Of a stretch of DNA of 64,000 nucleotides, positions 1 through 64,000 are shown piece by piece (the first letter of the stretch is position 1; each line of letters opens with the position of its first letter). The position numbers and the translations under genes are program-made. The notes beneath the pieces are model-generated. The model ran no database searches, was not told where the DNA came from, and saw only the letters and a program-made list of their open reading frames with translations. Source of the DNA: Candidatus Eiseniibacteriota bacterium (GTDB lineage: Bacteria; Eisenbacteria; RBG-16-71-46; JABDJR01); contig CAWANH010000029.1 in the NCBI GenBank assembly GCA_963783375.1, positions 868,981 through 932,980 of the forward strand. Reading direction: 5' to 3'.

Positions 1-290
1 TTCAGTTCCCGCACCAGATGTGCCGCCCGGTCGGAGCCCGAAGGGAGGTCGGTCGGGGTGAGTCGCGCCTCCACCCCGCATTCCCGCGCCGCCCCGGCGA
101 TCCCCTCGTGGTCGGTGGCCACCACCAGCCGATCGATCCTCCCGGCTTCCCGGGCCCGGTCGATGACGTGAGCGATCAGGGGCTTCCCGGCGATGACCGC
201 CAGCGGTTTCCCGGGAAACCGCGTGGATCCGTACCTGGCCGGAATCACCCCGAGCACGCGCACGTCGCTACCCCACTCGTCCCGGGCCAT
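1..290 (-). CDS. kdsB: 3-deoxy-manno-octulosonate cytidylyltransferase (CMP-KDO synthetase), N-terminal portion; the gene continues past the window start
   Basis: Reverse-strand translation from the ATG at 290..288 gives MARDEWGSDVRVLGVIPARYGSTRFPGKPLAVIAGKPLIAHVIDRAREAGRIDRLVVATDHEG..., matching the KdsB N-terminal IIPARYxSTRxPGKPL signature. It is absent from the ORF track because the window edge truncates it. Confidence 0.6.
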   Translation of the reverse strand, partial: MARDEWGSDVRVLGVIPARYGSTRFPGKPLAVIAGKPLIAHVIDRAREAGRIDRLVVATDHEGIAGAARECGVEARLTPTDLPSGSDRAAHLVREL

Positions 291-519
291 GGCACGCCCC
301 GGGACGACGGACGATTCGTTGGAAACAGCCGACGGGGGGATCTCCCCTGGGACCGGCGCCGGATGACGGGGCCGGATTCTCGAGCGGGCAACCGCGCTGC
401 AGGGCAAGCCGGGTTGCTAAAGCGGTGGCCCTGGTCACTCTATCCGAACCGGTCCCCTTTGCAAGCCGCTTTTTTCCCGAACTCACGAATTGGTCGGGAG
501 TTGGCCCCTTTTCCCTTGT

Positions 520-566
520 CGAAGCGGGTCCGATGGGATAATCTATCGGTCGATTCGGATATAACG
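520..566 (+). promoter_or_regulatory. AT-rich island upstream of sahR carrying an extended -10 (TGGGATAAT at 534..542) and a candidate operator TCGGATATAACG (555..566)
   Basis: This is the only AT-rich patch in an otherwise GC-rich 5' region, with a TGn + GATAAT element about 25 nt upstream of the sahR ATG. A CGGATATA element recurs in the metH leader. The -35 is weak (CTTGTC). Confidence 0.35.
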
Positions 567-1538
567 ATGAAACAACCACCCACGATCACCCGGCTCAAGG
601 CCCTGGCCGACCCGGTTCGGCTCCGGATCCTCGCTCTCCTGGAGGACGAGGAGCTCACGGTGGGCGAGCTCACCGGGATCCTCGGCATGACCCAGAGCCG
701 GGTCTCCGGGCACCTGGGGGTGCTCCGGGAAGCGGACCTGGTGCGGGACCGCCGCCAGGGGACCTCCGCCTTCTACTCCGCGCTTTCCGAAGGCGAGGCG
801 GCCGAGACCTGGAAGGCGCTCCGCTCCACCGTCCCCGAGCTGACCGAGAGCGCCGCCGACCGCCGCCGCCTGGGCGAGACCCTCGCCCGGCGGCGGGAGA
901 AGAGCCGGGAGTTCTTCGACCGGGTCGCGGGGGCGTGGGACGACGGGCGAAGCGAATCCCTGGGGTATCACGCGGGGGCGTTCACGGTGGCCGGGCTCCT
1001 CCCCCGGGGATTCACGGTGCTGGATCTGGGAACCGGGACCGGTGGGCTCCTGCCGCTCCTCGAGCGGTACGCGGACCGGGTGGTGGCGGTGGACATGAGC
1101 CGGGGGATGCTCTCCCGGGCCCGGGGGAAGACGGGGGCGCGGGACGGGGCGCGGATGCTCCGCGCGGACGTGGAGCGGCTCCCCCTCGACGAGGCCTCGG
1201 TGGACGGGGTGGTGGCCAACATGATCCTCCACCATCTCCCCCACCCCGAAACCGCGCTCCGGGAAACCGCCCGCGTGCTTCGGCCCGAGGGCCGGGGGGT
1301 GATCGTGGATTTCGAGCCCCACGACGAAACGTGGCTCTTGGAGGAGGAAGGGCATCGCTGGGCCGGGTTCGATCCCGCCCAGATCGCCGGGTGGTGTGTG
1401 GACGCCGGGCTCACCGTGCCCGAGTTCGAGCGGGTGCCCACCCCGGAAACCGGCCGCTGGCACCGGCTGGACGTGTTCGTGGCCCGGTTCGGCGCCGCCC
1501 CCCGGGCGGGGCGAAGACCGGGCGCCATCAAGCGTTGA
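567..1538 (+). CDS. sahR: ArsR-family transcriptional regulator fused to a SAM-dependent methyltransferase-like domain (SahR-type S-adenosylhomocysteine-responsive regulator)
   Basis: The N-terminal HTH (ITRLKALADPVRLRILALLEDEELTVGELTGILGMTQSRVSGHLGVLREADLV) is ArsR-like. The C-terminal Rossmann MTase motifs (VLDLGTGTGGLL...VDGVVANMILHHLPHP...LRPEGRGVI) follow. The true ATG is at 567, inside the longer track ORF 18..1538. The gene lies directly upstream of ahcY, as SahR typically does. Confidence 0.8.
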   Translation: MKQPPTITRLKALADPVRLRILALLEDEELTVGELTGILGMTQSRVSGHLGVLREADLVRDRRQGTSAFYSALSEGEAAETWKALRSTVPELTESAADRRRLGETLARRREKSREFFDRVAGAWDDGRSESLGYHAGAFTVAGLLPRGFTVLDLGTGTGGLLPLLERYADRVVAVDMSRGMLSRARGKTGARDGARMLRADVERLPLDEASVDGVVANMILHHLPHPETALRETARVLRPEGRGVIVDFEPHDETWLLEEEGHRWAGFDPAQIAGWCVDAGLTVPEFERVPTPETGRWHRLDVFVARFGAAPRAGRRPGAIKR

Positions 1539-1636
1539 TTCGAGGCCCCGGCGCCGTGATCGTCACGGCCCCGCCGGGCGACGATTTCCATGGAGCCGCC
1601 GACCGGCGGCATGACGACCCACGAAGAGGAGAGACC

Positions 1637-2941
1637 ATGTCCAAGAAGAACGGGAACGCGAAGAAGCAGGAAGGCTTCGACACCGGCGATGGCTTCAAGG
1701 TCCGCGACCTGGAGCTGGCCCCGCAGGGACGGAAGCGCATCGAGTGGGCGGAGAGCCGGATGCCGGTCCTCATGGCCCTCCGCGAGAAGTACAAGAAGAC
1801 CAAGCCGATGAAGGGGATGCGGATCGCGGGGTGCATCCACGTGACCAAGGAGACCGCGGTGCTGGTGGAGACGCTTCGGGCCGCCGGCGCCCAGGTCTCG
1901 TGGTCGGGGTGCAATCCCCTCTCCACCCAGGACGACGTGGCCGCCGCGCTCGCCGCAAAGGGAACGTCCATTCACGCCTGGCACGGGATGAACGTGAAGG
2001 ACTTCTACTGGTGCATCGAGCAGAGCCTGGCCTTCAACCCGACCCTGACCCTGGACGACGGCGCCGACCTGATCATGACCGTGCACACCAAGCGGCCGGA
2101 CAAGGCGGCGGGGATCCTGGGCGGGACCGAGGAGACCACCACCGGCGTCCACCGGCTCCGCGCCCTGGCTGCGGACGGGAAGCTCATGTACCCGATCGTG
2201 GCGGTGAACGACGCCGAGACCAAGTGGGACTTCGACAACATCTACGGGACCGGACAGTCGTCCCTGGACGGCATCCTCCGCGCCACCAGCGTCCTCCTGG
2301 CCGGAAAGAACTTCGTGGTGGCGGGCTACGGCCACTGCGGCCGCGGGGTGGCCATGCGGGCCAAGGGCATGGGGGCCAATGTGATCGTGACCGAGGTCAA
2401 GGCCACCGCGGCCTTGAAGGCCACCCTCGAGGGCTTCCGGGTCATGAAGATGGACCAGGCGGCCAAGCTCGGCGACATCTTCATCACCGCCACCGGGATG
2501 AAGGACGTGATCGTGGAGCGCCACTTCGCCCGCATGAAGGAGGGGGCGGTGATCTGCAACACCGGCCACTATGACTGCGAGCTGAACCTCGACGACCTGG
2601 AGAAGATCTCCAAGTCCAAGCGCGAGGTCCGGGCCAACAACGAGGAGTACACCCTCAAGAACGGTCGGAAGATCTTCGTCCTGGCCAAGGGACGGCTGGT
2701 GAACCTGGCCGCCGCCGAGGGCCACCCCTCCGAGGTGATGGACATGTCCTTCGCCAACCAGTTCCTCTCCTTGCTCCGGCTCTCGCGCGAGGGGAAGAAG
2801 ATGGAGAAGAAGGTCTACGACATCCCGCTGGAGCAGGACCAGGACATCGCGGGGCTGAAGCTCAAGACCATGGGCTACGCGATCGACACCCTGACCAAGG
2901 AGCAGATCGTCTACGCCACCGACTACACCGCCGGGACGTAG
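1637..2941 (+). CDS. ahcY: adenosylhomocysteinase (S-adenosyl-L-homocysteine hydrolase)
   Basis: Translation MSKKNGNAKKQEGFDTGDGFKVRDLELAPQGRKRIEWAESRMPVLMALREKYKKTKPMKGMRIAGCIHVTKETAVLVETL... gives a full-length AhcY of 434 aa with the NAD-binding region. A GAGGAG RBS lies upstream. The true start is internal to track ORF 935..2941. Confidence 0.93.
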   Translation: MSKKNGNAKKQEGFDTGDGFKVRDLELAPQGRKRIEWAESRMPVLMALREKYKKTKPMKGMRIAGCIHVTKETAVLVETLRAAGAQVSWSGCNPLSTQDDVAAALAAKGTSIHAWHGMNVKDFYWCIEQSLAFNPTLTLDDGADLIMTVHTKRPDKAAGILGGTEETTTGVHRLRALAADGKLMYPIVAVNDAETKWDFDNIYGTGQSSLDGILRATSVLLAGKNFVVAGYGHCGRGVAMRAKGMGANVIVTEVKATAALKATLEGFRVMKMDQAAKLGDIFITATGMKDVIVERHFARMKEGAVICNTGHYDCELNLDDLEKISKSKREVRANNEEYTLKNGRKIFVLAKGRLVNLAAAEGHPSEVMDMSFANQFLSLLRLSREGKKMEKKVYDIPLEQDQDIAGLKLKTMGYAIDTLTKEQIVYATDYTAGT

Positions 2942-3001
2942 GCGGGATTTCGTATCCCGGCCGGGCGGCTCTTGCCCGGTTCGCCGAAGTTGAGCGCACA
3001 T

Positions 3002-3033
3002 GGGAAGCCGGGGCCGCTGGGCCCCGGCTTCCC
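3002..3033. terminator. GC-rich 14-bp-stem hairpin between convergent ahcY (+) and the epimerase gene (-); likely a bidirectional terminator
   Basis: GGGAAGCCGGGGCC-GCTG-GGCCCCGGCTTCCC is a perfect inverted repeat 61 nt after the ahcY stop. The plus strand is followed by TCTGCC, so the T tract is weak. Confidence 0.45.
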
Positions 3034-3048
3034 TCTGCCGGCCGGAAT

Positions 3049-4041
3049 CTAGCCCCCCGACCGCGCGTCCCAGGCCGCGAGGAGCTTCGCCTCGCGATCC
3101 GCGGTGAGGCCGGACTTGAGGGTGGTGCCGGGCGGGCGGCTCATGTCCCAGGCCAGGGTCTCGCGCACGACCTGAACCGTGGAGCGGAAGGCGAGGCCGT
3201 CCCCGAGCGCCCGGTCGATGTTGACGGCCAGGATTCCCCCCTCCTCGGGCGGCGGCACCAGGGGAATCTCGCTCCAGAGCTCCGCCTTCTGATCGACCAG
3301 GAACTCCACCGGCACCCACTCCGGCTCGGCGTTGCTCCCGCTCACCTCGCGGCAGATCCGGAACAGGTCCCCCATGGCCACCGGCTCCCGGGGCCCGGTC
3401 ACGTTGAACACCCCGGTCCGCCGGCCTTCGGCCATGCGGAGGAGCCAGGCGGCCTGGTCGGAGGCGTGGATGACCTGGACCGGAGCGTCCTGCGGGGCGG
3501 GCGCGAGGTACCGTCCCCCCGTCGCGATCCGCCGCACCCAGTAGGTGAACCGGTCGGTGGGATCGTAGGGGCCGACGATCAGCCCGGAGCGGGCGATGAG
3601 CACCCGGCCCGGCATGGCGCGCTCGGCCGCGGTCTCGCAGAGGGCCTTCAGGGCGCCGTAGGTCTCGCCGGTGATCTCCTCGGTGGCCGGGTCGTCCAGG
3701 GTCGCGACCTCGGCGCTCTCGTCCATGTCGGGGGTGAACTTCCGGTACACCGAGATGCTGGAGACGAAGGTGTAGTGCTCCACCTTCTCGGCCAGGTACT
3801 CGGCCGAGGCGCGGACCAGCCGGGGCAGGTAGCCGCAGGTGTCGATCGCCGCGTCCCAGCGGCGGCCGTTCAATTTCTCCAGCCCGCCGTCCCGATCCCC
3901 GAGCACGTGCTCGGCGCCGGGGAAGAGATCCGCCCCGGTCTTCCCGCGATGGAAGAGGGTCAACTCGTGACCTTCGGCGAGGGCGATCTCCGCCAGGTGC
4001 CGTCCCAGGAAACGGGTCCCACCGATCACCAGGAGCTTCAT
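3049..4041 (-). CDS. NAD(P)-dependent epimerase/dehydratase family protein (atypical SDR)
   Basis: N-terminal MKLLVIGGTRFLGRHLAEIALAEGHELTLFHRGK is a Rossmann GxxGxxG motif; the protein is 330 aa; a GGAGGAG RBS lies upstream. Confidence 0.8.
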   Translation of the reverse strand: MKLLVIGGTRFLGRHLAEIALAEGHELTLFHRGKTGADLFPGAEHVLGDRDGGLEKLNGRRWDAAIDTCGYLPRLVRASAEYLAEKVEHYTFVSSISVYRKFTPDMDESAEVATLDDPATEEITGETYGALKALCETAAERAMPGRVLIARSGLIVGPYDPTDRFTYWVRRIATGGRYLAPAPQDAPVQVIHASDQAAWLLRMAEGRRTGVFNVTGPREPVAMGDLFRICREVSGSNAEPEWVPVEFLVDQKAELWSEIPLVPPPEEGGILAVNIDRALGDGLAFRSTVQVVRETLAWDMSRPPGTTLKSGLTADREAKLLAAWDARSGG

Positions 4042-4112
4042 GCGTGGTCTCCTCCGGCCGTCACCGGCGGCCGCTCATGGGTTCGAGCACGGGACACCGG
4101 AGCCCGCGCCGA

Positions 4113-6236
4113 TCATTGGTTCGCCGGCAATGCGCCCGCTTCCGCGCCGGCGGGCACCGGCCCCCGGTCGCAGTAGATGCCACCCCGGCGCTCGCCGAAG
4201 CCTCGGGGCGGAGCGTACCGCCCTTCCGCCAGCTTTCGCGCCAGGTCCGAGAGCCGGTCCCCCGACCCGAAGGTTCCCGAGAGGTCCACGAAGATCGCCA
4301 CCCCCGGGGCGCGGCGGCGCCAAAGGTTTCCGCCGCGGCTGTCCACGAACCCGATCGAACGGTTGAGTTCATTCTCTTCGTAGAGTCCGAAGCCGTTCTC
4401 CCCGGCCAGATCCACGAACCAACCCGCTCCCTGGCGGAGGCTCACGCCCAGGGACGACCCTCGGCCGGGGTTGTACGTGTCCGCCCCCTCGGCGTCCAGG
4501 AATATGCCCAGACCCAGATCGTCGCCGAATCCCAGGCCCCAGTTGGCCAGGTAATAGTCCGCCCCGGTAAGGTTCACGAGGATCCCCGCCCCCATCCTCT
4601 CCCCGCACCCCATCCCGCGCCCGGCGGCGATAGAGCTATCTCGCCCGGCGAGGTCCACCAGCGCCCCCAGGCCGAAGTCGCGCCCGAAACCCTGCACACC
4701 GTACCCGGCCTCGTAGGTGTCGTCGCCGGCCGCGTCCACCAGGAACCCCAGCCCCCCGGCGGGAAAGGGCCCGATCGCCGCCGCCGCCCCCTGGACCGCC
4801 ATTTCGGTTGTGTCGCCCCGGGTGCTCCAGGGGAACTCCTTCAACCTCCCAACCCAGTAGCGGTCTCTCCCCCCCAGGTCCAACAGCAACCCCAGCCCCC
4901 GCCATCCGCCGAACCCCTGGCCCATGCCGAATCCGTTGACCGGCTCGTCTCCGGTGATCTCGAAGCGGTCGTTCCCGGCCCGGTCCAGGAGGATCCCCAT
5001 GCCGTAGACCGCCGCCCCCTGGGAGAGCCACTGGCCGCGATACAAATCATCCCCCCCGTCGTCCTCGATCCAGCCCACCCCGCCGAAGCCGAATCCCGAG
5101 CCCCAGGCCGTGGCCTCGTAGACGTCGTCGCCGGCCCCGAGGTCCACCACCGCCGCGTACCCCAGGATCGCGCCTCCCGGGCCCGCCCGCCCCGAGTCCG
5201 CGGCGGCGTAGCGGTCGTTTCCGCCGAGGTCCACCACCACCGACGCCGGTTCGTCCCCCGAAGCGGACCCCGGACCCTCGTAGACATCGTCACCGCCGAG
5301 GTCCAGCACCAGGAGGTAGCTTCCGTGGTAGCGGTTGGCGCCCGCTCCCCCCACCGCGACCCGCCCGAGGGGCGAGGCCCAGTCGAACTGGAACTCGCTC
5401 TCCGCCGCGGGGAGCGCGGCCAGGGCGGCCGACGCGGTGTCCACCTCCCCCGCCAATCGCACCGCCCCGCGAGTGAGCGCGCGAAGATCCAGGCTCGAAA
5501 GCTCCCGCTCGAGTTCCCGGGTGTCATCCTCCGCGGTCTCATCCCCCTGGACCACCACCCCCCGGAGCGCCGCCGCGGTCCGTTTCCCCTTCGCCCCGAA
5601 GATCCCGCCCCGCTCCAGCTCCGAGCGGTCCACCTCGCGGTTCCGCCGCACCGCGGCCGCCCGGGAGGCCAGGATCAGCGCAGCCAGCTCCCGCGCGGTC
5701 GCCGGAGCCAGGGTCGCCTCCTCGCGGGTCACCGTCTCGCGGTCCTTTCCCTGGAACCGTTTCCCGGTCCCGGTGAAGAGCGCCTCCATGGCGGTGGTGA
5801 CCGGGGTGGATGACGACTGCACCGCCCGCTCCTCGGCCGCGAGCACGGTGTCGGGGAGCGGAGCCACCGAGACCTCGGGCTCCCCCAGGTCGGCGAGGAG
5901 CGCCATCACCCCACCCACCGACGACGCCCGCGCCAGCTCCCGGGCCGCCCCCTCCAGGGTGGCCGGGGCCCGGCCGGGCTCGTCCATCACGTACTTCTGG
6001 AAACGGAGCCGCCCCGCCGGCTCCCCCATCAGCGCCAGCGCGGCGGGGTCGACGCGGAACGCTTCGGGCGTCGTGCCGTCCAGCGCGGCCAGCGTGTCGA
6101 GCACCGCCCGAAGGCGCGGGGAGTCGCATACCAGCGTGTCGGCCGCGGTCCCCGGGGGGGAAGCCTCGGGGGCGCGGACGGCGGAGCCGAAGGCCAGCAC
6201 GAGCCCCAGGAAGACCGAAGCCGCTCCGCGACTCAA
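4113..6236 (-). CDS. secreted Gly/Asp-rich tandem-repeat protein with about 11 repeats of ~24 aa and core hhhD(L)xGxDxY; predicted beta-solenoid, function unknown
   Basis: A TTG start at 6236..6234 overlaps the plsC TGA (TTGA) and gives MSRGAASVFLGLVLAFGSAVRA|PEASP, a Sec signal peptide. An alpha-helical ~300-aa region follows. The repeats include LVLDLGGDDVYEG, VVDLGGNDRYAA, VVDLGAGDDVYEA, ILLDRAGNDRFEI, LLLDLGGRDRYWV, FLVDAAGDDTYEA, LVDLAGRDSS, LVNLTGADYY, FLDAEGADTYN and FVDLAGENGF. The upstream part of track ORF 4113..7016 lies out of frame over plsC. Confidence 0.6.
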   Translation of the reverse strand: MSRGAASVFLGLVLAFGSAVRAPEASPPGTAADTLVCDSPRLRAVLDTLAALDGTTPEAFRVDPAALALMGEPAGRLRFQKYVMDEPGRAPATLEGAARELARASSVGGVMALLADLGEPEVSVAPLPDTVLAAEERAVQSSSTPVTTAMEALFTGTGKRFQGKDRETVTREEATLAPATARELAALILASRAAAVRRNREVDRSELERGGIFGAKGKRTAAALRGVVVQGDETAEDDTRELERELSSLDLRALTRGAVRLAGEVDTASAALAALPAAESEFQFDWASPLGRVAVGGAGANRYHGSYLLVLDLGGDDVYEGPGSASGDEPASVVVDLGGNDRYAAADSGRAGPGGAILGYAAVVDLGAGDDVYEATAWGSGFGFGGVGWIEDDGGDDLYRGQWLSQGAAVYGMGILLDRAGNDRFEITGDEPVNGFGMGQGFGGWRGLGLLLDLGGRDRYWVGRLKEFPWSTRGDTTEMAVQGAAAAIGPFPAGGLGFLVDAAGDDTYEAGYGVQGFGRDFGLGALVDLAGRDSSIAAGRGMGCGERMGAGILVNLTGADYYLANWGLGFGDDLGLGIFLDAEGADTYNPGRGSSLGVSLRQGAGWFVDLAGENGFGLYEENELNRSIGFVDSRGGNLWRRRAPGVAIFVDLSGTFGSGDRLSDLARKLAEGRYAPPRGFGERRGGIYCDRGPVPAGAEAGALPANQ

Positions 6237-6979
6237 GACACCGGCTCCCGCGCCTGCGCTTCGGGAAGGCCGGAGAGGATCGCCTCGCGCACCCGGGCAG
6301 AGAGCGCGGGAATGTCCGCCCGGGTGAGCCCGGCGGTGGGAATGGGCGGGTGGATGATCACGGTGATCCGGCCCGTCCGCGGGAGAAGCTTCCGCTTCCC
6401 GAGGATCCGCCCGGTGTTCCGGATGGAGATCGGGAGGATGGGATAGCCGGTATCCACCGCCACGTAGAAGCCGCCCTTCTTGAACGGCAGGAGTCGCTGA
6501 TCGGGCGAGCGGGTTCCCTCGGGGAAGACGGCCAGGGCGATCCCCTTCCGCATGCGGCTCACCGCCTGGCGAAGCGCGGTCACCGCCTGCTCGCGGTTTC
6601 CCCGGTCCACCTTGATGTGGTGGGAGGCCCCCAGGGCCCAGCCCAGGAACGGCGCGCGCACCAGCTCCCGCTTGGCCACGAAACGGACGGAGAGGCCCTT
6701 CAGGGCCACCACCGTGGCCGGGATGTCCAGGTAGCTTCGATGGTCGGCCATCATCACGCAGGCCTGGCCGAGGGGGAGGTGCTCCCGGCCCTCGGTCCGA
6801 ACCGGGGCCAGGAAGCAGGCGAGCATGGTCCGGCTGTAGAGTTGCTGGGAGAACTCCATCCAAACCGCGTGGGGATCGAAGGGGGCGCCCACGAGATACA
6901 GGAGCCCGATGAGCATGCTCCAGATCGCCGCCCAGAAATAGGCCCACACCGCGAAGATCACCCGAGCCGCCACGTTCAT
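6233..6979 (-). CDS. plsC: 1-acyl-sn-glycerol-3-phosphate acyltransferase
   Basis: An N-terminal TM helix is present. The HxxxxD acyltransferase box (MADHRSYLDIPA) and FPEGTRS motif are typical of PlsC. The protein is 248 aa. Confidence 0.88.
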   Translation of the reverse strand: MNVAARVIFAVWAYFWAAIWSMLIGLLYLVGAPFDPHAVWMEFSQQLYSRTMLACFLAPVRTEGREHLPLGQACVMMADHRSYLDIPATVVALKGLSVRFVAKRELVRAPFLGWALGASHHIKVDRGNREQAVTALRQAVSRMRKGIALAVFPEGTRSPDQRLLPFKKGGFYVAVDTGYPILPISIRNTGRILGKRKLLPRTGRITVIIHPPIPTAGLTRADIPALSARVREAILSGLPEAQAREPVS

Positions 6980-7024
6980 GGTCGAAGACTTTCGGGGGAA
7001 CCGCCGGAGCGGTCAAGGGAGGAA

Positions 7025-7064
7025 CGGATCAAGCGAGGGGGCGGAGATGGAAATCTCCGCCCCC
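7025..7064 (-). terminator. hairpin downstream of mdh (12-bp perfect stem GGGGGCGGAGAT-GGAA-ATCTCCGCCCCC)
   Basis: A perfect palindrome lies at 7037..7064. On the minus strand it is followed by CUCGCUUGAUCC, which is moderately U-rich. Position is consistent with an intrinsic terminator for mdh. Confidence 0.4.
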
Positions 7065-7146
7065 AGCGCGAGGGACCGGCGGAGAGAGGCCGGGCCTCCC
7101 CCCGCGTCGGAACCCGGACTTCCGCGGATCGCAGGCGCCCGCGGGC

Positions 7147-8073
7147 TCAGTACCCCAGCTCGCGGATGCTCGAGAGCACCTCGGCCGCCGACTTCCGGAG
7201 GGCGTCACCCTCGGCGTCGGTGAGCGGGAGCTCCAGGATCCTCTCCACCCCGCCCGCGCCCAGGATCACCGGCACGCCGACGTAGGTGCCCTCCACCCCG
7301 TACTGCCCGGTGCAATAGGCGGCGGCGGGCAGTAGGCGCTTGTTGTCGAGCAGGATGGCCTCGACCATCTGGGCCGCGCTGGCCCCGGGGGCGTAGAAGG
7401 CGCTTCCCGTCTTGAGCAACGCCACGATCTCGCCCCCCCCCTTCCGGGTGCGCTCGACCAGGCGGTCGATGGTGGCCTGGTCCATGAGGTCCATGATGGT
7501 GACCCCGCTCACCGTGGAGTAGCGCGGGAGCGGTACCATGGAGTCGCCGTGCCCGCCCATCACCATGGCCTGCACGTCGACCGGAGCCACGTTCAGCTCG
7601 GCGGCGATGAAGGCGCGGAAGCGCGCGGAATCCAGCACCCCGGCCATCCCCATCACCCGGTTGGGCGGGAAGCCGGTGGTCTTCATCATGTGGTAGGTCA
7701 TGATGTCGAGCGGGTTGGAGACCACCACCACGAAGGCGTCGGGGGCGTTCTTCTTGATCTCGGCCCCGATGCTCCCCACGATCTCCGCGTTCTTGGTGAG
7801 GAGGTCGGTCCGGCTCATGCCGGGTTTCCGGGGGAAGCCCGCGGTCACCAGGACCACATCCGAACCCTTCAGGTCCTTGAAGTCGTTGCTGCCGGAGACC
7901 TTGGAGTTGTAGCCCCGCACCGGGCCGGCCTCGAGCAGATCGAGCCCCTTCCCCTGGGGCACGCCGTCGACGATATCCACCAGAAGGACGTCGCAGAGCC
8001 CGCGATCGGCCAGGTACAGCCCCGCCGAGGCCCCCACGTTTCCGCCACCGCCGATCACGCTCACCTTCTTCAT
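7147..8073 (-). CDS. mdh: malate dehydrogenase (LDH-like MDH family)
   Basis: Translation MKKVSVIGGGGNVGASAGLYLADRGL...VVLVTAGFPRKPGMSRTDLL...MGGHGDSMVPL gives 308 aa. A GGGAGGGGAGGAA RBS lies upstream. Confidence 0.93.
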   Translation of the reverse strand: MKKVSVIGGGGNVGASAGLYLADRGLCDVLLVDIVDGVPQGKGLDLLEAGPVRGYNSKVSGSNDFKDLKGSDVVLVTAGFPRKPGMSRTDLLTKNAEIVGSIGAEIKKNAPDAFVVVVSNPLDIMTYHMMKTTGFPPNRVMGMAGVLDSARFRAFIAAELNVAPVDVQAMVMGGHGDSMVPLPRYSTVSGVTIMDLMDQATIDRLVERTRKGGGEIVALLKTGSAFYAPGASAAQMVEAILLDNKRLLPAAAYCTGQYGVEGTYVGVPVILGAGGVERILELPLTDAEGDALRKSAAEVLSSIRELGY

Positions 8074-8175
8074 GATTCCTCCCCTCCCTTTCGAGGCTGG
8101 ATGGTTGTCGTTCCCGCCGTTGAACCGGCGGGGACGTTCAAACTGTGCTCACCGATCTGACCCGTGTCTTCCGCC

Positions 8176-8225
8176 CCCAAACGAAAAGACCATGGCCCGC
8201 GGCGTCGGCCGGGCGGGGCATGGTC
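8176..8225 (-). terminator. intrinsic terminator candidate after the rplU-rpmA operon
   Basis: An imperfect long GC hairpin (GACCATGCCCCGCCCGGCCG...CGGGCCATGGTC, 8188..8225) is followed on the minus strand by CUUUUCGUUUGG. Confidence 0.45.
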
Positions 8226-8281
8226 TCATTCGACGTTTCGGACGGCGTGCGGCGACTCCCGCCGGGGAGGTCGCCGGTGGC

Positions 8282-8539
8282 TTACTCGGAGGCCTCTATC
8301 GAGACTTCCTTCCGATCCTTGCCCTTGCGCGCAAATGTCACCCGCCCGTCCACCAGGGCGAACAGCGTGTCGTCCTTGCCCCGCCCCACATTGACCCCGG
8401 GAAGGATCCGGGTGCCGCGCTGGCGCACGATGATGCTGCCCGCGGTGACCCGCTCTCCGCCGAAGGCCTTCACGCCGAGCCGTTGACTGTTGGAATCCCG
8501 GCCGTTCCGGCTCGATCCTACACCTTTTTTGTGTGCCAT
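8282..8539 (-). CDS. rpmA: 50S ribosomal protein L27
   Basis: [62 protein letters not shown] is the canonical L27 sequence. Confidence 0.93.
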
Positions 8540-8579
8540 GAGTCAGCTCCTGAACGCTTCAAAGGGTTCTGTCGGGCGG

Positions 8580-8891
8580 TCAGCCCTCGATGCCGTCGAT
8601 ACGAATCTCGGTGTAGTCCTGGCGATGCCCCCACCGGCGGCGATACTTCCGGCGGCGCTTGAACTTGCCCGCCACGAGCTTGGGGGTGCGGGCATGCTCC
8701 ACGACCTGGGCGGAGACCGAGGCCCCCTCCACCGTCGGGGTACCCACCTTGACCGAGGTCCCGTCCTGGACCAGGAGGACCTCGTCGAGGGTCAGGGTGG
8801 CCCCTTCCTCGGCCTCGAGGAGGGGAACCCGGAGCACCTGGTCCTTTTCCACCCGGTACTGGAAACCGGCGACCTTGATGACTGCGAACAT
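8580..8891 (-). CDS. rplU: 50S ribosomal protein L21
   Basis: The true ATG is at 8891 (internal to track ORF 8580..9095). MFAVIKVAGFQYRVEKDQVLRVPLLEAEEGATLTLDEVLLVQDGTSVKVGTPTVEG... gives 103 aa. Confidence 0.9.
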   Translation of the reverse strand: MFAVIKVAGFQYRVEKDQVLRVPLLEAEEGATLTLDEVLLVQDGTSVKVGTPTVEGASVSAQVVEHARTPKLVAGKFKRRRKYRRRWGHRQDYTEIRIDGIEG

Positions 8892-9108
8892 GAAACAAGC
8901 CTCCTCAAACCCGGGTCGACCCGGGCCGATGGGCGAGACGCCCTGGGGTAAGGACAAAGCGGGGGGGATGATACCAGCCCCCCCGGGCCGGGTCAACGAT
9001 TTGGTCCGGACCGGTTCCGGCCGGGCTCCGGATCCCCGGTCCCGGTCGTAACCGACCGCCCGGCACCAGGGTCCGGCCCCCCGCCGGAACCCCACCCACG
9101 CCTCCGGC

Positions 9109-10695
9109 TCAGGGCCGGAAGCGCTCGGTCACGTCCTCGTTGGTCCGGGGGAAGATGACCTTGACCTCCCCCCGCTTCAGCCGGGGGTCGTCCCGGACGT
9201 CGATCTGGAACTTGAACTTCTGCTCCAGCCGGGCCAGCCGGTCCGCGCTTTCCGCGAACAGGTGCTGGGCCATCTCCGGCGATACCCGAAGCTCGATCAT
9301 CTTCTCCTGGGTGTTGACCCCGATCCGGTTCAGCAGGCGCTCGACCTTGAGCGCCACCGACTCCAGGCTCAGGACCTTGCCCAGCCCGGCGCAGCAGATG
9401 CAGTCGTTGGAGTAGTAGTGGAGAAGGCTCGGGCGTTCCCGCTGACGGGTCATCTCCACCAGCCCCAGATCCGACACCGCGAAGGTCTTGGTGCGGCTCC
9501 GGTCCCGCTTGAGGTTCTTCCGGAGCTCCTCCAGGACCGCCTTCTTGTTGGCCTCGGACTCCATGTCGATGAAGTCGAGGACGATGATCCCGCCGATGTC
9601 CCGGAGACGGAGCTGGCGGCCGATCTCCCGCGCCGCCTCGATGTTGGTCTTGAGGATGGTCTCTTCCTGGTTCTTCTTCCCCACGAACCGGCCGGTGTTG
9701 ACGTCGATGGCCACCAGGGCCTCGGCCTGATCGATCACGATGTAGCCGCCCCGCTTGAGCCACACCTTCCGCTCGAAGAGCTTGTCGATCTCGGATTCGA
9801 TGCGGAAGGCGTCGAAGATCGGGAGCTTCCCCCGGTACTGACGGACCCGGCTCACCAGGTCCGGAGAGACCGACTGGAGGTAGTCCCGCACCTCCTGGTA
9901 GACATCCGGCGAGTCCACCGCCACGTCGTCCACGTCCTCGGTGAGGATGTCGCGAATGAGCCCGGTGGCCAGGGAGAGTTCGCGGTGAATGAGGGCGGGA
10001 GACGGCGCCGCCGCGCACCGCCGCTCGATCTTCTTCCACTGCTTGACCAGGTACCCCACGTCCTCCCGGAACTCCTCCCGGGAGCGCCCCTCCCCCGCCG
10101 TCCGCACGATGAGGCCCGCGTTCTTGGGGCGGATGTCCTTCAGGATCTTCTTCAGGCGGTACCGCTCGTCCCGGCTGGGGATCTTGCGGGAAACCCCGAT
10201 GTGGTCGGCGCCGGGCATGAACACCACGTAGCGGCCGGGGAGGCTCACCTGCTGGCTCACCCGGGGGCCCTTGGTGGAGATGGGCTCCTTGGTGACCTGG
10301 ACCACGACCTCCTGGGATTTCTGGAGATGGTCCTCGATCTTGGGGGCGCTTTCGCGCCGGGGCTTTCGACGGGGGGATCGTCCCCCGCGGCCGCCGCGGG
10401 CCGGCGCTCCTCCTCCGCTCTCCGGCTCGTCGTCGTCGTCGAGGAGATCCACGTCGCCCCCCACCAGGGAGGCGGCGAGGTCGGAGGCGTGGAGAAACGC
10501 GGTCTTGGCCAGGCCGATCTCCACGAAGGCGGCCTGCATGCCGGGAAGGACGGCGTTCACCTTCCCCTTGTAGATGTCCCCCACGATGCGGCGGTCATCG
10601 GGCCGCTCCACCAGGAGCTCCACGAGCTGCTTGTCTTCCAGGATCGCCACCCGGGTTTCCTTCGGGTCGGCGTTGATAATGATCGACTTCTGCAT
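9109..10695 (-). CDS. rng: ribonuclease E/G family protein (Rne/Rng/CafA-like)
   Basis: The start at 10695 gives MQKSIIINADPKETRVAILEDKQLVELLVERPDDRRIVGDIYKGKVNAVLPGMQAAFVEIGLAKTAFLH (S1 domain). The catalytic DNase-I-like and RNase-H-like regions follow. The protein is 529 aa with an acidic/Arg-rich insertion. Confidence 0.85.
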   Translation of the reverse strand: MQKSIIINADPKETRVAILEDKQLVELLVERPDDRRIVGDIYKGKVNAVLPGMQAAFVEIGLAKTAFLHASDLAASLVGGDVDLLDDDDEPESGGGAPARGGRGGRSPRRKPRRESAPKIEDHLQKSQEVVVQVTKEPISTKGPRVSQQVSLPGRYVVFMPGADHIGVSRKIPSRDERYRLKKILKDIRPKNAGLIVRTAGEGRSREEFREDVGYLVKQWKKIERRCAAAPSPALIHRELSLATGLIRDILTEDVDDVAVDSPDVYQEVRDYLQSVSPDLVSRVRQYRGKLPIFDAFRIESEIDKLFERKVWLKRGGYIVIDQAEALVAIDVNTGRFVGKKNQEETILKTNIEAAREIGRQLRLRDIGGIIVLDFIDMESEANKKAVLEELRKNLKRDRSRTKTFAVSDLGLVEMTRQRERPSLLHYYSNDCICCAGLGKVLSLESVALKVERLLNRIGVNTQEKMIELRVSPEMAQHLFAESADRLARLEQKFKFQIDVRDDPRLKRGEVKVIFPRTNEDVTERFRP

Positions 10696-10702
10696 CGAAT
10701 CC

Positions 10703-13309
10703 TCATGAGACCGCGCCCCCCTTTCGGGCCGTTTGCTGCCACCACGCGAAACCGGACGCAACGACGGCGAGCGGGTCGAGAACCTGGTTCCGACCGGGAA
10801 TCATGAGACCGCTCCGGTGAACCCGCAGCAGCCGCTCGTCGAAGTCCGCCCAATTGCAGAGGACGGTGGTGAGAAGTTCGGGGCGCACGCTGTCGGGGCG
10901 GTTCAGGGCGAGGGTCAGACCCAACCGGGGGCCCCCTTCCTCTCCGCGCTCGACCACGGCCCGAATCAGGGACGGTCTGGCATTGAATGTCCGTGAATCC
11001 TCGCCCCGCACCTTGGTCACCTCGATGACCTTCGCGGCCAGTGCCCGGTCCACGCTCTCGCGCAGCCGGGTCTCCAGCTCCCCGGGGGACATGCCCCCGA
11101 ATTGGTCCCGGACCAGGGTGGCGGGGAACGAAACTTCGTAAACTGCTATCTGGATCGCGCTGTTCAGCGAATCCGGCTCGGTGCGAATGGGGGCCTGTGC
11201 CGTCACCTGGAGCCCGGCGGGAAGCGCCTGATTGAAAAGGGTGACAAAGGACTCCGGCACATCCCGGGCGAAGGCGACGTCGAAGTATTCCGCGTCGCTG
11301 GTCATGCCGAGGGGTAGGGGGGGACCGAAGGAGAGCTTCGGCCTCCGTCCCTTGCCCTGGGACACGGCCAGCGGAAGCTGGGTCCGCCTAAACGCACGCT
11401 CAAGAGAGCGGGTCACATCCAGATGGGCGGTGAACCGCGCGGGTTCGCCTTTGGAGAAGCGCAGGCGGTATCTCTCCGCCTGACGGGCTTCCCGCCCTCT
11501 GCCCGCCCGCCGGGGACGCCGGCCCGCCGTCCAGGCGGGCGCGTCGAACCCCGGGGTGGACGCGCCGGCGCCGGTGGACCCGGCCCGGGCGTCCGTCCGC
11601 TTCGAGGATTCCCCTCCCCCGTTACCGAGGGGCGGGGACTCGAGCACGACGTGAGACCAGGGAGTAGGTTGGAGGTCGTCGGGAGGAAAGCCGGCGACCC
11701 CGAGGGCGGTCATCGCCTCTTCCCACCGCGACGCCGAGAACGCGTCGGGATCGGACTGGCGGCGCGCCCCCTGGCGCGACACCTGATCCAACACCGCGGC
11801 CGCCCGTTCGTCGCTCCGGAGGAGCAACGCCTCCACCCGGGCCGCCCGGGGGGAGCGAACGGAGACCTTGACCTTCCGCCGCGCCAGGCGGCGGCGCCAT
11901 CCTTCGACGACGGCCAGGCATGCGTCCTCGTCGGTGGAAGCCTCCAACTCCCACCGGGTGTGCGGGCGGGGAACGAAGGGAACGACCTCCACGCTCAGCC
12001 GCGGGGCGCCGCCCTGCGGCGTCCGAATGGACTGAATCGCTTCCATCGTCTCCAACCATTCCTCGCGATCGTCCTCGGTCTCCCCGGGAAGGCCCAGGAG
12101 GACCTGGAGTCGGATGGCCGACCACCCGCCCCGCCACGCGGTCTGGACGGCCTCGAACAGCCGCTCCTTGGTGAGCGGCCGGCCGATCATCTCGCGGAGA
12201 CGGGCGGAGGGAGCCATGGGCTCGAACGTGAACCGGGCGCGGCGCCCCTTGCGAAGCTCGCGGGCCAGGGCGGGAGCCACCCGGGTCGGGTCCACGTCTT
12301 CCAGCCGGAACTGGACGCCGTACGGTCCAAACCTCTGGTTCATCGCTTCGAGGAGCGGCACGATCTCGGGATGGCGGCTCCCCGCCGCCGAGGCCAGAAC
12401 CACCGCTCCGTGCCCGCTCGCCGCCAGCGCGGCCTCGGTTTCGCGAAGCACGCGTTCCAACGAGCGCACGCGGAGCAAGGCGGGCGCCGAGGCCGGATCG
12501 TCCACCCCCCGGTGGCGGGCGATCTCCACCACCAGTCCCTCCGCTTCGGTTTCCGCGAAGGGGACGATGGGGGCATCGGAAATCGGGGGAAGGTGGGCGA
12601 GCCAGCGGGCGCGCACCGGGGCTCCGTCCCCGTTTCCGTTCCGGTGTTCGGCCGCCGAGGCCCCGGTCTTGATCTCCGGGACCAGGATCCCGTCCCGGCC
12701 CTCGAAGAGCGCCCGGAGTTCGCTCCGGGTGCGATCGCCGCGGCGGCGGAGTTCCCGCCCCACCTCGAGCAGATCCGCGGCGAAGGCCTCGGGATCCCCG
12801 ACCAGGAAGGCATCCACCCAGGGCGCGGCGGGCCGGGGGGTGAGCGAGAGTTCCCCCGCCATCACCACGAGGGGATCCCCGGCGGACCGGAGAGCCGAAC
12901 GGAGCTCCACCCCCGCCAGATCCAGCATGGCCGCCAGGTCGGGAAGGTCCAGCACGCCGTCGGGAAGGGCGATCAGAAGATCGTAGTCCGCCAGCGGGCG
13001 CCGGGCTCCCAATCCGAAGAGCGGCACCCCCTGGCGCCGGAGCTCCGCTTCGAAGTCCGGGGCGGGGGCGAACGCGAGGTCCACCAGCACCTGGTCGGGC
13101 TCTCCCGCACCCCGCAGCGCATCGAGCAAACCGGGCACGCGCGCCCGGCCCAGGCCGGACTCGAGGGGACCGGGATAGACCAGACAGACCCGCACGCCGG
13201 CTCGATCGAAGTCGGGAAGGCGGCCGTGGGCGAAAGGGTTTTGGTACCGGTTCGGCTTGGAGACCAGGGGGAGGACACATTCCTCCAACCGGTCCGTTAC
13301 GAGTTCCAT
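10703..13309 (-). CDS. radical-SAM-like protein (TIGR03960 family architecture) fused to a DUF2344/TIGR03936 domain; the canonical CX3CX2C Fe-S motif is absent
   Basis: The N-terminus (MELVTDRLEECVLPLVSKPNRYQNPF...VRVCLVYPGPLESGLG) matches the B12-binding-like start of TIGR03960. At the position where homologs carry ...EVFRGCTRGCRFCQAG, this protein reads ...VVEIARHRGVDDPASAP. It has only 4 Cys in total and none in a CxxxCxxC arrangement in any frame. The C-terminal third (RYRLRFSKGEPARFTAHLDVTRSLERAFRRTQLPLAVSQGKGRRPKLSFGPPLPLGMTSDAEY) matches DUF2344. Confidence 0.8.
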   Translation of the reverse strand: MELVTDRLEECVLPLVSKPNRYQNPFAHGRLPDFDRAGVRVCLVYPGPLESGLGRARVPGLLDALRGAGEPDQVLVDLAFAPAPDFEAELRRQGVPLFGLGARRPLADYDLLIALPDGVLDLPDLAAMLDLAGVELRSALRSAGDPLVVMAGELSLTPRPAAPWVDAFLVGDPEAFAADLLEVGRELRRRGDRTRSELRALFEGRDGILVPEIKTGASAAEHRNGNGDGAPVRARWLAHLPPISDAPIVPFAETEAEGLVVEIARHRGVDDPASAPALLRVRSLERVLRETEAALAASGHGAVVLASAAGSRHPEIVPLLEAMNQRFGPYGVQFRLEDVDPTRVAPALARELRKGRRARFTFEPMAPSARLREMIGRPLTKERLFEAVQTAWRGGWSAIRLQVLLGLPGETEDDREEWLETMEAIQSIRTPQGGAPRLSVEVVPFVPRPHTRWELEASTDEDACLAVVEGWRRRLARRKVKVSVRSPRAARVEALLLRSDERAAAVLDQVSRQGARRQSDPDAFSASRWEEAMTALGVAGFPPDDLQPTPWSHVVLESPPLGNGGGESSKRTDARAGSTGAGASTPGFDAPAWTAGRRPRRAGRGREARQAERYRLRFSKGEPARFTAHLDVTRSLERAFRRTQLPLAVSQGKGRRPKLSFGPPLPLGMTSDAEYFDVAFARDVPESFVTLFNQALPAGLQVTAQAPIRTEPDSLNSAIQIAVYEVSFPATLVRDQFGGMSPGELETRLRESVDRALAAKVIEVTKVRGEDSRTFNARPSLIRAVVERGEEGGPRLGLTLALNRPDSVRPELLTTVLCNWADFDERLLRVHRSGLMIPGRNQVLDPLAVVASGFAWWQQTARKGGAVS

Positions 13310-13601
13310 ATGTCTTTATGATCCAACAGGATAAGGCCGTTCGAGACCCGGGGTGCACACGGCCGCTGGTCCCGTGACGGGACCCTGCCGACGGGAACCC
13401 TCGAAGAGGGCCGATTTGCCGCAGTCGTGCAAACTATCATGAGGGTTGTAATTCCCTCAACGGCTTTCCCGCCGGGAACCCGTGGAAACACGGGACGCGG
13501 TCCGAACGGGGTTCGCGACCGGCCCGCCGGGGGGGGCGATCTTCCCACGAACGGACGCGGATGTCACCACGGGATATGAAGTTGGAGAATTTTCTCCCGC
13601 C

Positions 13602-14348
13602 TCAGGCCAGGGCCAGGGCCACCGGAACCACCCGCGTCGCCCCCGCCGCCTCCAGGGCCCGGGCCGCGGCAAGCAGGGTGGAGCCGGTAGTGGCCACGTC
13701 GTCCACCAGGACCCAGCTTCGCCCGGTGATCCAGGCCCCTTCCCGACTCGCGAAGGCGCCGGCCACGTTCCCCGCACGGCTCGATTCGGGGAGGCGGGCC
13801 TGGGCCCGGGTGGCCCGGGCGCGGCGGAGCGCTTCCGGGACCGGCGGGCACGCCCATCGAGGCGCCGCCGCCCCGGCCAGGAGCCCGGCCTGGTTGTACC
13901 CCCGGGCCCGAAGCCGGGTGCGATGAAGCGGCACCGCGGTGAGGCAGGCCCCGGCGAGGCCCGGGTCCACCCGACCGGCCAGGATCCGTCCCAGGGGCCG
14001 GGCGAGATCCCGCCGGCCGTGATACTTGAGGCCGTGCACCAGGGCGTCGAGGGGCGGCTCCATCCAGTAGGCGGCCCGGCCCCGCAGGCGGTCGTGCCCG
14101 GGACGCCGGCACGCGTACCCGGCCTCCCGGTCTCCCCCGGGACGCTCCTCGCTCCGGCAGGCGAAGCAGATCCAGCCCGGCGGCGCGGGCCGGAGGGCGC
14201 GCCGGCACCGCCCGCAGATCCAGCGCCGCGGGCCGATCTCCTCGCCGCAGCCCGGACAGAGGGGGGGAAGCAGGGTGTCGAGGAGGAGGCGCGCGGCGGC
14301 GCGGGCGGAACCGGGAAGGCGGCGTCCGGCTCGTTGCAGTGGATTCAC
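13602..14348 (-). CDS. comF: ComF family protein (double zinc ribbon + phosphoribosyltransferase domain)
   Basis: Sequence ...LLPPLCPGCGEEIGPRRWICGRCRR...GWICFACRSE...VLVDDVATTGSTLLAAARALEAAGA is ComF-like. A GTG start at 14348 is proposed; the track ORF begins further upstream with low-complexity sequence. Confidence 0.7.
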   Translation of the reverse strand: MNPLQRAGRRLPGSARAAARLLLDTLLPPLCPGCGEEIGPRRWICGRCRRALRPAPPGWICFACRSEERPGGDREAGYACRRPGHDRLRGRAAYWMEPPLDALVHGLKYHGRRDLARPLGRILAGRVDPGLAGACLTAVPLHRTRLRARGYNQAGLLAGAAAPRWACPPVPEALRRARATRAQARLPESSRAGNVAGAFASREGAWITGRSWVLVDDVATTGSTLLAAARALEAAGATRVVPVALALA

Positions 14349-14460
14349 GATGACCGCTCGATCCGGCGGGGTATTCGGCGGGGTGTTCAGTGTAGCGCAC
14401 CCCGGCGGGGGCGGCGGGGTGTCCCCATGCGAGCCCCATCTGCTCCCTCTCCGGCCGCGA

Positions 14461-16080
14461 TCATTCCTTCCGGAGGAACACCACCACGTGGAAGTTCCGT
14501 TCCCTCCCCGCCACAAGCTCCATCAGCCGCTCGTAGTGCGGGTCGTTCCGGAGCAGGGTGTCGGGCACGTCTCCCCAGAGCCGCGGCCCGTAGTGGTTCT
14601 CCCACAGCACCACGCTCCCCGGCCGGGCCCCGGCCAGATTCGCCCGGGTGAGCTTCGGGGTCCGGGTGGCATCGTAGCGGTCGCGACCGGAGAAGAAGGC
14701 GAACCAGGGATGGTTGGTGTAGACCACGGCGTTCCCCAGGCCGAGCCGGTCGATCTGCTCGGTGGCCGCCTTCACCGCCGCGCGCTCGGGATCGAGGCCG
14801 ATGGGGCGGACGGTGAGAAGCGCCAGCGCCGCCGCTCCCACCCCCGCGGCTATTGCCACCCGGCGCGGGGGAACGAGCCGCGGCCGGAACAGCACGAGCA
14901 CCCCGCCCGCGGCGAGGAGCGCGGTCACCACCCAGCGCCATTCCACCCGTCCCGGCCCGATGAAGGACTCCCCCACCAGGACGTGCGAGCCGAAGAGCGC
15001 CACCACCGCGGTCCAGGCCAGCGCGAAACCGATTCGTAGTCCCAGGGGGCGCGGCCGAAGCCCGGACCAGTCCCCGGCCCCACGGGCGGCCACCAGCGCC
15101 ACCGCCGGGGCTACCACCGCGATGTGACGGAGAAACCCGACGCTCCGCCCGAAGGGAAGCTTGTCCCAGGCCAGGAGGCTCAGGAGAACCACGTCCACCA
15201 CCACCAGGACCACGGCCAGGACCGGAAGGCGCGCCGGAGCCTCGGACGAGGCGGGCGCCCGGTTCCCGGAGCGAAGCGCCGCCGCCAGGGCCCACAGGAA
15301 GAAGAAGAGGACCACCGCCCCGATCACCACCACCCCGTTCCGAACGTACTGGAGCGGCCCCAGGCTCACCAGCGGACGCTCGTTCCCCGCCCCCAGCACA
15401 TAGAGCGGCGACCCGTGGAGCGCCCAGCCCGCCACCGCCCAGACGGCGCCCGGGAAGAAGGCCCCCAGCCGCGCCTTCCATCCCACCCGGGGCCACGCCG
15501 CGGCCAGGACCACCAGGGTGAGCACGCCGGCCTCGATCCGGGCCAGGGGAAGGAGCCCGGCCAGAAGCACCGCCCGGTCGCGCCGCCCCGCGTACCACGC
15601 CCAGAGAAGGGCCGCCATCACCAGCGCGGCCATCGGCTCCGCCAATCCCCCGTAGGAGGTTTCGAGGACCAGCGGCTGGAAGAAGAAGAACGGCACCGCG
15701 AGCCAGGGGAAGGCCACCCCCGCCGCCTCGGCGGCCAGGCCGGCCAGGGCCGCCGCCCCCGCCACCGCCACCGCGGTGGTCGCCTCCACCCCCGCATAGC
15801 CGAAGAGGCGGGCGGGAAGCGCGAACAGCGCCAGGGGGACCGGCATCCCCCAGTCGTCGGCGAGGAGCGAGGGGTCCTTCCAGACCTGGCGGGCCATGTA
15901 GTAGCGATCGATGTCGTCGTCCTGGTAGGTGCCGGGGGAACGGGCGGCGTAGACCAGGGCCACGGCCAGGCAGAGAAGGGCGAGGGCGAGGATCGCGCGC
16001 CGGGACCGCCCGGAGCCGGCCTTCCGGCGCGTTCCGCTCCCGGACCGCGGCGCGCGCCGCCCGAGGCCCCGGTTCCCCAT
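14461..16080 (-). CDS. polytopic membrane protein, putative GT-C superfamily glycosyltransferase (ArnT/PMT-like)
   Basis: The protein is 539 aa with more than 10 predicted TM helices. Its N-terminal region (DDIDRYYMARQVWKDPSLLADDWGMPVPL) resembles GT39/GT83 family starts. The stop overlaps the rodA start. Confidence 0.65.
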   Translation of the reverse strand: MGNRGLGRRAPRSGSGTRRKAGSGRSRRAILALALLCLAVALVYAARSPGTYQDDDIDRYYMARQVWKDPSLLADDWGMPVPLALFALPARLFGYAGVEATTAVAVAGAAALAGLAAEAAGVAFPWLAVPFFFFQPLVLETSYGGLAEPMAALVMAALLWAWYAGRRDRAVLLAGLLPLARIEAGVLTLVVLAAAWPRVGWKARLGAFFPGAVWAVAGWALHGSPLYVLGAGNERPLVSLGPLQYVRNGVVVIGAVVLFFFLWALAAALRSGNRAPASSEAPARLPVLAVVLVVVDVVLLSLLAWDKLPFGRSVGFLRHIAVVAPAVALVAARGAGDWSGLRPRPLGLRIGFALAWTAVVALFGSHVLVGESFIGPGRVEWRWVVTALLAAGGVLVLFRPRLVPPRRVAIAAGVGAAALALLTVRPIGLDPERAAVKAATEQIDRLGLGNAVVYTNHPWFAFFSGRDRYDATRTPKLTRANLAGARPGSVVLWENHYGPRLWGDVPDTLLRNDPHYERLMELVAGRERNFHVVVFLRKE

Positions 16081-16083
16081 CTC

Positions 16084-17307
16084 CTACACCTCGTTCCGGC
16101 GCAGGGAGACGTTCAAGATGAACCCCATGAGGGCGAGGGTGGTGACCAGGAAGGTGCCTCCGTAGGAGAGAAAGGGCAGGGGAAGGCCGGTCACCGGGGC
16201 CAGACCCAGGGTCATGCTCACGTTCACCGCCACGTGGAAGACCAGCATGCCGCAGATCCCCACCACCAGGGTGCTCCCGAACCGGCTTCGCGCCTTGAGC
16301 GCGATCCCCAGTCCCCGGTGGACCAGCACCCCGAACAGGAGGAGCACCACCCCGCAGCCGACAAATCCCCATTCCTCGCCAAGAACGGAAAAAATAAAGT
16401 CGGTATGGTTTTGAGGAAGGAAGCCCAGGCCCTTCTGGGTCCCCTTCAGGTATCCCTGCCCGGTCACCCCTCCCGATCCGATGGCGATCTTGGACTGGAT
16501 GACCTGGTAGCCCGACTGGGCCCGGTCCTGCTCGGGGTTCAGGAAGGTCACCACCCGCTGGCGCTGGTAGGGCTTGAGCGAGTTCCACAGGATCGGGGTG
16601 GCCGCGGCCACCGCCATGTTGATGGCCAGCACCGCCACCACCAGGTTCCGCCGGGCCCGGGAGAGGAGGAGGATCACCCCCACCACCAGGAGGTACAGGA
16701 GCCAGGCCCAGAGATTCAGGGAGAGGATCGCGCTCAGGAGCGGCGATCCCAATACCAGGATCACCCCGATGGGGAGCCCGGCCCAGAACAGCATGGGGAC
16801 CACCGCGGCGGGGATGCTGAGCGAGGTCCCGAGATCGGGCTCGATGAGGATGAGCACGAAGGGAACGGCGGCGGCGGCGAGAACCGGCGCCATGTGGGTG
16901 AGCCGGCGGAGGTCGAAGCGGGGCCGGCTCAGCATGCGGGCCACGAGGAGAATGGTGGCCAGCTTGGCCAGCTCCGAGGGCTGGAACTGGAATCCCGCGA
17001 GGGAGAGCCAGCGGCGCGCCCCCAGGCTCGTCACCCCCACGACCGGCACCGCCAGAAGCAACACCAGGGACACCGCGTAGAAGAAGTGGCTGTATTCCTC
17101 CCAGAACCGGAACGGGATGGCGGTGACGACAAACAGGACGAGGAGCCCCATACCGAGCCAGGTGATCTGATGGCCGAAGAGCGCCGACTTGGCCGGGCTC
17201 ATCGGCACCTGGCTGGCCGAATACACCAGGACCAGCCCGATGACCAGGAGGGTGGCCATGGTGATGACGAAGCCCCAGTCCATCTGGCGAACCGCGCGGC
17301 GGTTCAT
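16084..17307 (-). CDS. rodA: rod shape-determining protein RodA (SEDS family peptidoglycan glycosyltransferase)
   Basis: Start at 17307 gives MNRRAVRQMDWGFVITMATLLVIGLVLVYSAS.... The conserved SEDS C-terminus (GLPLPFLSYGGTFLV) is present. The gene is immediately downstream of mrdA. Confidence 0.88.
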   Translation of the reverse strand: MNRRAVRQMDWGFVITMATLLVIGLVLVYSASQVPMSPAKSALFGHQITWLGMGLLVLFVVTAIPFRFWEEYSHFFYAVSLVLLLAVPVVGVTSLGARRWLSLAGFQFQPSELAKLATILLVARMLSRPRFDLRRLTHMAPVLAAAAVPFVLILIEPDLGTSLSIPAAVVPMLFWAGLPIGVILVLGSPLLSAILSLNLWAWLLYLLVVGVILLLSRARRNLVVAVLAINMAVAAATPILWNSLKPYQRQRVVTFLNPEQDRAQSGYQVIQSKIAIGSGGVTGQGYLKGTQKGLGFLPQNHTDFIFSVLGEEWGFVGCGVVLLLFGVLVHRGLGIALKARSRFGSTLVVGICGMLVFHVAVNVSMTLGLAPVTGLPLPFLSYGGTFLVTTLALMGFILNVSLRRNEV

Positions 17308-17359
17308 CTCCGCCTCCCGCGCGCCGCCCGACCGGGGACGGCATCGAATCCGTGTCGCA

Positions 17360-19222
17360 TCAGTCGGTCTCCTGAACCCGCACCACCAGCGAGTCGTCCA
17401 CTCCGAAGTAGGCGGAAAGAATGCGCTGGGCCACCGGCGCGGCCACCGAACCTCCGTGGCCCCGGTTCTCCAGGACCACCGCCACCGCCACCTGGGGATC
17501 GTCGGCGGGAGCATAGGCGAGGAAGAGGGCATGGTCGAAACCGGGGTTCTGGGCCGTCCCCGTCTTCCCGGCCACGGTCTCCCCGGGAACGGCGGCGCTT
17601 CGCGCGGTTCCCCCCTCCACCGCCGCCCTCATCCCCTTGTGGACCTCGGCCACCGCGGCGGGGTCGAGCGGGATCTCGATGTAGCTGGGCGCCAGCGCCG
17701 GCGCGGGATAGCGGCGATCGCGGCGGTCCTCGCCCAGGGCCTTCACCAGGCGCGGCCGGGGGCGCCGCCCCCCGGTGGCCATGACCGCGATGTACTCGGC
17801 CAGCTCTATCGGCGTGGCCAGGACCTCCCCCTGCCCGATGATCAGGTTCAGGGCCACCCCGTGACTCCAGCCGCGCGTCCCGTAACGCCGGTCGAAATAC
17901 CGCGTGTCCGGGATCAGACCGGTGCGTTCGCCGGGGAGGTCGACTCCGGTGAGGTCGGCAAAGTGGAAGAGCTCCCCGTAGCGGGCGATCCCGTTCACCC
18001 CCAGACTCACCGCGAGCTGGTAGAAGTACACGTCGCAGGACTGGGCCATGGCCTCGACGTCGGTCAGGGCCCCGTGCCCCGCCCGCTTCCAGCACCGGAA
18101 GGTCCGGTTCCCGAAGCGGAACCCCCCGAAGCAGGGGCTCAGTTTCTGCCCCGGTTGGATGATCCCCTCGGCCAGGGCCGCGTACAGGGACAGGGGTTTG
18201 AACACCGAGCCCGGCGGGTACACCGACTGGACGGCGCGATTCAGGAGCGGGGCGCTGGGACGATTCAGGGCGTCCCAGGTCTCCTGGCTCAACGCTCCGG
18301 AAAACGTGTTGGGGTCGAACCCCGGGCGACTGGCCATGACCAGGACGTCCCCGTTCCGGACGTCCATGAGGACCGCCGCCCCCCGGACCTCGGGGGGATC
18401 GCCCCTCCCGTCGTAGCCCGCCCGATCCAGCGCGTTCTCGGCCACCCGCTGAATCTTGGAGTCCAGGGCGAGGGTCACGTCCCGACCGGGCTTGGGGGGG
18501 ATGGGCTGGGTGCTCAGGAACGCATCGCTCCGGCGCCCGGAGGCGTTCACCTCCACGTAGCGAATCCCGTCCTCGCCCCGGAGCTGGCTCTCGTACTCCT
18601 TCTCGATGCCGGTCTGCCCGATCAACGAGCCCGGCCGGTATTCCTGCCCCTGAAGGGTCTCCAGCTGCTTGTCCCCCACCTCGCCGGTGTATCCCAGAAC
18701 GTGGGCGGCCAGGGAGTCGGCGGGGTAGTACCGGATCGCCTCCACCTCCACCGAGACCCCGGGAAGTTCAGCCCGGTGCTCCTCGACCCGTGCCACCTGG
18801 GTCGTGTCGGCGCTTCGCACCAGCCGGACCGGGTTGTAGCTCGATACTCGCTCCCGCTTCACCACCTGCCGGTAGTGATCCGGGTCTTCCCCCACCAGAT
18901 CGGCCAGGCGGACCAGGGTGGAGTCGAGGCGGCCGGCATGATGGACGAACCCCTTGAAGTGGGGGTCGAAGGTGATGATGAACGAGGGGATCATGTCGGC
19001 CAGGACGACCCCGTTCCGATCGAGAATACGCCCTCTCGGGCCCGGCACGAACTCAGGCCGCCGCCAGTTCCGGAGCGAGAGGTCCCGGCTCTCCTGGGAT
19101 GAGAGCACCTGGAGCGAGGCGAGCCGGGCCAACAGCACCAGCATCACGGCCAGACCCACCAGGCGCAGGACCAGGGCCCGCTCCCGGCGGTCAGCCCCGC
19201 CTGACGAGTATCTTCCTCTCAT
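17360..19222 (-). CDS. mrdA: penicillin-binding protein 2 (peptidoglycan D,D-transpeptidase MrdA)
   Basis: Protein of 620 aa with an N-terminal TM anchor. The transpeptidase motifs STFK-like (SVFKP), SxN and KTG(T) are present (VAGKTGTAQ). It lies in the mreBCD-mrdA-rodA order. Confidence 0.9.
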   Translation of the reverse strand: MRGRYSSGGADRRERALVLRLVGLAVMLVLLARLASLQVLSSQESRDLSLRNWRRPEFVPGPRGRILDRNGVVLADMIPSFIITFDPHFKGFVHHAGRLDSTLVRLADLVGEDPDHYRQVVKRERVSSYNPVRLVRSADTTQVARVEEHRAELPGVSVEVEAIRYYPADSLAAHVLGYTGEVGDKQLETLQGQEYRPGSLIGQTGIEKEYESQLRGEDGIRYVEVNASGRRSDAFLSTQPIPPKPGRDVTLALDSKIQRVAENALDRAGYDGRGDPPEVRGAAVLMDVRNGDVLVMASRPGFDPNTFSGALSQETWDALNRPSAPLLNRAVQSVYPPGSVFKPLSLYAALAEGIIQPGQKLSPCFGGFRFGNRTFRCWKRAGHGALTDVEAMAQSCDVYFYQLAVSLGVNGIARYGELFHFADLTGVDLPGERTGLIPDTRYFDRRYGTRGWSHGVALNLIIGQGEVLATPIELAEYIAVMATGGRRPRPRLVKALGEDRRDRRYPAPALAPSYIEIPLDPAAVAEVHKGMRAAVEGGTARSAAVPGETVAGKTGTAQNPGFDHALFLAYAPADDPQVAVAVVLENRGHGGSVAAPVAQRILSAYFGVDDSLVVRVQETD

Positions 19223-19697
19223 GAAATTTCAATTGCCGGTGGGAAAACCGCTGCACCTCATGGAGCGCGGCGGGCACGAGCGCCGCGGTGAGCATCGAGG
19301 AGGGCAGGGTCACACGCGCCATGTAGGAGATCAGCCCGTCGATATCGCCTCCCCTCAGAAGAAGGTACACCAAAAGCCCCTGGCCGAGTCCAGCTACCAG
19401 GATCGCCAGGCCCTGGGTGAGTCCCGACTCGCGGTAGACGCTCCGTCCCAGGGAACCGACCGCCCATCCCACCAGGGCCAGGGAGAGCGCGCTCACCCCG
19501 ATCGGCGTCCCGTAGACCAGGTCGCGGAACGCGCCGAGAAGAAAGCCGGCGACCGCCCCCACCGGCGGGCGCCGGGCCAGGGCCAGGATGACCGTCATCC
19601 CGAGGAGAAAGTCGGGTTGGATGGTGAAGCGGCCGAAGAGCGCCAGCCGGAGCCCCTCCAGCGCCAGGGCCAGGGCGAGGACCACCAGGAAGGTCAA
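19191..19697 (-). CDS. mreD: rod shape-determining protein MreD
   Basis: Hydrophobic protein of 168 aa between mreC and mrdA, with typical MreD size and position. Confidence 0.8.
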   Translation of the reverse strand: MTFLVVLALALALEGLRLALFGRFTIQPDFLLGMTVILALARRPPVGAVAGFLLGAFRDLVYGTPIGVSALSLALVGWAVGSLGRSVYRESGLTQGLAILVAGLGQGLLVYLLLRGGDIDGLISYMARVTLPSSMLTAALVPAALHEVQRFSHRQLKFHERKILVRRG

Positions 19698-20587
19698 CCT
19701 CCGACCTCCGCCGAGTCCATCGGGGCCTCGCCGGGGAATTCCCCGGGCAGGAAGGGAGTCCCGGTCCCGGGTTGGGGGATGAGCACGAAGGTCTCCTCCA
19801 GGCGAAAGAACGACGCGAAGGGATCGAGCCGGATGTCCTTCAGGAGCCGCTCCGGCGAGTCCCGGACCTCGGCCACCCTTCCCACCGGAAGGCCGGCGGG
19901 GAACACCCCCCCCAGGCCGCTCGAGATTAGGGTGTCCCCCACCGCCACGTCGGACTGAAGGGGGGCCTTGGAGACGCGCAGCCTACCCTCCCCGGGGTCC
20001 CACTCCACGATTCCCAGGACCCGGCTCCGGGTGTCGCGGACCGAGACCGGGCTGTTCTCGTTCCGGAGGAGACGGATACGGGAGGTCCGGGACGACACCC
20101 TTTCGACCACCCCCACCAGTCCCTCCACCGACACCACCGCCTCGCCGGGAGCGACTCCCTGACGCGAGCCCACGTTGATCCAGGCCATCCCCCGGATCGG
20201 ATCGCGGTCGAGACCCACCACGCGGGCGGGAACCGTCCGATACCGGATGGGGGGCTCGTAGCCGAGCATGGCCCGGAGCCGGGTGTTCTCGCGCTCCGCC
20301 TCGCGGAGGCGGGCCAGTTCGAGCTCCAGCTCCATGACCCGCTTGGATGGACCGCGCGACCGGGTGAACAGGCGGCCGATCTTCAGCGGCTGGGACACCA
20401 CGGTCAGGATGCCGCCGGCGACCGCGTCCACCATCGGCACCAGGACCGGGGGACGCCGAAGCACGGAGACCGAGGTTCCGGCGACCAGGAGCGCCGCGGC
20501 CACCAGCACCACCACCAGGGCGCGGCGGCGGTCGAAGAAGGCCACCACCCGCTGGACCGCCTCGAAGATGATGCTCAGGAAAGGCAT
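19694..20587 (-). CDS. mreC: rod shape-determining protein MreC
   Basis: N-terminal TM segment; the coiled-coil (ELELELARLREAERENTRLRAML) and beta-rich C-terminus are typical of MreC. The gene is directly downstream of mreB. Confidence 0.85.
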   Translation of the reverse strand: MPFLSIIFEAVQRVVAFFDRRRALVVVLVAAALLVAGTSVSVLRRPPVLVPMVDAVAGGILTVVSQPLKIGRLFTRSRGPSKRVMELELELARLREAERENTRLRAMLGYEPPIRYRTVPARVVGLDRDPIRGMAWINVGSRQGVAPGEAVVSVEGLVGVVERVSSRTSRIRLLRNENSPVSVRDTRSRVLGIVEWDPGEGRLRVSKAPLQSDVAVGDTLISSGLGGVFPAGLPVGRVAEVRDSPERLLKDIRLDPFASFFRLEETFVLIPQPGTGTPFLPGEFPGEAPMDSAEVGG

Positions 20588-20611
20588 GGCGGGGGTCCGG
20601 GCTCGGGGGTC

Positions 20612-21646
20612 CTAATCACGGAACGACTTCATCAAGACCTTTTCGTAGAGTTCCAGGTTCTCCAGCACCTTACCGGTGCCCAGGACCACGCAGAGGAGGG
20701 CTTCATCGGCCACCGTGATCGGCAGGTTGGTGGCTTCGCGCAGGAGGACGTCGAGGCCCCGGAGGAGGCTGCCGCCCCCGGTCATGAGGATCCCCCGGTC
20801 CACGATATCCGCGGCCAGCTCCGGCGGCGTCTGCTCCAGGGACGTGCGGAGCGCCTCCACGATCTGGCTGATCGGCTCCTGGAGGGCCTCCCGGATCTCG
20901 GTGGAAGTGACCTTGATCGTCTTGGGGATGCCTCCGATCAGATCCCGCCCCTTGATCTCCATCTCCTCCTCCTGCTCCAGGGGGAAGGCGGATCCGATGC
21001 GGATCTTGATCTGCTCCGCGGTCTGGTCGCCGATCAGGAGGTTATAGGCGCGCTTGACGTACTGGACGATGGCCTCGTCCATCTTGTCCCCGCCCACCCG
21101 GACCGACGTGTCGTGGACGATGCCGTTCAGGGTCATCACCGCGATCTCGGTGGTTCCCCCCCCGATGTCGATGACCATGTTCCCGCAGGGCTTGTCCACC
21201 GGCAGACCGACCCCGATGGCCGCGGCGATGGGCTCGGCCACCAGGAGGACTTCCCGGGCCCCCGCGGCCTCGGCCGAGTCGCGCACCGCGCGCTTCTCCA
21301 CCTCGGTGATGCCGGAAGGGACGGCCACGATCACCCGCGGCCGGACCAGGAATTTCCGCTTCTGCACCCGCTGGATGAACTCCCGGATCATGTCCTCGGT
21401 CTTTTCGAAGTCGCTGATCACTCCGTTCTGGAGCGGGCGCACCGCGATGATCTCCTCGGGGGTGCGACCGAGCATGTCCTTGGCATCCTTGCCCACGGCC
21501 AGCACCTTGCCGGTGCCCCGGTCCACCGCCACCACCGAGGGCTCGTTCAGCACGATTCCCTTGCCCTTGACGTACACCAGGGTGTTGGCCGTGCCCAAAT
21601 CGATGGCCACATCGGTGGTGAAGAGGCTCATCACCCGATCGAACAT
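20612..21646 (-). CDS. mreB: rod shape-determining protein MreB (actin homolog)
   Basis: Start at 21646 gives MFDRVMSLFTTDVAIDLGTANTLVYVKGKGIVLNEPSVVAV... (344 aa). This is the canonical MreB. Track ORF 20612..22708 has a spurious N-terminal extension. Confidence 0.95.
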   Translation of the reverse strand: MFDRVMSLFTTDVAIDLGTANTLVYVKGKGIVLNEPSVVAVDRGTGKVLAVGKDAKDMLGRTPEEIIAVRPLQNGVISDFEKTEDMIREFIQRVQKRKFLVRPRVIVAVPSGITEVEKRAVRDSAEAAGAREVLLVAEPIAAAIGVGLPVDKPCGNMVIDIGGGTTEIAVMTLNGIVHDTSVRVGGDKMDEAIVQYVKRAYNLLIGDQTAEQIKIRIGSAFPLEQEEEMEIKGRDLIGGIPKTIKVTSTEIREALQEPISQIVEALRTSLEQTPPELAADIVDRGILMTGGGSLLRGLDVLLREATNLPITVADEALLCVVLGTGKVLENLELYEKVLMKSFRD

Positions 21647-21942
21647 GCCGTGTCGTGTCCTTTCAAATGACCTGGAAGGAGGGAGCCGGAGGCCTGTGGG
21701 GTGCCCTCCCCGCCTCCGGTGGCCCCCCGCGTGGAGCCGCAGGGACGCTAGCAAAGGGCTCGCCAAAGCCACAAGGGGGAAAGCGTTCCGGCGCCCGATC
21801 GGCGGAGCGAGTGAGGCCGGCGCCGCCCCCCCACCGGCGCCGGAGCCCCGGTGGGATATGAGAACGGGGGCCGCGCCTTCCGGCCCGGCCCCCGGTTCGA
21901 GGCGCCCGGGGCGGGGGATCTCCCCCCGCCTCCGGAACGGGA

Positions 21943-23130
21943 TCAGAAGTAGTAGGTCCCGGTGATCGAGGTGAGGGGATAGGCGCTCTTCCCGCTGAAG
22001 AGGTAGCCGCCGGTGAACACCGCGTCCGGGTTCACGGTGGCGTCCACGTCGAAGTGCTCGAAATGGAGTCCCATCCCGAACCCGAAGAAGTATCGGGAGG
22101 ACAGGGTGTCCCGGTCCGGAACGTTGTCGCCGGGAGCGTTCACCTTGGAGATGTCCACCGTCTTGGTGGCCCCGACCCGGCCGGTCAGCCAGGGATAGAC
22201 GTCGAACTCCAGGGCGATGAACATGGCCGGGAGGTCCCAGCGGGAGAACTCCGCGCTCATCTCGGCCCCGGTGTAGGTCTTCCGCTTCAGGTAGTTGGCC
22301 GCCAACCCCATGATGAGGAGATCGTTGCCGTTCACCTCGTGCTGGAGGGCGGCGCCCACGTTCAGACGGTTGCTGTAGGTGTCGTCCGCGTCCCCCTGGG
22401 CGGTGGCGTCGAGATGCTGGTAGATCACCACCGGGACCAGCATGTTCCCCTTGCTCATCTGGTTCATCATGCGGGCGCTCAGGCGGTAGGACAGGTTCCC
22501 CGCGTCCTCGGTGATGACGTCTCCGGCGGAGTTGGTCAGCATCCAGGTGATGGAGGTCAGGTCCACGGCCAGTTCGACGTTGTCGGTGGTGCCCACGTCG
22601 AACTTGAGCCCTCCGGTCACGGAGAGGGAGTTCGTTCCGCCCCCGGTGATCCCGCGGGTGAGCGGTTTCGACTCCGCATCGCCCTGCTTCACCGAGCTGT
22701 CCGTCCAACGCAGGGAGAGTCCGGTGGTCACCTTGCTGAAGTTCTTGGCCCAGGTGAGGTCGATGTCGCTCATCTCCGAGGGGATGGCGTTGTCCTGCTC
22801 GTCCCGGACGAAGAACCGGTCGTAGGTGGCGGCCTGGTTCAGGTAGACCGCAAAGACCCCGTAGGAGGTGTTGTCCCCGGCCCCGATCACCCCGACCGAG
22901 TGGTTCCCGAAGGTCTGTCCGCTGTTGGCGTCCGCGCTACCGAGCGATGCGGTCACCAGGTTCTGGTACCGTGCCGCCACCGTGGGGAAGACGCGGAAGT
23001 TGAAGTAGTCCTCCACGTACTCGCGCTGGATTCCCAGGGCGTCGAGACGGGCGTCGGACGCGAAGGAAACGCCGGCGGGGAGGACGAAGGCGAGAATCAG
23101 AAACGGCATGAGCCAACGGAACGATCTCAT
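21943..23130 (-). CDS. outer membrane beta-barrel protein (putative porin)
   Basis: Start at 23130 gives MRSFRWLMPFLILAFVLPAGVSFA|SD (signal peptide). The sequence is Gly/Ser/Thr-rich with an amphipathic beta pattern. The C-terminus is ...TGTYYF, the aromatic terminal residue typical of OMPs. Confidence 0.7.
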   Translation of the reverse strand: MRSFRWLMPFLILAFVLPAGVSFASDARLDALGIQREYVEDYFNFRVFPTVAARYQNLVTASLGSADANSGQTFGNHSVGVIGAGDNTSYGVFAVYLNQAATYDRFFVRDEQDNAIPSEMSDIDLTWAKNFSKVTTGLSLRWTDSSVKQGDAESKPLTRGITGGGTNSLSVTGGLKFDVGTTDNVELAVDLTSITWMLTNSAGDVITEDAGNLSYRLSARMMNQMSKGNMLVPVVIYQHLDATAQGDADDTYSNRLNVGAALQHEVNGNDLLIMGLAANYLKRKTYTGAEMSAEFSRWDLPAMFIALEFDVYPWLTGRVGATKTVDISKVNAPGDNVPDRDTLSSRYFFGFGMGLHFEHFDVDATVNPDAVFTGGYLFSGKSAYPLTSITGTYYF

Positions 23131-23290
23131 GTGTGCCCCCTTGTCAGATCCGTGACTTGCGCGGCCGTGCCGGCGGGTCGCGCGTTCCGCCGCTTCCCGA
23201 GGGAACCGGGTCTCACTGCGCTCGTGGATCACCGGGGCCGCTGATCCGGGGCAAATTACGACAGGCCAATGGGTTTGTCAATCCGCGGGA

Positions 23291-24136
23291 TCACTGGAGA
23301 AGCACCGGTCCGGCCCCCCGGAACTGGACGAACAGCGCCCGGTCGAAGTCGGGTTCCTCGGACCGGAGCGAGTTCACCCGGACCCGCCCCCGCGCGTGGA
23401 TGAACCGCCCGTCCGGCAGACCGATCCCCACATGGGAGACCTTGGGGTCCGACTCGCCGAAGAACACGAGATGGCCGAGCTGGATCTCGCGCGGATCCCG
23501 GTAGATGTAGGTCTCTCGCTTGAGCCAACGGAACTGGTCCCGGGCATCGCGGGGGAGCTGAACCCCGTGAAGTCCGAAGACGGTCTGCACGAAGCCGGAG
23601 CAATCCAGCCCCTTGGCGGTGACTCCCCCCCACTGGTACGGCACTCCCAGGAACCGGTGGGCGGTCTTCACCAGGGAGGGAATGTCCCGGGGACGCTGGC
23701 GGGGACGAAGGGTGGTCCGGTCGAGGAGAAGGTCGTTGGCGTGGAGATAGCCCTCGGTCTCGTCGGGAAGAAGAACCCGGATCCATTTCCCGGATCGGCC
23801 CAGACGCCGCATCCGGGCTCCCAACGGGGCTTCGCGGAGCGCCAGGCTCCGCCGGGTCGCTTGCTCCCGCACCCGGGCGATCATCGAATCGACTTCCACC
23901 AGGGGACCGTTCCGATACGCGGCGAGTTCCTCCCGGCTCACCGGCTGGGCCGACCAGGATCGCATCCATCCCCGGTAGCCGTCCGGAGTCATCACCTTCA
24001 GCCAGAGCCCCCCGTTCCGGCGGGCCACGACCTCGAGCGGGGTGCCCAGAACCGCCTGGGAGATCTGCTCGGAGGCATGGTCGGGCGTGCGGCGCATCTC
24101 CCCCAACCCCTCGTTCACGATGACGTAGCCTTTCAT
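23291..24136 (-). CDS. NlpC/P60 family peptidoglycan endopeptidase with N-terminal SH3-like domains
   Basis: The C-terminal catalytic region GVPYQWGGVTAKGLDCSGFVQTVFGLHG...SHVGIGL has the Cys-His core of C40 peptidases. A GAGGAG RBS lies upstream. Confidence 0.85.
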   Translation of the reverse strand: MKGYVIVNEGLGEMRRTPDHASEQISQAVLGTPLEVVARRNGGLWLKVMTPDGYRGWMRSWSAQPVSREELAAYRNGPLVEVDSMIARVREQATRRSLALREAPLGARMRRLGRSGKWIRVLLPDETEGYLHANDLLLDRTTLRPRQRPRDIPSLVKTAHRFLGVPYQWGGVTAKGLDCSGFVQTVFGLHGVQLPRDARDQFRWLKRETYIYRDPREIQLGHLVFFGESDPKVSHVGIGLPDGRFIHARGRVRVNSLRSEEPDFDRALFVQFRGAGPVLLQ

Positions 24137-24149
24137 CGAAGCTCCTCGC

Positions 24150-25423
24150 TCAGTTCCGGCCCGATCCCACCATCCGGTATCGGCCGAACCCGTCCGGGTC
24201 CTGGAAGACGTAGGTGGCGCTCCGTGAGTAGTAATACCAGATTTCAGTCGGCGGCCCCGATATTCCGTTGACCGTGCGCTCGATCCGATCGGGGGCCCCG
24301 AACCTGATGTAGGTCCGGCCCATGTCGGAGCGCCACCCCGGCTCCAGGACCCCGAAGTGCTGTTCGGCGTACTCCACCCGGTTCATGAACTTCACCAGGG
24401 CCTCGTTCGCGGCAGTCCGGGGGGCGGGATCGCGCCGGTTCCAGAACCGGGTCCAGAGCACGGCCAGCGAGTCATCGGGGGCGTCCTCCAACTCGCGAAG
24501 CTCGGCGTTGGTGGCCACGTAGCCGAGGACGGTGCGGAGCATTCGGGGGTCCTCGAGAGCGATCCGGGTCTCGTCCACCTGGAACGTGCCCTCGGAGCGG
24601 GCGCGCTCCCCCCCAGGCTCGCCTCGACCTCGAGCCGGTAGCTTCCCCGGTCGAGTCCGGCCAGGGACGGCTCCACCAGGATGAACCCGCGTCCGTTCCG
24701 CCGCGGGGCGGAACCGGTCGAGTCGGCGCGCGTCCGCCCCATCCCGTCCCGGACCGACCAGCGGACGGCGTAGGCGCTGTCGGCCACGCCGGGAATCCCG
24801 TCCCGGACCCAGGCCCCTACACAGAGGCCGGCGGTGTCGTCCCCATAGCGGGCGAACGGTCGCGGGAGAACCGGCCCCACCGAGCCCGCCCGGCGGCCGC
24901 CGCCGGTGTCGCCGGCGCACTCGCCGAAGATCAGATCGGAGACGGCAAGCGGCGTCCCCCGGTAGTCCGGAACGCGGATGGGGAGATCGGCTTCCCCCCG
25001 GCGGTCGCTTCCCGGTTGATCCACCTCGACATGAAGATCGGCCCGCCCCGGCGGAAGCCTCAACTCCAGATGATCCAGGTAGGCGCCGCCCCCACCGGCC
25101 GCCCGCACCGCGGCGTCGCGAGCGTAGCTCCTCGTCCACTTCCGGGTGATCGTGCTTCCCCCCTCAGCGGCGGTGGCGATGACCAGGACGTGGAGAGTGG
25201 ACGAATCGGCCTCCACGGAACCGGAGGTCGACGCCAGCCCGGCGAGGGGAAAGGCAAGCTCGAGGCGGGTCACCGGGCTCCCCGCGGAGTCGGGATAGGA
25301 AATCGTCCGGGTGAGGAAAGGGAGATTTCCCCGGACCTTGGCTTCGGCGGCGGGAGCGGTCGAAGCCCAACCCAGGATCCCGAGCAGGATCATCGAGGCT
25401 CCGGCCGCCGGGATCCGACTCAT
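24150..25423 (-). pseudogene. GWxTD domain-containing secreted protein, disrupted by a 1-nt frameshift at a C7/G7 homopolymer (24608..24614); probably an assembly error rather than a true pseudogene
   Basis: The N-terminal part (frame of track ORF 24392..26380, starting ATG 25423) is MSRIPAAGASMILLGILGWASTAPAAEA..., with a signal peptide and an ATGA overlap with the moaA stop. The C-terminal part (frame of track ORF 24150..25139) is ...EGTFQVDETRIALEDPRMLRTVLGYVATNAELRELEDAPDDSLAVLWTRFWNRRDP...EPGWRSDMGRTYIRFGAPD (GWxTD motif). The two frames join exactly at the run CTGGGGGGGAGC. Adding one G restores a single ORF of about 425 aa. Confidence 0.75.
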
Positions 25424-26442
25424 CCCCCGATGCGGTACATGCCGCGGCCATCGACCGGGCCGACCGCGCTCCCCTCCCGGATCTGGCCATGGTAGGGGTG
25501 CTCTTCCGGTTTCTCGCGCACCGCCCGCCGGAACATGGCGGCCAGGTCGGCATCGTCGGCCCCCGCCCGCAGGGCTTCGCGGAAGTCCATCTCGTTCTCG
25601 TTCAGGAGACACCCGCGGAGCTTGCCTTCGGAAGTGAGCCGCACCCGATTGCACCGGGCGCAGAAGTCGCGGTCGGAGATCGGGGAGATGAAGGAGATCC
25701 GTCCCCGCCAACCGTCCCCGGTGAAGGTGCGGGCCGGCCCGCCGTTCGGTGGGGGATCCAGCCCGACGAGCGGATAGCGCGCCTCGATTCGTCCCTTGAG
25801 CTCCGCGGTGGGGAGCACCCGGTCGAGGCTCCACCCGTTCTCCGCGAAGGGCATGAACTCGATGAACCGGATGTCCACCTCCCGGGTCCGGGCCATCTCC
25901 ACGAAGTCGAAGGCCTCGTCCTCGGTGGATCCCTTGATGAGGACGGTGTTGATCTTGACCGGGCGGAGGCCGGCCTCGATCGCCGCTTCGATCCCCTCCC
26001 GCACCTGAACCAGCCGGTCGTAGCCGGTGATCGCGGTGAAGCGCTCGCGGACCAGGGTGTCGAGGCTCACGTTCACCCGGTCGAGCCCGGCCGCGGCCAG
26101 GTCGCGGGCGTGCCGGGCGAGGAGGACGGCATTGGTGGTCATGACCAGCTCGTGAAGCCTCGGGCCGCCGTTGTCGACCCGCTTCCGCCGACCCAGGAGC
26201 GTAACCAGATCGAGGAGATCCTTCCGCACCATGGGCTCCCCGCCGGTGAGCCGCACCTTCCGCCAACCCAGGGAGACCGCCGCTCCCACCAGCCGGTCGA
26301 TCTCCTCGAAGCTCAACACGTCCTCCCGCTCCACGTGGACGGGGTGTTCGGGCATGCAGTAGGAGCACTTGAGATTGCACCGGTCGGTGACCGAGATGCG
26401 GAGATACGTGATCTCCCGACCGAAGGGGTCAACCAGGGGCAT
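25420..26442 (-). CDS. moaA: GTP 3',8-cyclase (molybdenum cofactor biosynthesis protein A, radical SAM)
   Basis: Start at 26442 gives MPLVDPFGREITYLRISVTDRCNLKCSYCMP... (CxxxCxxC), 340 aa. The C-terminal MoaA-specific Cys cluster (CARCNRVRLTSEGKLRGC) is present. Confidence 0.9.
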   Translation of the reverse strand: MPLVDPFGREITYLRISVTDRCNLKCSYCMPEHPVHVEREDVLSFEEIDRLVGAAVSLGWRKVRLTGGEPMVRKDLLDLVTLLGRRKRVDNGGPRLHELVMTTNAVLLARHARDLAAAGLDRVNVSLDTLVRERFTAITGYDRLVQVREGIEAAIEAGLRPVKINTVLIKGSTEDEAFDFVEMARTREVDIRFIEFMPFAENGWSLDRVLPTAELKGRIEARYPLVGLDPPPNGGPARTFTGDGWRGRISFISPISDRDFCARCNRVRLTSEGKLRGCLLNENEMDFREALRAGADDADLAAMFRRAVREKPEEHPYHGQIREGSAVGPVDGRGMYRIGG

Positions 26443-26506
26443 CGCACTCTCCTTGCGCCCCGCAGGGCACCCGGCGGGCAAAGAAGGCGGGCGTTTCAGG
26501 AAGAGC

Positions 26507-27247
26507 TTACCGGCTCCGGGTCCGGAGGAGCAACACAAGCCCGATCGCCACCACCCCGACCGATATCCACTGGGCCATGGTGAGACCGAGGGCCACCGGC
26601 ACGTTCGTCCGCAGGTACTCCACCCCGAACCGCTCGGTCCCGGCCAGGAGCAGGTAGACCGCCATGGTGAAGCCGGGGCGGTCCTGCCACGCCTTGCGCC
26701 GGGACCACAGGAAGAAGAAGAACCCCAGAGAGAGGACCGCCTCGTAGACCTGGGTGGGATGGACCGGAATCGTGGTGGGCGGGGTGCCCTTGGGAAAGGT
26801 CATGCCCCAGGGAAGGTCGGTGGCGTGGCCGTAGTCGTCTCCGTTCAGGAAGCAGCCGATCCGACCCACCCCGTAGCCCAGGGCGATCAGGGGGGCGCCC
26901 ATGTCGGCCAGGGTGATGAGGGGAACCCCGTAGCGGCGGGCCACCAGGATGACCCCCAGCGCCCCGCCGGCGAGGCCGCCGTAGTAGGTGAGCCCCGCCC
27001 CCGAGAAGATCGATCCCAGGGGATCGGCCATGGTGGCCGAGAAGTGATCCACCAGGTAGTAGATCTTCGCTCCCGCCACCCCTCCGATCATCGCGGCCAG
27101 GACCGCGGAACCGGCGGCGTCCGGAGAGAACCCGCGGCGGGTGAACTCCTTGGTGGCCAGCCAGGCGATCAGGAGGAACGCCACCGCCAGCATGAAGCCG
27201 AAGGAATGGATGGTGACCGGCCCGATTCGGAAGAGTTGCGGCAACAT
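26507..27247 (-). CDS. lgt: prolipoprotein diacylglyceryl transferase
   Basis: Start at 27247 gives MLPQLFRIGPVTIHSFGFMLAVAFLLIAWLA.... The Lgt signature region GAPLIALGYGVGRIGCFLNGDDYG is present. The protein is 246 aa. Confidence 0.88.
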   Translation of the reverse strand: MLPQLFRIGPVTIHSFGFMLAVAFLLIAWLATKEFTRRGFSPDAAGSAVLAAMIGGVAGAKIYYLVDHFSATMADPLGSIFSGAGLTYYGGLAGGALGVILVARRYGVPLITLADMGAPLIALGYGVGRIGCFLNGDDYGHATDLPWGMTFPKGTPPTTIPVHPTQVYEAVLSLGFFFFLWSRRKAWQDRPGFTMAVYLLLAGTERFGVEYLRTNVPVALGLTMAQWISVGVVAIGLVLLLRTRSR

Positions 27248-27320
27248 GCGAAAGACGGTAGGCGGGGACGGGGGGAGTGTCAATCAGGAACCGCACTGCG
27301 GCGCGCGGGCTCCTCTCGCT

Positions 27321-27335
27321 TGGTACAATCGAGCC
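27321..27335 (+). promoter_or_regulatory. extended -10 promoter (TGGTACAAT) ending 6 nt before the ATG; leaderless transcript predicted
   Basis: TGG-TACAAT at 27321..27329 with the ATG at 27336 and no RBS between them. The same TGnTA(C/T)AAT architecture recurs at 534..542, 51980..51988 (-) and 61256..61264 (-). Confidence 0.35.
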
Positions 27336-28706
27336 ATGAGGCCCCAACCCCTCCTCATCGTGGCCGCCCTCCTACTCGCCCCGGCACCGGGGACGGCGGC
27401 GGTGGTCCGGGTGGAGTCCGACGGGAGCGGCGATTTCACCGCCATCCAGGCCGCCGTCGACGCCGCGGTCTCCGGAGACACCGTGATGGTGGGGCCGGGC
27501 ACCTGGTCCGAACACGTCGCGGTCGAGGGGAAGTGGTTCATCCTGATCGGGCGGGAAGGGGCCGAGTCCACGGTGCTGGAGGGGGGCTACGCGGGCCGTC
27601 CGTTGACCATCGTCGATTCCGGCCTCCGCTGCACGATCACCGGGTTCACCTTCACCCACGGCATCAAGAACGGTCTCTTCCCGGACAATTCCGGAGGCGC
27701 CCTGGCCGCCTTCCACGCCAACCTCACCGTGAAGGAATGCGTGTTTCGGGAGAACGTGACCTCGGCGGGGGGGACGGGGGGCGCGATCTACGCCACCGCC
27801 CGCGTGGTGCCCGGGGTCTCCCACACCGGTCCCCAACCCGCTCTCTCCCCCGAGATCCAGATCGCCGATTGCCTCTTCGAGGACAACTGGGCCAGCGACG
27901 AGGGGGCGGGAACCTTCATCGACGACTCGGAGGCGGTGATCACCGGCTCCACCTTCCGCCGGGGGCAGGCCGTCCAGGGCGGGGCGATCTCCCAGGTCGG
28001 CCGCCCCCTCACCGTCATCGACTGCCGCTTCGAGGGGAACCATTCCCGGAAGGACGGGGGGGCGTTGATCCACACCGCGACCCTCATCACTCCGGTGACC
28101 CTCGAGGGATGCGTGTTCCTCGACAACCGCTCGACCGACATGGGGGAGGGAGGCGCGGTGAAGGTGAAGGGGCGGGAGAACCTGGTCATCCAGGATTGCG
28201 CCTTCCTGCGGGGATCGGCCTGGCAGGGAGCTGGAGCCCACCTCCAGACCGCCTCGCTCCTCATTCGCCGCACCCTATGGCTCGACAACCATGCCGACGA
28301 CCGGGGCGGAGCGCTCTACCTGCTCTCCCCCGCCGGCGCGGTGATGGAGCGAACCACCTGGTTCGCCAACGGCGCCGCCGTCGCGGCCTCGATCTACGCC
28401 AACGGGGGTTCGTTCGAAGTGCGAGCCTCCATCATCGCCGACCCGGGCCCGAACACGGTCCTCTGCCACGTGTCGGAGGGGACCGGGTCGTGCCTGGTGG
28501 GAGGACCGGCCACCGGGGGCTGCCTCCCCTTCGAGCAGATCCAGGCGGTGGCGGTCTGCCCCTCGGACTCCCTGAGCCTCTGCTCGGCGCCGGCGCTCCC
28601 CGGTTGCGGGCCGGTGGGCCACGTGGATGCGCCGTGCCCCGACGGCGCCTGCGACACCCCGGTCCGGGCGGTGAGCTGGGGCGTCCTGAAGCGGCGCTAT
28701 CGCTAA
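27336..28706 (+). CDS. secreted right-handed parallel beta-helix (pectin-lyase-fold) repeat protein with a Cys-rich C-terminal tail
   Basis: Start at 27336 gives MRPQPLLIVAALLLAPAPGTAAVVRVESDGSGDFTAIQAAVDAAVSGDTVMVGPGTWSEHV. The signal peptide and GDFxTIQxAVDAAxxGDT...GTY motif are characteristic of DUF1565/pectin-lyase-like beta-helix proteins. Repeated beta-helix coils follow. The C-terminal tail carries 8 Cys (SCLVGGPATGGCLPF...CPSDSLSLCSAPALPGCGPVGHVDAPCPDGAC). Confidence 0.75.
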   Translation: MRPQPLLIVAALLLAPAPGTAAVVRVESDGSGDFTAIQAAVDAAVSGDTVMVGPGTWSEHVAVEGKWFILIGREGAESTVLEGGYAGRPLTIVDSGLRCTITGFTFTHGIKNGLFPDNSGGALAAFHANLTVKECVFRENVTSAGGTGGAIYATARVVPGVSHTGPQPALSPEIQIADCLFEDNWASDEGAGTFIDDSEAVITGSTFRRGQAVQGGAISQVGRPLTVIDCRFEGNHSRKDGGALIHTATLITPVTLEGCVFLDNRSTDMGEGGAVKVKGRENLVIQDCAFLRGSAWQGAGAHLQTASLLIRRTLWLDNHADDRGGALYLLSPAGAVMERTTWFANGAAVAASIYANGGSFEVRASIIADPGPNTVLCHVSEGTGSCLVGGPATGGCLPFEQIQAVAVCPSDSLSLCSAPALPGCGPVGHVDAPCPDGACDTPVRAVSWGVLKRRYR

Positions 28707-30010
28707 CCCGAGGGGATCATGCGGTCGTCGGCCGGCGGGGAGGCCTCGGGGGCGCCGGGGCCGGGGAAGGGCTCGGCGGCGACGGCGATCCACAGGAGCG
28801 GCTCCACCGGGAAGAAATAGCGGGCCCCGCCGAGGAACGGCAGGTGGCCCAGGGTCCAGGCCCCGATCCCCGCCGCGCCCACGCGGGCCGCAGCGGTTTG
28901 TTCGGGATCGAGCCGCCGGCGCTTCCACCGGCGCCACCCCGCCCGAAGGGCCAGGAGCCAGGCCGCGACCTGCGCCGCCTGGGCGAGCGCCAGAACCATG
29001 AGCGCGGGGAGCCTCCCCCACTTGCTCGCGAGCTCGGACCGGTAGGTGGCGGCGGGGGCGGGAAGCAGGAGGCGCGCGGCCTTGACCGGCATCAGCGCCA
29101 CGAAGCGGGCCGGATGGTCTCCGATGTAGTCGAGGGCCCGGTGGAGCGCCAACCGCTGGTTCTCGATTTCATTTCCGGTCGCCGGAATTCCATCGGGGGG
29201 ATCGGCGCGGCCGCCGCGGGCGTTGGGGTTGTTCCCCAGGAGAAGATTCAGGGATCCGTTGGTGGCGATGAGGACCGGGCTCCCCAGAACACGCTGGTTT
29301 CGCGCTCCCCAGAGACTCACCCCGGCGAGATCGAAAACCAGGAGGACGGCGAGAACCGCGGCCAGTCGGCGGCCGCCGAACCGCCGCCACCCCCAGAGCG
29401 CGGCCACCGCCGCGGGAACCACCAGGAACGCGTGCCCGCGGGTCATTCCCGCCGCGACCCCGGCCGCGCCCGCCCCCATGAGCCAGAGAGCGCCTCCCCG
29501 GCGAGCGAAGCGGACCACGGCGGCCAGAGCCAGGAGGAGCGCGGCCCCGCACACCACCTCGGACATGAGAAACGCCGGCATCACGATCTGGCTGGGGTCC
29601 AGGGCCAGGAACAGCGCCGCGCGCTTCGCGGCCCGGCGACCGGCCAGCTCCGCGGCCAGCCAGGCTCCGGCGGCGGCCAGCGCCAGCGAGGCGATCACGT
29701 TCATCGCCTGGCCGGCGCGGGGGGAGGCCCCGGCGATCCGATAGGCGACGGAGAGCGCCAGGGGGTATCCGGGCGGATAGAGAGCGGTCGGCGCGCCCTG
29801 ATAGCTGAAACCGTTCCCGGCGGCCAGGGCGGCGGCGGTTTCATGGTAGAAGTGGCTGTCCCAGGTATTGGCCACGGTGGGAAAGACCGGGGTGGCCAGA
29901 ACCGCGGCGAGCCGGAGCGCGACCCCCAGTCCAACCGCCCAGAACCACCCGCGCGGGACATCGCGCGGCGACCGGGCGGCGAGGGGTTTCGGCGACATGG
30001 GCCCGATCAT
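28703..30010 (-). CDS. polytopic membrane protein, GT-C superfamily glycosyltransferase (ArnT/GT39/GT83-like)
   Basis: Start is at 30010 (MIGPM...) or 29998 (MSPKPL...). The protein has multiple TM helices. The segment WDSHFYHETAAALAAGNGFSYQGAPTALYPPGYPL resembles the ArnT/PMT loop. It is the second GT-C gene in the window. Confidence 0.7.
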   Translation of the reverse strand: MIGPMSPKPLAARSPRDVPRGWFWAVGLGVALRLAAVLATPVFPTVANTWDSHFYHETAAALAAGNGFSYQGAPTALYPPGYPLALSVAYRIAGASPRAGQAMNVIASLALAAAGAWLAAELAGRRAAKRAALFLALDPSQIVMPAFLMSEVVCGAALLLALAAVVRFARRGGALWLMGAGAAGVAAGMTRGHAFLVVPAAVAALWGWRRFGGRRLAAVLAVLLVFDLAGVSLWGARNQRVLGSPVLIATNGSLNLLLGNNPNARGGRADPPDGIPATGNEIENQRLALHRALDYIGDHPARFVALMPVKAARLLLPAPAATYRSELASKWGRLPALMVLALAQAAQVAAWLLALRAGWRRWKRRRLDPEQTAAARVGAAGIGAWTLGHLPFLGGARYFFPVEPLLWIAVAAEPFPGPGAPEASPPADDRMIPSG

Positions 30011-30163
30011 ACCCAAAGCCGGATTCCATGGCAGGATTGAAAACCGCGGCCGGGCAGGCGTGGGAAAGCGCCGCACCCCGCCTGTCTCATGTCCGCGTTG
30101 CGGAACATGTCCCCCGTCCACCTCATGGCCGTCCTGCGCCCGCTCCGACGCCTCCTCCCCCGC

Positions 30164-30670
30164 TCAGTCCCGGGGCTCCCCCCGGGCCAGCGCGGCGAGA
30201 ACCTCACCGTCGGTGGGGAACGCCAGGGGCTCGGGGGGGCGGGCCGGATCGAACCACCCGGTCTCCGAGGCGTCCCCGCCGGGACGCTCGCTCCCTCCCG
30301 CGATCCGCCCCAGGAACCAGATCCCCACCGAGTGCGCCTCGGGATCGTGGAAGTTGGAGAGCACGGTGAAGACCGGACCCAGCTCGACCCGGTAGCCGGT
30401 CTCCTCCTCCATCTCGCGGCGGGCCGCGGTCCGCACGTCCTCGTCCCACTCGATGTTCCCGCAGGGGATGCACCAGGCCCCCGCCGGCGGGCTGGTGCGC
30501 CGAACCAGGAGCACCCGCCCGATGCCGTCGCGGAGGATGACCGCCACCGCCGCCTTGGGATTCCGCCACAGGACCCGGCCGCACCGGGGACAGGCGTCGC
30601 GTTCCCGCCCACCGCGCATGACGGTCGTGAGTTCCGAACCGCAGGCGGGGCAATACCGGTCGCGGGCCAC
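30164..30670 (-). CDS. NUDIX hydrolase with an N-terminal zinc ribbon
   Basis: The zinc ribbon is CPACGSE...CPRCGRV. The Nudix box GNIEWDEDVRTAARREMEEETG matches GX5EX7REUXEEXGU. A GTG start at 30670 sits 8 nt after the upstream gene's stop. The longer track ORF's upstream extension is low-complexity. Confidence 0.75.
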   Translation of the reverse strand: MARDRYCPACGSELTTVMRGGRERDACPRCGRVLWRNPKAAVAVILRDGIGRVLLVRRTSPPAGAWCIPCGNIEWDEDVRTAARREMEEETGYRVELGPVFTVLSNFHDPEAHSVGIWFLGRIAGGSERPGGDASETGWFDPARPPEPLAFPTDGEVLAALARGEPRD

Positions 30671-30677
30671 GGCCGGT

Positions 30678-31355
30678 TCAGGGCGCGGCGGGGGCTTCGG
30701 AGGGAAGCCGGGTCGAGGCGAACGCGGGAAGCCCGAATCCGCCGCCGCCCGGGAGGTCCGCCGTCGCCTCGGACGGGGAGTCGAGAAGCCGGTCCAGGGT
30801 CCGGCCGCTGGCCCGGCAGGCATCGACGAACCGCCAGGCCTCGCTCAAGGTGGTGACCGGAGCGCGCCCCACCCGTAGTCCCGGGGGAATCCCCTCGCCG
30901 CGGGGGCAGGGAACCGCGATCAGGTTCGGGCGCTGGATCGGTTCCCCGACCCGTGGAGGCCGGGTGACGTGGGCCGTCCGGCCGGGGAGGAACGGCACCA
31001 GATTCTCGTCGCCTCCCAGCAGCAGCCCCGAGGTTCCGCGAAGGGCGCAGAAGGAACCCAACCAGGCCACCGCGTCGCCCGCTTCCCGGCCTCCCGTGGT
31101 GTCGGCCAGGCTCACCACGTGCGTGGGGCACCCCCGGCTCCGGTTCCATCCGTCAAGCGCGCGGAAGGCGGGGCTCAGGTTCTCGGTGGTGATGATGAGG
31201 AAGGTGGATGCCCGGGGAACCGGGGCCGAAGTGGGAACGACGGGGCGGGTCATGAGCCCGAGCACCGCCGCGGCCACTCCGAAAAACGGAATGGTCACCC
31301 CGAGACGACGAAGAACCGGGCCCACTTGCATCGAAAGGACACCCTCCAGGTCCAT
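30678..31355 (-). CDS. hypothetical membrane-anchored protein; residues ~50-100 resemble the N-terminal region of peptidase C25 (gingipain-like) catalytic domains, but the protein is too short (225 aa) to be a complete protease
   Basis: MDLEGVLSMQVGPVLRRLGVTIPFFGVAAAVLGLMTRPVV is a signal/anchor. TFLIITTENLSPAFRALDGWNRSRGCPTHVVSLAD resembles the C25 start motif (YLIIT...WK..KG..V.VV). The downstream His/Cys catalytic positions are not recognisable. Confidence 0.45.
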   Translation of the reverse strand: MDLEGVLSMQVGPVLRRLGVTIPFFGVAAAVLGLMTRPVVPTSAPVPRASTFLIITTENLSPAFRALDGWNRSRGCPTHVVSLADTTGGREAGDAVAWLGSFCALRGTSGLLLGGDENLVPFLPGRTAHVTRPPRVGEPIQRPNLIAVPCPRGEGIPPGLRVGRAPVTTLSEAWRFVDACRASGRTLDRLLDSPSEATADLPGGGGFGLPAFASTRLPSEAPAAP

Positions 31356-31460
31356 GCGACGGTGGCTTCATGGGAAGCGTTTGATCGATGCCGGATGGTA
31401 GGATCGGGCTTTTCCGGGTGTCAATAGGCTGCCGAGAGCGTCGGCCGGGGAGCGGAGATC

Positions 31461-32146
31461 GTGAATCGTTTCGGCCTGAATCCCAAGGCGATGAGCCCCG
31501 AGGTCCCGATCACCTTCTCCGGACCGGCGGGGACGCTGGAAGGCCTCTGGCGGCCGCCGCGCCCGGGCGCCGCGCTCCGGGGCCTGGTGGTGGTGGCCCA
31601 CCCGCATCCTGCCTTCGGCGGCACCATGATGAACAAGGTGGTGTTCCACACCGCCCGGGTCCTGAATCACGACCTCGATCTGGCCGCCCTCCGGTTCAAC
31701 TTCCGCGGGGTGGGAAAGAGCGCGGGGCGCTACGACGAGGGGCGGGGGGAGGTCGATGACGTTCTCGCCGCGTGGGCCGAGGCCCGGCGACGGGAACCGG
31801 GCAGCCTGCCGCTGGTCGCGGCGGGGTTCTCCTTCGGGTCGGGGATGACCCTGGCCGCCACCGCTCGTCCGGCCGAGGCCGGCGCCCCCCAGCCCGCCGT
31901 CCTGGTCCTCATCGGGCTCCCGGTGCGGCTCTTCTCCCCCCCGAACGCATCCCCGCCTCGATCCCGGTGGCCGCGGTTCACGGGGAACTCGACCAGTACA
32001 CCCCGCCGGAAGCGGTGGGCGAATACCTGGAGGGATGGCCGGGTCCCCACGCCTTCCACGTCATCCCCGGGGCGGACCACTTCCTGGAGGGACACCTTCC
32101 CGAGGCCACGACATTCCTGAGCCGGAGCTTGAAGGAGTGGCTCTAA
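31461..32146 (+). pseudogene. alpha/beta hydrolase family protein, disrupted by a 1-nt frameshift in a C7 homopolymer (31936..31942); probably an assembly error
   Basis: A GTG start at 31461 gives ...LRGLVVVAHPHPAFGGTMMNKVVFHTARVLNHDLDLAALRFNFRGVGKSAGRYDEGRGEVDD...LVAAGFSFGSGMTLAA (GxSxG nucleophile elbow), then degenerates after ...LVLIGLPVRLFSPP. The +1 frame (track ORF 31772..32146) continues ERIPASIPVAAVHGELDQYTPPEAVGEYLEGWPGPHAFHVIPGADHFLEGHLPEA. The junction is exactly at CTCCCCCCCGAA. Inserting one C gives one ORF of about 228 aa. Confidence 0.7.
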
Positions 32147-32152
32147 CCCCTT

Positions 32153-33058
32153 CTATATCTTGCCGTTCAGCATGTTCCGCATGATGTGGCCCGCCACCTG
32201 CGGATTCTCCTTCAGGCGCCGGAGCGAATACGCGTACCAGTGGCTGCCGAAGGGGACGTACACCCGGAGCCGGTGGCCTCGGGCCAGCACCCGCCCCCGC
32301 AGGTTCTCGGTCACCCCCAGGAGCATCTGGAACTCGTAGCGGTCCGGGGAGAGATCCAGATCCCCGATGATGCCGTAGGCCGCCTCCACCAGATCCTCAT
32401 CATGGGTGGCGATCCCGACGTAGCACCCCCCGGCCAGAAGCTCCCGCAGGAGAAGCGCGTAGTTCCGGTTGATGGCGTCGTGTCCCTTGTAGGCGATCTC
32501 CGCCGGCTCGATGTAGATGCCCTTGCAGAGACGGACGTTGGCCCCCACGGAGATCAACGAGCGGACGTCGTCGAGGCTTCGTTTGAGGTAGGCCTGGATC
32601 GCGCAGCCGACGTGGCCGGGAAACTCCCGCCGCAGCCGCTCGTACACCGCCAGGGTGGCGTCGGTGCAGTTCGAGTCCTCCATGTCGATGCGCACGAAGT
32701 TGCTGAGCCGGATCGCCTCCTCCACCACCCCGCGGCACACTTCGTAGCAGAGTTCGGGGTCGATGGTGAGACCCATCTGGGTGAGCTTCAGGGAGACGTT
32801 GCCGTCGACCTTCCGTTCGTCGATGGCCCGCAGCACCCGGAGGTACTGCTCACCCGCCCGCCGCGCCTCCTCGGCCGAGGACACGAACTCCCCCAGGACG
32901 TCCTGGGTGGTCATCATCCCCTCCCGGTTCAGCCGGGCCACGGTGTCGAGCGCTTCGTCGAGGGTTTCCCCGGCGATGTATCGCGAGCTCACCCGCCTCA
33001 CGATCGGCTTGGGGACCACGGGCAGGGTGCGGGCGACCACCTTGTTGAACCAGCTCAT
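32153..33058 (-). CDS. proline dehydrogenase (PutA-type PRODH domain)
   Basis: Start at 33058 gives MSWFNKVVARTLPVVPKPIVRRVSSRYIAGETLDEAL... (301 aa). It has the PRODH TIM-barrel motifs (VSLKLTQMGL, RIDMEDS, LLGVTENL). Confidence 0.85.
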   Translation of the reverse strand: MSWFNKVVARTLPVVPKPIVRRVSSRYIAGETLDEALDTVARLNREGMMTTQDVLGEFVSSAEEARRAGEQYLRVLRAIDERKVDGNVSLKLTQMGLTIDPELCYEVCRGVVEEAIRLSNFVRIDMEDSNCTDATLAVYERLRREFPGHVGCAIQAYLKRSLDDVRSLISVGANVRLCKGIYIEPAEIAYKGHDAINRNYALLLRELLAGGCYVGIATHDEDLVEAAYGIIGDLDLSPDRYEFQMLLGVTENLRGRVLARGHRLRVYVPFGSHWYAYSLRRLKENPQVAGHIMRNMLNGKI

Positions 33059-33179
33059 CCTCCTCGTCCTCCTCCAGTGGCGACTCGTACGCCGGCCCGA
33101 GGGTCCGCGGCGGCCGGCGGCGCGGGTGAGTGTAGCATGCACTCCGACGCCCCGGAGACGTCGCTCGACACCTCCGGAG

Positions 33180-34448
33180 CTACAGAAAGTAGATGATGGG
33201 GAGAGTGGCCAGCCCGCTCACAAACACGATCCCCAGCGCGGTGAGGAGCGGCCGGCGGATCTTGCGGTGGCCGACGGTGATGCCGATCAGGGCCTTGCTG
33301 GCGGTGTTCGAGAGGGCGGCGATGAGGATCGCCCCCACCGCCAGGTTCGCCGGAAGCGATGGACCGGTGAGCTTGGCCACGCTCAGGGTGATGGCGTCCA
33401 CCTGGGTGAGGCCGGAGATCGCCGCCACCATGGGGGTTCCGGTGACCGGGAGGAACCGCCCGGCGGCCTTGACCAGGAAGAGGACCAGGGCGAAGGCCAC
33501 TCCGAATCCGATCACCGTGGTGAGGCGGAACGGGTTCTGGATCTCGAGCCCCCCCTCGATCGCGGTGTCGTGCCGGGACCCGCGCCAGAGCCAGTACGAG
33601 GTGGCGACTCCCGAAACCCCCAGGGCGGCCAGGGGGATCCACAGGAAACGGAAGAGCGCGGGTTGGACCACCGCCACCAGCACCGCGATCCGCGCCACCA
33701 TCACCGTGGAGGCCATGGTGATGGCCATGGCGCAGCTCTTGGCCAGGGCGGGATTCTCCTTGCTCCGGCGGCCGAAGGACATGGACACCGCGGTGGAGGA
33801 CGCGAGCCCGCCCAGGATCCCGGAGAGCGCGATCCCCCGCTCCGGACCGTAGAGCTTGAAAGCCACGTAGCCCAGGAAGGAAACCCCGGAGATGAGCACC
33901 ACCATGATCCAGACTTCATGAGGGTTGAAGGCCGCGAGGGGACCGTAGTGGCGGTTGGGGAGGATGGGGAGCACCACGAAGGTGATGACCGCGAACTTCA
34001 GGGTGGTGTAGATGTCCTCGGTGGTGATGCGCTCCACCCAGCGAAGGAGCGCTGGCTTGACCGAGAGCAGCACGGCCACGATCACCCCGCAGGCCACCGC
34101 GGCCTCGGTCCGACCGGCGGCCACCAGGGCGCCGAGCAGGAAGGTGACGAGCGCGGCCACCTCGGTGGTCATCCCCCGGTCCGTCCACTCCATCATGGAG
34201 CCCCGGAGATAGGTGACCCCGACCAGGATCGCCAGCGCGGCGAAGGCCAGGGGCAGCATGGGGGGGCTCAGGGTCTTGGTGAGCCAGGCCGAGAGGTTTC
34301 CGAGAAGGGCGTAGAACATGAAGGTGCGCAGCCCGGCGAACCCCTTCTCCCCCTTGAGCTGGTGGGTGTACTCGCGTTCCAGGCCGATCAAGGCGCCGAT
34401 CAGGGTGGCCACCCCCATCGAGCGCAGGATCTCGATCTGATCGGTCAT
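33180..34448 (-). CDS. MgtC/SapB family membrane protein with a C-terminal DUF4010 domain
   Basis: The N-terminus TLIGALIGLEREYTHQLKGEKGFAGLRTFMFYALLG is MgtC-like. The protein is 422 aa with multiple TM helices. Confidence 0.8.
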   Translation of the reverse strand: MTDQIEILRSMGVATLIGALIGLEREYTHQLKGEKGFAGLRTFMFYALLGNLSAWLTKTLSPPMLPLAFAALAILVGVTYLRGSMMEWTDRGMTTEVAALVTFLLGALVAAGRTEAAVACGVIVAVLLSVKPALLRWVERITTEDIYTTLKFAVITFVVLPILPNRHYGPLAAFNPHEVWIMVVLISGVSFLGYVAFKLYGPERGIALSGILGGLASSTAVSMSFGRRSKENPALAKSCAMAITMASTVMVARIAVLVAVVQPALFRFLWIPLAALGVSGVATSYWLWRGSRHDTAIEGGLEIQNPFRLTTVIGFGVAFALVLFLVKAAGRFLPVTGTPMVAAISGLTQVDAITLSVAKLTGPSLPANLAVGAILIAALSNTASKALIGITVGHRKIRRPLLTALGIVFVSGLATLPIIYFL

Positions 34449-35638
34449 GCGCGGGTCCCCGCATAGGTCGCCGTGAGCCGCCGGCAGGCCTCGGACAGGT
34501 CGTCATCGGTCTTGGCGAAACAGAAGCGCACCAGGTGTTCTCCCCCGCCGTCGCGGTAGAAGGCGGATCCGGGGATGGTGGCCACCCCCGCGTCCCGGAG
34601 GATCGCGTCCGAGGCCTCGCGGGCGGTGCGCGCACCCACGCCCGCCGGCTCGGCCATCAGGTAGTAGGCTCCCGCCGGGACCCGCGGTCTCCATCCCAGC
34701 CGCTCGCAGGTTCCGGCCAGGAGATCGCGCTTCCGCTGGTAGTCGCGGGCGAGGTCCCGATAATAGCTCGGGGGGACGGCGGCCAGGGCGTGGGCGACCG
34801 CGTGCTGGAGCGGGGTCGGCGCGCAGACGTAATAGAGGTCGTTCAGGACCCCCAGGGCGCCGGCCAGTTCCCGGGGCGCGGCGGCGAACCCGATCCGCCA
34901 GCCGGTGATGGAGAAGGTCTTGGAGAAGCCGCTCACCGTCACCGCGCGTTCGCGCCCGCCCGGACGGGCGGCCAGGCTCAGATGTTCGCGGCCGTCGTAG
35001 AGGATGTCCTCGTAGATCTCGTCGGTGATCCCCCAGAGGTCATGGCGGTGGAGGAGGGCGACCAGGCCGTCCAGCTCCGGCGCGGTCCAGACCTTTCCGG
35101 TGGGGTTGGCCGGCGAACAGACCACCACCGCGCGGGTGCGCCCGGTCACCGCGCGCTCCAGGGCCTCGAGGTCCACCGCGAAATCGGGCTCGGCCAGGGG
35201 CACCGGCCGCGGCACGCCTCCCGCGGCCAGCACGGTGTTCCAGTGATATCCGTAGAAGGGTTCGGGGAGGATCACCTCGTCCCCGGGATCGAGAAGCGCG
35301 GTCATGGCCACGGCGAACGCGCCGGTGGAGCCCACGGTGACCACGATCTCGCCGTCCGGATCGTAGGTCGCGCGGTTCTTGGCCGCCAGCCTCGCGGCGA
35401 TCGCCTCTCGAAGTTCGGCCACCCCGTCGTAGCGGCTGTAGGTGGAACGGTTCGCCTCCACCGCGGCGGCCAGCCCCTCCTTGAGTTCCACGATGGTGGG
35501 GAGATCGCAGATGCCCTGGCCGAGGTTGATCCCACCGACCCGCGCGCACTCCAGGGTCATGCGGCGGATGTCGGACTGGCTCAGGTCGCGCATGCGGGAC
35601 GATAGGTGGATGGAATTCATGGACGGCATCATACGCAT
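34445..35638 (-). CDS. pyridoxal phosphate-dependent aminotransferase (class I; aspartate/methionine aminotransferase-like)
   Basis: The SxSKTFSITGWRIG motif has the PLP-lysine context (SGFSKTF). An NPTG box (CSPANPTGKVW) is present. Start is taken at 35638 (MRMMPSMNSIHL...); alternative ATGs lie at 35629 and 35620. Confidence 0.85.
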   Translation of the reverse strand: MRMMPSMNSIHLSSRMRDLSQSDIRRMTLECARVGGINLGQGICDLPTIVELKEGLAAAVEANRSTYSRYDGVAELREAIAARLAAKNRATYDPDGEIVVTVGSTGAFAVAMTALLDPGDEVILPEPFYGYHWNTVLAAGGVPRPVPLAEPDFAVDLEALERAVTGRTRAVVVCSPANPTGKVWTAPELDGLVALLHRHDLWGITDEIYEDILYDGREHLSLAARPGGRERAVTVSGFSKTFSITGWRIGFAAAPRELAGALGVLNDLYYVCAPTPLQHAVAHALAAVPPSYYRDLARDYQRKRDLLAGTCERLGWRPRVPAGAYYLMAEPAGVGARTAREASDAILRDAGVATIPGSAFYRDGGGEHLVRFCFAKTDDDLSEACRRLTATYAGTRA

Positions 35639-35690
35639 TCCGCCCCGGGCGCGCGAGGCCTCACCCCCCGGACTCCGGCGCCCGGAGGGA

Positions 35691-37658
35691 TCAGGGGAGC
35701 CGGACGACCTTGAACGCCGCCTGCGCCCCGCCCCCGACCGCGCGGACGAAGTAGAGTCCGGCCGGGGCCGGAGACCCGTCCCCGTCGCGTCCGTCCCACC
35801 GCAGATCCACCGTCTCACCTTCCGCCTCTCCGTCGTAGAGCCGTCGCACCTCCCGTCCCCGCGCGTCCCATACCGTGACCCGGGCCGGACCGGCGGGCAG
35901 GGTCACCCGGAAGCTCAGCGCCTCGCGGAAGGGGTTCCGCTCGGGAAGCCCCAGGGTCAGGCGCGGAATGGAACCGGCGACCGACGCGCGGGCCAGCACC
36001 GTCGTCCTGCCCCCACGGTCCAGGCCCACCAGCCGGTACTCCGCCCGTCCCGCCGATGGTCCGGCGTCCAGGATCTTCCCACTCGCCGGAGGGAGCCATC
36101 CCTCGTTGACCGCGGCCGTCAGCCCATCGCGCTCCCGCTCCACGCGCACCCCGGACAGCTCGTCGCTCTCCGCCAGTTCCCAGCCGATCTCCACCCCGCC
36201 CGCCGCCTCGGTGGCGGTGAAGCTCACCACCCGGACCGGAACGTAGGTCGCGGCATCGACAATGAAGTCGACGTAGCCCGACGCCACCCCCAGGGCGGCG
36301 TTCCCTTCGGGGGCCCCGGCCAATAGCTCCGCCCGGGCGTCGAGGTCCGAGGCGCGGCCGTTGAAGGACCCGGCGAAGCGCACCGAAGCCCCGAAGCGAT
36401 CGAACGCCTCGAAGCTCGGCACCGGCGGCGCCGGCCCGAGCCGGAGATCGGCGGAGATGTTGGGACTCGACCCACCGTAGTAGATCCGCACCTGGCCGGC
36501 GCGGGAACCGGGGTCGTCCACCCCCGGGGCTCCGGCCGCGAAGTCGGGAACACCGTCCCCGTTCATGTCGAAGCCGCCGTCCACCGCCACCCCCAGGCTG
36601 TCCCCCCCCGTGGTCCCGTTGGCCCACCAGGTGGAGAGGCTGTTCACGGTGAAGCCGCCGCGGAACAGGTAGATCGTCCCGGAGCCGAGGCCGGCGCTGT
36701 CCCGTCCCGGCGCCCCCACCAGGACGTCGTCGTAGCCGTCGCCGTTCTGGTCGCCGGCCCCGCTCACGTCCGCGCCGAAGCGGTCGGCTCCGGTTTGACC
36801 GGTGAGGGTCACCCGGGTCGGGGCGACAACGGTCGAGGCCTGGCCGAGCCAGATCACCGCGTGGCCGGGGTTCAGGTCCTCGAGCTGCGGCGCGCCGGCG
36901 ATGAGGTCGTCGTAGCCGTCCTTGTTGACGTCGCCCGCGGGGTCCAGGGAGTATCCGAGGTCCCATTTGGCCTGATCCCCGTAGAAGGTAAAGCTGGAAA
37001 CCAGGCCGGAGACGTTCCCCTTCCCGAGGAAGACCTTCACCTGGCCGGCCCGGAGCCCCGCGCCGTCCGGCCGGGTGTCGGTGATGGTGGGCGCGCCCAC
37101 CGCGAAGTCGGCGTACCCGTCCTTGTTGAAGTTGAAGCCGCCGGCCAGCGAAGCCCCGAAGCGCGCCCCGGGCAGGTCGCCGGTCCAGGACTTGTCCGGT
37201 CCCGAGGGAAGGGAACTCGCCCCGAAGAAGAGATACACCTTCCCCGCCCCGACCCCGGCCTGATCGTTCCCCGGCGCTCCCACCAGAAAATCGTCGTAGC
37301 CGTCGCCGTCGACGTCTCCCGCGGTGGACACCGCGAACCCGAACTCGTCGCCGCTCACCGCGCCGTAGTAGACCGCGTCCGGCGTTTCCGGGAAGACACC
37401 GTAGCGACCGAGGAAGAGCTGGACCAAGCCGGCGTGGCCGGCGGGACCGTTGGCGTCGGGCGCTCCCACCAGAAAATCGTCGTAGCCGTCGTGGTTCACG
37501 TCCCCCGCCCAGGCCACCGCCCGGCCGTAGCGGTCCCCGTCCTGGTCCCCGCTCAGGACCTGGGCCCCGGCCGGAACCCAGCTCCCAAGAAGCAGCCCCA
37601 GGACCCCCAGGACGGCCCAGCGGACGCACGACCTCGCGGAGCTATTCATCTGGAACAT
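35691..37658 (-). CDS. FG-GAP repeat (integrin-alpha-like beta-propeller) protein with a C-terminal Por/T9SS-type sorting domain (CTD, FlgD-Ig-like)
   Basis: MFQMNSSARSCVRWAVLGVLGLLLGSWVPAGAQV is a signal peptide. Seven or more repeats of GDVNxDGYDDFLVGAP follow. The terminal ~80 aa (NPFREALSFRVTLPAGPARVTVWDARGREVRRLYDGEAEGETVDLRWDGRDGDGSPAPAGLYFVRAVGGGAQAAFKVVRLP) match the TIGR04183-type CTD pattern. A GGAGAGGA RBS lies upstream. Confidence 0.8.
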   Translation of the reverse strand: MFQMNSSARSCVRWAVLGVLGLLLGSWVPAGAQVLSGDQDGDRYGRAVAWAGDVNHDGYDDFLVGAPDANGPAGHAGLVQLFLGRYGVFPETPDAVYYGAVSGDEFGFAVSTAGDVDGDGYDDFLVGAPGNDQAGVGAGKVYLFFGASSLPSGPDKSWTGDLPGARFGASLAGGFNFNKDGYADFAVGAPTITDTRPDGAGLRAGQVKVFLGKGNVSGLVSSFTFYGDQAKWDLGYSLDPAGDVNKDGYDDLIAGAPQLEDLNPGHAVIWLGQASTVVAPTRVTLTGQTGADRFGADVSGAGDQNGDGYDDVLVGAPGRDSAGLGSGTIYLFRGGFTVNSLSTWWANGTTGGDSLGVAVDGGFDMNGDGVPDFAAGAPGVDDPGSRAGQVRIYYGGSSPNISADLRLGPAPPVPSFEAFDRFGASVRFAGSFNGRASDLDARAELLAGAPEGNAALGVASGYVDFIVDAATYVPVRVVSFTATEAAGGVEIGWELAESDELSGVRVERERDGLTAAVNEGWLPPASGKILDAGPSAGRAEYRLVGLDRGGRTTVLARASVAGSIPRLTLGLPERNPFREALSFRVTLPAGPARVTVWDARGREVRRLYDGEAEGETVDLRWDGRDGDGSPAPAGLYFVRAVGGGAQAAFKVVRLP

Positions 37659-37756
37659 GAGATCCTCTCCATAATCCTTTACGGGTGTGTTGACTATGCC
37701 GAATGTGAATCCGGGAGTCCCACACGCCCTCTCCTCGGGTGGACGCCACCCGTTGG

Positions 37757-39862
37757 TTATCGGTCCCCGGGCCCGGGGTCTGAGCCCCCGGGCTCACCGG
37801 CTTCCGGCCCGGTCTCCTTTTCCCCCAGGCTCCCGGCGAGGGCCTCCAGGCTCTCGAGCGGCCGTCCACAGGCCCGCTCGCGGCAGACGTAGGCCCGCGC
37901 TCCGCGCTCCGGCGGGGTCATCTCCGCCGTGAAGGGGAGGAGCGCGACCAGGGGATCCCGGCCCGGCCGGCGACGGGCGGAGACCACCCGGGGAAGATAG
38001 CGCCGGGCCAGGTGCTCGACCATGTCCCGGGTCACCGGATCCTCGTCCGCCCCCGCCACCACGACCTCGTGCGGGGCGCCGAGCAGGAAGTCCAGGGCGG
38101 CCAGGGACTCGGGGTAGGCGGTGGGCATGGCGCGAAGCGCCCCTCCGAAGGCGGTGAGCGCGCGCTCCCCCGCCCGCCGGAGTTCCCCGTCTCCGGCCAG
38201 GTTCCCGAGCCTGAGGCACACCCCCGCGGCCACCCCGTTTCCGGAGGGATGGGCGCCGTCGTAGAGGGGCTTGTCCCGGGTGAGGAGCGCCTCGTGCTCC
38301 GGCGAGGTGAAGAAGAACCCGCCGCGCTCGCCGTCCTCGAACCGGCGCACCATCTCCCGGGCGATCTCCAGGGCGGCCCGGAGGCGCGCCGGATCGAACC
38401 CGGCCTGATACAGGTCGAAGAGGCCCCGGGCCAGGAACGCGTAATCGTCCAGGAAGCCGGGGATGTCGGCCGAGCCGTCGCGATAGCGGTGAAGGAGCCC
38501 GCGCTCGTCCCGGAGCGCGGTGAGGGCGAAGTCCGAGGCCTCGGAGGCGGCGCGAAGGAGGTCGGGAGCGTCGAGGACGCGAGCCCCCCGAGCGAGGGCC
38601 GAGATCATGAGGCCGTTCCAGTCGGTGAGCACCTTGTCGTCCAGCCCGGGGCGCACCCGATCGGCCCGCGCGCGGAAGAGCCGCTCCCGGGCCGCGGCGA
38701 GCCGCATCGCCACCGCGCCCGCGTCCGCGGAGAACCGCGCGGCCAGCGCGTCGTCCCCGGCCACCCGGGAGAGCACGGTGGCCCCGCCCTCGAAGTTCCC
38801 CCGCAGGGTGACCCCGTAGGCCGCGGAGAAGAGCGCGGCCTCCTCCGCCCCCAGCGTGTCCAGGATCTGGTCCGGAGTCCAGACGTAGAACCGTCCCTCC
38901 TCCCCCTCGCTGTCCGCATCCTCGGCGGAGTGGAACCCGCCCCGCGGGTCCCGGAGGTCCCGGAGCGCATAGTCGAAGATCTCCCGGGCCACCCCGGCGT
39001 GGCGCTCATGCCCGGTGGCCTGGTAGGCCTCCAGATAGGCCCCGGCCAGAAGGGCCTGGTCGTAGAGCATCTTCTCGAAATGGGGAACCAGCCAGGTGCG
39101 GTCGGTGGAGTAGCGCGCGAACCCGCCCCCCAGGTGGTCGCGAATTCCCCCCGAGGCCATCGCGTCCAGGGTGCCCTCGACCATCTCCAGGAGGTCGCGC
39201 TCCCCGGTCCGGTCGGAGCGGCGAAGCAGGAACGTCAAAACGTGGGGGCGCGGGAACTTGGGGGCGGCGCCGAATCCTCCTTCGAGGGAATCGTACTCCC
39301 GCCGGTAGCCGTCGGCGGCGGCCCGGAGCGCCTCCTCCCCCGGCTCCGCGGGCTCCCCCTCCCGGCGCTCGCGGACGAAGGCGGCCACCGTTTCCGCCGA
39401 GGCGTCCACCTGGTCCCGGGCGGTGGTCCAGGCTTGGTGGAGCTGTTCGAGGAGCCGCGCGAGCCCCGGCCGCCCGAAGCGATCCTCGGGGGGGAAGTAG
39501 GTCCCCCCGAAGAACGGCTTTCCCTCCGGGGTGAGGATCGCGGTCAGGGGCCATCCCCCGCTTCCGGTGAGCCCCTGCACCGCGGTCATGTACTGGGCGT
39601 CGACGTCGGGGCGCTCCTCGCGGTCCACCTTGACCGGCACGAAGTGGGCGTTCAGGTACGCCGCGATGGCCTTGTTCTCGAAGGACTCGTGGGCCATGAC
39701 GTGGCACCAGTGACAGGTGCTGTAGCCGATGGAGAGAAACACCGGCTTCCCCTCGCGGCGGGCCGTCTCGAAGGCCTCCGGGCCCCAGGGACGCCAGTCC
39801 ACCGGGTTCTCCGCGTGCTGGAGGAGATAGGGGCTCTTCTCGCCGGCCAGATGGTTGGGCAT
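37757..39862 (-). CDS. yyaL: thioredoxin-domain protein YyaL (DUF255 N-terminal thioredoxin-like domain + six-hairpin glycosidase-like domain)
   Basis: [61 protein letters not shown] is the DUF255 CxxC start. The protein is 701 aa. Confidence 0.88.
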
Positions 39863-39978
39863 GGGATCTCCTTCTGCGGACGTTCGCGGGCACGCGGAAT
39901 CGAGGGTACAGGATGGCGCGAAGCGCGACGAGGTCCCCGGCTGGCCGGGGGGCGCGCGGTGGGGTACTGTTTCGGGCC

Positions 39979-40722
39979 GTGATCCATCTCGACCCGGTTC
40001 GCTTCGTGCTCGTCCGCCCCGAGGAAGCCGGCAACGTCGGCGCGGCGGCGCGGGTGCTCAAGAACTTCGGTCTCGGCCACCTGGTCCTGGTCTCCCCGCG
40101 CCTGGCCCGCCGGGCCGAGGCGGTGAAGTGGGCGCGCGGGGCGGAGGACGTGCTGGAGGGGGCGGACGTGGTGGACGATCTCGCCCAGGCGATCGAGCCC
40201 TGCGTTCGGGCCTGGGCGACCACCCGCCGGCGCGGAAGGCTCCGCGGCAGCTACCTGGGGGCGCGTGACGCGGCGGGGGAAGCGGCGGCCCTGGCCCGCT
40301 CGGCCCAGCCGTCGGCCTGGGTCTTCGGTCCGGAATCCCGAGGCCTCACCACCGGCGAAGTGGCCCTCTGCTCGGGGCGGGTCACCATCCCCACCTCCCC
40401 CGCCCAGCCTTCGCTCAACCTGGCCCAGGCGGTGGCGGTCTGCGCCTACGAGACCTGGATGGCCGCGCGCGAGGACGCTCCGGCGGCGCCTCGACGGGAG
40501 GTCCCCCTGGCCGATCGGGAGGCGCTCTACCGGCACCTGGAATCCGCGCTTCTTTCGGTGGGCTTTCTCCAACCTCACACCGCGGCCAGTCGGATGGCCG
40601 TGCTCCGCCGGCTCCTGGAACGGGCATCGCTCGCCCCCGCCGAGGTTCGATTCCTCCGGGGACTGGCGCGACAGGTCGGCTGGGCCGGAGCGCGCGCAGG
40701 CGAGGACCCGGAGGGGCGCTGA
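39979..40722 (+). CDS. trmJ: tRNA (cytidine/uridine-2'-O)-methyltransferase TrmJ (SpoU/TrmH family)
   Basis: [34 protein letters not shown]...[44 protein letters not shown] is collinear with E. coli TrmJ, including the C-terminal extension. The GTG at 39979 is preferred over the ATG at 39913 (track) because the latter sits only 50 nt from the divergent yyaL start and adds an Arg/Gly-rich tail. Confidence 0.7.
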
Positions 40723-40742
40723 TCGGGGCGGCGAGGCCTCGA

Positions 40743-41612
40743 TCAGGCGGCGCGGCGGGAGTCGTCGGCGGGCGACGGGGGCGCCGAGCGCAGGCGCCGC
40801 CGGATCCGCCCCACCAGGCGCAGGACCCGTTCCCCATCCCGTGCCTTGGCGGCCACGATGCCGGCGTGCTCCGCGAAGAGGCACAGCACCCGGAGTTCGT
40901 CTTCGACGAAGGTCACCGCGGGGTTTCCGGTGCTGACGCTCAGAACCCCGACCACCCGCTCCCGCACGACCACCGGAGCCACCATGGACGAGTGGATGCG
41001 GCGGCGCTTGGGCTGGAAGGCGGGGAATCTCCGGGTATCCACCTCATCCCCGAGGATGAGCGGGGTGCGGTTCATGGCCACCGTACCGGCCACGCTCTCT
41101 CCCAGGCGCACCCGGGCGTTCCGGATCAGGGCCACGTCCTGGTGTCCCGAGAACGCGGTCACCACCAGTTCGCCGCTGGCCCGGTCCAGCATCATGAGGC
41201 TGGCCTCTTCGCAGTCGAAACAGTCGAGGCAGGAATCGACGATCACCTGCCCCAGTTCGGCAACCGAGGTCTTGGAACTCACGGCCCGGGTCACGTTGAG
41301 GAGCGAGACCAGGTAATCCAGCGGGGGGCGGACCGGACGCTCGACCAACCCGGGGCGTCGATGAGGGCCTTCCGCCCGGCGACGACGCCAGACGAGGAGC
41401 TCCAGCCCCTTGAGCCCCAGAGCGGCCGATCCCACTCCCAGAACCCAGGACCCGGACCCCACGCCCCAGGTGAGCATGCCCAGGAGAACGACCAGGGAGA
41501 GTCCGGACCCCCATTCAAGGGCCATCAGGCTCCGATCCCCCGAGCGGGAGTACCGCCGGGAGACGGCTTCTGGGTTGGCGGGCTTTGTTGCGGCCATGGT
41601 GTCTGGTCCCAT
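40743..41612 (-). CDS. GAF domain-containing membrane protein
   Basis: Two N-terminal TM segments are followed by a GAF-like fold (SVAELGQVIVDSCLDCFDCEEASLMMLDRASGELVVTAFSG...ESVAGTVAMNRTPLILGDEVDT). The protein is 289 aa. Confidence 0.6.
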   Translation of the reverse strand: MGPDTMAATKPANPEAVSRRYSRSGDRSLMALEWGSGLSLVVLLGMLTWGVGSGSWVLGVGSAALGLKGLELLVWRRRRAEGPHRRPGLVERPVRPPLDYLVSLLNVTRAVSSKTSVAELGQVIVDSCLDCFDCEEASLMMLDRASGELVVTAFSGHQDVALIRNARVRLGESVAGTVAMNRTPLILGDEVDTRRFPAFQPKRRRIHSSMVAPVVVRERVVGVLSVSTGNPAVTFVEDELRVLCLFAEHAGIVAAKARDGERVLRLVGRIRRRLRSAPPSPADDSRRAA

Positions 41613-41811
41613 TTATCGGCTCCGGGGGCCCCGGATTGAGCCCATTCCCCCTCGATCACGCCTTTTGCCCCCCACGCGAACCATGTATCATCTCGCGGCC
41701 CAATTTCGCGGAGGGATGCCGGCTCCGCCGCCCGGCGTCCGGCCCCTCCACCCAGGAAGGAGTCCTCCGCCCGTGCCCATCCGCGCCCTCGATTCCCGGT
41801 CCCGCCGGTTC

Positions 41812-42549
41812 ATGGCCGAGGTCCAGGAGTTCGCGCGGCTCCTGGGCGCGGGATGGGTCGGGAGCCGGGACGCCTGGCACTATCGCCGGCAGATCATGGA
41901 ATCCATCATGGCCTTCGGGGTGTCGGCGATTCCCCTGGTGGTCCTGGCCGCGCTCTTCATCGGGTTGGTGCTGGCCCTGGAGTGGGGCACCAAGCTCGAG
42001 CCCTTCGGGGCCAAGTTCCTGATGGGCCGCATCGTTTCGGTGGGAGTGATCCGGGAGATCGGCCCGGTGGTGACCGGGCTCATGGTGGCGGGACGGACCG
42101 GGGCCAAGATGGCCGCGGAGATCGGCTCCATGCAGGTCACCGAGCAGATCAACGCGCTCCGCGCCCTGGGGGTGGAGCCGGTGCCCCGGCTGGTCATGCC
42201 CCGCCAGATCGCCAGCATGATCACCATGCTCCCCCTCACCATGATCGGCGACGTGGTGGCGATCCTGGGGGGGTACTACGTGGCCGTGACCTGGCTCAAC
42301 ATCTCGGCGCATTCCTTCTGGGAGGGGGCGCTCAAGAGCCTGACCTTCAAGGATCTCGCGGTGGGATTCCTGAAGCCGGTCTTCTTCGGGTACATCATCG
42401 CCTCCGTCAGCGCCTACTACGGGATGGCCACCCGGGGCGGGGCGAGCGGGGTGGGCGAAAACGCCACCCGCGCGGTGATGTACAGTTCCCTGAGCGTACT
42501 GGTCACCGACTTCATCCTGGGCAAGCTCATTCTGGCCATCTTCGGGTAG
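41812..42549 (+). CDS. mlaE: ABC transporter permease MlaE (phospholipid/toluene-tolerance Ttg2B family)
   Basis: Start at 41812 gives MAEVQEFARLLGAGWV...GPVVTGLMVAGRTGAKMAAEIGSMQVTEQINALRALGVEPVPRLVMPRQIAS, which is collinear with E. coli MlaE. An alternative upstream ATG lies at 41683. Confidence 0.8.
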   Translation: MAEVQEFARLLGAGWVGSRDAWHYRRQIMESIMAFGVSAIPLVVLAALFIGLVLALEWGTKLEPFGAKFLMGRIVSVGVIREIGPVVTGLMVAGRTGAKMAAEIGSMQVTEQINALRALGVEPVPRLVMPRQIASMITMLPLTMIGDVVAILGGYYVAVTWLNISAHSFWEGALKSLTFKDLAVGFLKPVFFGYIIASVSAYYGMATRGGASGVGENATRAVMYSSLSVLVTDFILGKLILAIFG

Positions 42550-42554
42550 GAAAC

Positions 42555-43346
42555 ATGCACGTGCGGACGGAAGGACAATGCGAGGCGCCGAAATCGACCG
42601 GGGCGCCCCCCCAGGTGATTCTGGAACTGGACGGCGTCAGCCTGCAGTTCGACGACGAGCCGGTGCTGACGGATTTGAGCCTCCGCATCCGTCGCGGGGA
42701 GACCCGGGTGATCCTGGGCCCGAGCGGGGCCGGTAAGAGCACGATCCTGAAGTTGGCCCTGGGCCTCATCCGCCCCGACCAGGGCCGGGTACGGGCGTTC
42801 GGCACCGACATCACCGACCTCCCCGACCGCGATCTCCGGACCCTGCGCCACCGCATGGGTATGGTCTTCCAGGGAGGCGCGCTCTTCGACTCCCTGAGCG
42901 TGGCCGAGAACGTCGGGTTCTGCATGATGGAGAACCACAACCTGTCCCTGGAAGAGACCGCGCCGGTGGTCCGGGAGCGGCTCGCCTACGTGGGGCTGGA
43001 GGACGCCTTCGATCTCATGCCGTCCGAGCTCTCGGGAGGAATGACCAAGCGGGTGGCGGTGGCACGCGCCACGGTCTGCCACCCGGAGCTCATGCTCTAC
43101 GACGAGCCGACCTCGGGCCTGGACCCGATCTCCACCCGGCGGCTCAACAACCTCATCAATCGTCTCCGCGACGATCTTCACGTGACGTCGGTGGTCGTGA
43201 CCCATATCCTGAGGGACGCCCGGGCGGTGGGCGACAGCATCACCATGATCCACGAGGGGCGGGTCATCTTCGACGGCGGCGTCGACGAGATCGACCGGTG
43301 CCCCGATCCCCTCGTCCAGGACTTCATTTCCGAGAGAGGACTCTGA
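42555..43346 (+). CDS. mlaF: ABC transporter ATP-binding protein MlaF
   Basis: Walker A GPSGAGKST, the signature LSGGMTKRVAVARA and Walker B LMLYDEPTSGLD are present. The protein is 263 aa and the gene is 5 nt after mlaE. Confidence 0.88.
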   Translation: MHVRTEGQCEAPKSTGAPPQVILELDGVSLQFDDEPVLTDLSLRIRRGETRVILGPSGAGKSTILKLALGLIRPDQGRVRAFGTDITDLPDRDLRTLRHRMGMVFQGGALFDSLSVAENVGFCMMENHNLSLEETAPVVRERLAYVGLEDAFDLMPSELSGGMTKRVAVARATVCHPELMLYDEPTSGLDPISTRRLNNLINRLRDDLHVTSVVVTHILRDARAVGDSITMIHEGRVIFDGGVDEIDRCPDPLVQDFISERGL

Positions 43347-43352
43347 CCGGCC

Positions 43353-44315
43353 ATGAACCAACGCCAGCCGCCGGGGTGGCGCACCCTCCGGGTGGGGATC
43401 TTCTTCCTTCTCTCCACCGTCATCCTCCTCGGGTTTCTCTTCGTGGTGGGCACCAACCAGCACCTGTTCACCCGGCATTACGATCTGGTGCTCGAGCTCA
43501 GCAACACCCAGGGCCTGGCCAAGGGGGCCCGGGTGGCGCTGTCCGGCCTGGAGGTGGGGCGGGTCAGCGACATCCGTTTCGTGGACCTCGACACCACGAG
43601 GGCGCTCCAGGTGACCATGGCCATCGAACGCTCCCAGCGGAATCGCATCAACGCCACCTCGGTGGCCACCATCCGCACGGTGGGGATCCTGGGGGACAAG
43701 TTCATCGACATCAGCCTGGGGGACCCGGACTTGCCGCCGCTCCCCGATGGCTCGCCCCTGCCCGTGCGGGGCGAAATCGACTGGACCGAGACCTTCACGC
43801 GGGCCACCGACGCCATCGACGACTTCACCGCCTTCCTCCGGAAAGCCGGCACCGCCCTGGACTCGGTGAACGCGGGCCGGGGGAGCCTGGGGCTGCTCGT
43901 GAACGACCAGCCCACCGCCGAACGGTTGCGTCAGGCCACCGCCGATCTCGCCGCGGTGACCCGCTCCCTGCGATCCGGGGACGGCACCGCGGCCCACCTC
44001 CTCGCCGATCCCGGAACCTTCCGGAAGCTCGACGGGATCCTCACCCGGCTGGATCGGCTCACCGCCGAGGCCGACTCCGGGAACGGGGCCCTGGCCCGCG
44101 TCCTCTCCGATGAGGACCTCGGAGACCGGCTGGCCGGCCTGATTGCCGGCTCGGACAGCCTGATCACCGCCATCCGCAGCCGGGGGACGACGGGACGGCT
44201 GATCGAGGACGCCGAGCTCTATGAGGAGATGACCGGGACCCTGACCGAGCTTCGGACCCTTCTCGAAGACATGAAGAAGAACCCCCGGAAGTACCTCAAA
44301 GTCTCTGTATTCTAA
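43353..44315 (+). CDS. mlaD: MCE-family substrate-binding protein MlaD
   Basis: An N-terminal TM anchor (RVGIFFLLSTVILLGFLFVV) is followed by an MCE domain (LSNTQGLAKGARVALSGLEVGRVSDI). The protein is 320 aa with a long C-terminal helical region. Confidence 0.85.
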   Translation: MNQRQPPGWRTLRVGIFFLLSTVILLGFLFVVGTNQHLFTRHYDLVLELSNTQGLAKGARVALSGLEVGRVSDIRFVDLDTTRALQVTMAIERSQRNRINATSVATIRTVGILGDKFIDISLGDPDLPPLPDGSPLPVRGEIDWTETFTRATDAIDDFTAFLRKAGTALDSVNAGRGSLGLLVNDQPTAERLRQATADLAAVTRSLRSGDGTAAHLLADPGTFRKLDGILTRLDRLTAEADSGNGALARVLSDEDLGDRLAGLIAGSDSLITAIRSRGTTGRLIEDAELYEEMTGTLTELRTLLEDMKKNPRKYLKVSVF

Positions 44316-44459
44316 TCAGTTCCAGCCTGCACTTCGCCTCGATCCTCAATAGCTTTTCGTTCGGCCTGCCCGGTTCCGTCTCAAGGCGGCTCCACGCCTC
44401 ATCGATAACAGGGCAACCGGCGGGACTCCCTCGCCGGCGGGAGCACCGAAAGGAAGGCC

Positions 44460-44882
44460 ATGCAGAACCGAGCCCGCCGCCGCCAGGCCGCCGTCCAGTC
44501 TCCCGGATCCGGGACGGCCTGGACCGTGCTCGGTCCGGGCTGCCTGATCCAGGGGGACCTCATCCTCTCCGGGGACGTGATCATCCACGGGCGGGTGGAA
44601 GGCGCCGTCTTCACCGACGGCGAGGTGCGGGTCGCCGCCCTCGGTTCGGTGGAGGGCGGGGTACACGCTCCCCGGGTGGTGGTCGAAGGAACCTGCCGCG
44701 GTCGGGTGGAGGGAAGCGAGGAGGTGATCCTTGCCGCCGGCTCCATGGTCCACGCGGACGTCGAGGCGGCGGTTCTCACCATCGAGGAGGGGGCCCGGTT
44801 CTTCGGACTCCATCGGGTAGGGGGTCCCCCGGAGGGGCCCCGGATCCTTCCCTACGAGAACCGCGACCCCGGCCACGCCTGA
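44460..44882 (+). CDS. bactofilin family cytoskeletal protein (DUF583)
   Basis: GDVIIHGRVEGAVFTDGEVRVAALGSVEGGVHAPRVVVEGTCRGRVEGSEEVILAAGSMVHADVEAAVLTIEEGARFFG shows the characteristic bactofilin beta-helix repeats. A GAAAGGAAGG RBS lies upstream. Confidence 0.85.
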   Translation: MQNRARRRQAAVQSPGSGTAWTVLGPGCLIQGDLILSGDVIIHGRVEGAVFTDGEVRVAALGSVEGGVHAPRVVVEGTCRGRVEGSEEVILAAGSMVHADVEAAVLTIEEGARFFGLHRVGGPPEGPRILPYENRDPGHA

Positions 44883-45011
44883 TCCCCCCGCGATAACCTC
44901 AATCCGTTTCAGTGCGCTTGGAGAACCCGGTGGTTCCCTGTATCCTCTGCGCGGCCGTCGCCGGTGGAAAACCGTTCCTCCGGAGGGAGGCGGCCCACCC
45001 GGAGGAAAGCG

Positions 45012-45347
45012 GTGGCATTGAAGCGCGTTCCCATCCCCACGGGGCTCGATATCGACGACGACGGCGCGACGGTGGCCGTGATCTGGCCGGGCAACCGCAT
45101 CGACCGGCTGGCCGCCTTCGAACTCCGCGCGGTCTGCCCCTGCGCCCGATGTGTGGACGAGATCACCGGAAAGCGGACGCTCAAATTGGTGGACGTCGAT
45201 CCCGACGTCCGGGCGGTGGCGGTGGGGCGGGTCGGTCGTTACGCCCTGCAGATCCGCTGGAGCGATGGGCACGACACCGGGATCTACACCTACGAGGACC
45301 TCTTCGAGGGGAAGCTCCGCCGGGACGAGGCGGGGAGCGACGGGTAG
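45012..45347 (+). CDS. DUF971 family protein (gamma-butyrobetaine hydroxylase-like N-terminal zinc-ribbon domain)
   Basis: The CPCARCVDEITGKR...IRWSDGHDTGIYTYEDL pattern is typical of DUF971. A GTG start at 45012 is preceded by GGAGGAAAG. Track ORF 44964 has a junk-like Arg-rich extension. Confidence 0.6.
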   Translation: MALKRVPIPTGLDIDDDGATVAVIWPGNRIDRLAAFELRAVCPCARCVDEITGKRTLKLVDVDPDVRAVAVGRVGRYALQIRWSDGHDTGIYTYEDLFEGKLRRDEAGSDG

Positions 45348-45414
45348 GCCATCCGCCGGACGGATCCGGCGCGCGGACGGCGGCGGACCGCCGGTGCGGG
45401 AACACTTCTGAGGC

Positions 45415-46047
45415 TTGGGAAAGGACGTGGAGGGGACCATGACGGGAATCGCTTCACCGAAGACTGAGATGCGGGAAGGCGCTTCGGGAACCGGGGAGCA
45501 TCCGGACTGGAGCGGCCGGGCAGCGGCGACGTGGCTCAGCGAACTGGCGAACGGCGGGGTACTCCCCGGCGGCCGGGCGCTGGTGCCGTCGGCGGAGATG
45601 ATCGATGAGGCGGTGGCCCTGGCCCGTGCCGGCTACCGGGTCCAGATGGTCGATCCCTCCGGTGACGCCCTGAGCCGGGCCAAGCAGACGGCCCGGGCCG
45701 CGAAGGTCGGCATCGACACCATCCAGGGGAATTTCTTCCGGGTCAGCACGCCGCTCTACGGCACCGTGAACCTGGTGGCCGACCGCACGCTCTTCCCCAC
45801 CCTGGGGCCGATCAGCCGCCCGGACTGGGTCTTCCTCCTGGCTCGCCTCCTTCCCCGGGACGGGAAGCTCGCCGCGCTTTTCCGCGTGGCCCAGGGAGGG
45901 CCGGGTCCGGCTTCTCCCTACCTCATCACCGAGAAGGAGATCCGAGGGCTTCTGGAGCGCAATTTCTTCGTCGAGCAGCTCCAGCCGTCCGGGCCCTCGG
46001 CTCCGGGAGCGGTGCAGATCTGGCGGGGCATCTTCCGCCGGAAGTAG
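45415..46047 (+). CDS. SAM-dependent methyltransferase, thiopurine S-methyltransferase (TPMT)-like
   Basis: WSGRAAATWLSELANGGVLPGGRALVPSAEMIDEAVALARAGYRVQMVDPSGDAL resembles TPMT family motif I. Confidence 0.55.
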   Translation: MGKDVEGTMTGIASPKTEMREGASGTGEHPDWSGRAAATWLSELANGGVLPGGRALVPSAEMIDEAVALARAGYRVQMVDPSGDALSRAKQTARAAKVGIDTIQGNFFRVSTPLYGTVNLVADRTLFPTLGPISRPDWVFLLARLLPRDGKLAALFRVAQGGPGPASPYLITEKEIRGLLERNFFVEQLQPSGPSAPGAVQIWRGIFRRK

Positions 46048-46114
46048 CTCCGCGCGGCCGTCACGCGCCCGGTCGCCTCGATTCCCCCCGGACGGGGCGG
46101 ATTCGGCCCATCCC

Positions 46115-47269
46115 CTACTCCAGCCAGGAGGTGGGATAAGCGGGATCGTCCACCGCCATCACCGCCTTGGACACGGTGAGGGGGCGGAAGGTGTCCATCA
46201 TCACCGCGATCTCGTTGGTCTCCTTGGCCCCGATCGAGGCCTCGGCCTTTCCGGGCTGGGGACCGTGGGGCAACCCGTCGGGGTGGTACGTTGCCGAGGC
46301 GAACTCCATCCCCTTCCGGCTCATGAACTCCCCTCCCGCGTAGAACAGGACCTCCTCGCTCTGCACGTTGGAGTGGTTGTAGGGGGCGGGAACGGCATCG
46401 GGGTCGAAATCGAAGGGCCGGGGGACGAAGGAACACACCACGAACCCGGTGCCCTCGAAGGTCTGATGGACCGGGGGCGGCTGGTGGATCCGGCCCACGA
46501 TCGGCTCGAAGTCGCGGATGTTGAAGGCGAAGGGAAAATAGGTGCCGTCCCACCCCACCACGTCGAAGGGATGGGCACGCACCACGTGGCGGGTCACCGT
46601 ATCCCGTTGCTTGGTGAGGATGGAGTACTCCCCGGTCTCGTCCACGGTGCGGAGCCGGCCGGGGACCCGGATGTCGCGCTCGGTGAAGGGCGCCCCCTCC
46701 TTCATCTGGCCGTTCTCGTTCCGATAGCGGGCGGGAATCCGGATCGGGGTGGCGGACTCGATCACCAGGAACCGGTGCCCGCCCCCCTCCAGTTCATAGC
46801 GGTGAACGACCCCGCGCGGAACCTGAAGATAGTCCCCCTCGCCGAAGGGGAGGTCTCCGAAGGGGGACTCAAGCACCCCGCGGCCCTCGACCACGTAGAG
46901 GAGTTCGTCCGCCTGGCCGTTCCGGTAGAAGCCGTCGTGGGCGCCGGTGGGCCGGACGAAGAGCAAGGCCACGTCGCGGTTGTAGACCACCGGAGTCCGG
47001 TCCAGGAAAATGTCCCCGCTCGGGGGGAGTTGGCCGAGGCGGAAGTGGTAGGGGCGGAGTGCGCGCTCCGCCGCCGGTTCCCAGCGAAGGTCCTTCACGA
47101 CCTCGTAACGCAGGAGCTGGGTGGGCCGGTGGATGCGGTAGAGGAGGGACGAGGCCCCGGCGAAGCCCTTGTTTCCCATCAACTCCTCGTAGTAGATCCC
47201 CTCCCCGGGCTTCCGAAACGCGGTGTGGCGCTTGGGAGGGATCGTTCCCCGCTGCTGGTAGATGGGCAT
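46115..47269 (-). CDS. hmgA: homogentisate 1,2-dioxygenase
   Basis: Start at 47269 gives [32 protein letters not shown]... (384 aa) with the cupin His/Glu region (FLVIESATPIRIP). It overlaps the hppD stop by 1 nt (TAATG). Confidence 0.92.
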   Translation of the reverse strand: MPIYQQRGTIPPKRHTAFRKPGEGIYYEELMGNKGFAGASSLLYRIHRPTQLLRYEVVKDLRWEPAAERALRPYHFRLGQLPPSGDIFLDRTPVVYNRDVALLFVRPTGAHDGFYRNGQADELLYVVEGRGVLESPFGDLPFGEGDYLQVPRGVVHRYELEGGGHRFLVIESATPIRIPARYRNENGQMKEGAPFTERDIRVPGRLRTVDETGEYSILTKQRDTVTRHVVRAHPFDVVGWDGTYFPFAFNIRDFEPIVGRIHQPPPVHQTFEGTGFVVCSFVPRPFDFDPDAVPAPYNHSNVQSEEVLFYAGGEFMSRKGMEFASATYHPDGLPHGPQPGKAEASIGAKETNEIAVMMDTFRPLTVSKAVMAVDDPAYPTSWLE

Positions 47270-48363
47270 TACAGGTTTCCCCGGCGGGCCTGCTCCCGTT
47301 CGATAGCCTCGAACAGCGCCTTGAAATTCCCCTTCCCGAACCCCTGACAACCCCGGCGCTGGATGATCTCGTAGAACAGGGTGGGCCGGTCCTCCACCGG
47401 CTTGGAAAAGAGCTGGAGAAGGTACCCCTCGTCGTCCCGGTCGATCAGGATGCCCAAATCCTGGACCGCCTTCCGCGACTCCTTGATCTCCCCCACCCGA
47501 TCCCAGATCAGTCGGTAGTAGCTGTCGGGGACGGTGAGGAACTCCACCCCCCGCTCACGGAGCCGGGACACGGTTTGGATGATATCTCCGGTCAGAAGCG
47601 CCACGTGCTGCACCCCGGGTCCCAGGTAGAAATCGAGGTACTCATCGATCTGGCTCTTCTTCCGGCCGGGGGCGGGCTCGTTCAAAGGGAACTTGATCCG
47701 CCCGCTCCCGTTCGACATCACCTTGGACATGAGCGCCGAGTACTCGGTCGAGATGTCCTTGTCGTCGAAGCTCATGAACCGGCGGAAGCCGAAGACCTCC
47801 TCGTAGTAGCCGGCCCAGACGTCCATCTTCCCCAGCTCCACGTTCCCCACCATGTGATCGATGGCCAGGAGCCCCACGTCGGCGCTCGGAACCTCGTCGG
47901 CCGCGTATCCGGGGAGAAACGGCCCGTCGTAGTCGTTCAATTGGATGAGGCTGTGGATGGTGTCGCCGTAGGTGGCGATCCCCGCCCGCTCGACCGAGCC
48001 GTGCTCGTCGCTGTCGGTGCGCGGTTTGTAGTCGGCCTTCCCTCCCCGAGCCACCGAGGCGCGGAAGCTCTGCCCCACGTCCTCCACCTCGAAGGCGATG
48101 TCCTTCACCCCGTCCCCGTGAAGCTTCAGGTGTTCCACCATCGGCCCCTCGGGCTGGAGCGGCGTGGTGAAGACGAAGACGATCTTCCCCTGGCGGAGCG
48201 CGTAGGAGGCGCGGTCCCGGACTCCGGTCTCGGGACCCGCGTAGGCGAAGCGGCTGAATCCGAAGGCGTTCCGGTAGTAGTACTCGGCCTGTTTGGCGTT
48301 TCCCACCCAGAACTCCACGTGATGAATCGACTTGAGAGGCAGTTCGTCGTCATGCTTGGGCAT
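47269..48363 (-). CDS. hppD: 4-hydroxyphenylpyruvate dioxygenase
   Basis: Start at 48363 gives [36 protein letters not shown]... (364 aa). The VOC-fold repeats and C-terminal [21 protein letters not shown] match HppD. Track ORF 47269..51732 fuses it to metH antisense. Confidence 0.92.
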
Positions 48364-48404
48364 GGGTCGCGATTCCTTTTCTGTAGACGTCCCGGACCCG
48401 CCGG

Positions 48405-51400
48405 TCAGACCTCGGCCATCGCCTCGCGCACCGAAAAGTACCGGGCGTCGGGATGGTGGAGGACGAGGGCGGAGACCGAAGCCTCGGGCTCCATCATGTA
48501 CCCGTCGGTGAGTTCGACCCCGATCCTTCGCTGGGGCTCGAGGAGACGCCAGAGCGCCGCCTGGTCCTCGAGGTCGGGGCAGGCCGGATAGCCGAAGGAG
48601 ACCCGAAGGCCGCGGTAACGGGCCTGAAAAATGTCCTTGGGGGAAAGCTCCGGCGGATCCGGGAAGCCCCACATCGCGCGGATCTTCCGGTGGAGGAACT
48701 CCGCGAACCCTTCCGCGCTCTCGATGGCCAGGGCCTGGAGCGCGTAGGATTTCAGGTACTCCCCCGCCTCCTTCCAGGCCTCGGCGCGGTCCCTCACCCC
48801 GCTCCCGCAGGTCACCACGAAAGCGGCGAGATAGTCGGTGCGCCCGGAGGACTTCGGCGCGAACCAGTCGGCCAGGCACAGACGATCCCGGTCGCTCTGG
48901 CGGGGGAAATCGAAGCGGGCGATCTCGGGACCGCCGGGACGCTCGACCAGGACCACGCTGTCCCCGTCCGCCTGCGCCGCGTAGAACCGGTAGACCGCCC
49001 GGGGGGTCATGAGCCCGAGGCTCAGCACCTCGTCCTTGAGCGCCTCCACCGCCTCCTCGAGCTTGGCCGTCTTGACGTCGCCCTGCTCGCGGAGCCGCTC
49101 GATCGACCCTCGGAGCCCCAGGTGCTTCACGTAGAGCATCTGGGGGTTCACGAAGGGGAAGATCTCCTCGAGCCCGACGTTCTCCACCACGTGGAGCTTC
49201 AGGTCCGGCGGCTCGGGGATCTCCACCTCGCGCCACCCCGCCACCGGCGCCGCCGGGGCGGTCGCGCTTTCCGGAACCGCCACCGGAGCGGCCTCGCGCC
49301 GACCCGCCCGCTCGGCGAAGAGCGCGTCCCGGCGGGACGGGTCCACCAACCGTTGGGCCACGCCGAGCCCGTCCATGGCGTCCCGGCAGTAGATCACCGG
49401 CCCCGGGTACCCGGCGGCGATCCGGGTCTCGGTGAACTTCCGGGTGAGCGCCGCCCCCCCCACGAGAATCGGGGCGGACACGCCGGCCTCGGCCAGATCC
49501 TGGGCGGTCACCACCATCTGTTGGGCGGACTTCACCAGGAGCCCGGAGAGGCCGATCATGTCCGGCCGGTGCTTCTTGGCCGCATCGATCAGGTCCTGGG
49601 GCGGGACCTTGATGCCCAGATTCACCACCTCGAATCCGTTGTTGGCGAGCACGATCTCCACCAGGTTCTTCCCGATGTCGTGCACGTCGCCCTTCACCGT
49701 GGCCAGCATCACCTTGCCCCGGCTCCGGCTGTCCGCCTTCTCCATGTAGGGCTCGAGGTGCGACACCGCCGCCTTCATGGCTTCGGCGCTCTGGAGCACT
49801 TCGGCCACGATGAGCTCGTTCCGGTTGAAGAGGCGCCCCACCTCGTCCATCCCCTTCATGAGCGGACCGTTGATGATCTGGAGCGGCGGAGTCCCGGCCC
49901 GCGCCCGCTCCAGGTCCTCGATCAGCCCGTCCCGGGATCCCTCGATGATGTAGTCGGCGAGCCGCTCCTCGAGGCTCCGGTTCTCCTTCTTCGGCTTCGT
50001 GCGGGTGGCGGAACGGTTCCGGTAGAACGCGGCGAACGCGGCGATCGGGTCCTCTCCCCGGTCCATGAGCAGGTCCTCGGCCAGGCGCCGCTCCTCCTCG
50101 GGAATGGACGCGTAGCGCTCCAGCTTCTCGCTGTTCACGATGGCCAGATCCAGTCCGGCCTCGATGCAGTGGTGGAGGAAGACCGAGTTCAGGACCTCGC
50201 GTCCCGCAGGGGGAAGGCCGAAGGAGACGTTGGAGATCCCCAGGATGGTCTTCGATCGCGGAAACGCCTCCTTGATGAGGCGGACCCCCTCGATGGTCTC
50301 CACCGCACTCCCCACGTAGGCCCGGTCCCCGGTGGCGCAGGGAAAGACCAGGGGGTCGAAGATCAGGTCCTCCTCGGGAACGCCGTAGTCGCGGGTAAGG
50401 AGTTCGTGGGAGCGCCGGGCGATCTCGAGCTTCCGCGCCCGGGTCACCGCCATCCCCTGCTGGGGATCCTCGTCGATGGTGCCGACCACCAGGGCCGCGC
50501 CGAACTTCCGGGCCAGGGGGACCACGGCCCGGAACCGTTCCTCCCCGTCCTCCAGGTTCACCGAGTTGATGATCGACTTCCCCTGGCAGCGCCGGAGCGA
50601 GCGATCGATCACCGCGGCGTCGGTGCTGTCGATCATGAGGGGGAGTTTCACCTTGCGGGCCACGCGCTCCAGAAACCGGTCCATGTCCGCCGTCTCGTCC
50701 CGGTCGGGGTCGGCCAGGCAGACGTCCAGCACGTGCGCCCCTCCCCGCATCTGCCGGCGTCCGATCTCCGCGGCCTCCTCGAACTGCCCGGCCTGGATCA
50801 GGGACTTGAACTTGCGGCTCCCGATGACGTTGGTGCGCTCTCCCACGATGATCGGGCGGTTTTCTTCCTCGAGGGAGAGAAAGTCGATGCCGGATACCCG
50901 CGAGAAGCGACCGTGGACCGGGGTCCGAGGCGCCTTCCCCGACACGGCGGCGGCGATGGCCCGGATGTACTCCGGCGTGGTGCCGCAGCAGCCTCCCACC
51001 AGGTTCACCCACCCGTGCTCGGCGAAGCGCCCGAGCACCGAGGCCAGCTTCTCCGGGGACTCGTTGTAGCGCCCGTCCTCGTCGGGGAGCCCGGCGTTGG
51101 GAACGCAGGAAACCGCGCACTCGGCGATCGCGGCCAGGGAGCGCACGTGGTCGGTCATGAAGGAGGGGCCGGTGGCGCAGTTGAGCCCGATGGCCAGGAG
51201 GTCCAGGTGCTCCAGGCTGGCATAGAGCGCCTCCACTCCCTGTCCGGCCAGCATGGCGCCCATCGGCTCGATGGTCCCGGAGATCGCCATCGGCACCCGG
51301 CGCCCGACGATCTCCGCGGCCTCGGCAATCCCCAGGGTGGCCGCCTTCACGTTCAGGGTATCCTGGGAGGTCTCCACCATCAGGAAATCGGCTCCCCCCT

Positions 51401-51866
51401 CGATCAGACCCGCCGCCTGCTCGCGGTAGTGGGCAACCATTTCGTCGAAGGTGACCCCCCCGGTGACCGAGATGGTCTTGGTGGTCGGGCCCATGCTGCC
51501 GGCCACGAAACGGGGCTTGTCGGGGGTCGCGAACTCCGCCGCCGCTCGAACGGCGATCTCCGCCGCGGCGCGGTTCAGTTCCCGGGCCCGTTCGGCCAGA
51601 CCGTACTCGGCCAGGACCAGGGGCGTCCCCCCGAAGGTGTCGGTCTCGATGATGTCGGCGCCGGCGGCGAGGAAGCTCCGATGGATGTCGAGGATCGCCC
51701 CGGGATTCACCACGCTCAGGTACTCGTTGCACCCGTCGAACTCCGCCCCCCCGAACGCCTCCGGATCCAGGTCGAGGTTCTGGATGGAGGTCCCCATCGC
51801 CCCGTCCAGGACGAGGATGCGGCGGGTCATGAGGTCCTTGAGCAGGACGATTCGGTCATCGGGCAC
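48405..51866 (-). CDS. metH: methionine synthase, cobalamin-dependent (Hcy-binding, pterin-binding, cap, B12-binding and AdoMet-activation domains)
   Basis: ...[14 protein letters not shown] is the MetH N-terminus, followed by GLNCATGP, the B12 DxHxxG region ([10 protein letters not shown]) and the C-terminal reactivation domain. A GTG start at 51866 (RBS GAGGA 7 nt upstream) makes the N-terminus collinear with E. coli MetH. The ATG alternative is at 51830. Confidence 0.9.
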
Positions 51867-51979
51867 GTCGGTGTCCTCGGGTCGGAGAAGGAAGCGGGCG
51901 GCGGGGCGCGGGCGGGCCCGCCGGCCGGATATACGCCGGCCGCGGAGCGCGCTCGTCGCCCTCCCACGGTCGAACATGC

Positions 51980-51988
51980 ATTGTAGCA
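51980..51988 (-). promoter_or_regulatory. extended -10 promoter TGCTACAAT for metH, with a TCGACC -35-like hexamer 17 nt upstream
   Basis: The minus-strand sequence is TCGACC-N17-TGC-TACAAT. The resulting ~110-nt leader contains the near-palindrome CGGATATACG (51926..51935) related to the sahR upstream element. Confidence 0.35.
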
Positions 51989-52077
51989 AACACGGTTACG
52001 GGGTCGAGGGGCGGGGACGGTCCCTCCCTCCCGGGGACCGGTCCGAGGCCTCGGCGGGCGCGCGCCGGGGCCCTTGG

Positions 52078-52114
52078 GCACGAAGAGAGCCGGGGATCGG
52101 TGCCGATCCCCGGC
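52078..52114 (-). terminator. intrinsic terminator after the RRM-protein gene (13-bp perfect GC stem)
   Basis: GCCGGGGATCGG-TG-CCGATCCCCGGC at 52089..52114 is followed on the minus strand by UCUCUUCG. Confidence 0.5.
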
Positions 52115-52166
52115 TCGTGACGGTCATGACGGTTGCGGGCGGGCGGCCGCCCTTCCCACCGGGCGG

Positions 52167-52433
52167 CTAGGGGCGCCTCCCGCCGGGCTGTTCCCGGGCG
52201 AGGTCCACCCGGATGGCCCGTCCGTCGAGCATCTGTCCGTCCATCTCCTTGGCCGCCGCTTCCGCCGACTCCTCGGAGGTGAAGGTTACGAACCCGAATC
52301 CCCGGGAACGACCGGTGTCCCGGTCCTGAACGACCCGCGCCTCCATGATCTCTCCGAAGGCGGAGAACGCCTCCTGCAGGCTGGTGTCATCCGTCTTCCA
52401 CGCCAAACCACCGATAAAGAGCTTCTTGGCCAT
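52167..52433 (-). CDS. RNA-binding protein, single RRM domain (RNP-2 LFIGGL, RNP-1 RGFGFVTF)
   Basis: Start at 52433 gives [79 protein letters not shown] (88 aa). Confidence 0.85.
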
Positions 52434-52914
52434 ATCGCGACTCGCACTCCACTTGGTGCGCGCCGTCGGGATCGAGGTTCCCTCGGGACGCGCGTCTACA
52501 GGCATCCGCGGAAACGTGTGGAGAAGGACCGGTAGGAACCGAAGCCGGGTTAGCGCTTGGAGGCCCCGAGGTCTTCTTGCAGCATCGTAAGCGCGGCGAT
52601 CTCGATCCGGCCGCCGGGGCCGGCGTTCCGGCCGAGACGAGACAACCGGAACGATCCTAAACTATGTCGCCCGGTTGCCAGAATCAAGCGAAAAGCTTCT
52701 AACCTGTCTCGATCCAGCAGTTTCCGGACGTACGCCCGCGAGAGACGCCCGACGCGGCGGGCGCGCGGGGATCCGGGGGGCGACCCGGCTCGCCGACACC
52801 CGGTTAACCTTTTTAGTATTAAGTGATTACATCTGTTGTTTCAAGAAACTTCTCTGGACCCGGAACCCGGCCGGTCCGCCCTGTGAACCGGGGCGTGGAG
52901 CTCCGCCGATCGGC

Positions 52915-54171
52915 TCAGGGCTCCGGCGGAAAGAGGTATTCGAGGATGGTGCCCAGACGCGCGGACCACGCCGCCTCGTTGTGGAGCGCGCCGGGATACT
53001 CGGCGTAGACCAGATCCCCGCCCAGGGTCCAACCCCGGGCCATGAGCGCGTCCCGGAGTCGCCGGGCGCCGGCCACGGTCTGCGCCGCGTCCTGGGCGTT
53101 GGCGCCCTCGGCGGTCCCGGTGTCGAGCCAGATGCGGGTGTCGGTCTTGGGGGCGGCGCTCACCCGGCTCACGATGTCCTCGTCCGCCCACCACACCGAC
53201 GGCGACACCACCCCGATCCGCGAGTACACCTCGGGATGGCGGAGCGCGAGGTACATGGAGACCAGACCCCCCAGGGACGAACCGGCCACCCCGGTGTGCC
53301 CGCGATCCGGCAACGTGCGGTAGGCGGCGTCGATCGTCGGCTTCAGCTCCTCCACCAGGAAGCGACCGTAGTTCTCGGCGTCGCCCCCCCGCTGCTGCGC
53401 GTCGACCGCCGGAGTGTACTCGGCGATCCGGTCGGAGGTGTTGTAGACCCCCACCACGATGAGCGGGGCGATCCTGCCCTCGCCGATCAGCCGTTCCGCG
53501 GTCTCGTCCACGTTCCATTCCTGGCCCAGGAACCCGGTGGCGCGGTCGAAGAGATTCTGTCCGTCGTGCATGTAGAGGACCGGATAGCGACGGGAAGGAT
53601 GGTCGTCGTAACCGGGAGGAAGGTAGACCGCCACGTCCCGGGCCGGCTCGAGGAAGCGGCTGGTCACGTTCCGGAGATAGCGAACGTCGCCGGTCACGGT
53701 GTGGGGAACCGCGCCTTCGACCCAGTCCCGCCAGGTGGCCACCTCCACCCGGACGGTATCGTCCGCCACCACGAGGTGCCGGCGGTTGGGCAGCTCGGAG
53801 CCGTCGGCCGCTTTCTCCACCGAATCCCATCCTCCCCGCGTCACCTTGAACTCGAGGGAGGTGCTCTCGGGAAAGGACGCCGTGGCCTCGTAGAGGCGGT
53901 CGCCCACGCGCCGGGCGGCCAGTCCCGTCCCACTCCAGTTTCCGAGGGACCCCTGGTTCCCCGAGATCCAGAGGACGGAGTCTTCGGGGGTCTTCTCGGG
54001 CACGGTGATCCGGAAAACGACGATGGGGTCGCCGGGCGGGCCGGCCTCGGGCGCGGCCGGACTCGAGGCGCTCCCGCTGCATCCCAACGCCATGGCCAAC
54101 CCCCACATCAAGAAGCCCCGTCGGAGCGCAAGGGCCCCGATTCCTCGCCGCCTTGCGTGTGTTCCCGACAC
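52915..54171 (-). CDS. esterase-family lipoprotein (putative esterase/enterochelin-esterase-like fold with an N-terminal Ig/CBM-like domain)
   Basis: The lipobox is LAMALGC|SGS. The C-terminal domain YPVLYMHDGQNLFD...GHTGVAGSSLGGLVSMYLALRHPEVYSRIGVVSPSVWW is a PF00756-type esterase with a GxSxG nucleophile. Confidence 0.75.
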   Translation of the reverse strand: MSGTHARRRGIGALALRRGFLMWGLAMALGCSGSASSPAAPEAGPPGDPIVVFRITVPEKTPEDSVLWISGNQGSLGNWSGTGLAARRVGDRLYEATASFPESTSLEFKVTRGGWDSVEKAADGSELPNRRHLVVADDTVRVEVATWRDWVEGAVPHTVTGDVRYLRNVTSRFLEPARDVAVYLPPGYDDHPSRRYPVLYMHDGQNLFDRATGFLGQEWNVDETAERLIGEGRIAPLIVVGVYNTSDRIAEYTPAVDAQQRGGDAENYGRFLVEELKPTIDAAYRTLPDRGHTGVAGSSLGGLVSMYLALRHPEVYSRIGVVSPSVWWADEDIVSRVSAAPKTDTRIWLDTGTAEGANAQDAAQTVAGARRLRDALMARGWTLGGDLVYAEYPGALHNEAAWSARLGTILEYLFPPEP

Positions 54172-54313
54172 CGATCCTCCCTTCCCGGCCGCGATTCCCG
54201 CTCCGCGGCGAGACCGGAGAGTCTACACCATGGAAAAGCAGTGGACTCGGGGGCGATTTTCCGGTAGCTCTATACGATTGGTAGGTTACCGCCGGGGCCT
54301 TACAGGGGGGGCC

Positions 54314-55339
54314 ATGCTCGATCGTAGGCAGGAAGAGAGCGATGCCGCCCGGCGGGCCTACTGCCGGGACATCCTTCCCCATGTCTCCCGTACCTTTGCT
54401 CTCTCCATCCCGGTCCTGGAGGAACCCCTGCGCTTCCAGGTGGGAATCTCATACCTCCTCTGCCGGATCGTGGATACGGTGGAGGACCGCGACGACCTGG
54501 CTCCGGAGACCCGCCGCGCACTCTTCGAGGAACTGACCCGCCTGGTCCGGGCTCCAGGCGACCAGGCGGCCCGGCGCCGCTTCCAGGAACTCCTCCCTCC
54601 CTACGGGGACGTTCACCACGAGAGCCTCCTCCGTCACGCCGGAGACGTATTCGACTGCTACGCGGCGATCGAACCCGGCGCGCGCCGGGATGTGAGCGAG
54701 TGCTTGGACGAGATGATCGGCGGCATGGCTTCCTACCCCGGCCCCGCGCGGGGGCCGGCTCCGGTGGAGGCCTGCCGGAACCTGGACGAGCTGGAGCGCT
54801 ACTGTCACGTGGTGGCAGGGACGGTGGGCATCCTCCTCTCCCGGTTCTTCGGGCGGGCGTTGGGCGATGCGGGCTGGCTCACTCCGGGGCGCGCCGAGTC
54901 GGGGCGGCGATTCGGGCTCGGACTCCAGCTCACCAACGTCATCAAGGATCACGATCGCGACGGACGGCGCGGGATCACCTACCTTCCCCGGGGGTGGTTC
55001 CAGCAGCTCGACGGCCGCACGCTCCTCCGGCCGGAGGCCGCGCGCCGGGTGATCGTCCGCGCGCTGGAACACATGGACGCCGCCGAGGACTACATCCTCT
55101 CCCTCCCGCCGCGCCGGACGGACATGCGCCGCTTCTGCCTGTATGCCGCCCACCTGGCCCTGGCCACCCTGTACCTGGCCGCGCGACCCGATCCCCCTGG
55201 CGCGCCGGCCAAGGTGAGCCGCGAGGACGTGGCGGTGATCCTGGGACGCGTCGACCGCCACGCCGACGACGACGACGGTCTGCATTCGCTCTACCAGGGC
55301 TATCGCGACGCGGTGGCGGCGGCGGTCGACACGCTCTGA
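54314..55339 (+). CDS. squalene/phytoene synthase family protein (trans-isoprenyl diphosphate synthase, head-to-head)
   Basis: Start at 54314 gives MLDRRQEESDAARRAYCRDILPHVSRTFALSIPVL...YLLCRIVDTVEDRDD (first Asp-rich motif) ...GLQLTNVIKDHDRDGRRG (second motif). The protein is 341 aa. Confidence 0.8.
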   Translation: MLDRRQEESDAARRAYCRDILPHVSRTFALSIPVLEEPLRFQVGISYLLCRIVDTVEDRDDLAPETRRALFEELTRLVRAPGDQAARRRFQELLPPYGDVHHESLLRHAGDVFDCYAAIEPGARRDVSECLDEMIGGMASYPGPARGPAPVEACRNLDELERYCHVVAGTVGILLSRFFGRALGDAGWLTPGRAESGRRFGLGLQLTNVIKDHDRDGRRGITYLPRGWFQQLDGRTLLRPEAARRVIVRALEHMDAAEDYILSLPPRRTDMRRFCLYAAHLALATLYLAARPDPPGAPAKVSREDVAVILGRVDRHADDDDGLHSLYQGYRDAVAAAVDTL

Positions 55340-55515
55340 TTCCGCTCCGGCGCTCCCGTCCGTCCCGGGGCGCAACCCGAACGGCCGCGACGCCCGCGGA
55401 ACGTCCCCGGCTGGCCCGGACCAAGCAGAACCGGGGGCCCCGCTCGGGACCCCCGGTGCAATCGAATCGGAAACGCTCCGCGCTTCCCGGCCGGCTAGCC
55501 GCATCCCCCCGTGCC

Positions 55516-55704
55516 TCAGGTGGGCACGAAACGGGTCGGCGCGCCACCGCCACCGCCCCCGATGTGGGGGGCGCTGACCCTTCGGCTCGCCCCATCGTGG
55601 CCGCAGTCGGGGCAGGCCACGTCGTCCCGGTCGCGCTCGGCGATCAGGAGATTCTCTTCGAACACCCGCCCGCAGGCCGGGCACTGGAAATCGTAGTTCG
55701 GCAT
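55516..55704 (-). CDS. FmdB-family zinc-ribbon protein
   Basis: Start at 55704 gives MPNYDFQCPACGRVFEENLLIAERDRDDVACPDCGHDGASRRV... (62 aa). The CxxC...CxxC and the MPxYxYxC start are typical of the FmdB family. Confidence 0.7.
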   Translation of the reverse strand: MPNYDFQCPACGRVFEENLLIAERDRDDVACPDCGHDGASRRVSAPHIGGGGGGAPTRFVPT

Positions 55705-55857
55705 GATCGCTTCCTCGTTCGCTGCGGCCGCCCACGGCCTCCCATCCCTCTCGGCGCTACACACACCGGGTCCACCGGGTCGGACGCGATTCCCGCCGAT
55801 CGGTCACACCCGAAACGGGGACATCGCCGGGTGGCGATGCCTCGCCTCGGGTTCCGG

Positions 55858-57150
55858 TCAGATCCCCGAGGCCGCGGCGGTCCCGGCCACGAATCCGCTC
55901 GCCCAGGCCCACTGGAAGTTGTACCCCCCGATCCGTCCATCCACATCCAGGATCTCCCCGCAGAGGTGGAGCCCGGGGGCGAGCCGGGACTCCAGGGTCT
56001 CGAGCCGGAGTTCGGCCAGGGGCACGCCGCCGGCCGTCACCTCGGCGAAATTGTAGCCGCGGTGGCCGGTGACCGGGAGCGGATAGTCGATCACCGAGGC
56101 CACCAACGCGCGCCGTTCTTCCCGGGTGAGGGCGTGTCCGGGCCGGCCGGGATCCACCCCCGCGGCCTCGCAGAGGGCGCGGCCCAGGCGTTCGGGGAGC
56201 CGGTCCCCCAGGTATCGCCCCACGGTCCGCGCCCGAAGCCCCCGGAGCGCGGCATCCAGACTCGCGCCGGTCTCCTCGGGAAGCCAGTTCACCGCCAGGT
56301 GGGCACCGGGCTCGGCGGCCACCGCGCTCAGGTAGTAGCGGCTCATGTCCATCACGTTGGGCCCCGAGACACCGAAGTGCGTGCAGAGGATCGATCCGGT
56401 GAGGCGCTCCTGACGCCTTCCGGTGGCGCCTCGAAGCTCGAGGGTGGCTTGGGCGGAAACCCCGGAGAGCGCGCGGAGCGGGTGGCCGTCGGGGAGAGTG
56501 AGCGGCACCAGCCCCGGCAGGATCCGCGGGGTGAGGGTGTGCCCGAGGAACCGCGCCAGCGCGTACCCGTGTCCGTCCGATCCCGAGCGGGGAAGGCTCC
56601 GGCCGCCGGTGGCCAGGATCACGCGCCGGGCGTGGAGGCGCGCGGGGTTCGCCCCCGCACCGGTGTCCGCCCCCTCCGAGGCCTCGGCGCGCGCGAGCAC
56701 GAACCCGTCCTCGGAGCGGCGCACCGACTCGACCCGCCAGGGATTACGAACCTCCACATCGGCTTCCCGGACCGCCCCCAGGAGGGCGTCGAGCACGCTG
56801 CGGGCGCGGTCGCTCACCGGGAAGAGCTTTCCCGTTTCCTCCCGCTTGAGTTCGACCCCGAGTTCGGCAAAGAAGGCCACGGTGCGGGGAACGTCGTAGC
56901 GGAGGAGCACCTTCCGGATCGCCCGGCGCGAGGAACCGGCGAAGGCGGACTCGTCCACGCGATCGTGGGTGACGTTGCAGCGCCCGCCGCCGGACACCAG
57001 GATCTTGGCCCCGAGCTTCTTCGCCCGGTCCAGGACGACGATGCGGAGCGCCCCCGGGCCGCGGGCTCTGCCGGCCTGAACCGCGGCCATGAGACCGGCG
57101 GCTCCCGCCCCCACCACCGCGATGTCCACCCGCTCCTCGGTCGACGACAA
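55858..57150 (-). CDS. NAD(P)/FAD-dependent oxidoreductase, HI0933/YhiN (aminoacetone-oxidase-like) family
   Basis: N-terminal VDIAVVGAGAAGLMAA is a FAD GxGxxG motif. The protein is 430 aa. The C-terminal GEILDVDGRIGGYNFQWAWASG is typical of the HI0933 family. Confidence 0.85.
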   Translation of the reverse strand: MSSTEERVDIAVVGAGAAGLMAAVQAGRARGPGALRIVVLDRAKKLGAKILVSGGGRCNVTHDRVDESAFAGSSRRAIRKVLLRYDVPRTVAFFAELGVELKREETGKLFPVSDRARSVLDALLGAVREADVEVRNPWRVESVRRSEDGFVLARAEASEGADTGAGANPARLHARRVILATGGRSLPRSGSDGHGYALARFLGHTLTPRILPGLVPLTLPDGHPLRALSGVSAQATLELRGATGRRQERLTGSILCTHFGVSGPNVMDMSRYYLSAVAAEPGAHLAVNWLPEETGASLDAALRGLRARTVGRYLGDRLPERLGRALCEAAGVDPGRPGHALTREERRALVASVIDYPLPVTGHRGYNFAEVTAGGVPLAELRLETLESRLAPGLHLCGEILDVDGRIGGYNFQWAWASGFVAGTAAASGI

Positions 57151-57198
57151 CGTCTCGCTCTCCCCTCGCCCGACCCCGTGCGGTCCTCCGGCGGGACG

Positions 57199-59805
57199 CT
57201 AGTCGAGCACGATCTCCGAGGCCGGCTCCCGCAGATTGTAGCGGGAACTCATGACCGCGCCGTAGGCCCCGGCGTTCTCGATCAGGAGAACGTCGCCGGG
57301 TTCCGGATCGGGGAGCGATCGGTCGCGGCCGAGGACGTCCCCCGATTCGCAGATCGGACCCACGATCTGCCAGTAGCGCCGGCACGGCTCGTCCAGCCGG
57401 CTCAGGTTGTGAATGGTGTGCCAGGCGCCGTAGAGGGCGGGGCGAAGGAGGGAGTTCATCCCGGTGGTGAGCCCCGCGTAGTGGACGCCTTCCTTGGTCC
57501 GGACCTGGGTGACCGGGGCGATCAGCACCCCCCCTTCGCTGACCAGGAACCGGCCCGGCTCCAGGCGAAGATCGAGCCCGGGAACCCGCGCGCGAAGCTC
57601 GGCCAGACGCGCTTCGAGCAGGGCGAGGTCGAGGGGAGCCTGCCCTGGGCGCTCGGGGACCCCCAACCCGCCGCCCAGATCGAGCCAGCGCGCCTCGGGA
57701 AATAGCTCGCGGATCCCGGCCAGGGCTTCCCCGGTTCTGAGCCAGACGTCGGGATCGAAGATCCCGCTCCCGACGTGGGCGTGAAGGCCGGTGACCCTCG
57801 CCCCCGCCCGCGACGCGGCCTCGACCAGCGCGTCCAGATCCCCGAGGGGCTGCCCGAACTTGGCCCGCGCGCCCGCGGTCCGCACCGTGGGATGGTGGCC
57901 GAAGCCGCGACCCGGATCGAGCCGGACCGCCACATCGCGGCCACGGAAGAGCTCGGGGTTGGCTTCGAATGCACCGGGACCGTCCACCGTGATCTCGGCG
58001 CCGACGGCCGCCGCCGCCGTGTACTCCTCCGGGGGGCAGAAATTCGGAGTGAAGAGCACCGGACACCCGGATCCCGCGACGGCCCGCGCCCGCTCCACCT
58101 CGGCCGCGGACACGCACTCCAGCCCGTAGCCCGCCCCGGCGAGAACGGCGAGAACGTCGGGGTGGGAGTTGGCCTTCATCGCATAGTAGAACCGGTTGAT
58201 CGAGGGGAGGTCGCGCCGGAGCGCTTCGGCTCGGGCCCGGATCGCGCCGAGGTCGTAGACGTAGTGCGCGCGGCCGTCCGCCGCAATCTTCAGGAGTTCC
58301 TCCCGCCGGCCCCGCCACCACGCCGGGGCGACCTGCTCGCCCGGGCGGCCGCCCCGGAGCATCTCCCAGCTGGGACCGAGACGCGGATCCTCGTCGTGGG
58401 CGGAAAAGAGGCGCGCGTGGAGCCGGGCGACCAGGGGCTGGGCGTCCGCCTCGTCCACCACGAAAGAGACGTTCAGATCCTCGGCGGAGACGCTCACCAG
58501 GTGCACCGGGTGCTCCTGGAATGCCTCGAAGGCGGGGCCGAGCTCGTGGAGGACGGCGCGAATCCGCCGGCCGACGATCGACACCACCGCCGCGGGATGG
58601 ACGATCCGGACCGTCCCCAGCTCCTCGAGGCGCCGCACCAGCTCCCGGAACGCCCGTCCCTCCATCCCCCCCGGAACCGTGTCCAGGGTGACGCTCACCG
58701 CGAACTCCGAGGTGGTCACGAGGTCGACCGAGATCCCCAGATCCCGGAACGGCTCGAAGACCCGCGCCAGATAGCCGGGGGTTCCCCACATGGCCAGGGC
58801 GGAGAGATTCACCAGGGTCACCGAGGTGCGGCAGGTCACCGCGGTCACCGCAGGATGGGCGCCGTCGTCGGCCTCGATCCGGGTGCCTTCGATCTCCGGA
58901 GACTGGACCCGGGCCACCCGCACCGGGATCCGGTGGCGCGCCGCCGGAACCAGGCAGCGGGGATGAAGGACCTTCGCCCCCAGGCTGGCCAGTTCCTGGG
59001 CTTCCCGGTAGCCGATCCGGCGGATCAACCGCGCGGCGGGAACGCGGCTCGGGTCGGCGGTGAACATGCCGTGGACATCGGTCCAGATCTCGAGGAACTC
59101 GGCCCCCAGACGCGCGGCGAAGAGGGCGGCCGAGGTGTCGCTTCCCCCCCGACCCAGTAGGCACGTCTCCCCCTGATCGGTGCGCGCGAGAAACCCCTGG
59201 GTGATGACCACCCGCGCACCGCCGGCCACGCGCTCCATCGGGCCGGGGTCGCGCTCGGCGGGCACGTCGGCATCCAGGTAGCGCGCCTCGTCGGATTCCA
59301 TGGACCGGGGCGCGCTCACCATGATCTCGGTGGCGTCGAGCCAGGCCGCGTTCACCCCCCGGGCGGCCAGAAGCGCCGCCCCCAACCGGCTCGACGCCCG
59401 CTCCCCCATGGCCATCACGCGGGCGGTGAGACGCGGGGGCGTCTCCCCGGTCAAACGAATCCCGTCCAGGAGCCGGGCAAGCTCATCCCACAGAGCCGCC
59501 AGTTCGGGAACGTCGGATTCGAGGCCGCCTGCCGACCCCAACGCCCGGTGAAGCTCGCGAAGCTCATCAGGCGCGGTGACAGTCTTTCCCTGCCGGGCCT
59601 CGGCCACCGCGCGCTCCAGACGGTCGGTGACGGTGGCCAGAGCCGACACCACCGCGCAGACCCGGTGTTCGGGGGTGAGTGCCCGAACCCGTTCGGCGAT
59701 CCGGTCCCATCCGGTCGCCGTAGCCACCGAGGTGCCGCCGTACTTGAGCACGACCCAGGTGGAACCCTTGGACAGGTTGTCGGACATGGCGCTGTGATCC
59801 GTCAT
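57199..59805 (-). CDS. bifunctional aspartate kinase / diaminopimelate decarboxylase (LysC-LysA fusion)
   Basis: Residues 1-~450 are aspartokinase (VVLKYGGTSVATATGWDRIAERV... ACT domains). Residues ~455-868 are a PLP-dependent Orn/DAP decarboxylase (RAHYVYDLGAIRARAEALRRDLPSINRFYYAMKANSHPDVL...GGGLGVPE...ESGDVLG). The reading frame is continuous across 868 aa. Confidence 0.88.
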   Translation of the reverse strand: MTDHSAMSDNLSKGSTWVVLKYGGTSVATATGWDRIAERVRALTPEHRVCAVVSALATVTDRLERAVAEARQGKTVTAPDELRELHRALGSAGGLESDVPELAALWDELARLLDGIRLTGETPPRLTARVMAMGERASSRLGAALLAARGVNAAWLDATEIMVSAPRSMESDEARYLDADVPAERDPGPMERVAGGARVVITQGFLARTDQGETCLLGRGGSDTSAALFAARLGAEFLEIWTDVHGMFTADPSRVPAARLIRRIGYREAQELASLGAKVLHPRCLVPAARHRIPVRVARVQSPEIEGTRIEADDGAHPAVTAVTCRTSVTLVNLSALAMWGTPGYLARVFEPFRDLGISVDLVTTSEFAVSVTLDTVPGGMEGRAFRELVRRLEELGTVRIVHPAAVVSIVGRRIRAVLHELGPAFEAFQEHPVHLVSVSAEDLNVSFVVDEADAQPLVARLHARLFSAHDEDPRLGPSWEMLRGGRPGEQVAPAWWRGRREELLKIAADGRAHYVYDLGAIRARAEALRRDLPSINRFYYAMKANSHPDVLAVLAGAGYGLECVSAAEVERARAVAGSGCPVLFTPNFCPPEEYTAAAAVGAEITVDGPGAFEANPELFRGRDVAVRLDPGRGFGHHPTVRTAGARAKFGQPLGDLDALVEAASRAGARVTGLHAHVGSGIFDPDVWLRTGEALAGIRELFPEARWLDLGGGLGVPERPGQAPLDLALLEARLAELRARVPGLDLRLEPGRFLVSEGGVLIAPVTQVRTKEGVHYAGLTTGMNSLLRPALYGAWHTIHNLSRLDEPCRRYWQIVGPICESGDVLGRDRSLPDPEPGDVLLIENAGAYGAVMSSRYNLREPASEIVLD

Positions 59806-59987
59806 GCAGGGGATGCCTCCTCGAACCGCTGACTATAACCCAGGAGCCTGCGGCGTCGAGGGGACGGCGTGGTTTCGATCGGGGGCGCGGCGCGAGGGCG
59901 CGGAAGATGCGCGGGGGCGGCGGGAAACGACAGGCGGAACCGCCCGGTGAGCGGTCCCGCCCGTTCATGCGGATCGGCACGGAGAGA

Positions 59988-60422
59988 TCAGATGCCGGTG
60001 ATGACCGGCGCGTCCGCGCTCGCGTACATGTCGGGAACGGTCATCACCAGGGTGATCCCGGAAAGCTTGCCCTTCCCGGTTGCGGTGATCACCAGTGGGT
60101 TCGAGTCGGCGGGTTGGCCGCCGCCCGAGGAGATCTGATAGGTGAAGTTCTCGGAATCGGCCATGTCCATCAGGCCGAACTCCCCGGCCACCGGCGGCCA
60201 GGTGGGGGTTCCATTCAATGCCGCGTGTTCCTGGGAGAACGCCTTCGCCGCGGTGATCATCTCCCCCATGCGGGACTGGGCCTCGGTGACCCGGGTCCGC
60301 CGTACGTAGCTCCCGTAGATCGGAACCGCGATACCGGCCAGAACCCCCACCACGACGGTCACCACCATGAGCTCGATGATGGTGAAGCCAGCCTTGGAGC
60401 GGAGCGGATGGTGTCGTTGCAT
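59988..60422 (-). CDS. type IV pilin / prepilin-type N-terminal cleavage-methylation domain protein
   Basis: ...KAGFTIIELMVVTVVVGVLAGIAVPIY has the G|FTxxE prepilin peptidase site. The protein is 144 aa. An AAGGAGG RBS lies 7 nt upstream. Confidence 0.8.
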   Translation of the reverse strand: MQRHHPLRSKAGFTIIELMVVTVVVGVLAGIAVPIYGSYVRRTRVTEAQSRMGEMITAAKAFSQEHAALNGTPTWPPVAGEFGLMDMADSENFTYQISSGGGQPADSNPLVITATGKGKLSGITLVMTVPDMYASADAPVITGI

Positions 60423-60669
60423 CGAAAGCCTCCTTGAAGAGGACCGTTCCCATCGCCTGGTGGACCGACCTTCGGCGGCGCTTCGCCCGGGAACCTGGGC
60501 GATCTCTCACACTCAGGGGGGATTCGCCCCAGAACATCCGAGGACCGTGGTGCCGCCCCGCAGCGGACACTCCCGCCGAATTGGCTGTCGCTTGGCCCGT
60601 TGGCGTCGGGTGGACCCCCACGGGCCCCGCCGCCCGCACCCCGGACCGGCACCGATGGACTCCAGAAGA

Positions 60670-60685
60670 TGCAAAGCCCGGACCA
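60670..60685 (-). promoter_or_regulatory. candidate sigma-54 (-24/-12) promoter upstream of the pilin gene: TGGTCC-N5-TTGCA
   Basis: On the minus strand, TGGTCCGGGCTTTGCA has GG and GC at the consensus spacing of TGGCAC-N5-TTGCA. It is about 250 nt upstream of the pilin ATG. Pilin genes are sigma-54-dependent in several lineages. Confidence 0.25.
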
Positions 60686-60770
60686 ACCGGGTCGGATTCG
60701 GACTCCAAGGCGGCGGGCCGGGCCACATCGGAGTCGGGCCGCGCCAGAGGAGGAGATAGGGAGGAAAGAA

Positions 60771-60848
60771 TGGTGTCCCCAACGGGATTTGAACCCGTGT
60801 CGCCAGCGTGAAAGGCTGGTGTCCTAGACCAGACTAGACGATGGGGAC
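60771..60848 (-). tRNA. tRNA-Glu (anticodon UUC), CCA encoded
   Basis: The reverse complement GTCCCCATCGTCTAGTCTGGTCTAGGACACCAGCCTTTCACGCTGGCGACACGGGTTCAAATCCCGTTGGGGACACCA folds with a 7-bp acceptor stem, a D stem GUCU/GGAC, an anticodon stem CCAGC/GCUGG with loop CUUUCAC, and a T arm ACGGG-UUCAAAU-CCCGU. Confidence 0.85.
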
Positions 60849-60910
60849 CCGAATCGAGGCCGCTCCGACGTCCAAGCCGCGTCGGAGGCGCAGGCAAAAA
60901 CCGGTCGCAG

Positions 60911-60940
60911 AAGGTACCAGGATACAAAGTCGAGGGTCAA
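60911..60940 (-). promoter_or_regulatory. candidate promoter for tRNA-Glu: TTGACC-N18-TGG-TACCTT
   Basis: The -35 TTGACC (60940..60935) and TGG+TACCTT (60919..60911) lie about 62 nt upstream of the mature tRNA 5' end. Confidence 0.3.
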
Positions 60941-61043
60941 CCGGCGCCCACGACCCGCGGGCGCCTCCGCGTCCCTGCCGTCCCCGCATCACAATATCCA
61001 ACAGGCTTGCGCTGTGTGCGAGAAACGCCGGGGAGAACCGCTG

Positions 61044-61074
61044 AAAAAAAAAGGCCGGGGGGTGATCCCCGGCC
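61044..61074 (-). terminator. canonical rho-independent terminator (8-bp GC stem GGCCGGGG/CCCCGGCC + U9)
   Basis: The minus-strand sequence is GGCCGGGGAUCACCCCCCGGCC followed by UUUUUUUUU. The plus strand has A9 at 61044..61052 preceding the hairpin at 61053..61074. Confidence 0.65.
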
Positions 61075-61250
61075 CCGCCTCAAGCTGGAGCCGGGCGTAG
61101 GCACCCGGCTGGAGGGCAACCAGCCTGAAGACTGATTCGTGCTCTAGGGCACGACCTCTTGACAAGGGTAACCGGCCAGTCCCACGAGGGATGAGCAAGG
61201 GCCGCGTCTGAGCGCAGCCAGCTTACACAGGGACACAGCCAAGCCACCGA
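61044..61250 (-). ncRNA. candidate small RNA (~200 nt) with its own extended -10 promoter and intrinsic terminator; identity unknown
   Basis: The unit is bounded by promoter TGGTATAAT (61264..61256) and the terminator at 61074..61044. It has lower GC than flanking DNA. The only ATG-initiated ORF is 34 codons with no RBS. No SRP RNA, RNase P, tmRNA or tRNA signatures were recognised. Confidence 0.35.
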
Positions 61251-61255
61251 GCATC

Positions 61256-61264
61256 ATTATACCA
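61256..61264 (-). promoter_or_regulatory. extended -10 promoter TGGTATAAT (perfect -10 hexamer with TGn)
   Basis: The minus strand reads ...TTTTGGGTGACGGCGGGGGGGGGCTGG-TATAAT-GATGCTCGG. The -35 is weak (GGGTGA). A G9 homopolymer lies in the spacer. Confidence 0.4.
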
Positions 61265-61296
61265 GCCCCCCCCCCGCCGTCACCCAAAATTTCCGC

Positions 61297-61908
61297 TTAC
61301 TGGAGACGCCGGACAAGCCCAACCACTTTTCCAACAATTTTCAGATCTTTCGGATTCCTCACCACGATGGGGTCCATGGTCTGGTTGGCCGGAAGAAGCC
61401 GAACCCTATCTGCTTTCTTTTCAAAGCGTTTGACGGTCGCCTCGTCCTCGATCATCGCGACCACGATGTCCCCGTTGACTGCCTGCTCCTGGGGCCGGAC
61501 CACGATGTAGTCTCCGGGGCAGATGTGTTCCTCGATCATGCTCTCACCCTGGACCTCCAGCAGGAAGTTCCCGTCTCCGCGGAGGAGGGAGGCGTCCAGG
61601 GTGAGCCGCTCGGCGATGTTCTCCACCGCGAGAAGGGGCGCCCCGGCGGCAATCCTCCCCACCAGGGGGACGCTCTGGCCGGAGGCGCTGGGCCGACTTC
61701 CGATGATCTCGATTCCCCTGGACCGGTCGCGGGTCCGGGCGATGAACCCCTTCCGCTCGAGGGCCAGGAGATGGTCCGAGGCGGCCCGGGTGCTCCTCAT
61801 CCCAAACTCGGAGCAGATCTCGCGGAGGGTGGGGGGGTACCCGTGCTCCTCCAGATGGCGGGCCAGGTAGTCGAAAATCTCCTGCTGTCGGGCGGTCAGG
61901 CGTTGCAT
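61297..61908 (-). CDS. lexA: LexA repressor (SOS response)
   Basis: Start at 61908 gives MQRLTARQQEIFDYLARHLEEHGYPPTLREICSEFGMRSTRAASDHLLALERKGFI... (wHTH). The C-terminal S24 peptidase has Ser (GESM) and Lys (VKRFEK). The protein is 203 aa with a GGAGG RBS. Confidence 0.93.
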   Translation of the reverse strand: MQRLTARQQEIFDYLARHLEEHGYPPTLREICSEFGMRSTRAASDHLLALERKGFIARTRDRSRGIEIIGSRPSASGQSVPLVGRIAAGAPLLAVENIAERLTLDASLLRGDGNFLLEVQGESMIEEHICPGDYIVVRPQEQAVNGDIVVAMIEDEATVKRFEKKADRVRLLPANQTMDPIVVRNPKDLKIVGKVVGLVRRLQ

Positions 61909-62414
61909 GGGGTGCCTCCCAGAAGGGTCCGGGTCACGAGGTCGGGGGAGAACAGGTCCCCTTGGCGATCCCGCCACCTCGCCCTCTCCTCGACCGAATC
62001 TAATGCACGACCGGCCGCGGGGCCAGCATTCTTGCTCGCTTTGGCCATTGATCCCCGCACCGCGTCCTTCACGTCCGTCTGGGCCGACACGCCCGGGGAG
62101 GCGGCCGCCGGTGGAGCGGGAGCGGCTTTCGGGACCCGCCCGACGGCCAGGGCCAGGAGAAAGCTCCTGGGCCAGAGATCTCCGGCCTCGGTGGCCACCG
62201 CGGGTCCCAGGGCGACCGCCCGGCGAAGAAGTCCGAGCCGTCGCTCCTGAACGAACTCGCTCCACTCGTCGGCGAACCGCCGCAGACGCTCCGCGCGAAT
62301 CCGGCGGGGCACGCTGCGACATGCCTTCTGGAGCTCCCCCACCAGGACCCGCCGTAGCGCGTACGCCTCCTGACGGGATCGGACTTCAGACCATTCCCTG
62401 TTCACCGCGATCAT
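61896..62414 (-). CDS. hypothetical protein encoded immediately upstream of lexA, overlapping its start by 13 nt
   Basis: Start at 62414 gives MIAVNREWSEVRSRQEAYALRRVLVGELQKACRSVPRRIRAERLRRFADEWSEFVQERRLGLLRRAVALGPAVATEAGDLWPRSFLLALAVGRV.... The protein-like N-terminal ~100 aa is followed by an Ala/Pro-rich tail. No recognisable domain was found. The overlapping plus-strand ORF 61907..62608 looks like compositional junk. Confidence 0.45.
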   Translation of the reverse strand: MIAVNREWSEVRSRQEAYALRRVLVGELQKACRSVPRRIRAERLRRFADEWSEFVQERRLGLLRRAVALGPAVATEAGDLWPRSFLLALAVGRVPKAAPAPPAAASPGVSAQTDVKDAVRGSMAKASKNAGPAAGRALDSVEERARWRDRQGDLFSPDLVTRTLLGGTPCNA

Positions 62415-62734
62415 GGTCGCCCCCTTTGACGGCGGGCCGCTCGCCCGCCCATCCGCGTTGGTTGACGGGTTGTCCGGGCCGCGCCCCGCCGCTGCGGCGC
62501 CGGCCCGGAACCCCGTCGTTTGCCTGCCGCGCCCCGTGGGCGCGGTCTCAAGAACAGCCCGGTCAAGGTCGGCTTCGCCCGCCTCACCCGACTTTCCCCG
62601 TCTTTTAGAGAGGACAGACACCTTGCCGGGCTCAATCCGTTTGCTGTGCATATGTATACTACTCGCATGAAGCCTCGGCAAGCAAAAAAGGGAGGGGACG
62701 GCAAAAAGTTTCGAACTCCCGGTCAAACAACCGT

Positions 62735-64000
62735 TTAAGGGGCGTCGAGGAAGGCTTCCAGACGCATGGAGAGCCGCTCCCATTCGGAAATCGCCCCCCC
62801 GATCTCCGCCTCCAGCTCCTTCAGCCGCCGGTGGAGCCGGCCCAGCTTCTCGGGATCGACCGCGGTCTCGGGTTCGGCCATGGCCAGGATGAGGTCCTCC
62901 TTCTCCGCCTCGAGTTCCTCGATCCGGGTCTCGGCGTCGGCCACCCGCCGGCGGAGCTTCTCCTCATCCCGCTTCCGCCGCCGCTGCTCCTCGTAGCTCC
63001 TCCGCCGCGCCTGCTTCCCGCCTGCCACGCCTTCGGCGCCGTCTCCACTCCGTTCGGCCGGGGGGGAGGGCTCCGGCGCCGGCCCCGGAGCGCCCCGCGA
63101 CTTCTCCGAGGCCTCGGCGCCGGTCACGCCGCGCCGCGAGTGAGCGTAGGCCGAGTACCCACCTTCCCAGAGCCGGCTCCCCACCGCGCGAAGCTCCAGC
63201 ACGTGGTCCACCACCCGATCCAGGAAGTAACGGTCGTGGCTCACCACCAGCACGGTGCCGGCATAGATTTCCAGCGCGGCTTCGAACACCTCCCGGGATT
63301 CGATGTCCAGGTGATTGGTGGGCTCATCGAGGACCAGGAAGTTGGCGCCGTGGCGCACCAGCTTGGCCAGGGCCACCCGGCTCTTCTCGCCGCCCGAAAG
63401 CTGGTTCAACGCCTTGAAGACATCGTCGCCCCGGAAGAGGAAGCCCCCCAGAAACGACCGGATCTCGTTCTCGGTGACCTGGGGGGTGACCGACCAGACC
63501 TCATCGAGAACGGATTGGGGGCCGCGGATCCTGGTCTGCTCCTGCTCGTAGTAGCCGATCTCCACCCCCGGCCCGATCCGGAGCGTCCCCTCGGTCTGGC
63601 CCTCCTCCCCCACCAGGATCCGCACCAGGGTGCTCTTCCCCACCCCGTTGGGACCGATGAGGCCGATCTTCTGGCCGCGGATGACCGAGAACGACACGTC
63701 GGAGAAGATGCGGGCATCGCCGTAGCGCTTGGAGAGCTTCTTGGCCTCGGCCACGATCTTGGCGCTCCGCGACGGCTCGGGGAGCTTCATGTGGATGCTC
63801 GAGGCCGGCCATTCCGGGGCATCGATGCGTTCCAGCTTCTCCAGCGCCTTCCGCCGGGACTGGGCCTGCTTGGTCTTCTGGCCGGCTAGGTTCCGGCGGA
63901 TGAAGTCCTCCTGGCGGAGGATCTCGACCCGCTGGAGCTCGTAGCGCTTGGCCTGCTCCTCGAGGCGCCGTTCGCGCTCGACCAGGAAGTCGTCGTAGTT
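62735..64000 (-). CDS. ABC-F family ATPase (EttA/Uup/YheS-like), C-terminal ~420 aa; the N-terminal ABC domain lies beyond the window end
   Basis: The second ABC domain is present (GLIGPNGVGKSTL, LSGGEKSRVALAKL, LVLDEPTNHLD) plus a C-terminal coiled coil. Reading upstream of track ORF 62735..63790 in the same frame continues without a stop to the window edge. That sequence is the inter-domain linker (...YDDFLVERERRLEEQAKRYELQRVEILRQEDFIRRNLAGQKTKQAQSRRKALEKLERIDAPE). Confidence 0.85.
   Translation of the reverse strand, partial: NYDDFLVERERRLEEQAKRYELQRVEILRQEDFIRRNLAGQKTKQAQSRRKALEKLERIDAPEWPASSIHMKLPEPSRSAKIVAEAKKLSKRYGDARIFSDVSFSVIRGQKIGLIGPNGVGKSTLVRILVGEEGQTEGTLRIGPGVEIGYYEQEQTRIRGPQSVLDEVWSVTPQVTENEIRSFLGGFLFRGDDVFKALNQLSGGEKSRVALAKLVRHGANFLVLDEPTNHLDIESREVFEAALEIYAGTVLVVSHDRYFLDRVVDHVLELRAVGSRLWEGGYSAYAHSRRGVTGAEASEKSRGAPGPAPEPSPPAERSGDGAEGVAGGKQARRRSYEEQRRRKRDEEKLRRRVADAETRIEELEAEKEDLILAMAEPETAVDPEKLGRLHRRLKELEAEIGGAISEWERLSMRLEAFLDAP

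Follow-up and report, generated by a model that had tools for sequence, protein, structure and literature searches.

The region analysed here lies on the minus strand of a 64,000-nucleotide stretch of Candidatus Eisenbacteria DNA, which is referred to as the window and whose numbering is used throughout. Three genes frame the element of interest:

61896..62414, minus strand: ORF-X, 172 aa, first cistron of the lexA operon, with its ATG at 62414..62412
61297..61908, minus strand: lexA, 203 aa, directly upstream of the small RNA (sRNA) element
60771..60848, minus strand: tRNA-Glu(UUC), downstream of the sRNA element

An earlier note on this DNA had placed a candidate small RNA between lexA and tRNA-Glu. 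Both genes were confirmed, on the same strand as the element. The note had also described the interval as lower in G+C than its surroundings; this holds against the window as a whole (0.624 versus 0.697), but the dip is only modest because lexA itself has a G+C content of 0.637. The best genome matches of LexA were two Eisenbacteria MAGs at 78-80 % identity, and all others were at or below 50 %, which assigns the window to Candidatus Eisenbacteria. The end of ORF-X overlaps the start of lexA by 13 nt in the window, and across loci it is a conserved ORF of 95-173 aa that overlaps or abuts the lexA start. A Pfam search with ORF-X gave no match, and a word search returned only five homologues. 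In its AF2 model about 95 aa at the N-terminus form a helical domain predicted with confidence, but a Foldseek search of the model against the PDB found no match.

Related loci were collected by two routes, through LexA homologues at graded identity and through a context-free scan of metagenome contigs for the exact pattern GTCTTCNNNCTGGTTGCCCTCCAG. Together they yielded 25 Candidatus Eisenbacteria loci, whose RNAs, 21 of them distinct, measure 161-207 nt. The unit was kept whole from promoter to terminator in all 25, and in each it lay directly 3' of a lexA gene whose product was 65-100 % identical to that of the window. The pattern scan was blind to context, and all of its matches (12/12) fell behind lexA. 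A tRNA-Glu(UUC) gene followed the element at 150-450 nt wherever the contig reached that far, except at L107, where none was present within the 280 nt read downstream. The element was missing from three Eisenbacteria loci with LexA at 58-65 % identity (L087, L089, and L090), in two of which tRNA-Glu lies about 120 nt after lexA with no RNA gene between them. In a neighbour-joining LexA tree the RNA-bearing loci formed one clade, sister to L087 and L089. A single RNA-bearing clade next to sister loci that lack the element suggests that the gene arose in the lexA-tRNA-Glu spacer; the ancestral order thus appears to have been lexA followed directly by tRNA-Glu, with the RNA gene emerging in the spacer of one lineage. 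A covariance model of the 3' module (R1) gave a single 122-bit match in the 64-kb window and one copy per locus. It found no second copy in the window, none in L087, L089, or L090, and no match in lexA loci of other phyla. As judged from these searches, the RNA family is limited to one clade of Candidatus Eisenbacteria.

The boundaries of the element are set by the following signals:

61278..61283, minus strand: -35 hexamer GTGACG; [G/T]TGAC at the same spacing in 23/23 pattern-bearing loci
61256..61264, minus strand: extended -10 TGgTATAAT; TGnTATA[A/C]T in 23/23 pattern-bearing loci
61043..61249, minus strand: predicted sRNA transcript of about 207 nt, from the predicted start to the U-run
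61044..61076, minus strand: intrinsic terminator GGGGCCGGGG-AUCACC-CCCCGGCCUU followed by a U-run; 22-nt core invariant in 21/21 distinct RNAs

The extended -10 that had been read at 61264..61256 was confirmed. The window promoter has a 16-nt spacer and scored 10/12 with the TG extension present, and two promoter-like sites were found in 6 kb, compared with 0.4 expected. In the 23 pattern-bearing loci the spacers measure 16-17 nt and are unrelated to each other in sequence. At L105 the -10 is degenerate (TATACC) and lacks the TG. With the transcript start placed 7 nt (+/-2) after the -10, the first helix (P1) begins 1-5 nt past the predicted start in every structural variant.

At the other end, the core hairpin GGCCGGGG-AUCACC-CCCCGGCC occupies 61074..61053 and is followed by U9 at 61052..61044, and the stem reaches 10 bp when the flanking GG/UU is counted (61076..61051). 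The terminator with nine U residues that the earlier note had read at 61074..61044 was therefore exact to the nucleotide, and it is conserved in all 25 loci. It is the sole terminator-like site in 58000..64000. One such pattern compares with 3.4 expected in shuffles of this G+C-rich interval, so the pattern by itself is no rarer than chance; what speaks for a real terminator is how strong it is and that all 25 loci keep it. Taken together, these signals indicate that the sRNA has its own predicted sigma-70-type extended -10 promoter and a strong intrinsic terminator.

The distance from the lexA stop to the sRNA promoter ranged from 13 to 90 nt across loci, and no hairpin with a U-run was found between the two, either in the window or in the relatives. 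Lacking a terminator of its own, lexA must send its transcripts into the element, where they would stop at the sRNA terminator; this terminator is thus predicted to serve the ORF-X-lexA operon as well, as the only one available to it. A candidate LexA operator, the palindrome ATGyATA-G-TATrCAT, occurs once in the window, at 62669..62649, where it covers the -10 of the ORF-X-lexA promoter. No copy of an operator-like palindrome was found in the sRNA's own promoter. If this putative operator is genuine, read-through from the operon would couple part of the sRNA pool to the SOS response.

The earlier note had named as one refuting outcome that the region is the 3' UTR of lexA without an independent 5' end. 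The first half of this description fits, because no terminator separates lexA from the element; however, the element also keeps its own extended -10 in 23/23 pattern-bearing loci. In the full form of this explanation the element would be a cis-acting 3' UTR or terminator module of the ORF-X-lexA mRNA, concerned with stability or termination efficiency, and no independent transcript would matter. The inclusion of the element in every lexA transcript and its constant position directly 3' of lexA agree with such a role. However, an extended -10 whose spacing to the first helix stays constant, despite unrelated spacers, would then be pointless, and a multi-hairpin domain of 160-200 nt with an exposed invariant bulge far exceeds what termination needs. 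We consider this explanation quite unlikely.

The window RNA had a minimum free energy of -104.9 kcal/mol (z = -3.7 against dinucleotide shuffles). The consensus fold obtained with RNAalifold consists of four consecutive hairpins, P1, P2, P3, and the terminator, the first three of which map as follows:

61167..61248, minus strand: P1, long 5' hairpin, a variable domain; compensatory pairs by RNAalifold in 7 group-A sequences
61137..61154, minus strand: P2, small hairpin GUCGUGC-loop-GCACGA; present in all variants, with pairs changed on both sides
61077..61132, minus strand: P3, long hairpin in which a 9-nt bulge separates the 11-12-bp outer stem from the 8-11-bp inner hairpin

We call the group-A form of P1 ancestral; three subclades carry unrelated hairpins in its place. 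For the 3' module, an alignment of 17 sequences had 97.6 % of its cells paired and six pairs changed on both sides; the covariation was 0.155, compared with 0.128 in column shuffles, none of which reached the observed value (0/500). Sliding the partners by 1-3 columns lowered the pairing to 33-53 %, and slid controls overall gave at most 54 %. The 11 loci found through LexA alone form a set free of search-pattern bias and gave 97.9 % paired cells, seven double-change pairs, and a covariation of 0.220 versus 0.169 (0/500), although their alignment was fitted to the model and thus somewhat favours structure. In L107, the most distant member, the inner hairpin is fully compensated (AGAGGGG...CCCCUCU versus AGCCGGG...CCCGGCU), and the changes in its outer stem are likewise compensated. 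Examination of fold and covariation in the relatives, as the earlier note had proposed, thus gave four hairpins whose stems are backed by compensatory changes.

A coding function was considered next to this structural evidence. The earlier note had raised a leaderless micro-protein, from an ATG ORF of 34 codons starting at about +2. The ORF in fact has 36-37 codons, and its two ATGs (61257..61255 and 61254..61252) lie 1-4 nt past the -10 hexamer, upstream of the expected start at about 61249 and of any plausible start site, so that it could not be read from the transcript of this promoter. The reader's ATG is missing in L001, L002, and others, and no ORF start, frame, or stop was shared among the 19 RNAs first collected. 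Loop lengths differ by 1-6 nt and not in multiples of three, which breaks every frame, and some clades have exchanged the entire 5' domain. As the note had stated, no Shine-Dalgarno (SD) sequence precedes any ORF of the element. A small protein, whether from the leaderless ORF of 34-37 codons or from a GTG ORF of 55 codons, would have to draw on the fact that both ORFs exist in the window copy; at 70 % G+C, however, long ORFs are to be expected by chance. The leaderless micro-protein is not supported, and a small protein of either kind seems to us hardly credible.

The known RNA classes offered no better match. At the gathering score, Rfam 15 returned only the tRNA, and ARAGORN together with the Rfam models detected tRNA-Glu alone and no SRP RNA, RNase P RNA, or tmRNA, in agreement with the earlier note, which had recognised no SRP, RNase P, tmRNA, or tRNA signature in the element. 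Its suggestion of a 6S-like RNA was not supported: the 6S model (RF00013) gave no match at the gathering score, nor at E<=10 on 60850..61400, and the RNA folds into four hairpins with unpaired ends rather than into a closed rod with a central bubble. On the same interval at E<=10, the only matches were weak ones, to mmgR/suhB (RF00519, 24.4 bits), SorX (RF02784, 22.4 bits), and SorY (RF02651, 25.4 bits), and no housekeeping RNA was among them. These scores lie below the respective gathering thresholds of 41, 46.6, and 111 bits, and what aligns is the inner hairpin plus the terminator; membership in these families was rejected.

The length of about 200 nt, which falls in the 6S range, and the tRNA gene downstream could suggest a housekeeping RNA that has diverged (6S, SRP, RNase P, or tmRNA), or else a leader of tRNA-Glu that works as a riboswitch or attenuator. 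The Rfam matches, however, are weak and driven by the terminator, and the RNA is missing from sister Eisenbacteria at this locus, unlike a universal RNA. For a leader, the tRNA-Glu gene is 150-450 nt away at a variable distance, a promoter-like TTGACC...TATACT is kept in lineages without the element, and the lack of conservation of the 5' domain speaks against an aptamer. Such an origin is very improbable. A literature search found no sRNA described in Eisenbacteria and none behind lexA; the RNA family is previously undescribed, but of a familiar kind. The description of the unit as a candidate small RNA is upheld by its retention in 25 loci, its covariation-supported fold, and the lack of a conserved ORF. 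By our informal estimate, the element is very probably a structured non-coding RNA gene.

Two motifs in this RNA stand out from their surroundings:

61111..61119, minus strand: P3 bulge UUGCCCUCC, 9 nt, inside the 15-mer CUGGUUGCCCUCCAG; invariant in 11/11 LexA-only loci
61186..61198, minus strand: UUGCUCAUCCCUC, C-rich motif in the 3' arm of P1, in group A only; largely unpaired

The bulge UUGCCCUCC had an unpaired probability of at least 0.92 in 17 of 19 RNAs. Because it is invariant in loci that were found through LexA alone, the search pattern cannot explain its invariance. The blocks that did not change among these 11 loci were the 15-mer CUGGUUGCCCUCCAG, UCCAG, and the 22-nt terminator core GGCCGGGGAUCACCCCCCGGCC, and the stems next to them vary freely. 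This contrast indicates selection on sequence, and not on structure alone, both in the bulge and in the terminator hairpin with its loop. The mean unpaired probability of UUGCUCAUCCCUC was 0.53-0.95; its core GCUCAUCCCUC is invariant wherever the group-A 5' domain is kept, and its first two bases vary in some sequences. Neither the terminator stem nor its loop AUCACC varies, which pure base-pairing does not explain and which hints at a sequence-specific partner. In a comparison made after the data had been seen, GGGGAUCACCCCCC agreed at 10 of 11 positions with GGAUCACCUCC, the universal 3' tail of 16S rRNA.

The arrangement seen here, in which variable stems flank an exposed invariant C/U-rich motif (…GCCCUCC…) and a terminator closes the RNA, is that of sRNAs that pair with SD sequences. 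In 15 loci we searched the 800-nt region ahead of lexA for stretches complementary to the 15-mer CUGGUUGCCCUCCAG, and the best or near-best site was repeatedly the ribosome-binding site of ORF-X. In the window this site is:

62415..62425, minus strand: candidate target AGGGGGCGACC, ORF-X SD and spacer, abutting the ATG upstream; RNAduplex energy -21.1 kcal/mol

The ORF-X sites of L001 (GGAGGGCAACCgAUG), L103 (UGGAGGGCAACCAUG), and L088 (CUGGAGGGCAACCCUUG) are exact complements of 11-13 nt, and those of L081 (GGAGGGCGACCAUG) and the window (AGGGGGCGACCAUG) pair through G.U wobbles. With 1000 dinucleotide shuffles per site, the window value was equalled by 6/1000, and the values of L081, L001, L103, and L088 (-25.5 to -27.3 kcal/mol) by 0/1000. 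The lexA ribosome-binding sites in those loci gave only -10.8 to -17.3 kcal/mol. The lexA site was rejected as the target, as its complementarity is that of a generic SD, never better than -17.3 kcal/mol, and not conserved.

The ORF-X complementarity was significant in 5 of 17 loci, marginal in three (L002, L105, and L107), and absent in nine, namely six group-B loci, which have a different 5' domain, and L083, L085, and L091. In the lineages without the seed site, the full-length sRNA showed no compensating complementarity to the ORF-X ribosome-binding site, and the second C-rich motif UUGCUCAUCCCUC matched the ORF-X leader no better than shuffles. Exact or near-exact complements of either motif were not enriched elsewhere in the window. 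The window is G+C-rich, and about 45 of its sites equal its ORF-X site in pairing with the seed, of which about four reach the level of the exact complements; none of the strongest duplex sites lies at a real gene start. An extra GGTTGCCCTCCAG on the other strand of L088 is the candidate ORF-X target site.

Strong ORF-X sites occur in three distinct subclades of the LexA tree, a distribution suggestive of an ancestral site; as these lineages share descent, the five strong sites are inherited and do not represent five independent events. Pairing with the anti-SD of 16S rRNA would not favour the portion of the site past GGAGG (GCAACC), so a strong SD alone does not explain the site. We therefore regard ORF-X as a plausible candidate target, limited to certain lineages, as far as complementarity can tell. 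That a ribosome-binding site of the lexA operon is among the sRNA targets is, by informal estimate, a real prospect that we nevertheless rate somewhat below even. The seed remains invariant where the ORF-X site has been lost, so ORF-X cannot explain its invariance; seed and terminator must presumably be kept by other mRNA targets or by a sequence-specific partner.

One way to account for such a partner is that the RNA binds protein, as a sponge, a decoy, or a component of an RNP, with the invariant 15-mer and the terminator hairpin as recognition sites. Blocks of 15 and 22 nt without any change amid covarying stems would be expected of such sites, as would a terminator that needs structure alone and yet has a fixed stem and loop, the likeness of GGGGAUCACCCCCC to the 16S tail, and a seed that persists in loci without an ORF-X site. 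However, each RNA carries one or two copies of a motif, whereas known sponges such as CsrB have many, and the loci contain no linked partner gene. Pairing sRNAs typically show just this combination of an unpaired C-rich motif with a terminator behind it, and the exact complement of 11-13 nt at the ORF-X ribosome-binding site would be hard to account for. We consider a protein-binding RNA unlikely, although less so than a 3' UTR module.

On balance we lean, without great confidence, towards a trans-acting base-pairing sRNA of the anti-SD type. In the mechanism that we propose, the bulge UUGCCCUCC would act as an anti-SD-like seed: by pairing with G-rich ribosome-binding sites, it would keep translation of the target mRNAs from starting. 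In several lineages, including that of the window, one target would be the ORF-X ribosome-binding site, as judged from complementarity. Pairing there would reduce ORF-X synthesis, and LexA synthesis would be lowered as well because the two genes overlap or abut; the outcome would be post-transcriptional feedback on the operon of the SOS repressor. The more specific proposal that the RNA is made both alone and as the tail of the ORF-X-lexA mRNA, and throttles LexA through the ORF-X site, is tentative, and we would sooner doubt it than accept it. A more speculative extension is that the 16S-tail-like terminator hairpin recruits a factor that binds the 3' end of 16S rRNA.

To our knowledge, the non-coding RNA of candidate phyla that are represented by MAGs only is largely a blank. 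The RNA would be the first regulatory RNA for Candidatus Eisenbacteria, for which a full-text search found none described, and it combines a promoter, a covariation-supported fold, an exposed invariant seed, and strict lexA linkage in 25 loci. The family could enter RNA databases and help to annotate Eisenbacteria MAGs. It also appears to be an example of sRNA gene birth, in which an RNA gene emerged in the lexA-tRNA-Glu spacer of one clade. If the pairing with ORF-X is true, autoregulation by sRNAs from operon 3' ends, as in the opp and car operons of Vibrio, would extend to the SOS master regulator and to a distant phylum. If the feedback reading is also true, the transcript of the SOS repressor would itself encode the sRNA that sets the repressor level.

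Several known sRNAs resemble the Eisenbacteria RNA in part. OppZ and CarZ of Vibrio cholerae are autoregulatory sRNAs from operon 3' ends that are made solely by RNase E processing and depend on Hfq (PMC7398697). Like them, the Eisenbacteria sRNA lies at the 3' end of an operon, shares its terminator, and is predicted to pair with the translation-initiation region of its own operon, which would produce negative feedback. Unlike them, it keeps its own promoter, and the own-operon pairing is predicted in part of the clade; there is no similarity in sequence or structure. DinR of Klebsiella is an SOS-regulon sRNA from the dinI 3' UTR that is controlled by LexA through the dinI promoter and occludes the ribosome-binding site of its target, ftsZ (PMC10907235). 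The Eisenbacteria sRNA likewise takes up the 3' end of the transcript of an SOS gene, and occupation of a ribosome-binding site is proposed for it. In contrast to DinR, its host transcript is that of lexA, its own promoter has no operator-like palindrome, and its candidate target is ORF-X; the two sequences are unrelated.

The alpha-r14/NfeR1 sRNAs of Alphaproteobacteria carry ultraconserved anti-SD motifs that are unpaired between variable stems, and alpha-r14 has three hairpins with CCUCCUCCC in each loop (PMC10746234). The Eisenbacteria RNA shares with them an unpaired ultraconserved C/U-rich motif, freely varying stems, and an intrinsic terminator, a likeness that is functional and does not imply membership. 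It differs from alpha-r14 in that its invariant motif is a single UUGCCCUCC, located in a helix bulge, to which group A alone adds CAUCCCUC. The similarity to the covariance models of mmgR/suhB, SorX, and SorY (22-25 bits) is below threshold and comes from the hairpin and the terminator. These sRNAs, like alpha-r14/NfeR1, belong to a different phylum and have a different genomic context. In gene arrangement, the Eisenbacteria sRNA resembles DapZ and MicL (the latter in PMC4102768), type I 3'-end sRNAs with their own promoters, in that a predicted independent promoter near the end of the upstream gene is combined with a shared terminator, here at the level of sequence only. The promoters of DapZ and MicL lie inside the coding sequence, whereas that of the Eisenbacteria sRNA lies 13-90 nt past the lexA stop.

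The ORF-X-lexA operon carries an operator-like palindrome at its promoter and a conserved block in its 5' leader, which is roughly 230 nt long:

62649..62669, minus strand: operator-like palindrome overlapping the -10 element of the ORF-X-lexA promoter
about 62570..62640, minus strand: conserved leader block, found in the same region in relatives

In the window, the palindrome reads CATGCGAGTAGTATACATATG and occurs only once (0 expected), and it was absent from the sRNA promoter. Its version in relatives was cleaner, forming a 15-bp palindrome, ATGyATA-G-TATrCAT or ATGTTTA-G-TAAACAT. This element is probably the LexA box of the clade. The leader block contains AGACGGGGGAAGUCGGGUGAGG (about 22 nt) between GCCCGG...CCGGGC flanks, and this stretch was invariant in all 17 loci examined, namely the window and the related loci L001, L002, L081, L083, L085, L088, L091, L092, L097-L099, L101, L103-L105, and L107. 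Because the reading frame through AGACGGGGGAAGUCGGGUGAGG differs between clades, conservation acts at the nucleotide level. The consensus fold obtained with RNAalifold was weak, and an Rfam search of the leader region returned no match at E<=5. The block may be a second cis-regulatory element, one without a known family.

The first cistron of the operon encodes a conserved protein:

61896..62414, minus strand: ORF-X, overlapping the start of lexA and predicted to be co-transcribed with it

No Pfam family matched ORF-X. In its AF2 model, the N-terminal domain (about 95 aa) is helical and confidently predicted and the remainder is disordered; Foldseek found nothing comparable to this model in the PDB. 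At its C-terminus, ORF-X has a conserved RQGDLF (Qx[DE]LF), which resembles a beta-clamp-binding motif, a putative assignment.

In three Eisenbacteria loci that lack the sRNA, a DnaE2-like polymerase gene with PHP and DNA_pol3_alpha domains precedes lexA, in the place taken elsewhere by the ABC-F gene and ORF-X:

L087, 24..2468: DnaE2-like polymerase gene
L089, 154..2463: DnaE2-like polymerase gene
L090, 1..2504: DnaE2-like polymerase gene

tRNA-Glu directly follows lexA in L087 and L089. In the window, the first gene past tRNA-Glu encodes a pilin-like protein with an N_methyl motif (E 3e-6) and weak similarity to the ComP DNA-uptake-sequence receptor; a comparable N_methyl gene likewise lies downstream in the related locus L088:

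59988..60422, minus strand: type IV pilin-like protein gene

Two sRNA copies contain a 26-nt tandem duplication (AACGCAAGGACGGTTCTAGCAAGCTT x2) within the variable 5' domain, giving a length of 195 nt versus 169 nt without it:

L097, 7243..7437: sRNA with duplication
L102, 1856..2050: sRNA with duplication

The terminator hairpin of the sRNA was present in all related loci:

61051..61076, minus strand: sRNA terminator hairpin

Its sequence, GGGGAUCACCCCCC, was unchanged, loop included, across 21 distinct RNAs. In a post hoc comparison, it matched GGAUCACCUCC, which we take to be the universal 16S rRNA 3' tail, at 10 of 11 positions.

Follow-up and report, generated by a model that had tools for sequence, protein, structure and literature searches.

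The small E. coli protein UmuD/UmuD' (with UmuC) is under the control of LexA, contacts the beta sliding clamp and modulates replication after DNA damage. Hda, YabA and the Caulobacter protein SocB are small proteins whose function depends on filling the clamp cleft, and T4 gp33 and gp55 are small helical regulators that carry a clamp-binding motif. Beside umuDAb, a LexA-type repressor gene of Acinetobacter, lies the gene of DdrR, a lineage-restricted protein of unclassified fold. Small, fast-evolving, lineage-specific neighbours of lexA often inhibit cell division, as do YneA, ChiZ and, in Pseudomonas, SulA. Phage Mu MuC is a small regulator with a clamp motif; it needs the clamp, and its overexpression is toxic and disturbs replication control via the clamp (bioRxiv 10.1101/2025.01.04.631326). 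The bacterial clamp-binding motif is defined as Q-phi-x-[L/M]-[F/L] and is frequent in disordered termini; affinity is governed by the Q and the last two hydrophobic residues, position 2 is tolerant with Leu being best (Pol III alpha has QADMF) and position 3 shows a slight preference for Asp (PMC11139829).

The make-up of the SOS response varies greatly between bacterial phyla, and our search found no published study of SOS in Candidatus Eiseniibacteriota, a phylum known here from metagenome-assembled genomes only. We analysed a stretch of DNA of 64,000 nucleotides (the window), in which an open reading frame of 172 codons, ORF172, precedes lexA on the minus strand. A sequence-only reading of the window had described a frame that ends 13 nt inside lexA, lacks a recognisable domain and has an Ala/Pro-rich tail, and had proposed it as a candidate SOS effector by analogy with SulA, YneA, SidA or ImuA; the Q-x-D/E-L-F motif of the tail and the structured leader RNA, both described below, were absent from that reading. 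The two cistrons, their ribosome-binding sites and their junction are as follows.

61896 to 62414, minus strand: ORF172 coding sequence, 172 amino acids plus stop, cistron 1 of the operon; ATG at 62414, TGA at 61898-61896, same start in homologues at 87, 73 and 48% identity
62420 to 62425, minus strand: Shine-Dalgarno sequence of ORF172, AGGGGG here (GGAGGG in most relatives), 5 nt 5' of the ATG in the window
61896 to 61920, minus strand: dual-coding junction; the terminal 8 codons of ORF172 (LGGTPCNA) carry the lexA Shine-Dalgarno sequence and the lexA ATG
61297 to 61908, minus strand: lexA, 203 amino acids plus stop, cistron 2; Pfam LexA_DNA_bind (PF01726) at 8e-25 and Peptidase_S24 (PF00717) at 2e-34

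Judged by its translation, the gene 3' of ORF172 is unambiguously a bona fide lexA. The product combines the N-terminal DNA-binding domain with the S24 peptidase domain and scores at equivalog level, with 238 bits against the NCBIfam equivalog TIGR00498, whose cut-off is 111. The translation shows an Ala-Gly pair in ...RIAAGAP..., which we take to be the cleavage site, as well as GESM and VKRF stretches that presumably hold the catalytic Ser and Lys. Because this LexA is 80% identical to that of relative L001, the window probably derives from Candidatus Eiseniibacteriota or a close relative; of the relatives, two carry organism names, and both are Candidatus Eisenbacteria/Eiseniibacteriota genomes.

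ORF172 (MIAVNREW...GGTPCNA) is a real gene under purifying selection. Searched with a profile, a set of 1.84 billion representative proteins yielded a family of 39 clusters at E <= 1e-3, with members of 97-213 amino acids (one spurious long protein excepted), and a word-indexed search gave relatives at 100, 88, 87, 65 and 48% identity. The sequence-only reading had named absence from relatives, or a dN/dS of about 1, as grounds for discarding the frame. The frame is conserved, together with its arrangement relative to lexA, and the dN/dS values against orthologues at 87, 73 and 52% identity (L005, L002 and L001, respectively) lie well below 1 and are lowest in the N-terminal part.

Window versus L005: ORF172 whole 0.24; residues 1-95 0.10; residues 96-160 0.59; lexA 0.04
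Window versus L002: ORF172 whole 0.38; residues 1-95 0.19; residues 96-160 0.66; lexA 0.08
Window versus L001: ORF172 whole 0.39; residues 1-95 0.27; residues 96-160 0.65; lexA 0.23

These data bear on whether ORF172 could be a non-functional open frame, produced by high G+C or as the antisense of another ORF. The window has a G+C content of 70%, so that long open frames are common, and two long plus-strand ORFs (61907-62608 and 61525-62250) overlap the ORF172 region; moreover, the GC3 of ORF172 (0.78) is below the 0.82-0.90 of the neighbouring genes. However, the G+C content by codon position in ORF172 is 0.74/0.58/0.78, with GC2 minimal over the full length, while the in-frame stretch upstream (62415-62783) shows no periodicity (0.63/0.64/0.67), and the plus-strand ORFs have GC2 values of 0.77 and 0.61 versus GC3 values of 0.62 and 0.72, a pattern unlike that of coding sequence, indicating that they are spurious. 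The antisense composition invoked as a possible explanation by the sequence-only reading therefore does not account for the frame. Together with the N-terminal dN/dS of 0.10-0.27, the start, motifs and range of lengths conserved over about 39 clusters, and a confident predicted fold, this leaves the artefact hardly credible, and the conservation data already refute it. The start itself is also clear: the M-I-A start and the GGAGGG ribosome-binding site just 5' of it are kept across loci, and for this reason the public gene calls P0001 and P0002, which give versions of 295 and 252 amino acids running through the leader RNA, are over-extensions and are corrected here.

In every locus examined, the gene of the ORF172 family is the cistron immediately before lexA. 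This holds for 14/14 readable loci, the window and 13 others (L001, which equals L006, L002-L005, L007, L008, L010-L012, L109, L134 and L135; L011 and L012 are listed together, and L009 and L136 are partial loci), and the gene tables of two further loci, used in place of DNA, also put the family gene before lexA. In the window the two genes share 13 nt (61896-61908), as the sequence-only reading had stated: the lexA ATG is at 61906-61908 and its Shine-Dalgarno sequence GGGAGG (61915-61920) lies within ORF172. The 13-nt overlap is kept in the window's clade (the window, L005, L002-L004 and L001), and at loci outside it a gap of 3-12 nt separates the family gene from lexA. The terminal LGG[TS]PCN is invariant only in the overlap clade; its codons also carry the ribosome-binding site and the start of lexA, and it is not a feature of the protein. 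Because the family gene is packed against lexA, with the lexA ribosome-binding site inside it or just after it, co-transcription and translational coupling are the natural reading. The proposal of an operon partner of lexA is thereby strengthened, with a conserved real gene in place of a predicted frame; the analogies to SulA, YneA, SidA and ImuA that came with it fare poorly, as described below. Further upstream lies a gene of the ABC-F type.

62735 to 64000, minus strand: 3' part of an ABC-F ATPase gene that runs off the window; Pfam ABC_tran, ABC_tran_Xtn and ABC_tran_CTD

L001, L002, L003 and L134 likewise have an upstream ABC-F call with these domains; the call in L009 is weak, with ABC_tran_CTD only.

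We next consider the protein, which is predicted to be soluble and to consist of three parts, a basic helical N-domain, a disordered linker and a QGDLF motif near the C-terminus.

62130 to 62414, minus strand: N-terminal domain of ORF172, residues 1-95, basic helical bundle (AlphaFold, conservation)
61968 to 62129, minus strand: Ala/Pro-rich linker of ORF172, residues 96-149, predicted disordered (pLDDT 46-59)
61950 to 61964, minus strand: QGDLF, residues 151-155, candidate beta-clamp-binding motif, encoded by CAAGGGGACCTGTTC

AlphaFold, run with an alignment of 34 sequences, gave a pLDDT of 93-96 over residues 10-90 of ORF172, with the main helices predicted at 4-31, 37-56 and 60-77 and a further two, both short, C-terminal to them, and a pLDDT of 46-63 across residues 100-172. 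The N-domain has 19 K+R versus 11 D+E; Y18, R21, R22, L28, Q29, R40, F47 and W51 are invariant, and L24, G34, R37, L89 and A90 are near-invariant. The linker is weakly conserved and varies in length among family members, and dN/dS over residues 96-160 is 0.59-0.66. The family is unclassified and apparently restricted to one lineage. Scanned against Pfam, NCBIfam and PHROGs, ORF172 itself matched no family, and 34 family members gave at most isolated chance matches, with no Pfam or NCBIfam family common to more than one of them; the lack of a recognisable domain and the Ala/Pro-rich tail are as the sequence-only reading had stated. A profile search of PDB sequences with the family returned no match, a search for viral structural matches found none, and a metagenome scan with a degenerate peptide pattern gave no confirmed relative; the full 34-sequence alignment was too diverse for building a search pattern. 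In the literature, we found no description of the ORF172 family, of its leader RNA or of any lexA-linked protein with a clamp motif.

The single conserved block in the otherwise unalignable tail is Q-x-[D/E/N]-L-F, which is present in 34/39 family members. In ORF172 it lies in the tail peptide ...RWRDRQGDLFSPDLV... as QGDLF. Among the 34 motif-bearing members, Q is found in 33/34, L in 34/34, F in 33/34 and D, E or N at position 3 in 34/34, while position 2 is G in 12 and A in 12 members rather than aliphatic. The motif lies at a distance of 5-17 residues from the C-terminus, and x-P-x-L-[V/A]-x-Q-P-[V/L] often comes after it. Such a match would arise by chance at a rate of about 5e-4 per random 40-residue tail of the same composition. 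It matches the definition of the clamp motif at 4/5 positions, the exception being position 2, and it resembles clamp motifs in disordered tails in that the motif is conserved and its surroundings are divergent. Gly or Ala at position 2, the latter as in QADMF of Pol III alpha, predicts a modest affinity. Based on this match, QGDLF may dock ORF172 on the beta sliding clamp. Searching the window for the lineage's own clamp partners as a comparison, we found no polymerase or repair gene among the annotated genes, which include MetH, RNase E/G, PBP2 and a radical SAM enzyme.

ORF172 shares with the clamp partners Pol IV/DinB, Pol II, Pol III alpha, Hda and MutS/MutL a pentapeptide in which Q comes first, an acidic residue third, L fourth and F last, placed in a disordered tail close to the C-terminus; several clamp partners (DinB, Pol II and UmuC) are SOS-regulated. 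ORF172 differs from them in that position 2 is in its family mostly Gly or Ala rather than aliphatic, and in that the attached domain is a small helical bundle without a polymerase, ATPase or repair fold. The checkpoint role of UmuD/UmuD' is the same concept as the one we propose for ORF172; however, UmuD has the LexA-like S24 peptidase fold, and ORF172 has no S24 domain, which is found instead in the neighbouring LexA. MuC is, like ORF172 with its candidate motif, a small helical regulator with a clamp-binding motif. In contrast to MuC and to gp33/gp55, ORF172 is chromosomal and tied to lexA, with no PHROGs or viral structural match. There is no homology to Hda (AAA+), to YabA (zinc-binding domain) or to SocB, which belongs to a toxin-antitoxin system and is not lexA-linked. 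DdrR shares with ORF172 the small size, the restriction to a lineage and the position beside the gene of a LexA-type repressor, but it is divergently transcribed, has about 80 amino acids, lacks a clamp-type motif and has no sequence similarity to ORF172. The general notion of an accessory protein that is linked to SOS and bears a clamp-type motif is of a known kind; the ORF172 family and its leader RNA are in none of the libraries searched.

Between the ABC-F gene and ORF172, the loci have a common upstream layout, in which a T-tract precedes a candidate promoter and a conserved CATATGCACAGCA block follows the TAGTAT hexamer.

62656 to 62685, minus strand: candidate sigma-70-type promoter, TTGCTT at 62685-62680, 18-nt spacer, TAGTAT at 62661-62656
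62649 to 62669, minus strand: operator-like dyad of 21 bp, CATGCGAGTA-G-TATACATATG, central G at 62659, overlapping the -10 box
62553 to 62648, minus strand: structured 5' leader RNA motif of about 95 nt, conserved between the promoter and ORF172

The position and the sequence of the promoter are kept in 11/12 loci; in L001 the -10 hexamer reads TAGTAC and the -35-like one TTGTTG. A scan for strict consensus promoters did not call the one at 62656-62685, and we infer its assignment from the conserved layout. The dyad follows the pattern CAT-N2-G-N2-TA-G-TA-N2-C-N2-ATG, with the -10 hexamer at its centre. In the window 6/10 of its pairs are symmetric, in L008, L010, L009, L134 and L135 8-9/10 and in L001 2/10; control centres have a mean of 2.3 pairs and 1.7% of them reach at least 6. 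A dyad over the -10 box is how an autoregulated lexA promoter would be expected to look, and it may place the operon under the control of LexA. Compared by eye, the promoter fits none of the LexA motifs published for E. coli (CTGT-N8-ACAG), Xanthomonas, Fibrobacter and Gram-positive bacteria. A scan of the window revealed no second copy of the promoter block or of the dyad.

The leader has a closing stem, formed by GCCCGG/CCGGGC and CAAGG/CCTTG, around the near-invariant core GACGGGGRAAGUCGGGUGAGGCGGRC. Across loci its nucleotides are more conserved than the ORF172 coding sequence, its indels are not multiples of three and, depending on the locus, between about 80 and about 240 nt separate it from the start codon. 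In 11 distinct sequences, 95% of the cells are paired and three pairs of the closing stem covary; the covariation of 0.147, versus 0.105 in shuffles and reached by 2/500 of them, is at this depth suggestive and not conclusive. A covariance model found the leader once in the window and, in the 40 sources searched, only upstream of the family gene; leader and protein family co-occur in every locus with enough upstream sequence. For the minus strand of 62415-62734, Rfam gave no match, although E values as high as 10 were admitted. A metagenome scan with a 16-mer of the core gave about 120 matches, nearly all of them chance or coding (e.g. KSGEA in acyl-CoA ligases), the sole genuine locus being L109. 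We consider the leader a candidate cis-regulatory RNA. A pairing NGUYC/GGRCN within the leader fits some sequences and not all, and competes with a predicted GUC/GAC hairpin.

In the model that we favour, though with somewhat less than even confidence, ORF172 is a clamp-docking factor made together with LexA that acts at the replisome. ORF172 and lexA would form a two-gene operon conserved in a lineage related to Candidatus Eiseniibacteriota. Transcription would start at the promoter whose -10 box lies in the dyad, the candidate operator of dimeric LexA, and would then run through the structured leader RNA. Once LexA repression is lifted, the level of ORF172 would rise, and QGDLF would dock the protein in the hydrophobic cleft of DnaN. 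There, ORF172 could bring its basic N-domain to clamp-loaded DNA, or it could compete with polymerases or other partners for the cleft. Clamp binding, control by LexA and the physiological role of ORF172 are inferred from the features described above, and it is in this conditional sense that ORF172 may be an SOS effector. A wider reading, to which we give rather little credence, is that the operon adds two layers to the SOS repressor, a riboswitch-like or protein-binding leader and a co-translated clamp-docking partner. If so, the status of the replisome or clamp and a signal read by RNA would feed into the LexA circuit or be acted on by it, and the locus would represent a DNA-damage checkpoint module of a new type, in which both the protein fold and the RNA are unclassified.

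Other functions would also account for part of these data. ORF172 might be an accessory of the LexA/RecA switch, i.e. a co-repressor, an anti-repressor or a modulator of RecA comparable to DdrR, DinI or RecX, whose Q-x-D-L-F motif, basic N-domain or both contact LexA, RecA or operator DNA and not the clamp. The linkage to lexA in every examined locus and the apparent translational coupling are in line with this proposal, since matched production suits a direct partner; the basic N-domain with its invariant Arg clusters is compatible with nucleic-acid binding, and the family seems limited to one lineage, as DdrR is. Yet neither DdrR, DinI and RecX nor any other known family shows similarity to ORF172, and a motif Q-x-D-L-F that binds LexA or RecA is not known to us. 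Clamp partners, in contrast, are defined by this very pattern (PMC11139829), and we regard the accessory role as unlikely. Arg-rich as it is, the N-domain might instead bind the operon's own leader and set the translation of the operon, the tail motif being a signal for degradation or for a partner. Such an RNA-binding autoregulator would agree with the joint presence of leader and family at all loci with enough upstream sequence, and the near-invariant RNA core points to a specific partner, be it a ligand or a protein; however, the protein has no recognisable RNA-binding fold, the conservation of Q-x-D-L-F is left unexplained and the co-occurrence could reflect shared ancestry in one phylum. 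We consider this role improbable.

We hold an equally low opinion of ORF172 as an SOS-induced inhibitor of division, cytosolic like SulA, whose tail motif would contact FtsZ or another division protein. SulA, SidA, DidA, YneA, SosA and ChiZ are, like ORF172, small, fast-evolving and often lexA-adjacent, and the length of about 140-170 amino acids is close to that of SulA. Nevertheless, none of the 39/39 family members has a membrane segment (the maximal 19-residue Kyte-Doolittle mean is 0.96 in ORF172 and at most 1.54 in the family), unlike SidA, DidA, YneA, SosA, ChiZ and DivS, so that the suggested kinship with SidA and YneA is not upheld. Neither is that with SulA and ImuA: Pfam and NCBIfam gave no SulA (PF03846) or ImuA profile match for ORF172, and its predicted fold is all-helical, different from the alpha/beta fold of SulA and from a RecA-like alpha/beta fold. 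In addition, the motif fits the clamp-binding pattern and not any known FtsZ-binding motif.

Returning to the clamp-docking model, the lexA of this lineage is always accompanied by the gene of an unclassified protein, in whose tail a motif of the clamp-docking type is the one conserved feature. Were the motif to bind DnaN, ORF172 would be a compact and testable LexA-coupled replisome factor that is no polymerase, and its N-domain a new small helical domain for characterisation. A phylum-wide partner of lexA with a structured leader is noteworthy in itself, the proposed function resting on the motif match. In the region after lexA, Rfam identified no family at threshold, and the terminator hairpin accounts for the sub-threshold matches. 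Another conserved element of RNA-like character was observed 3' of lexA; with the conserved leader, it suggests control of the SOS master regulator at the RNA level, which has rarely been described.

The 5' leader of the operon formed by ORF172 (the 172-codon first cistron) and lexA contains a structured RNA motif of ~95 nt, which is conserved between the window and related loci carrying a gene of the ORF172 family. Its core, GACGGGGRAAGUCGGGUGAGGCGGRC, is nearly invariant and is enclosed by a closing stem that covaries. A comparison of the motif with Rfam gave no match. We consider the motif a candidate riboswitch-like or protein-binding leader. Its positions in the window and in the related loci (L numbers) are:

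Window 62553-62648, minus strand, leader RNA motif
L001 5709-5802, leader RNA motif
L007 5770-5868, leader RNA motif
L008 487-584, leader RNA motif
L009 721-817, leader RNA motif
L010 637-730, leader RNA motif
L011 463-559, leader RNA motif
L109 398-497, leader RNA motif
L134 1382-1479, leader RNA motif
L135 171-263, leader RNA motif

Public gene calls run ORF172 in the 5' direction through this leader RNA, giving family proteins of 295 aa (P0001) and 252 aa (P0002); in the window the extended frame corresponds to 62415-62783 on the minus strand. The 'GEAGEA...' peptide of the window extension is the translated leader RNA core, as is 'GGSRVRRTK' in the family proteins P0022 and P0032. The true start of ORF172 is the ATG at 62414.

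The operon promoter has its -10 hexamer at the center of a 21-bp site of dyad symmetry (62649-62669, minus strand). The site is nearly perfect in some relatives, reading CATATGAGTA-G-TATTCATATG in L008 and L010. This dyad may be the LexA operator of the phylum, in which case it would differ from the published LexA boxes with which we compared it.

Between lexA and tRNA-Glu we noticed a conserved element of ~245 nt (~61043-61289, minus strand), which also lies 3' of lexA in related loci and retains 72-89% identity across them, even where the proteins have diverged. A promoter-like site of its own, GTGACG-16-TG-TATAAT, lies at 61283-61256, and an intrinsic terminator bearing a U9 tail at 61076-61051; the 210-nt fold of the element has an energy of -104.9 kcal/mol (z = -3.9). 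Searching Rfam with the element yielded sub-threshold matches only, owed to the terminator. The element is a candidate small RNA gene.

Besides Q-x-D-L-F, the candidate beta-clamp-binding motif, the ORF172 tail has a less strongly conserved patch, G-x(5)-[A/G]-[L/V]-D, at residues ~131-139 (window ~61998-62024, minus strand). In many family members this patch lies ~12-25 residues N-terminal to Q-x-D-L-F, with examples including RALDS, SGLDS, CAVDF and SGVDW. It may belong to a binding region of bipartite form.

Three further genes of note in the window are:

62735-64000, minus strand, ABC-F ATPase of Uup-like architecture, ending in a coiled-coil domain (ABC_tran_CTD)
59988-60422, minus strand, type IV pilin-like protein encoded downstream of tRNA-Glu, methylation motif at the N-terminus
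57202-59805, minus strand, 868-aa fusion protein, amino-acid kinase plus ACT domain (together aspartokinase-like) joined to an Orn/DAP/Arg decarboxylase domain

The ABC-F ATPase gene lies directly 5' of the ORF172-lexA operon and is so called in several related loci; this adjacency may point to a role connected with DNA repair, or to shared ancestry only. L001 has a similar type IV pilin-like gene after lexA. The 868-aa protein looks like a LysC-LysA-type fusion, which would combine the initial step of the lysine pathway with the final one.
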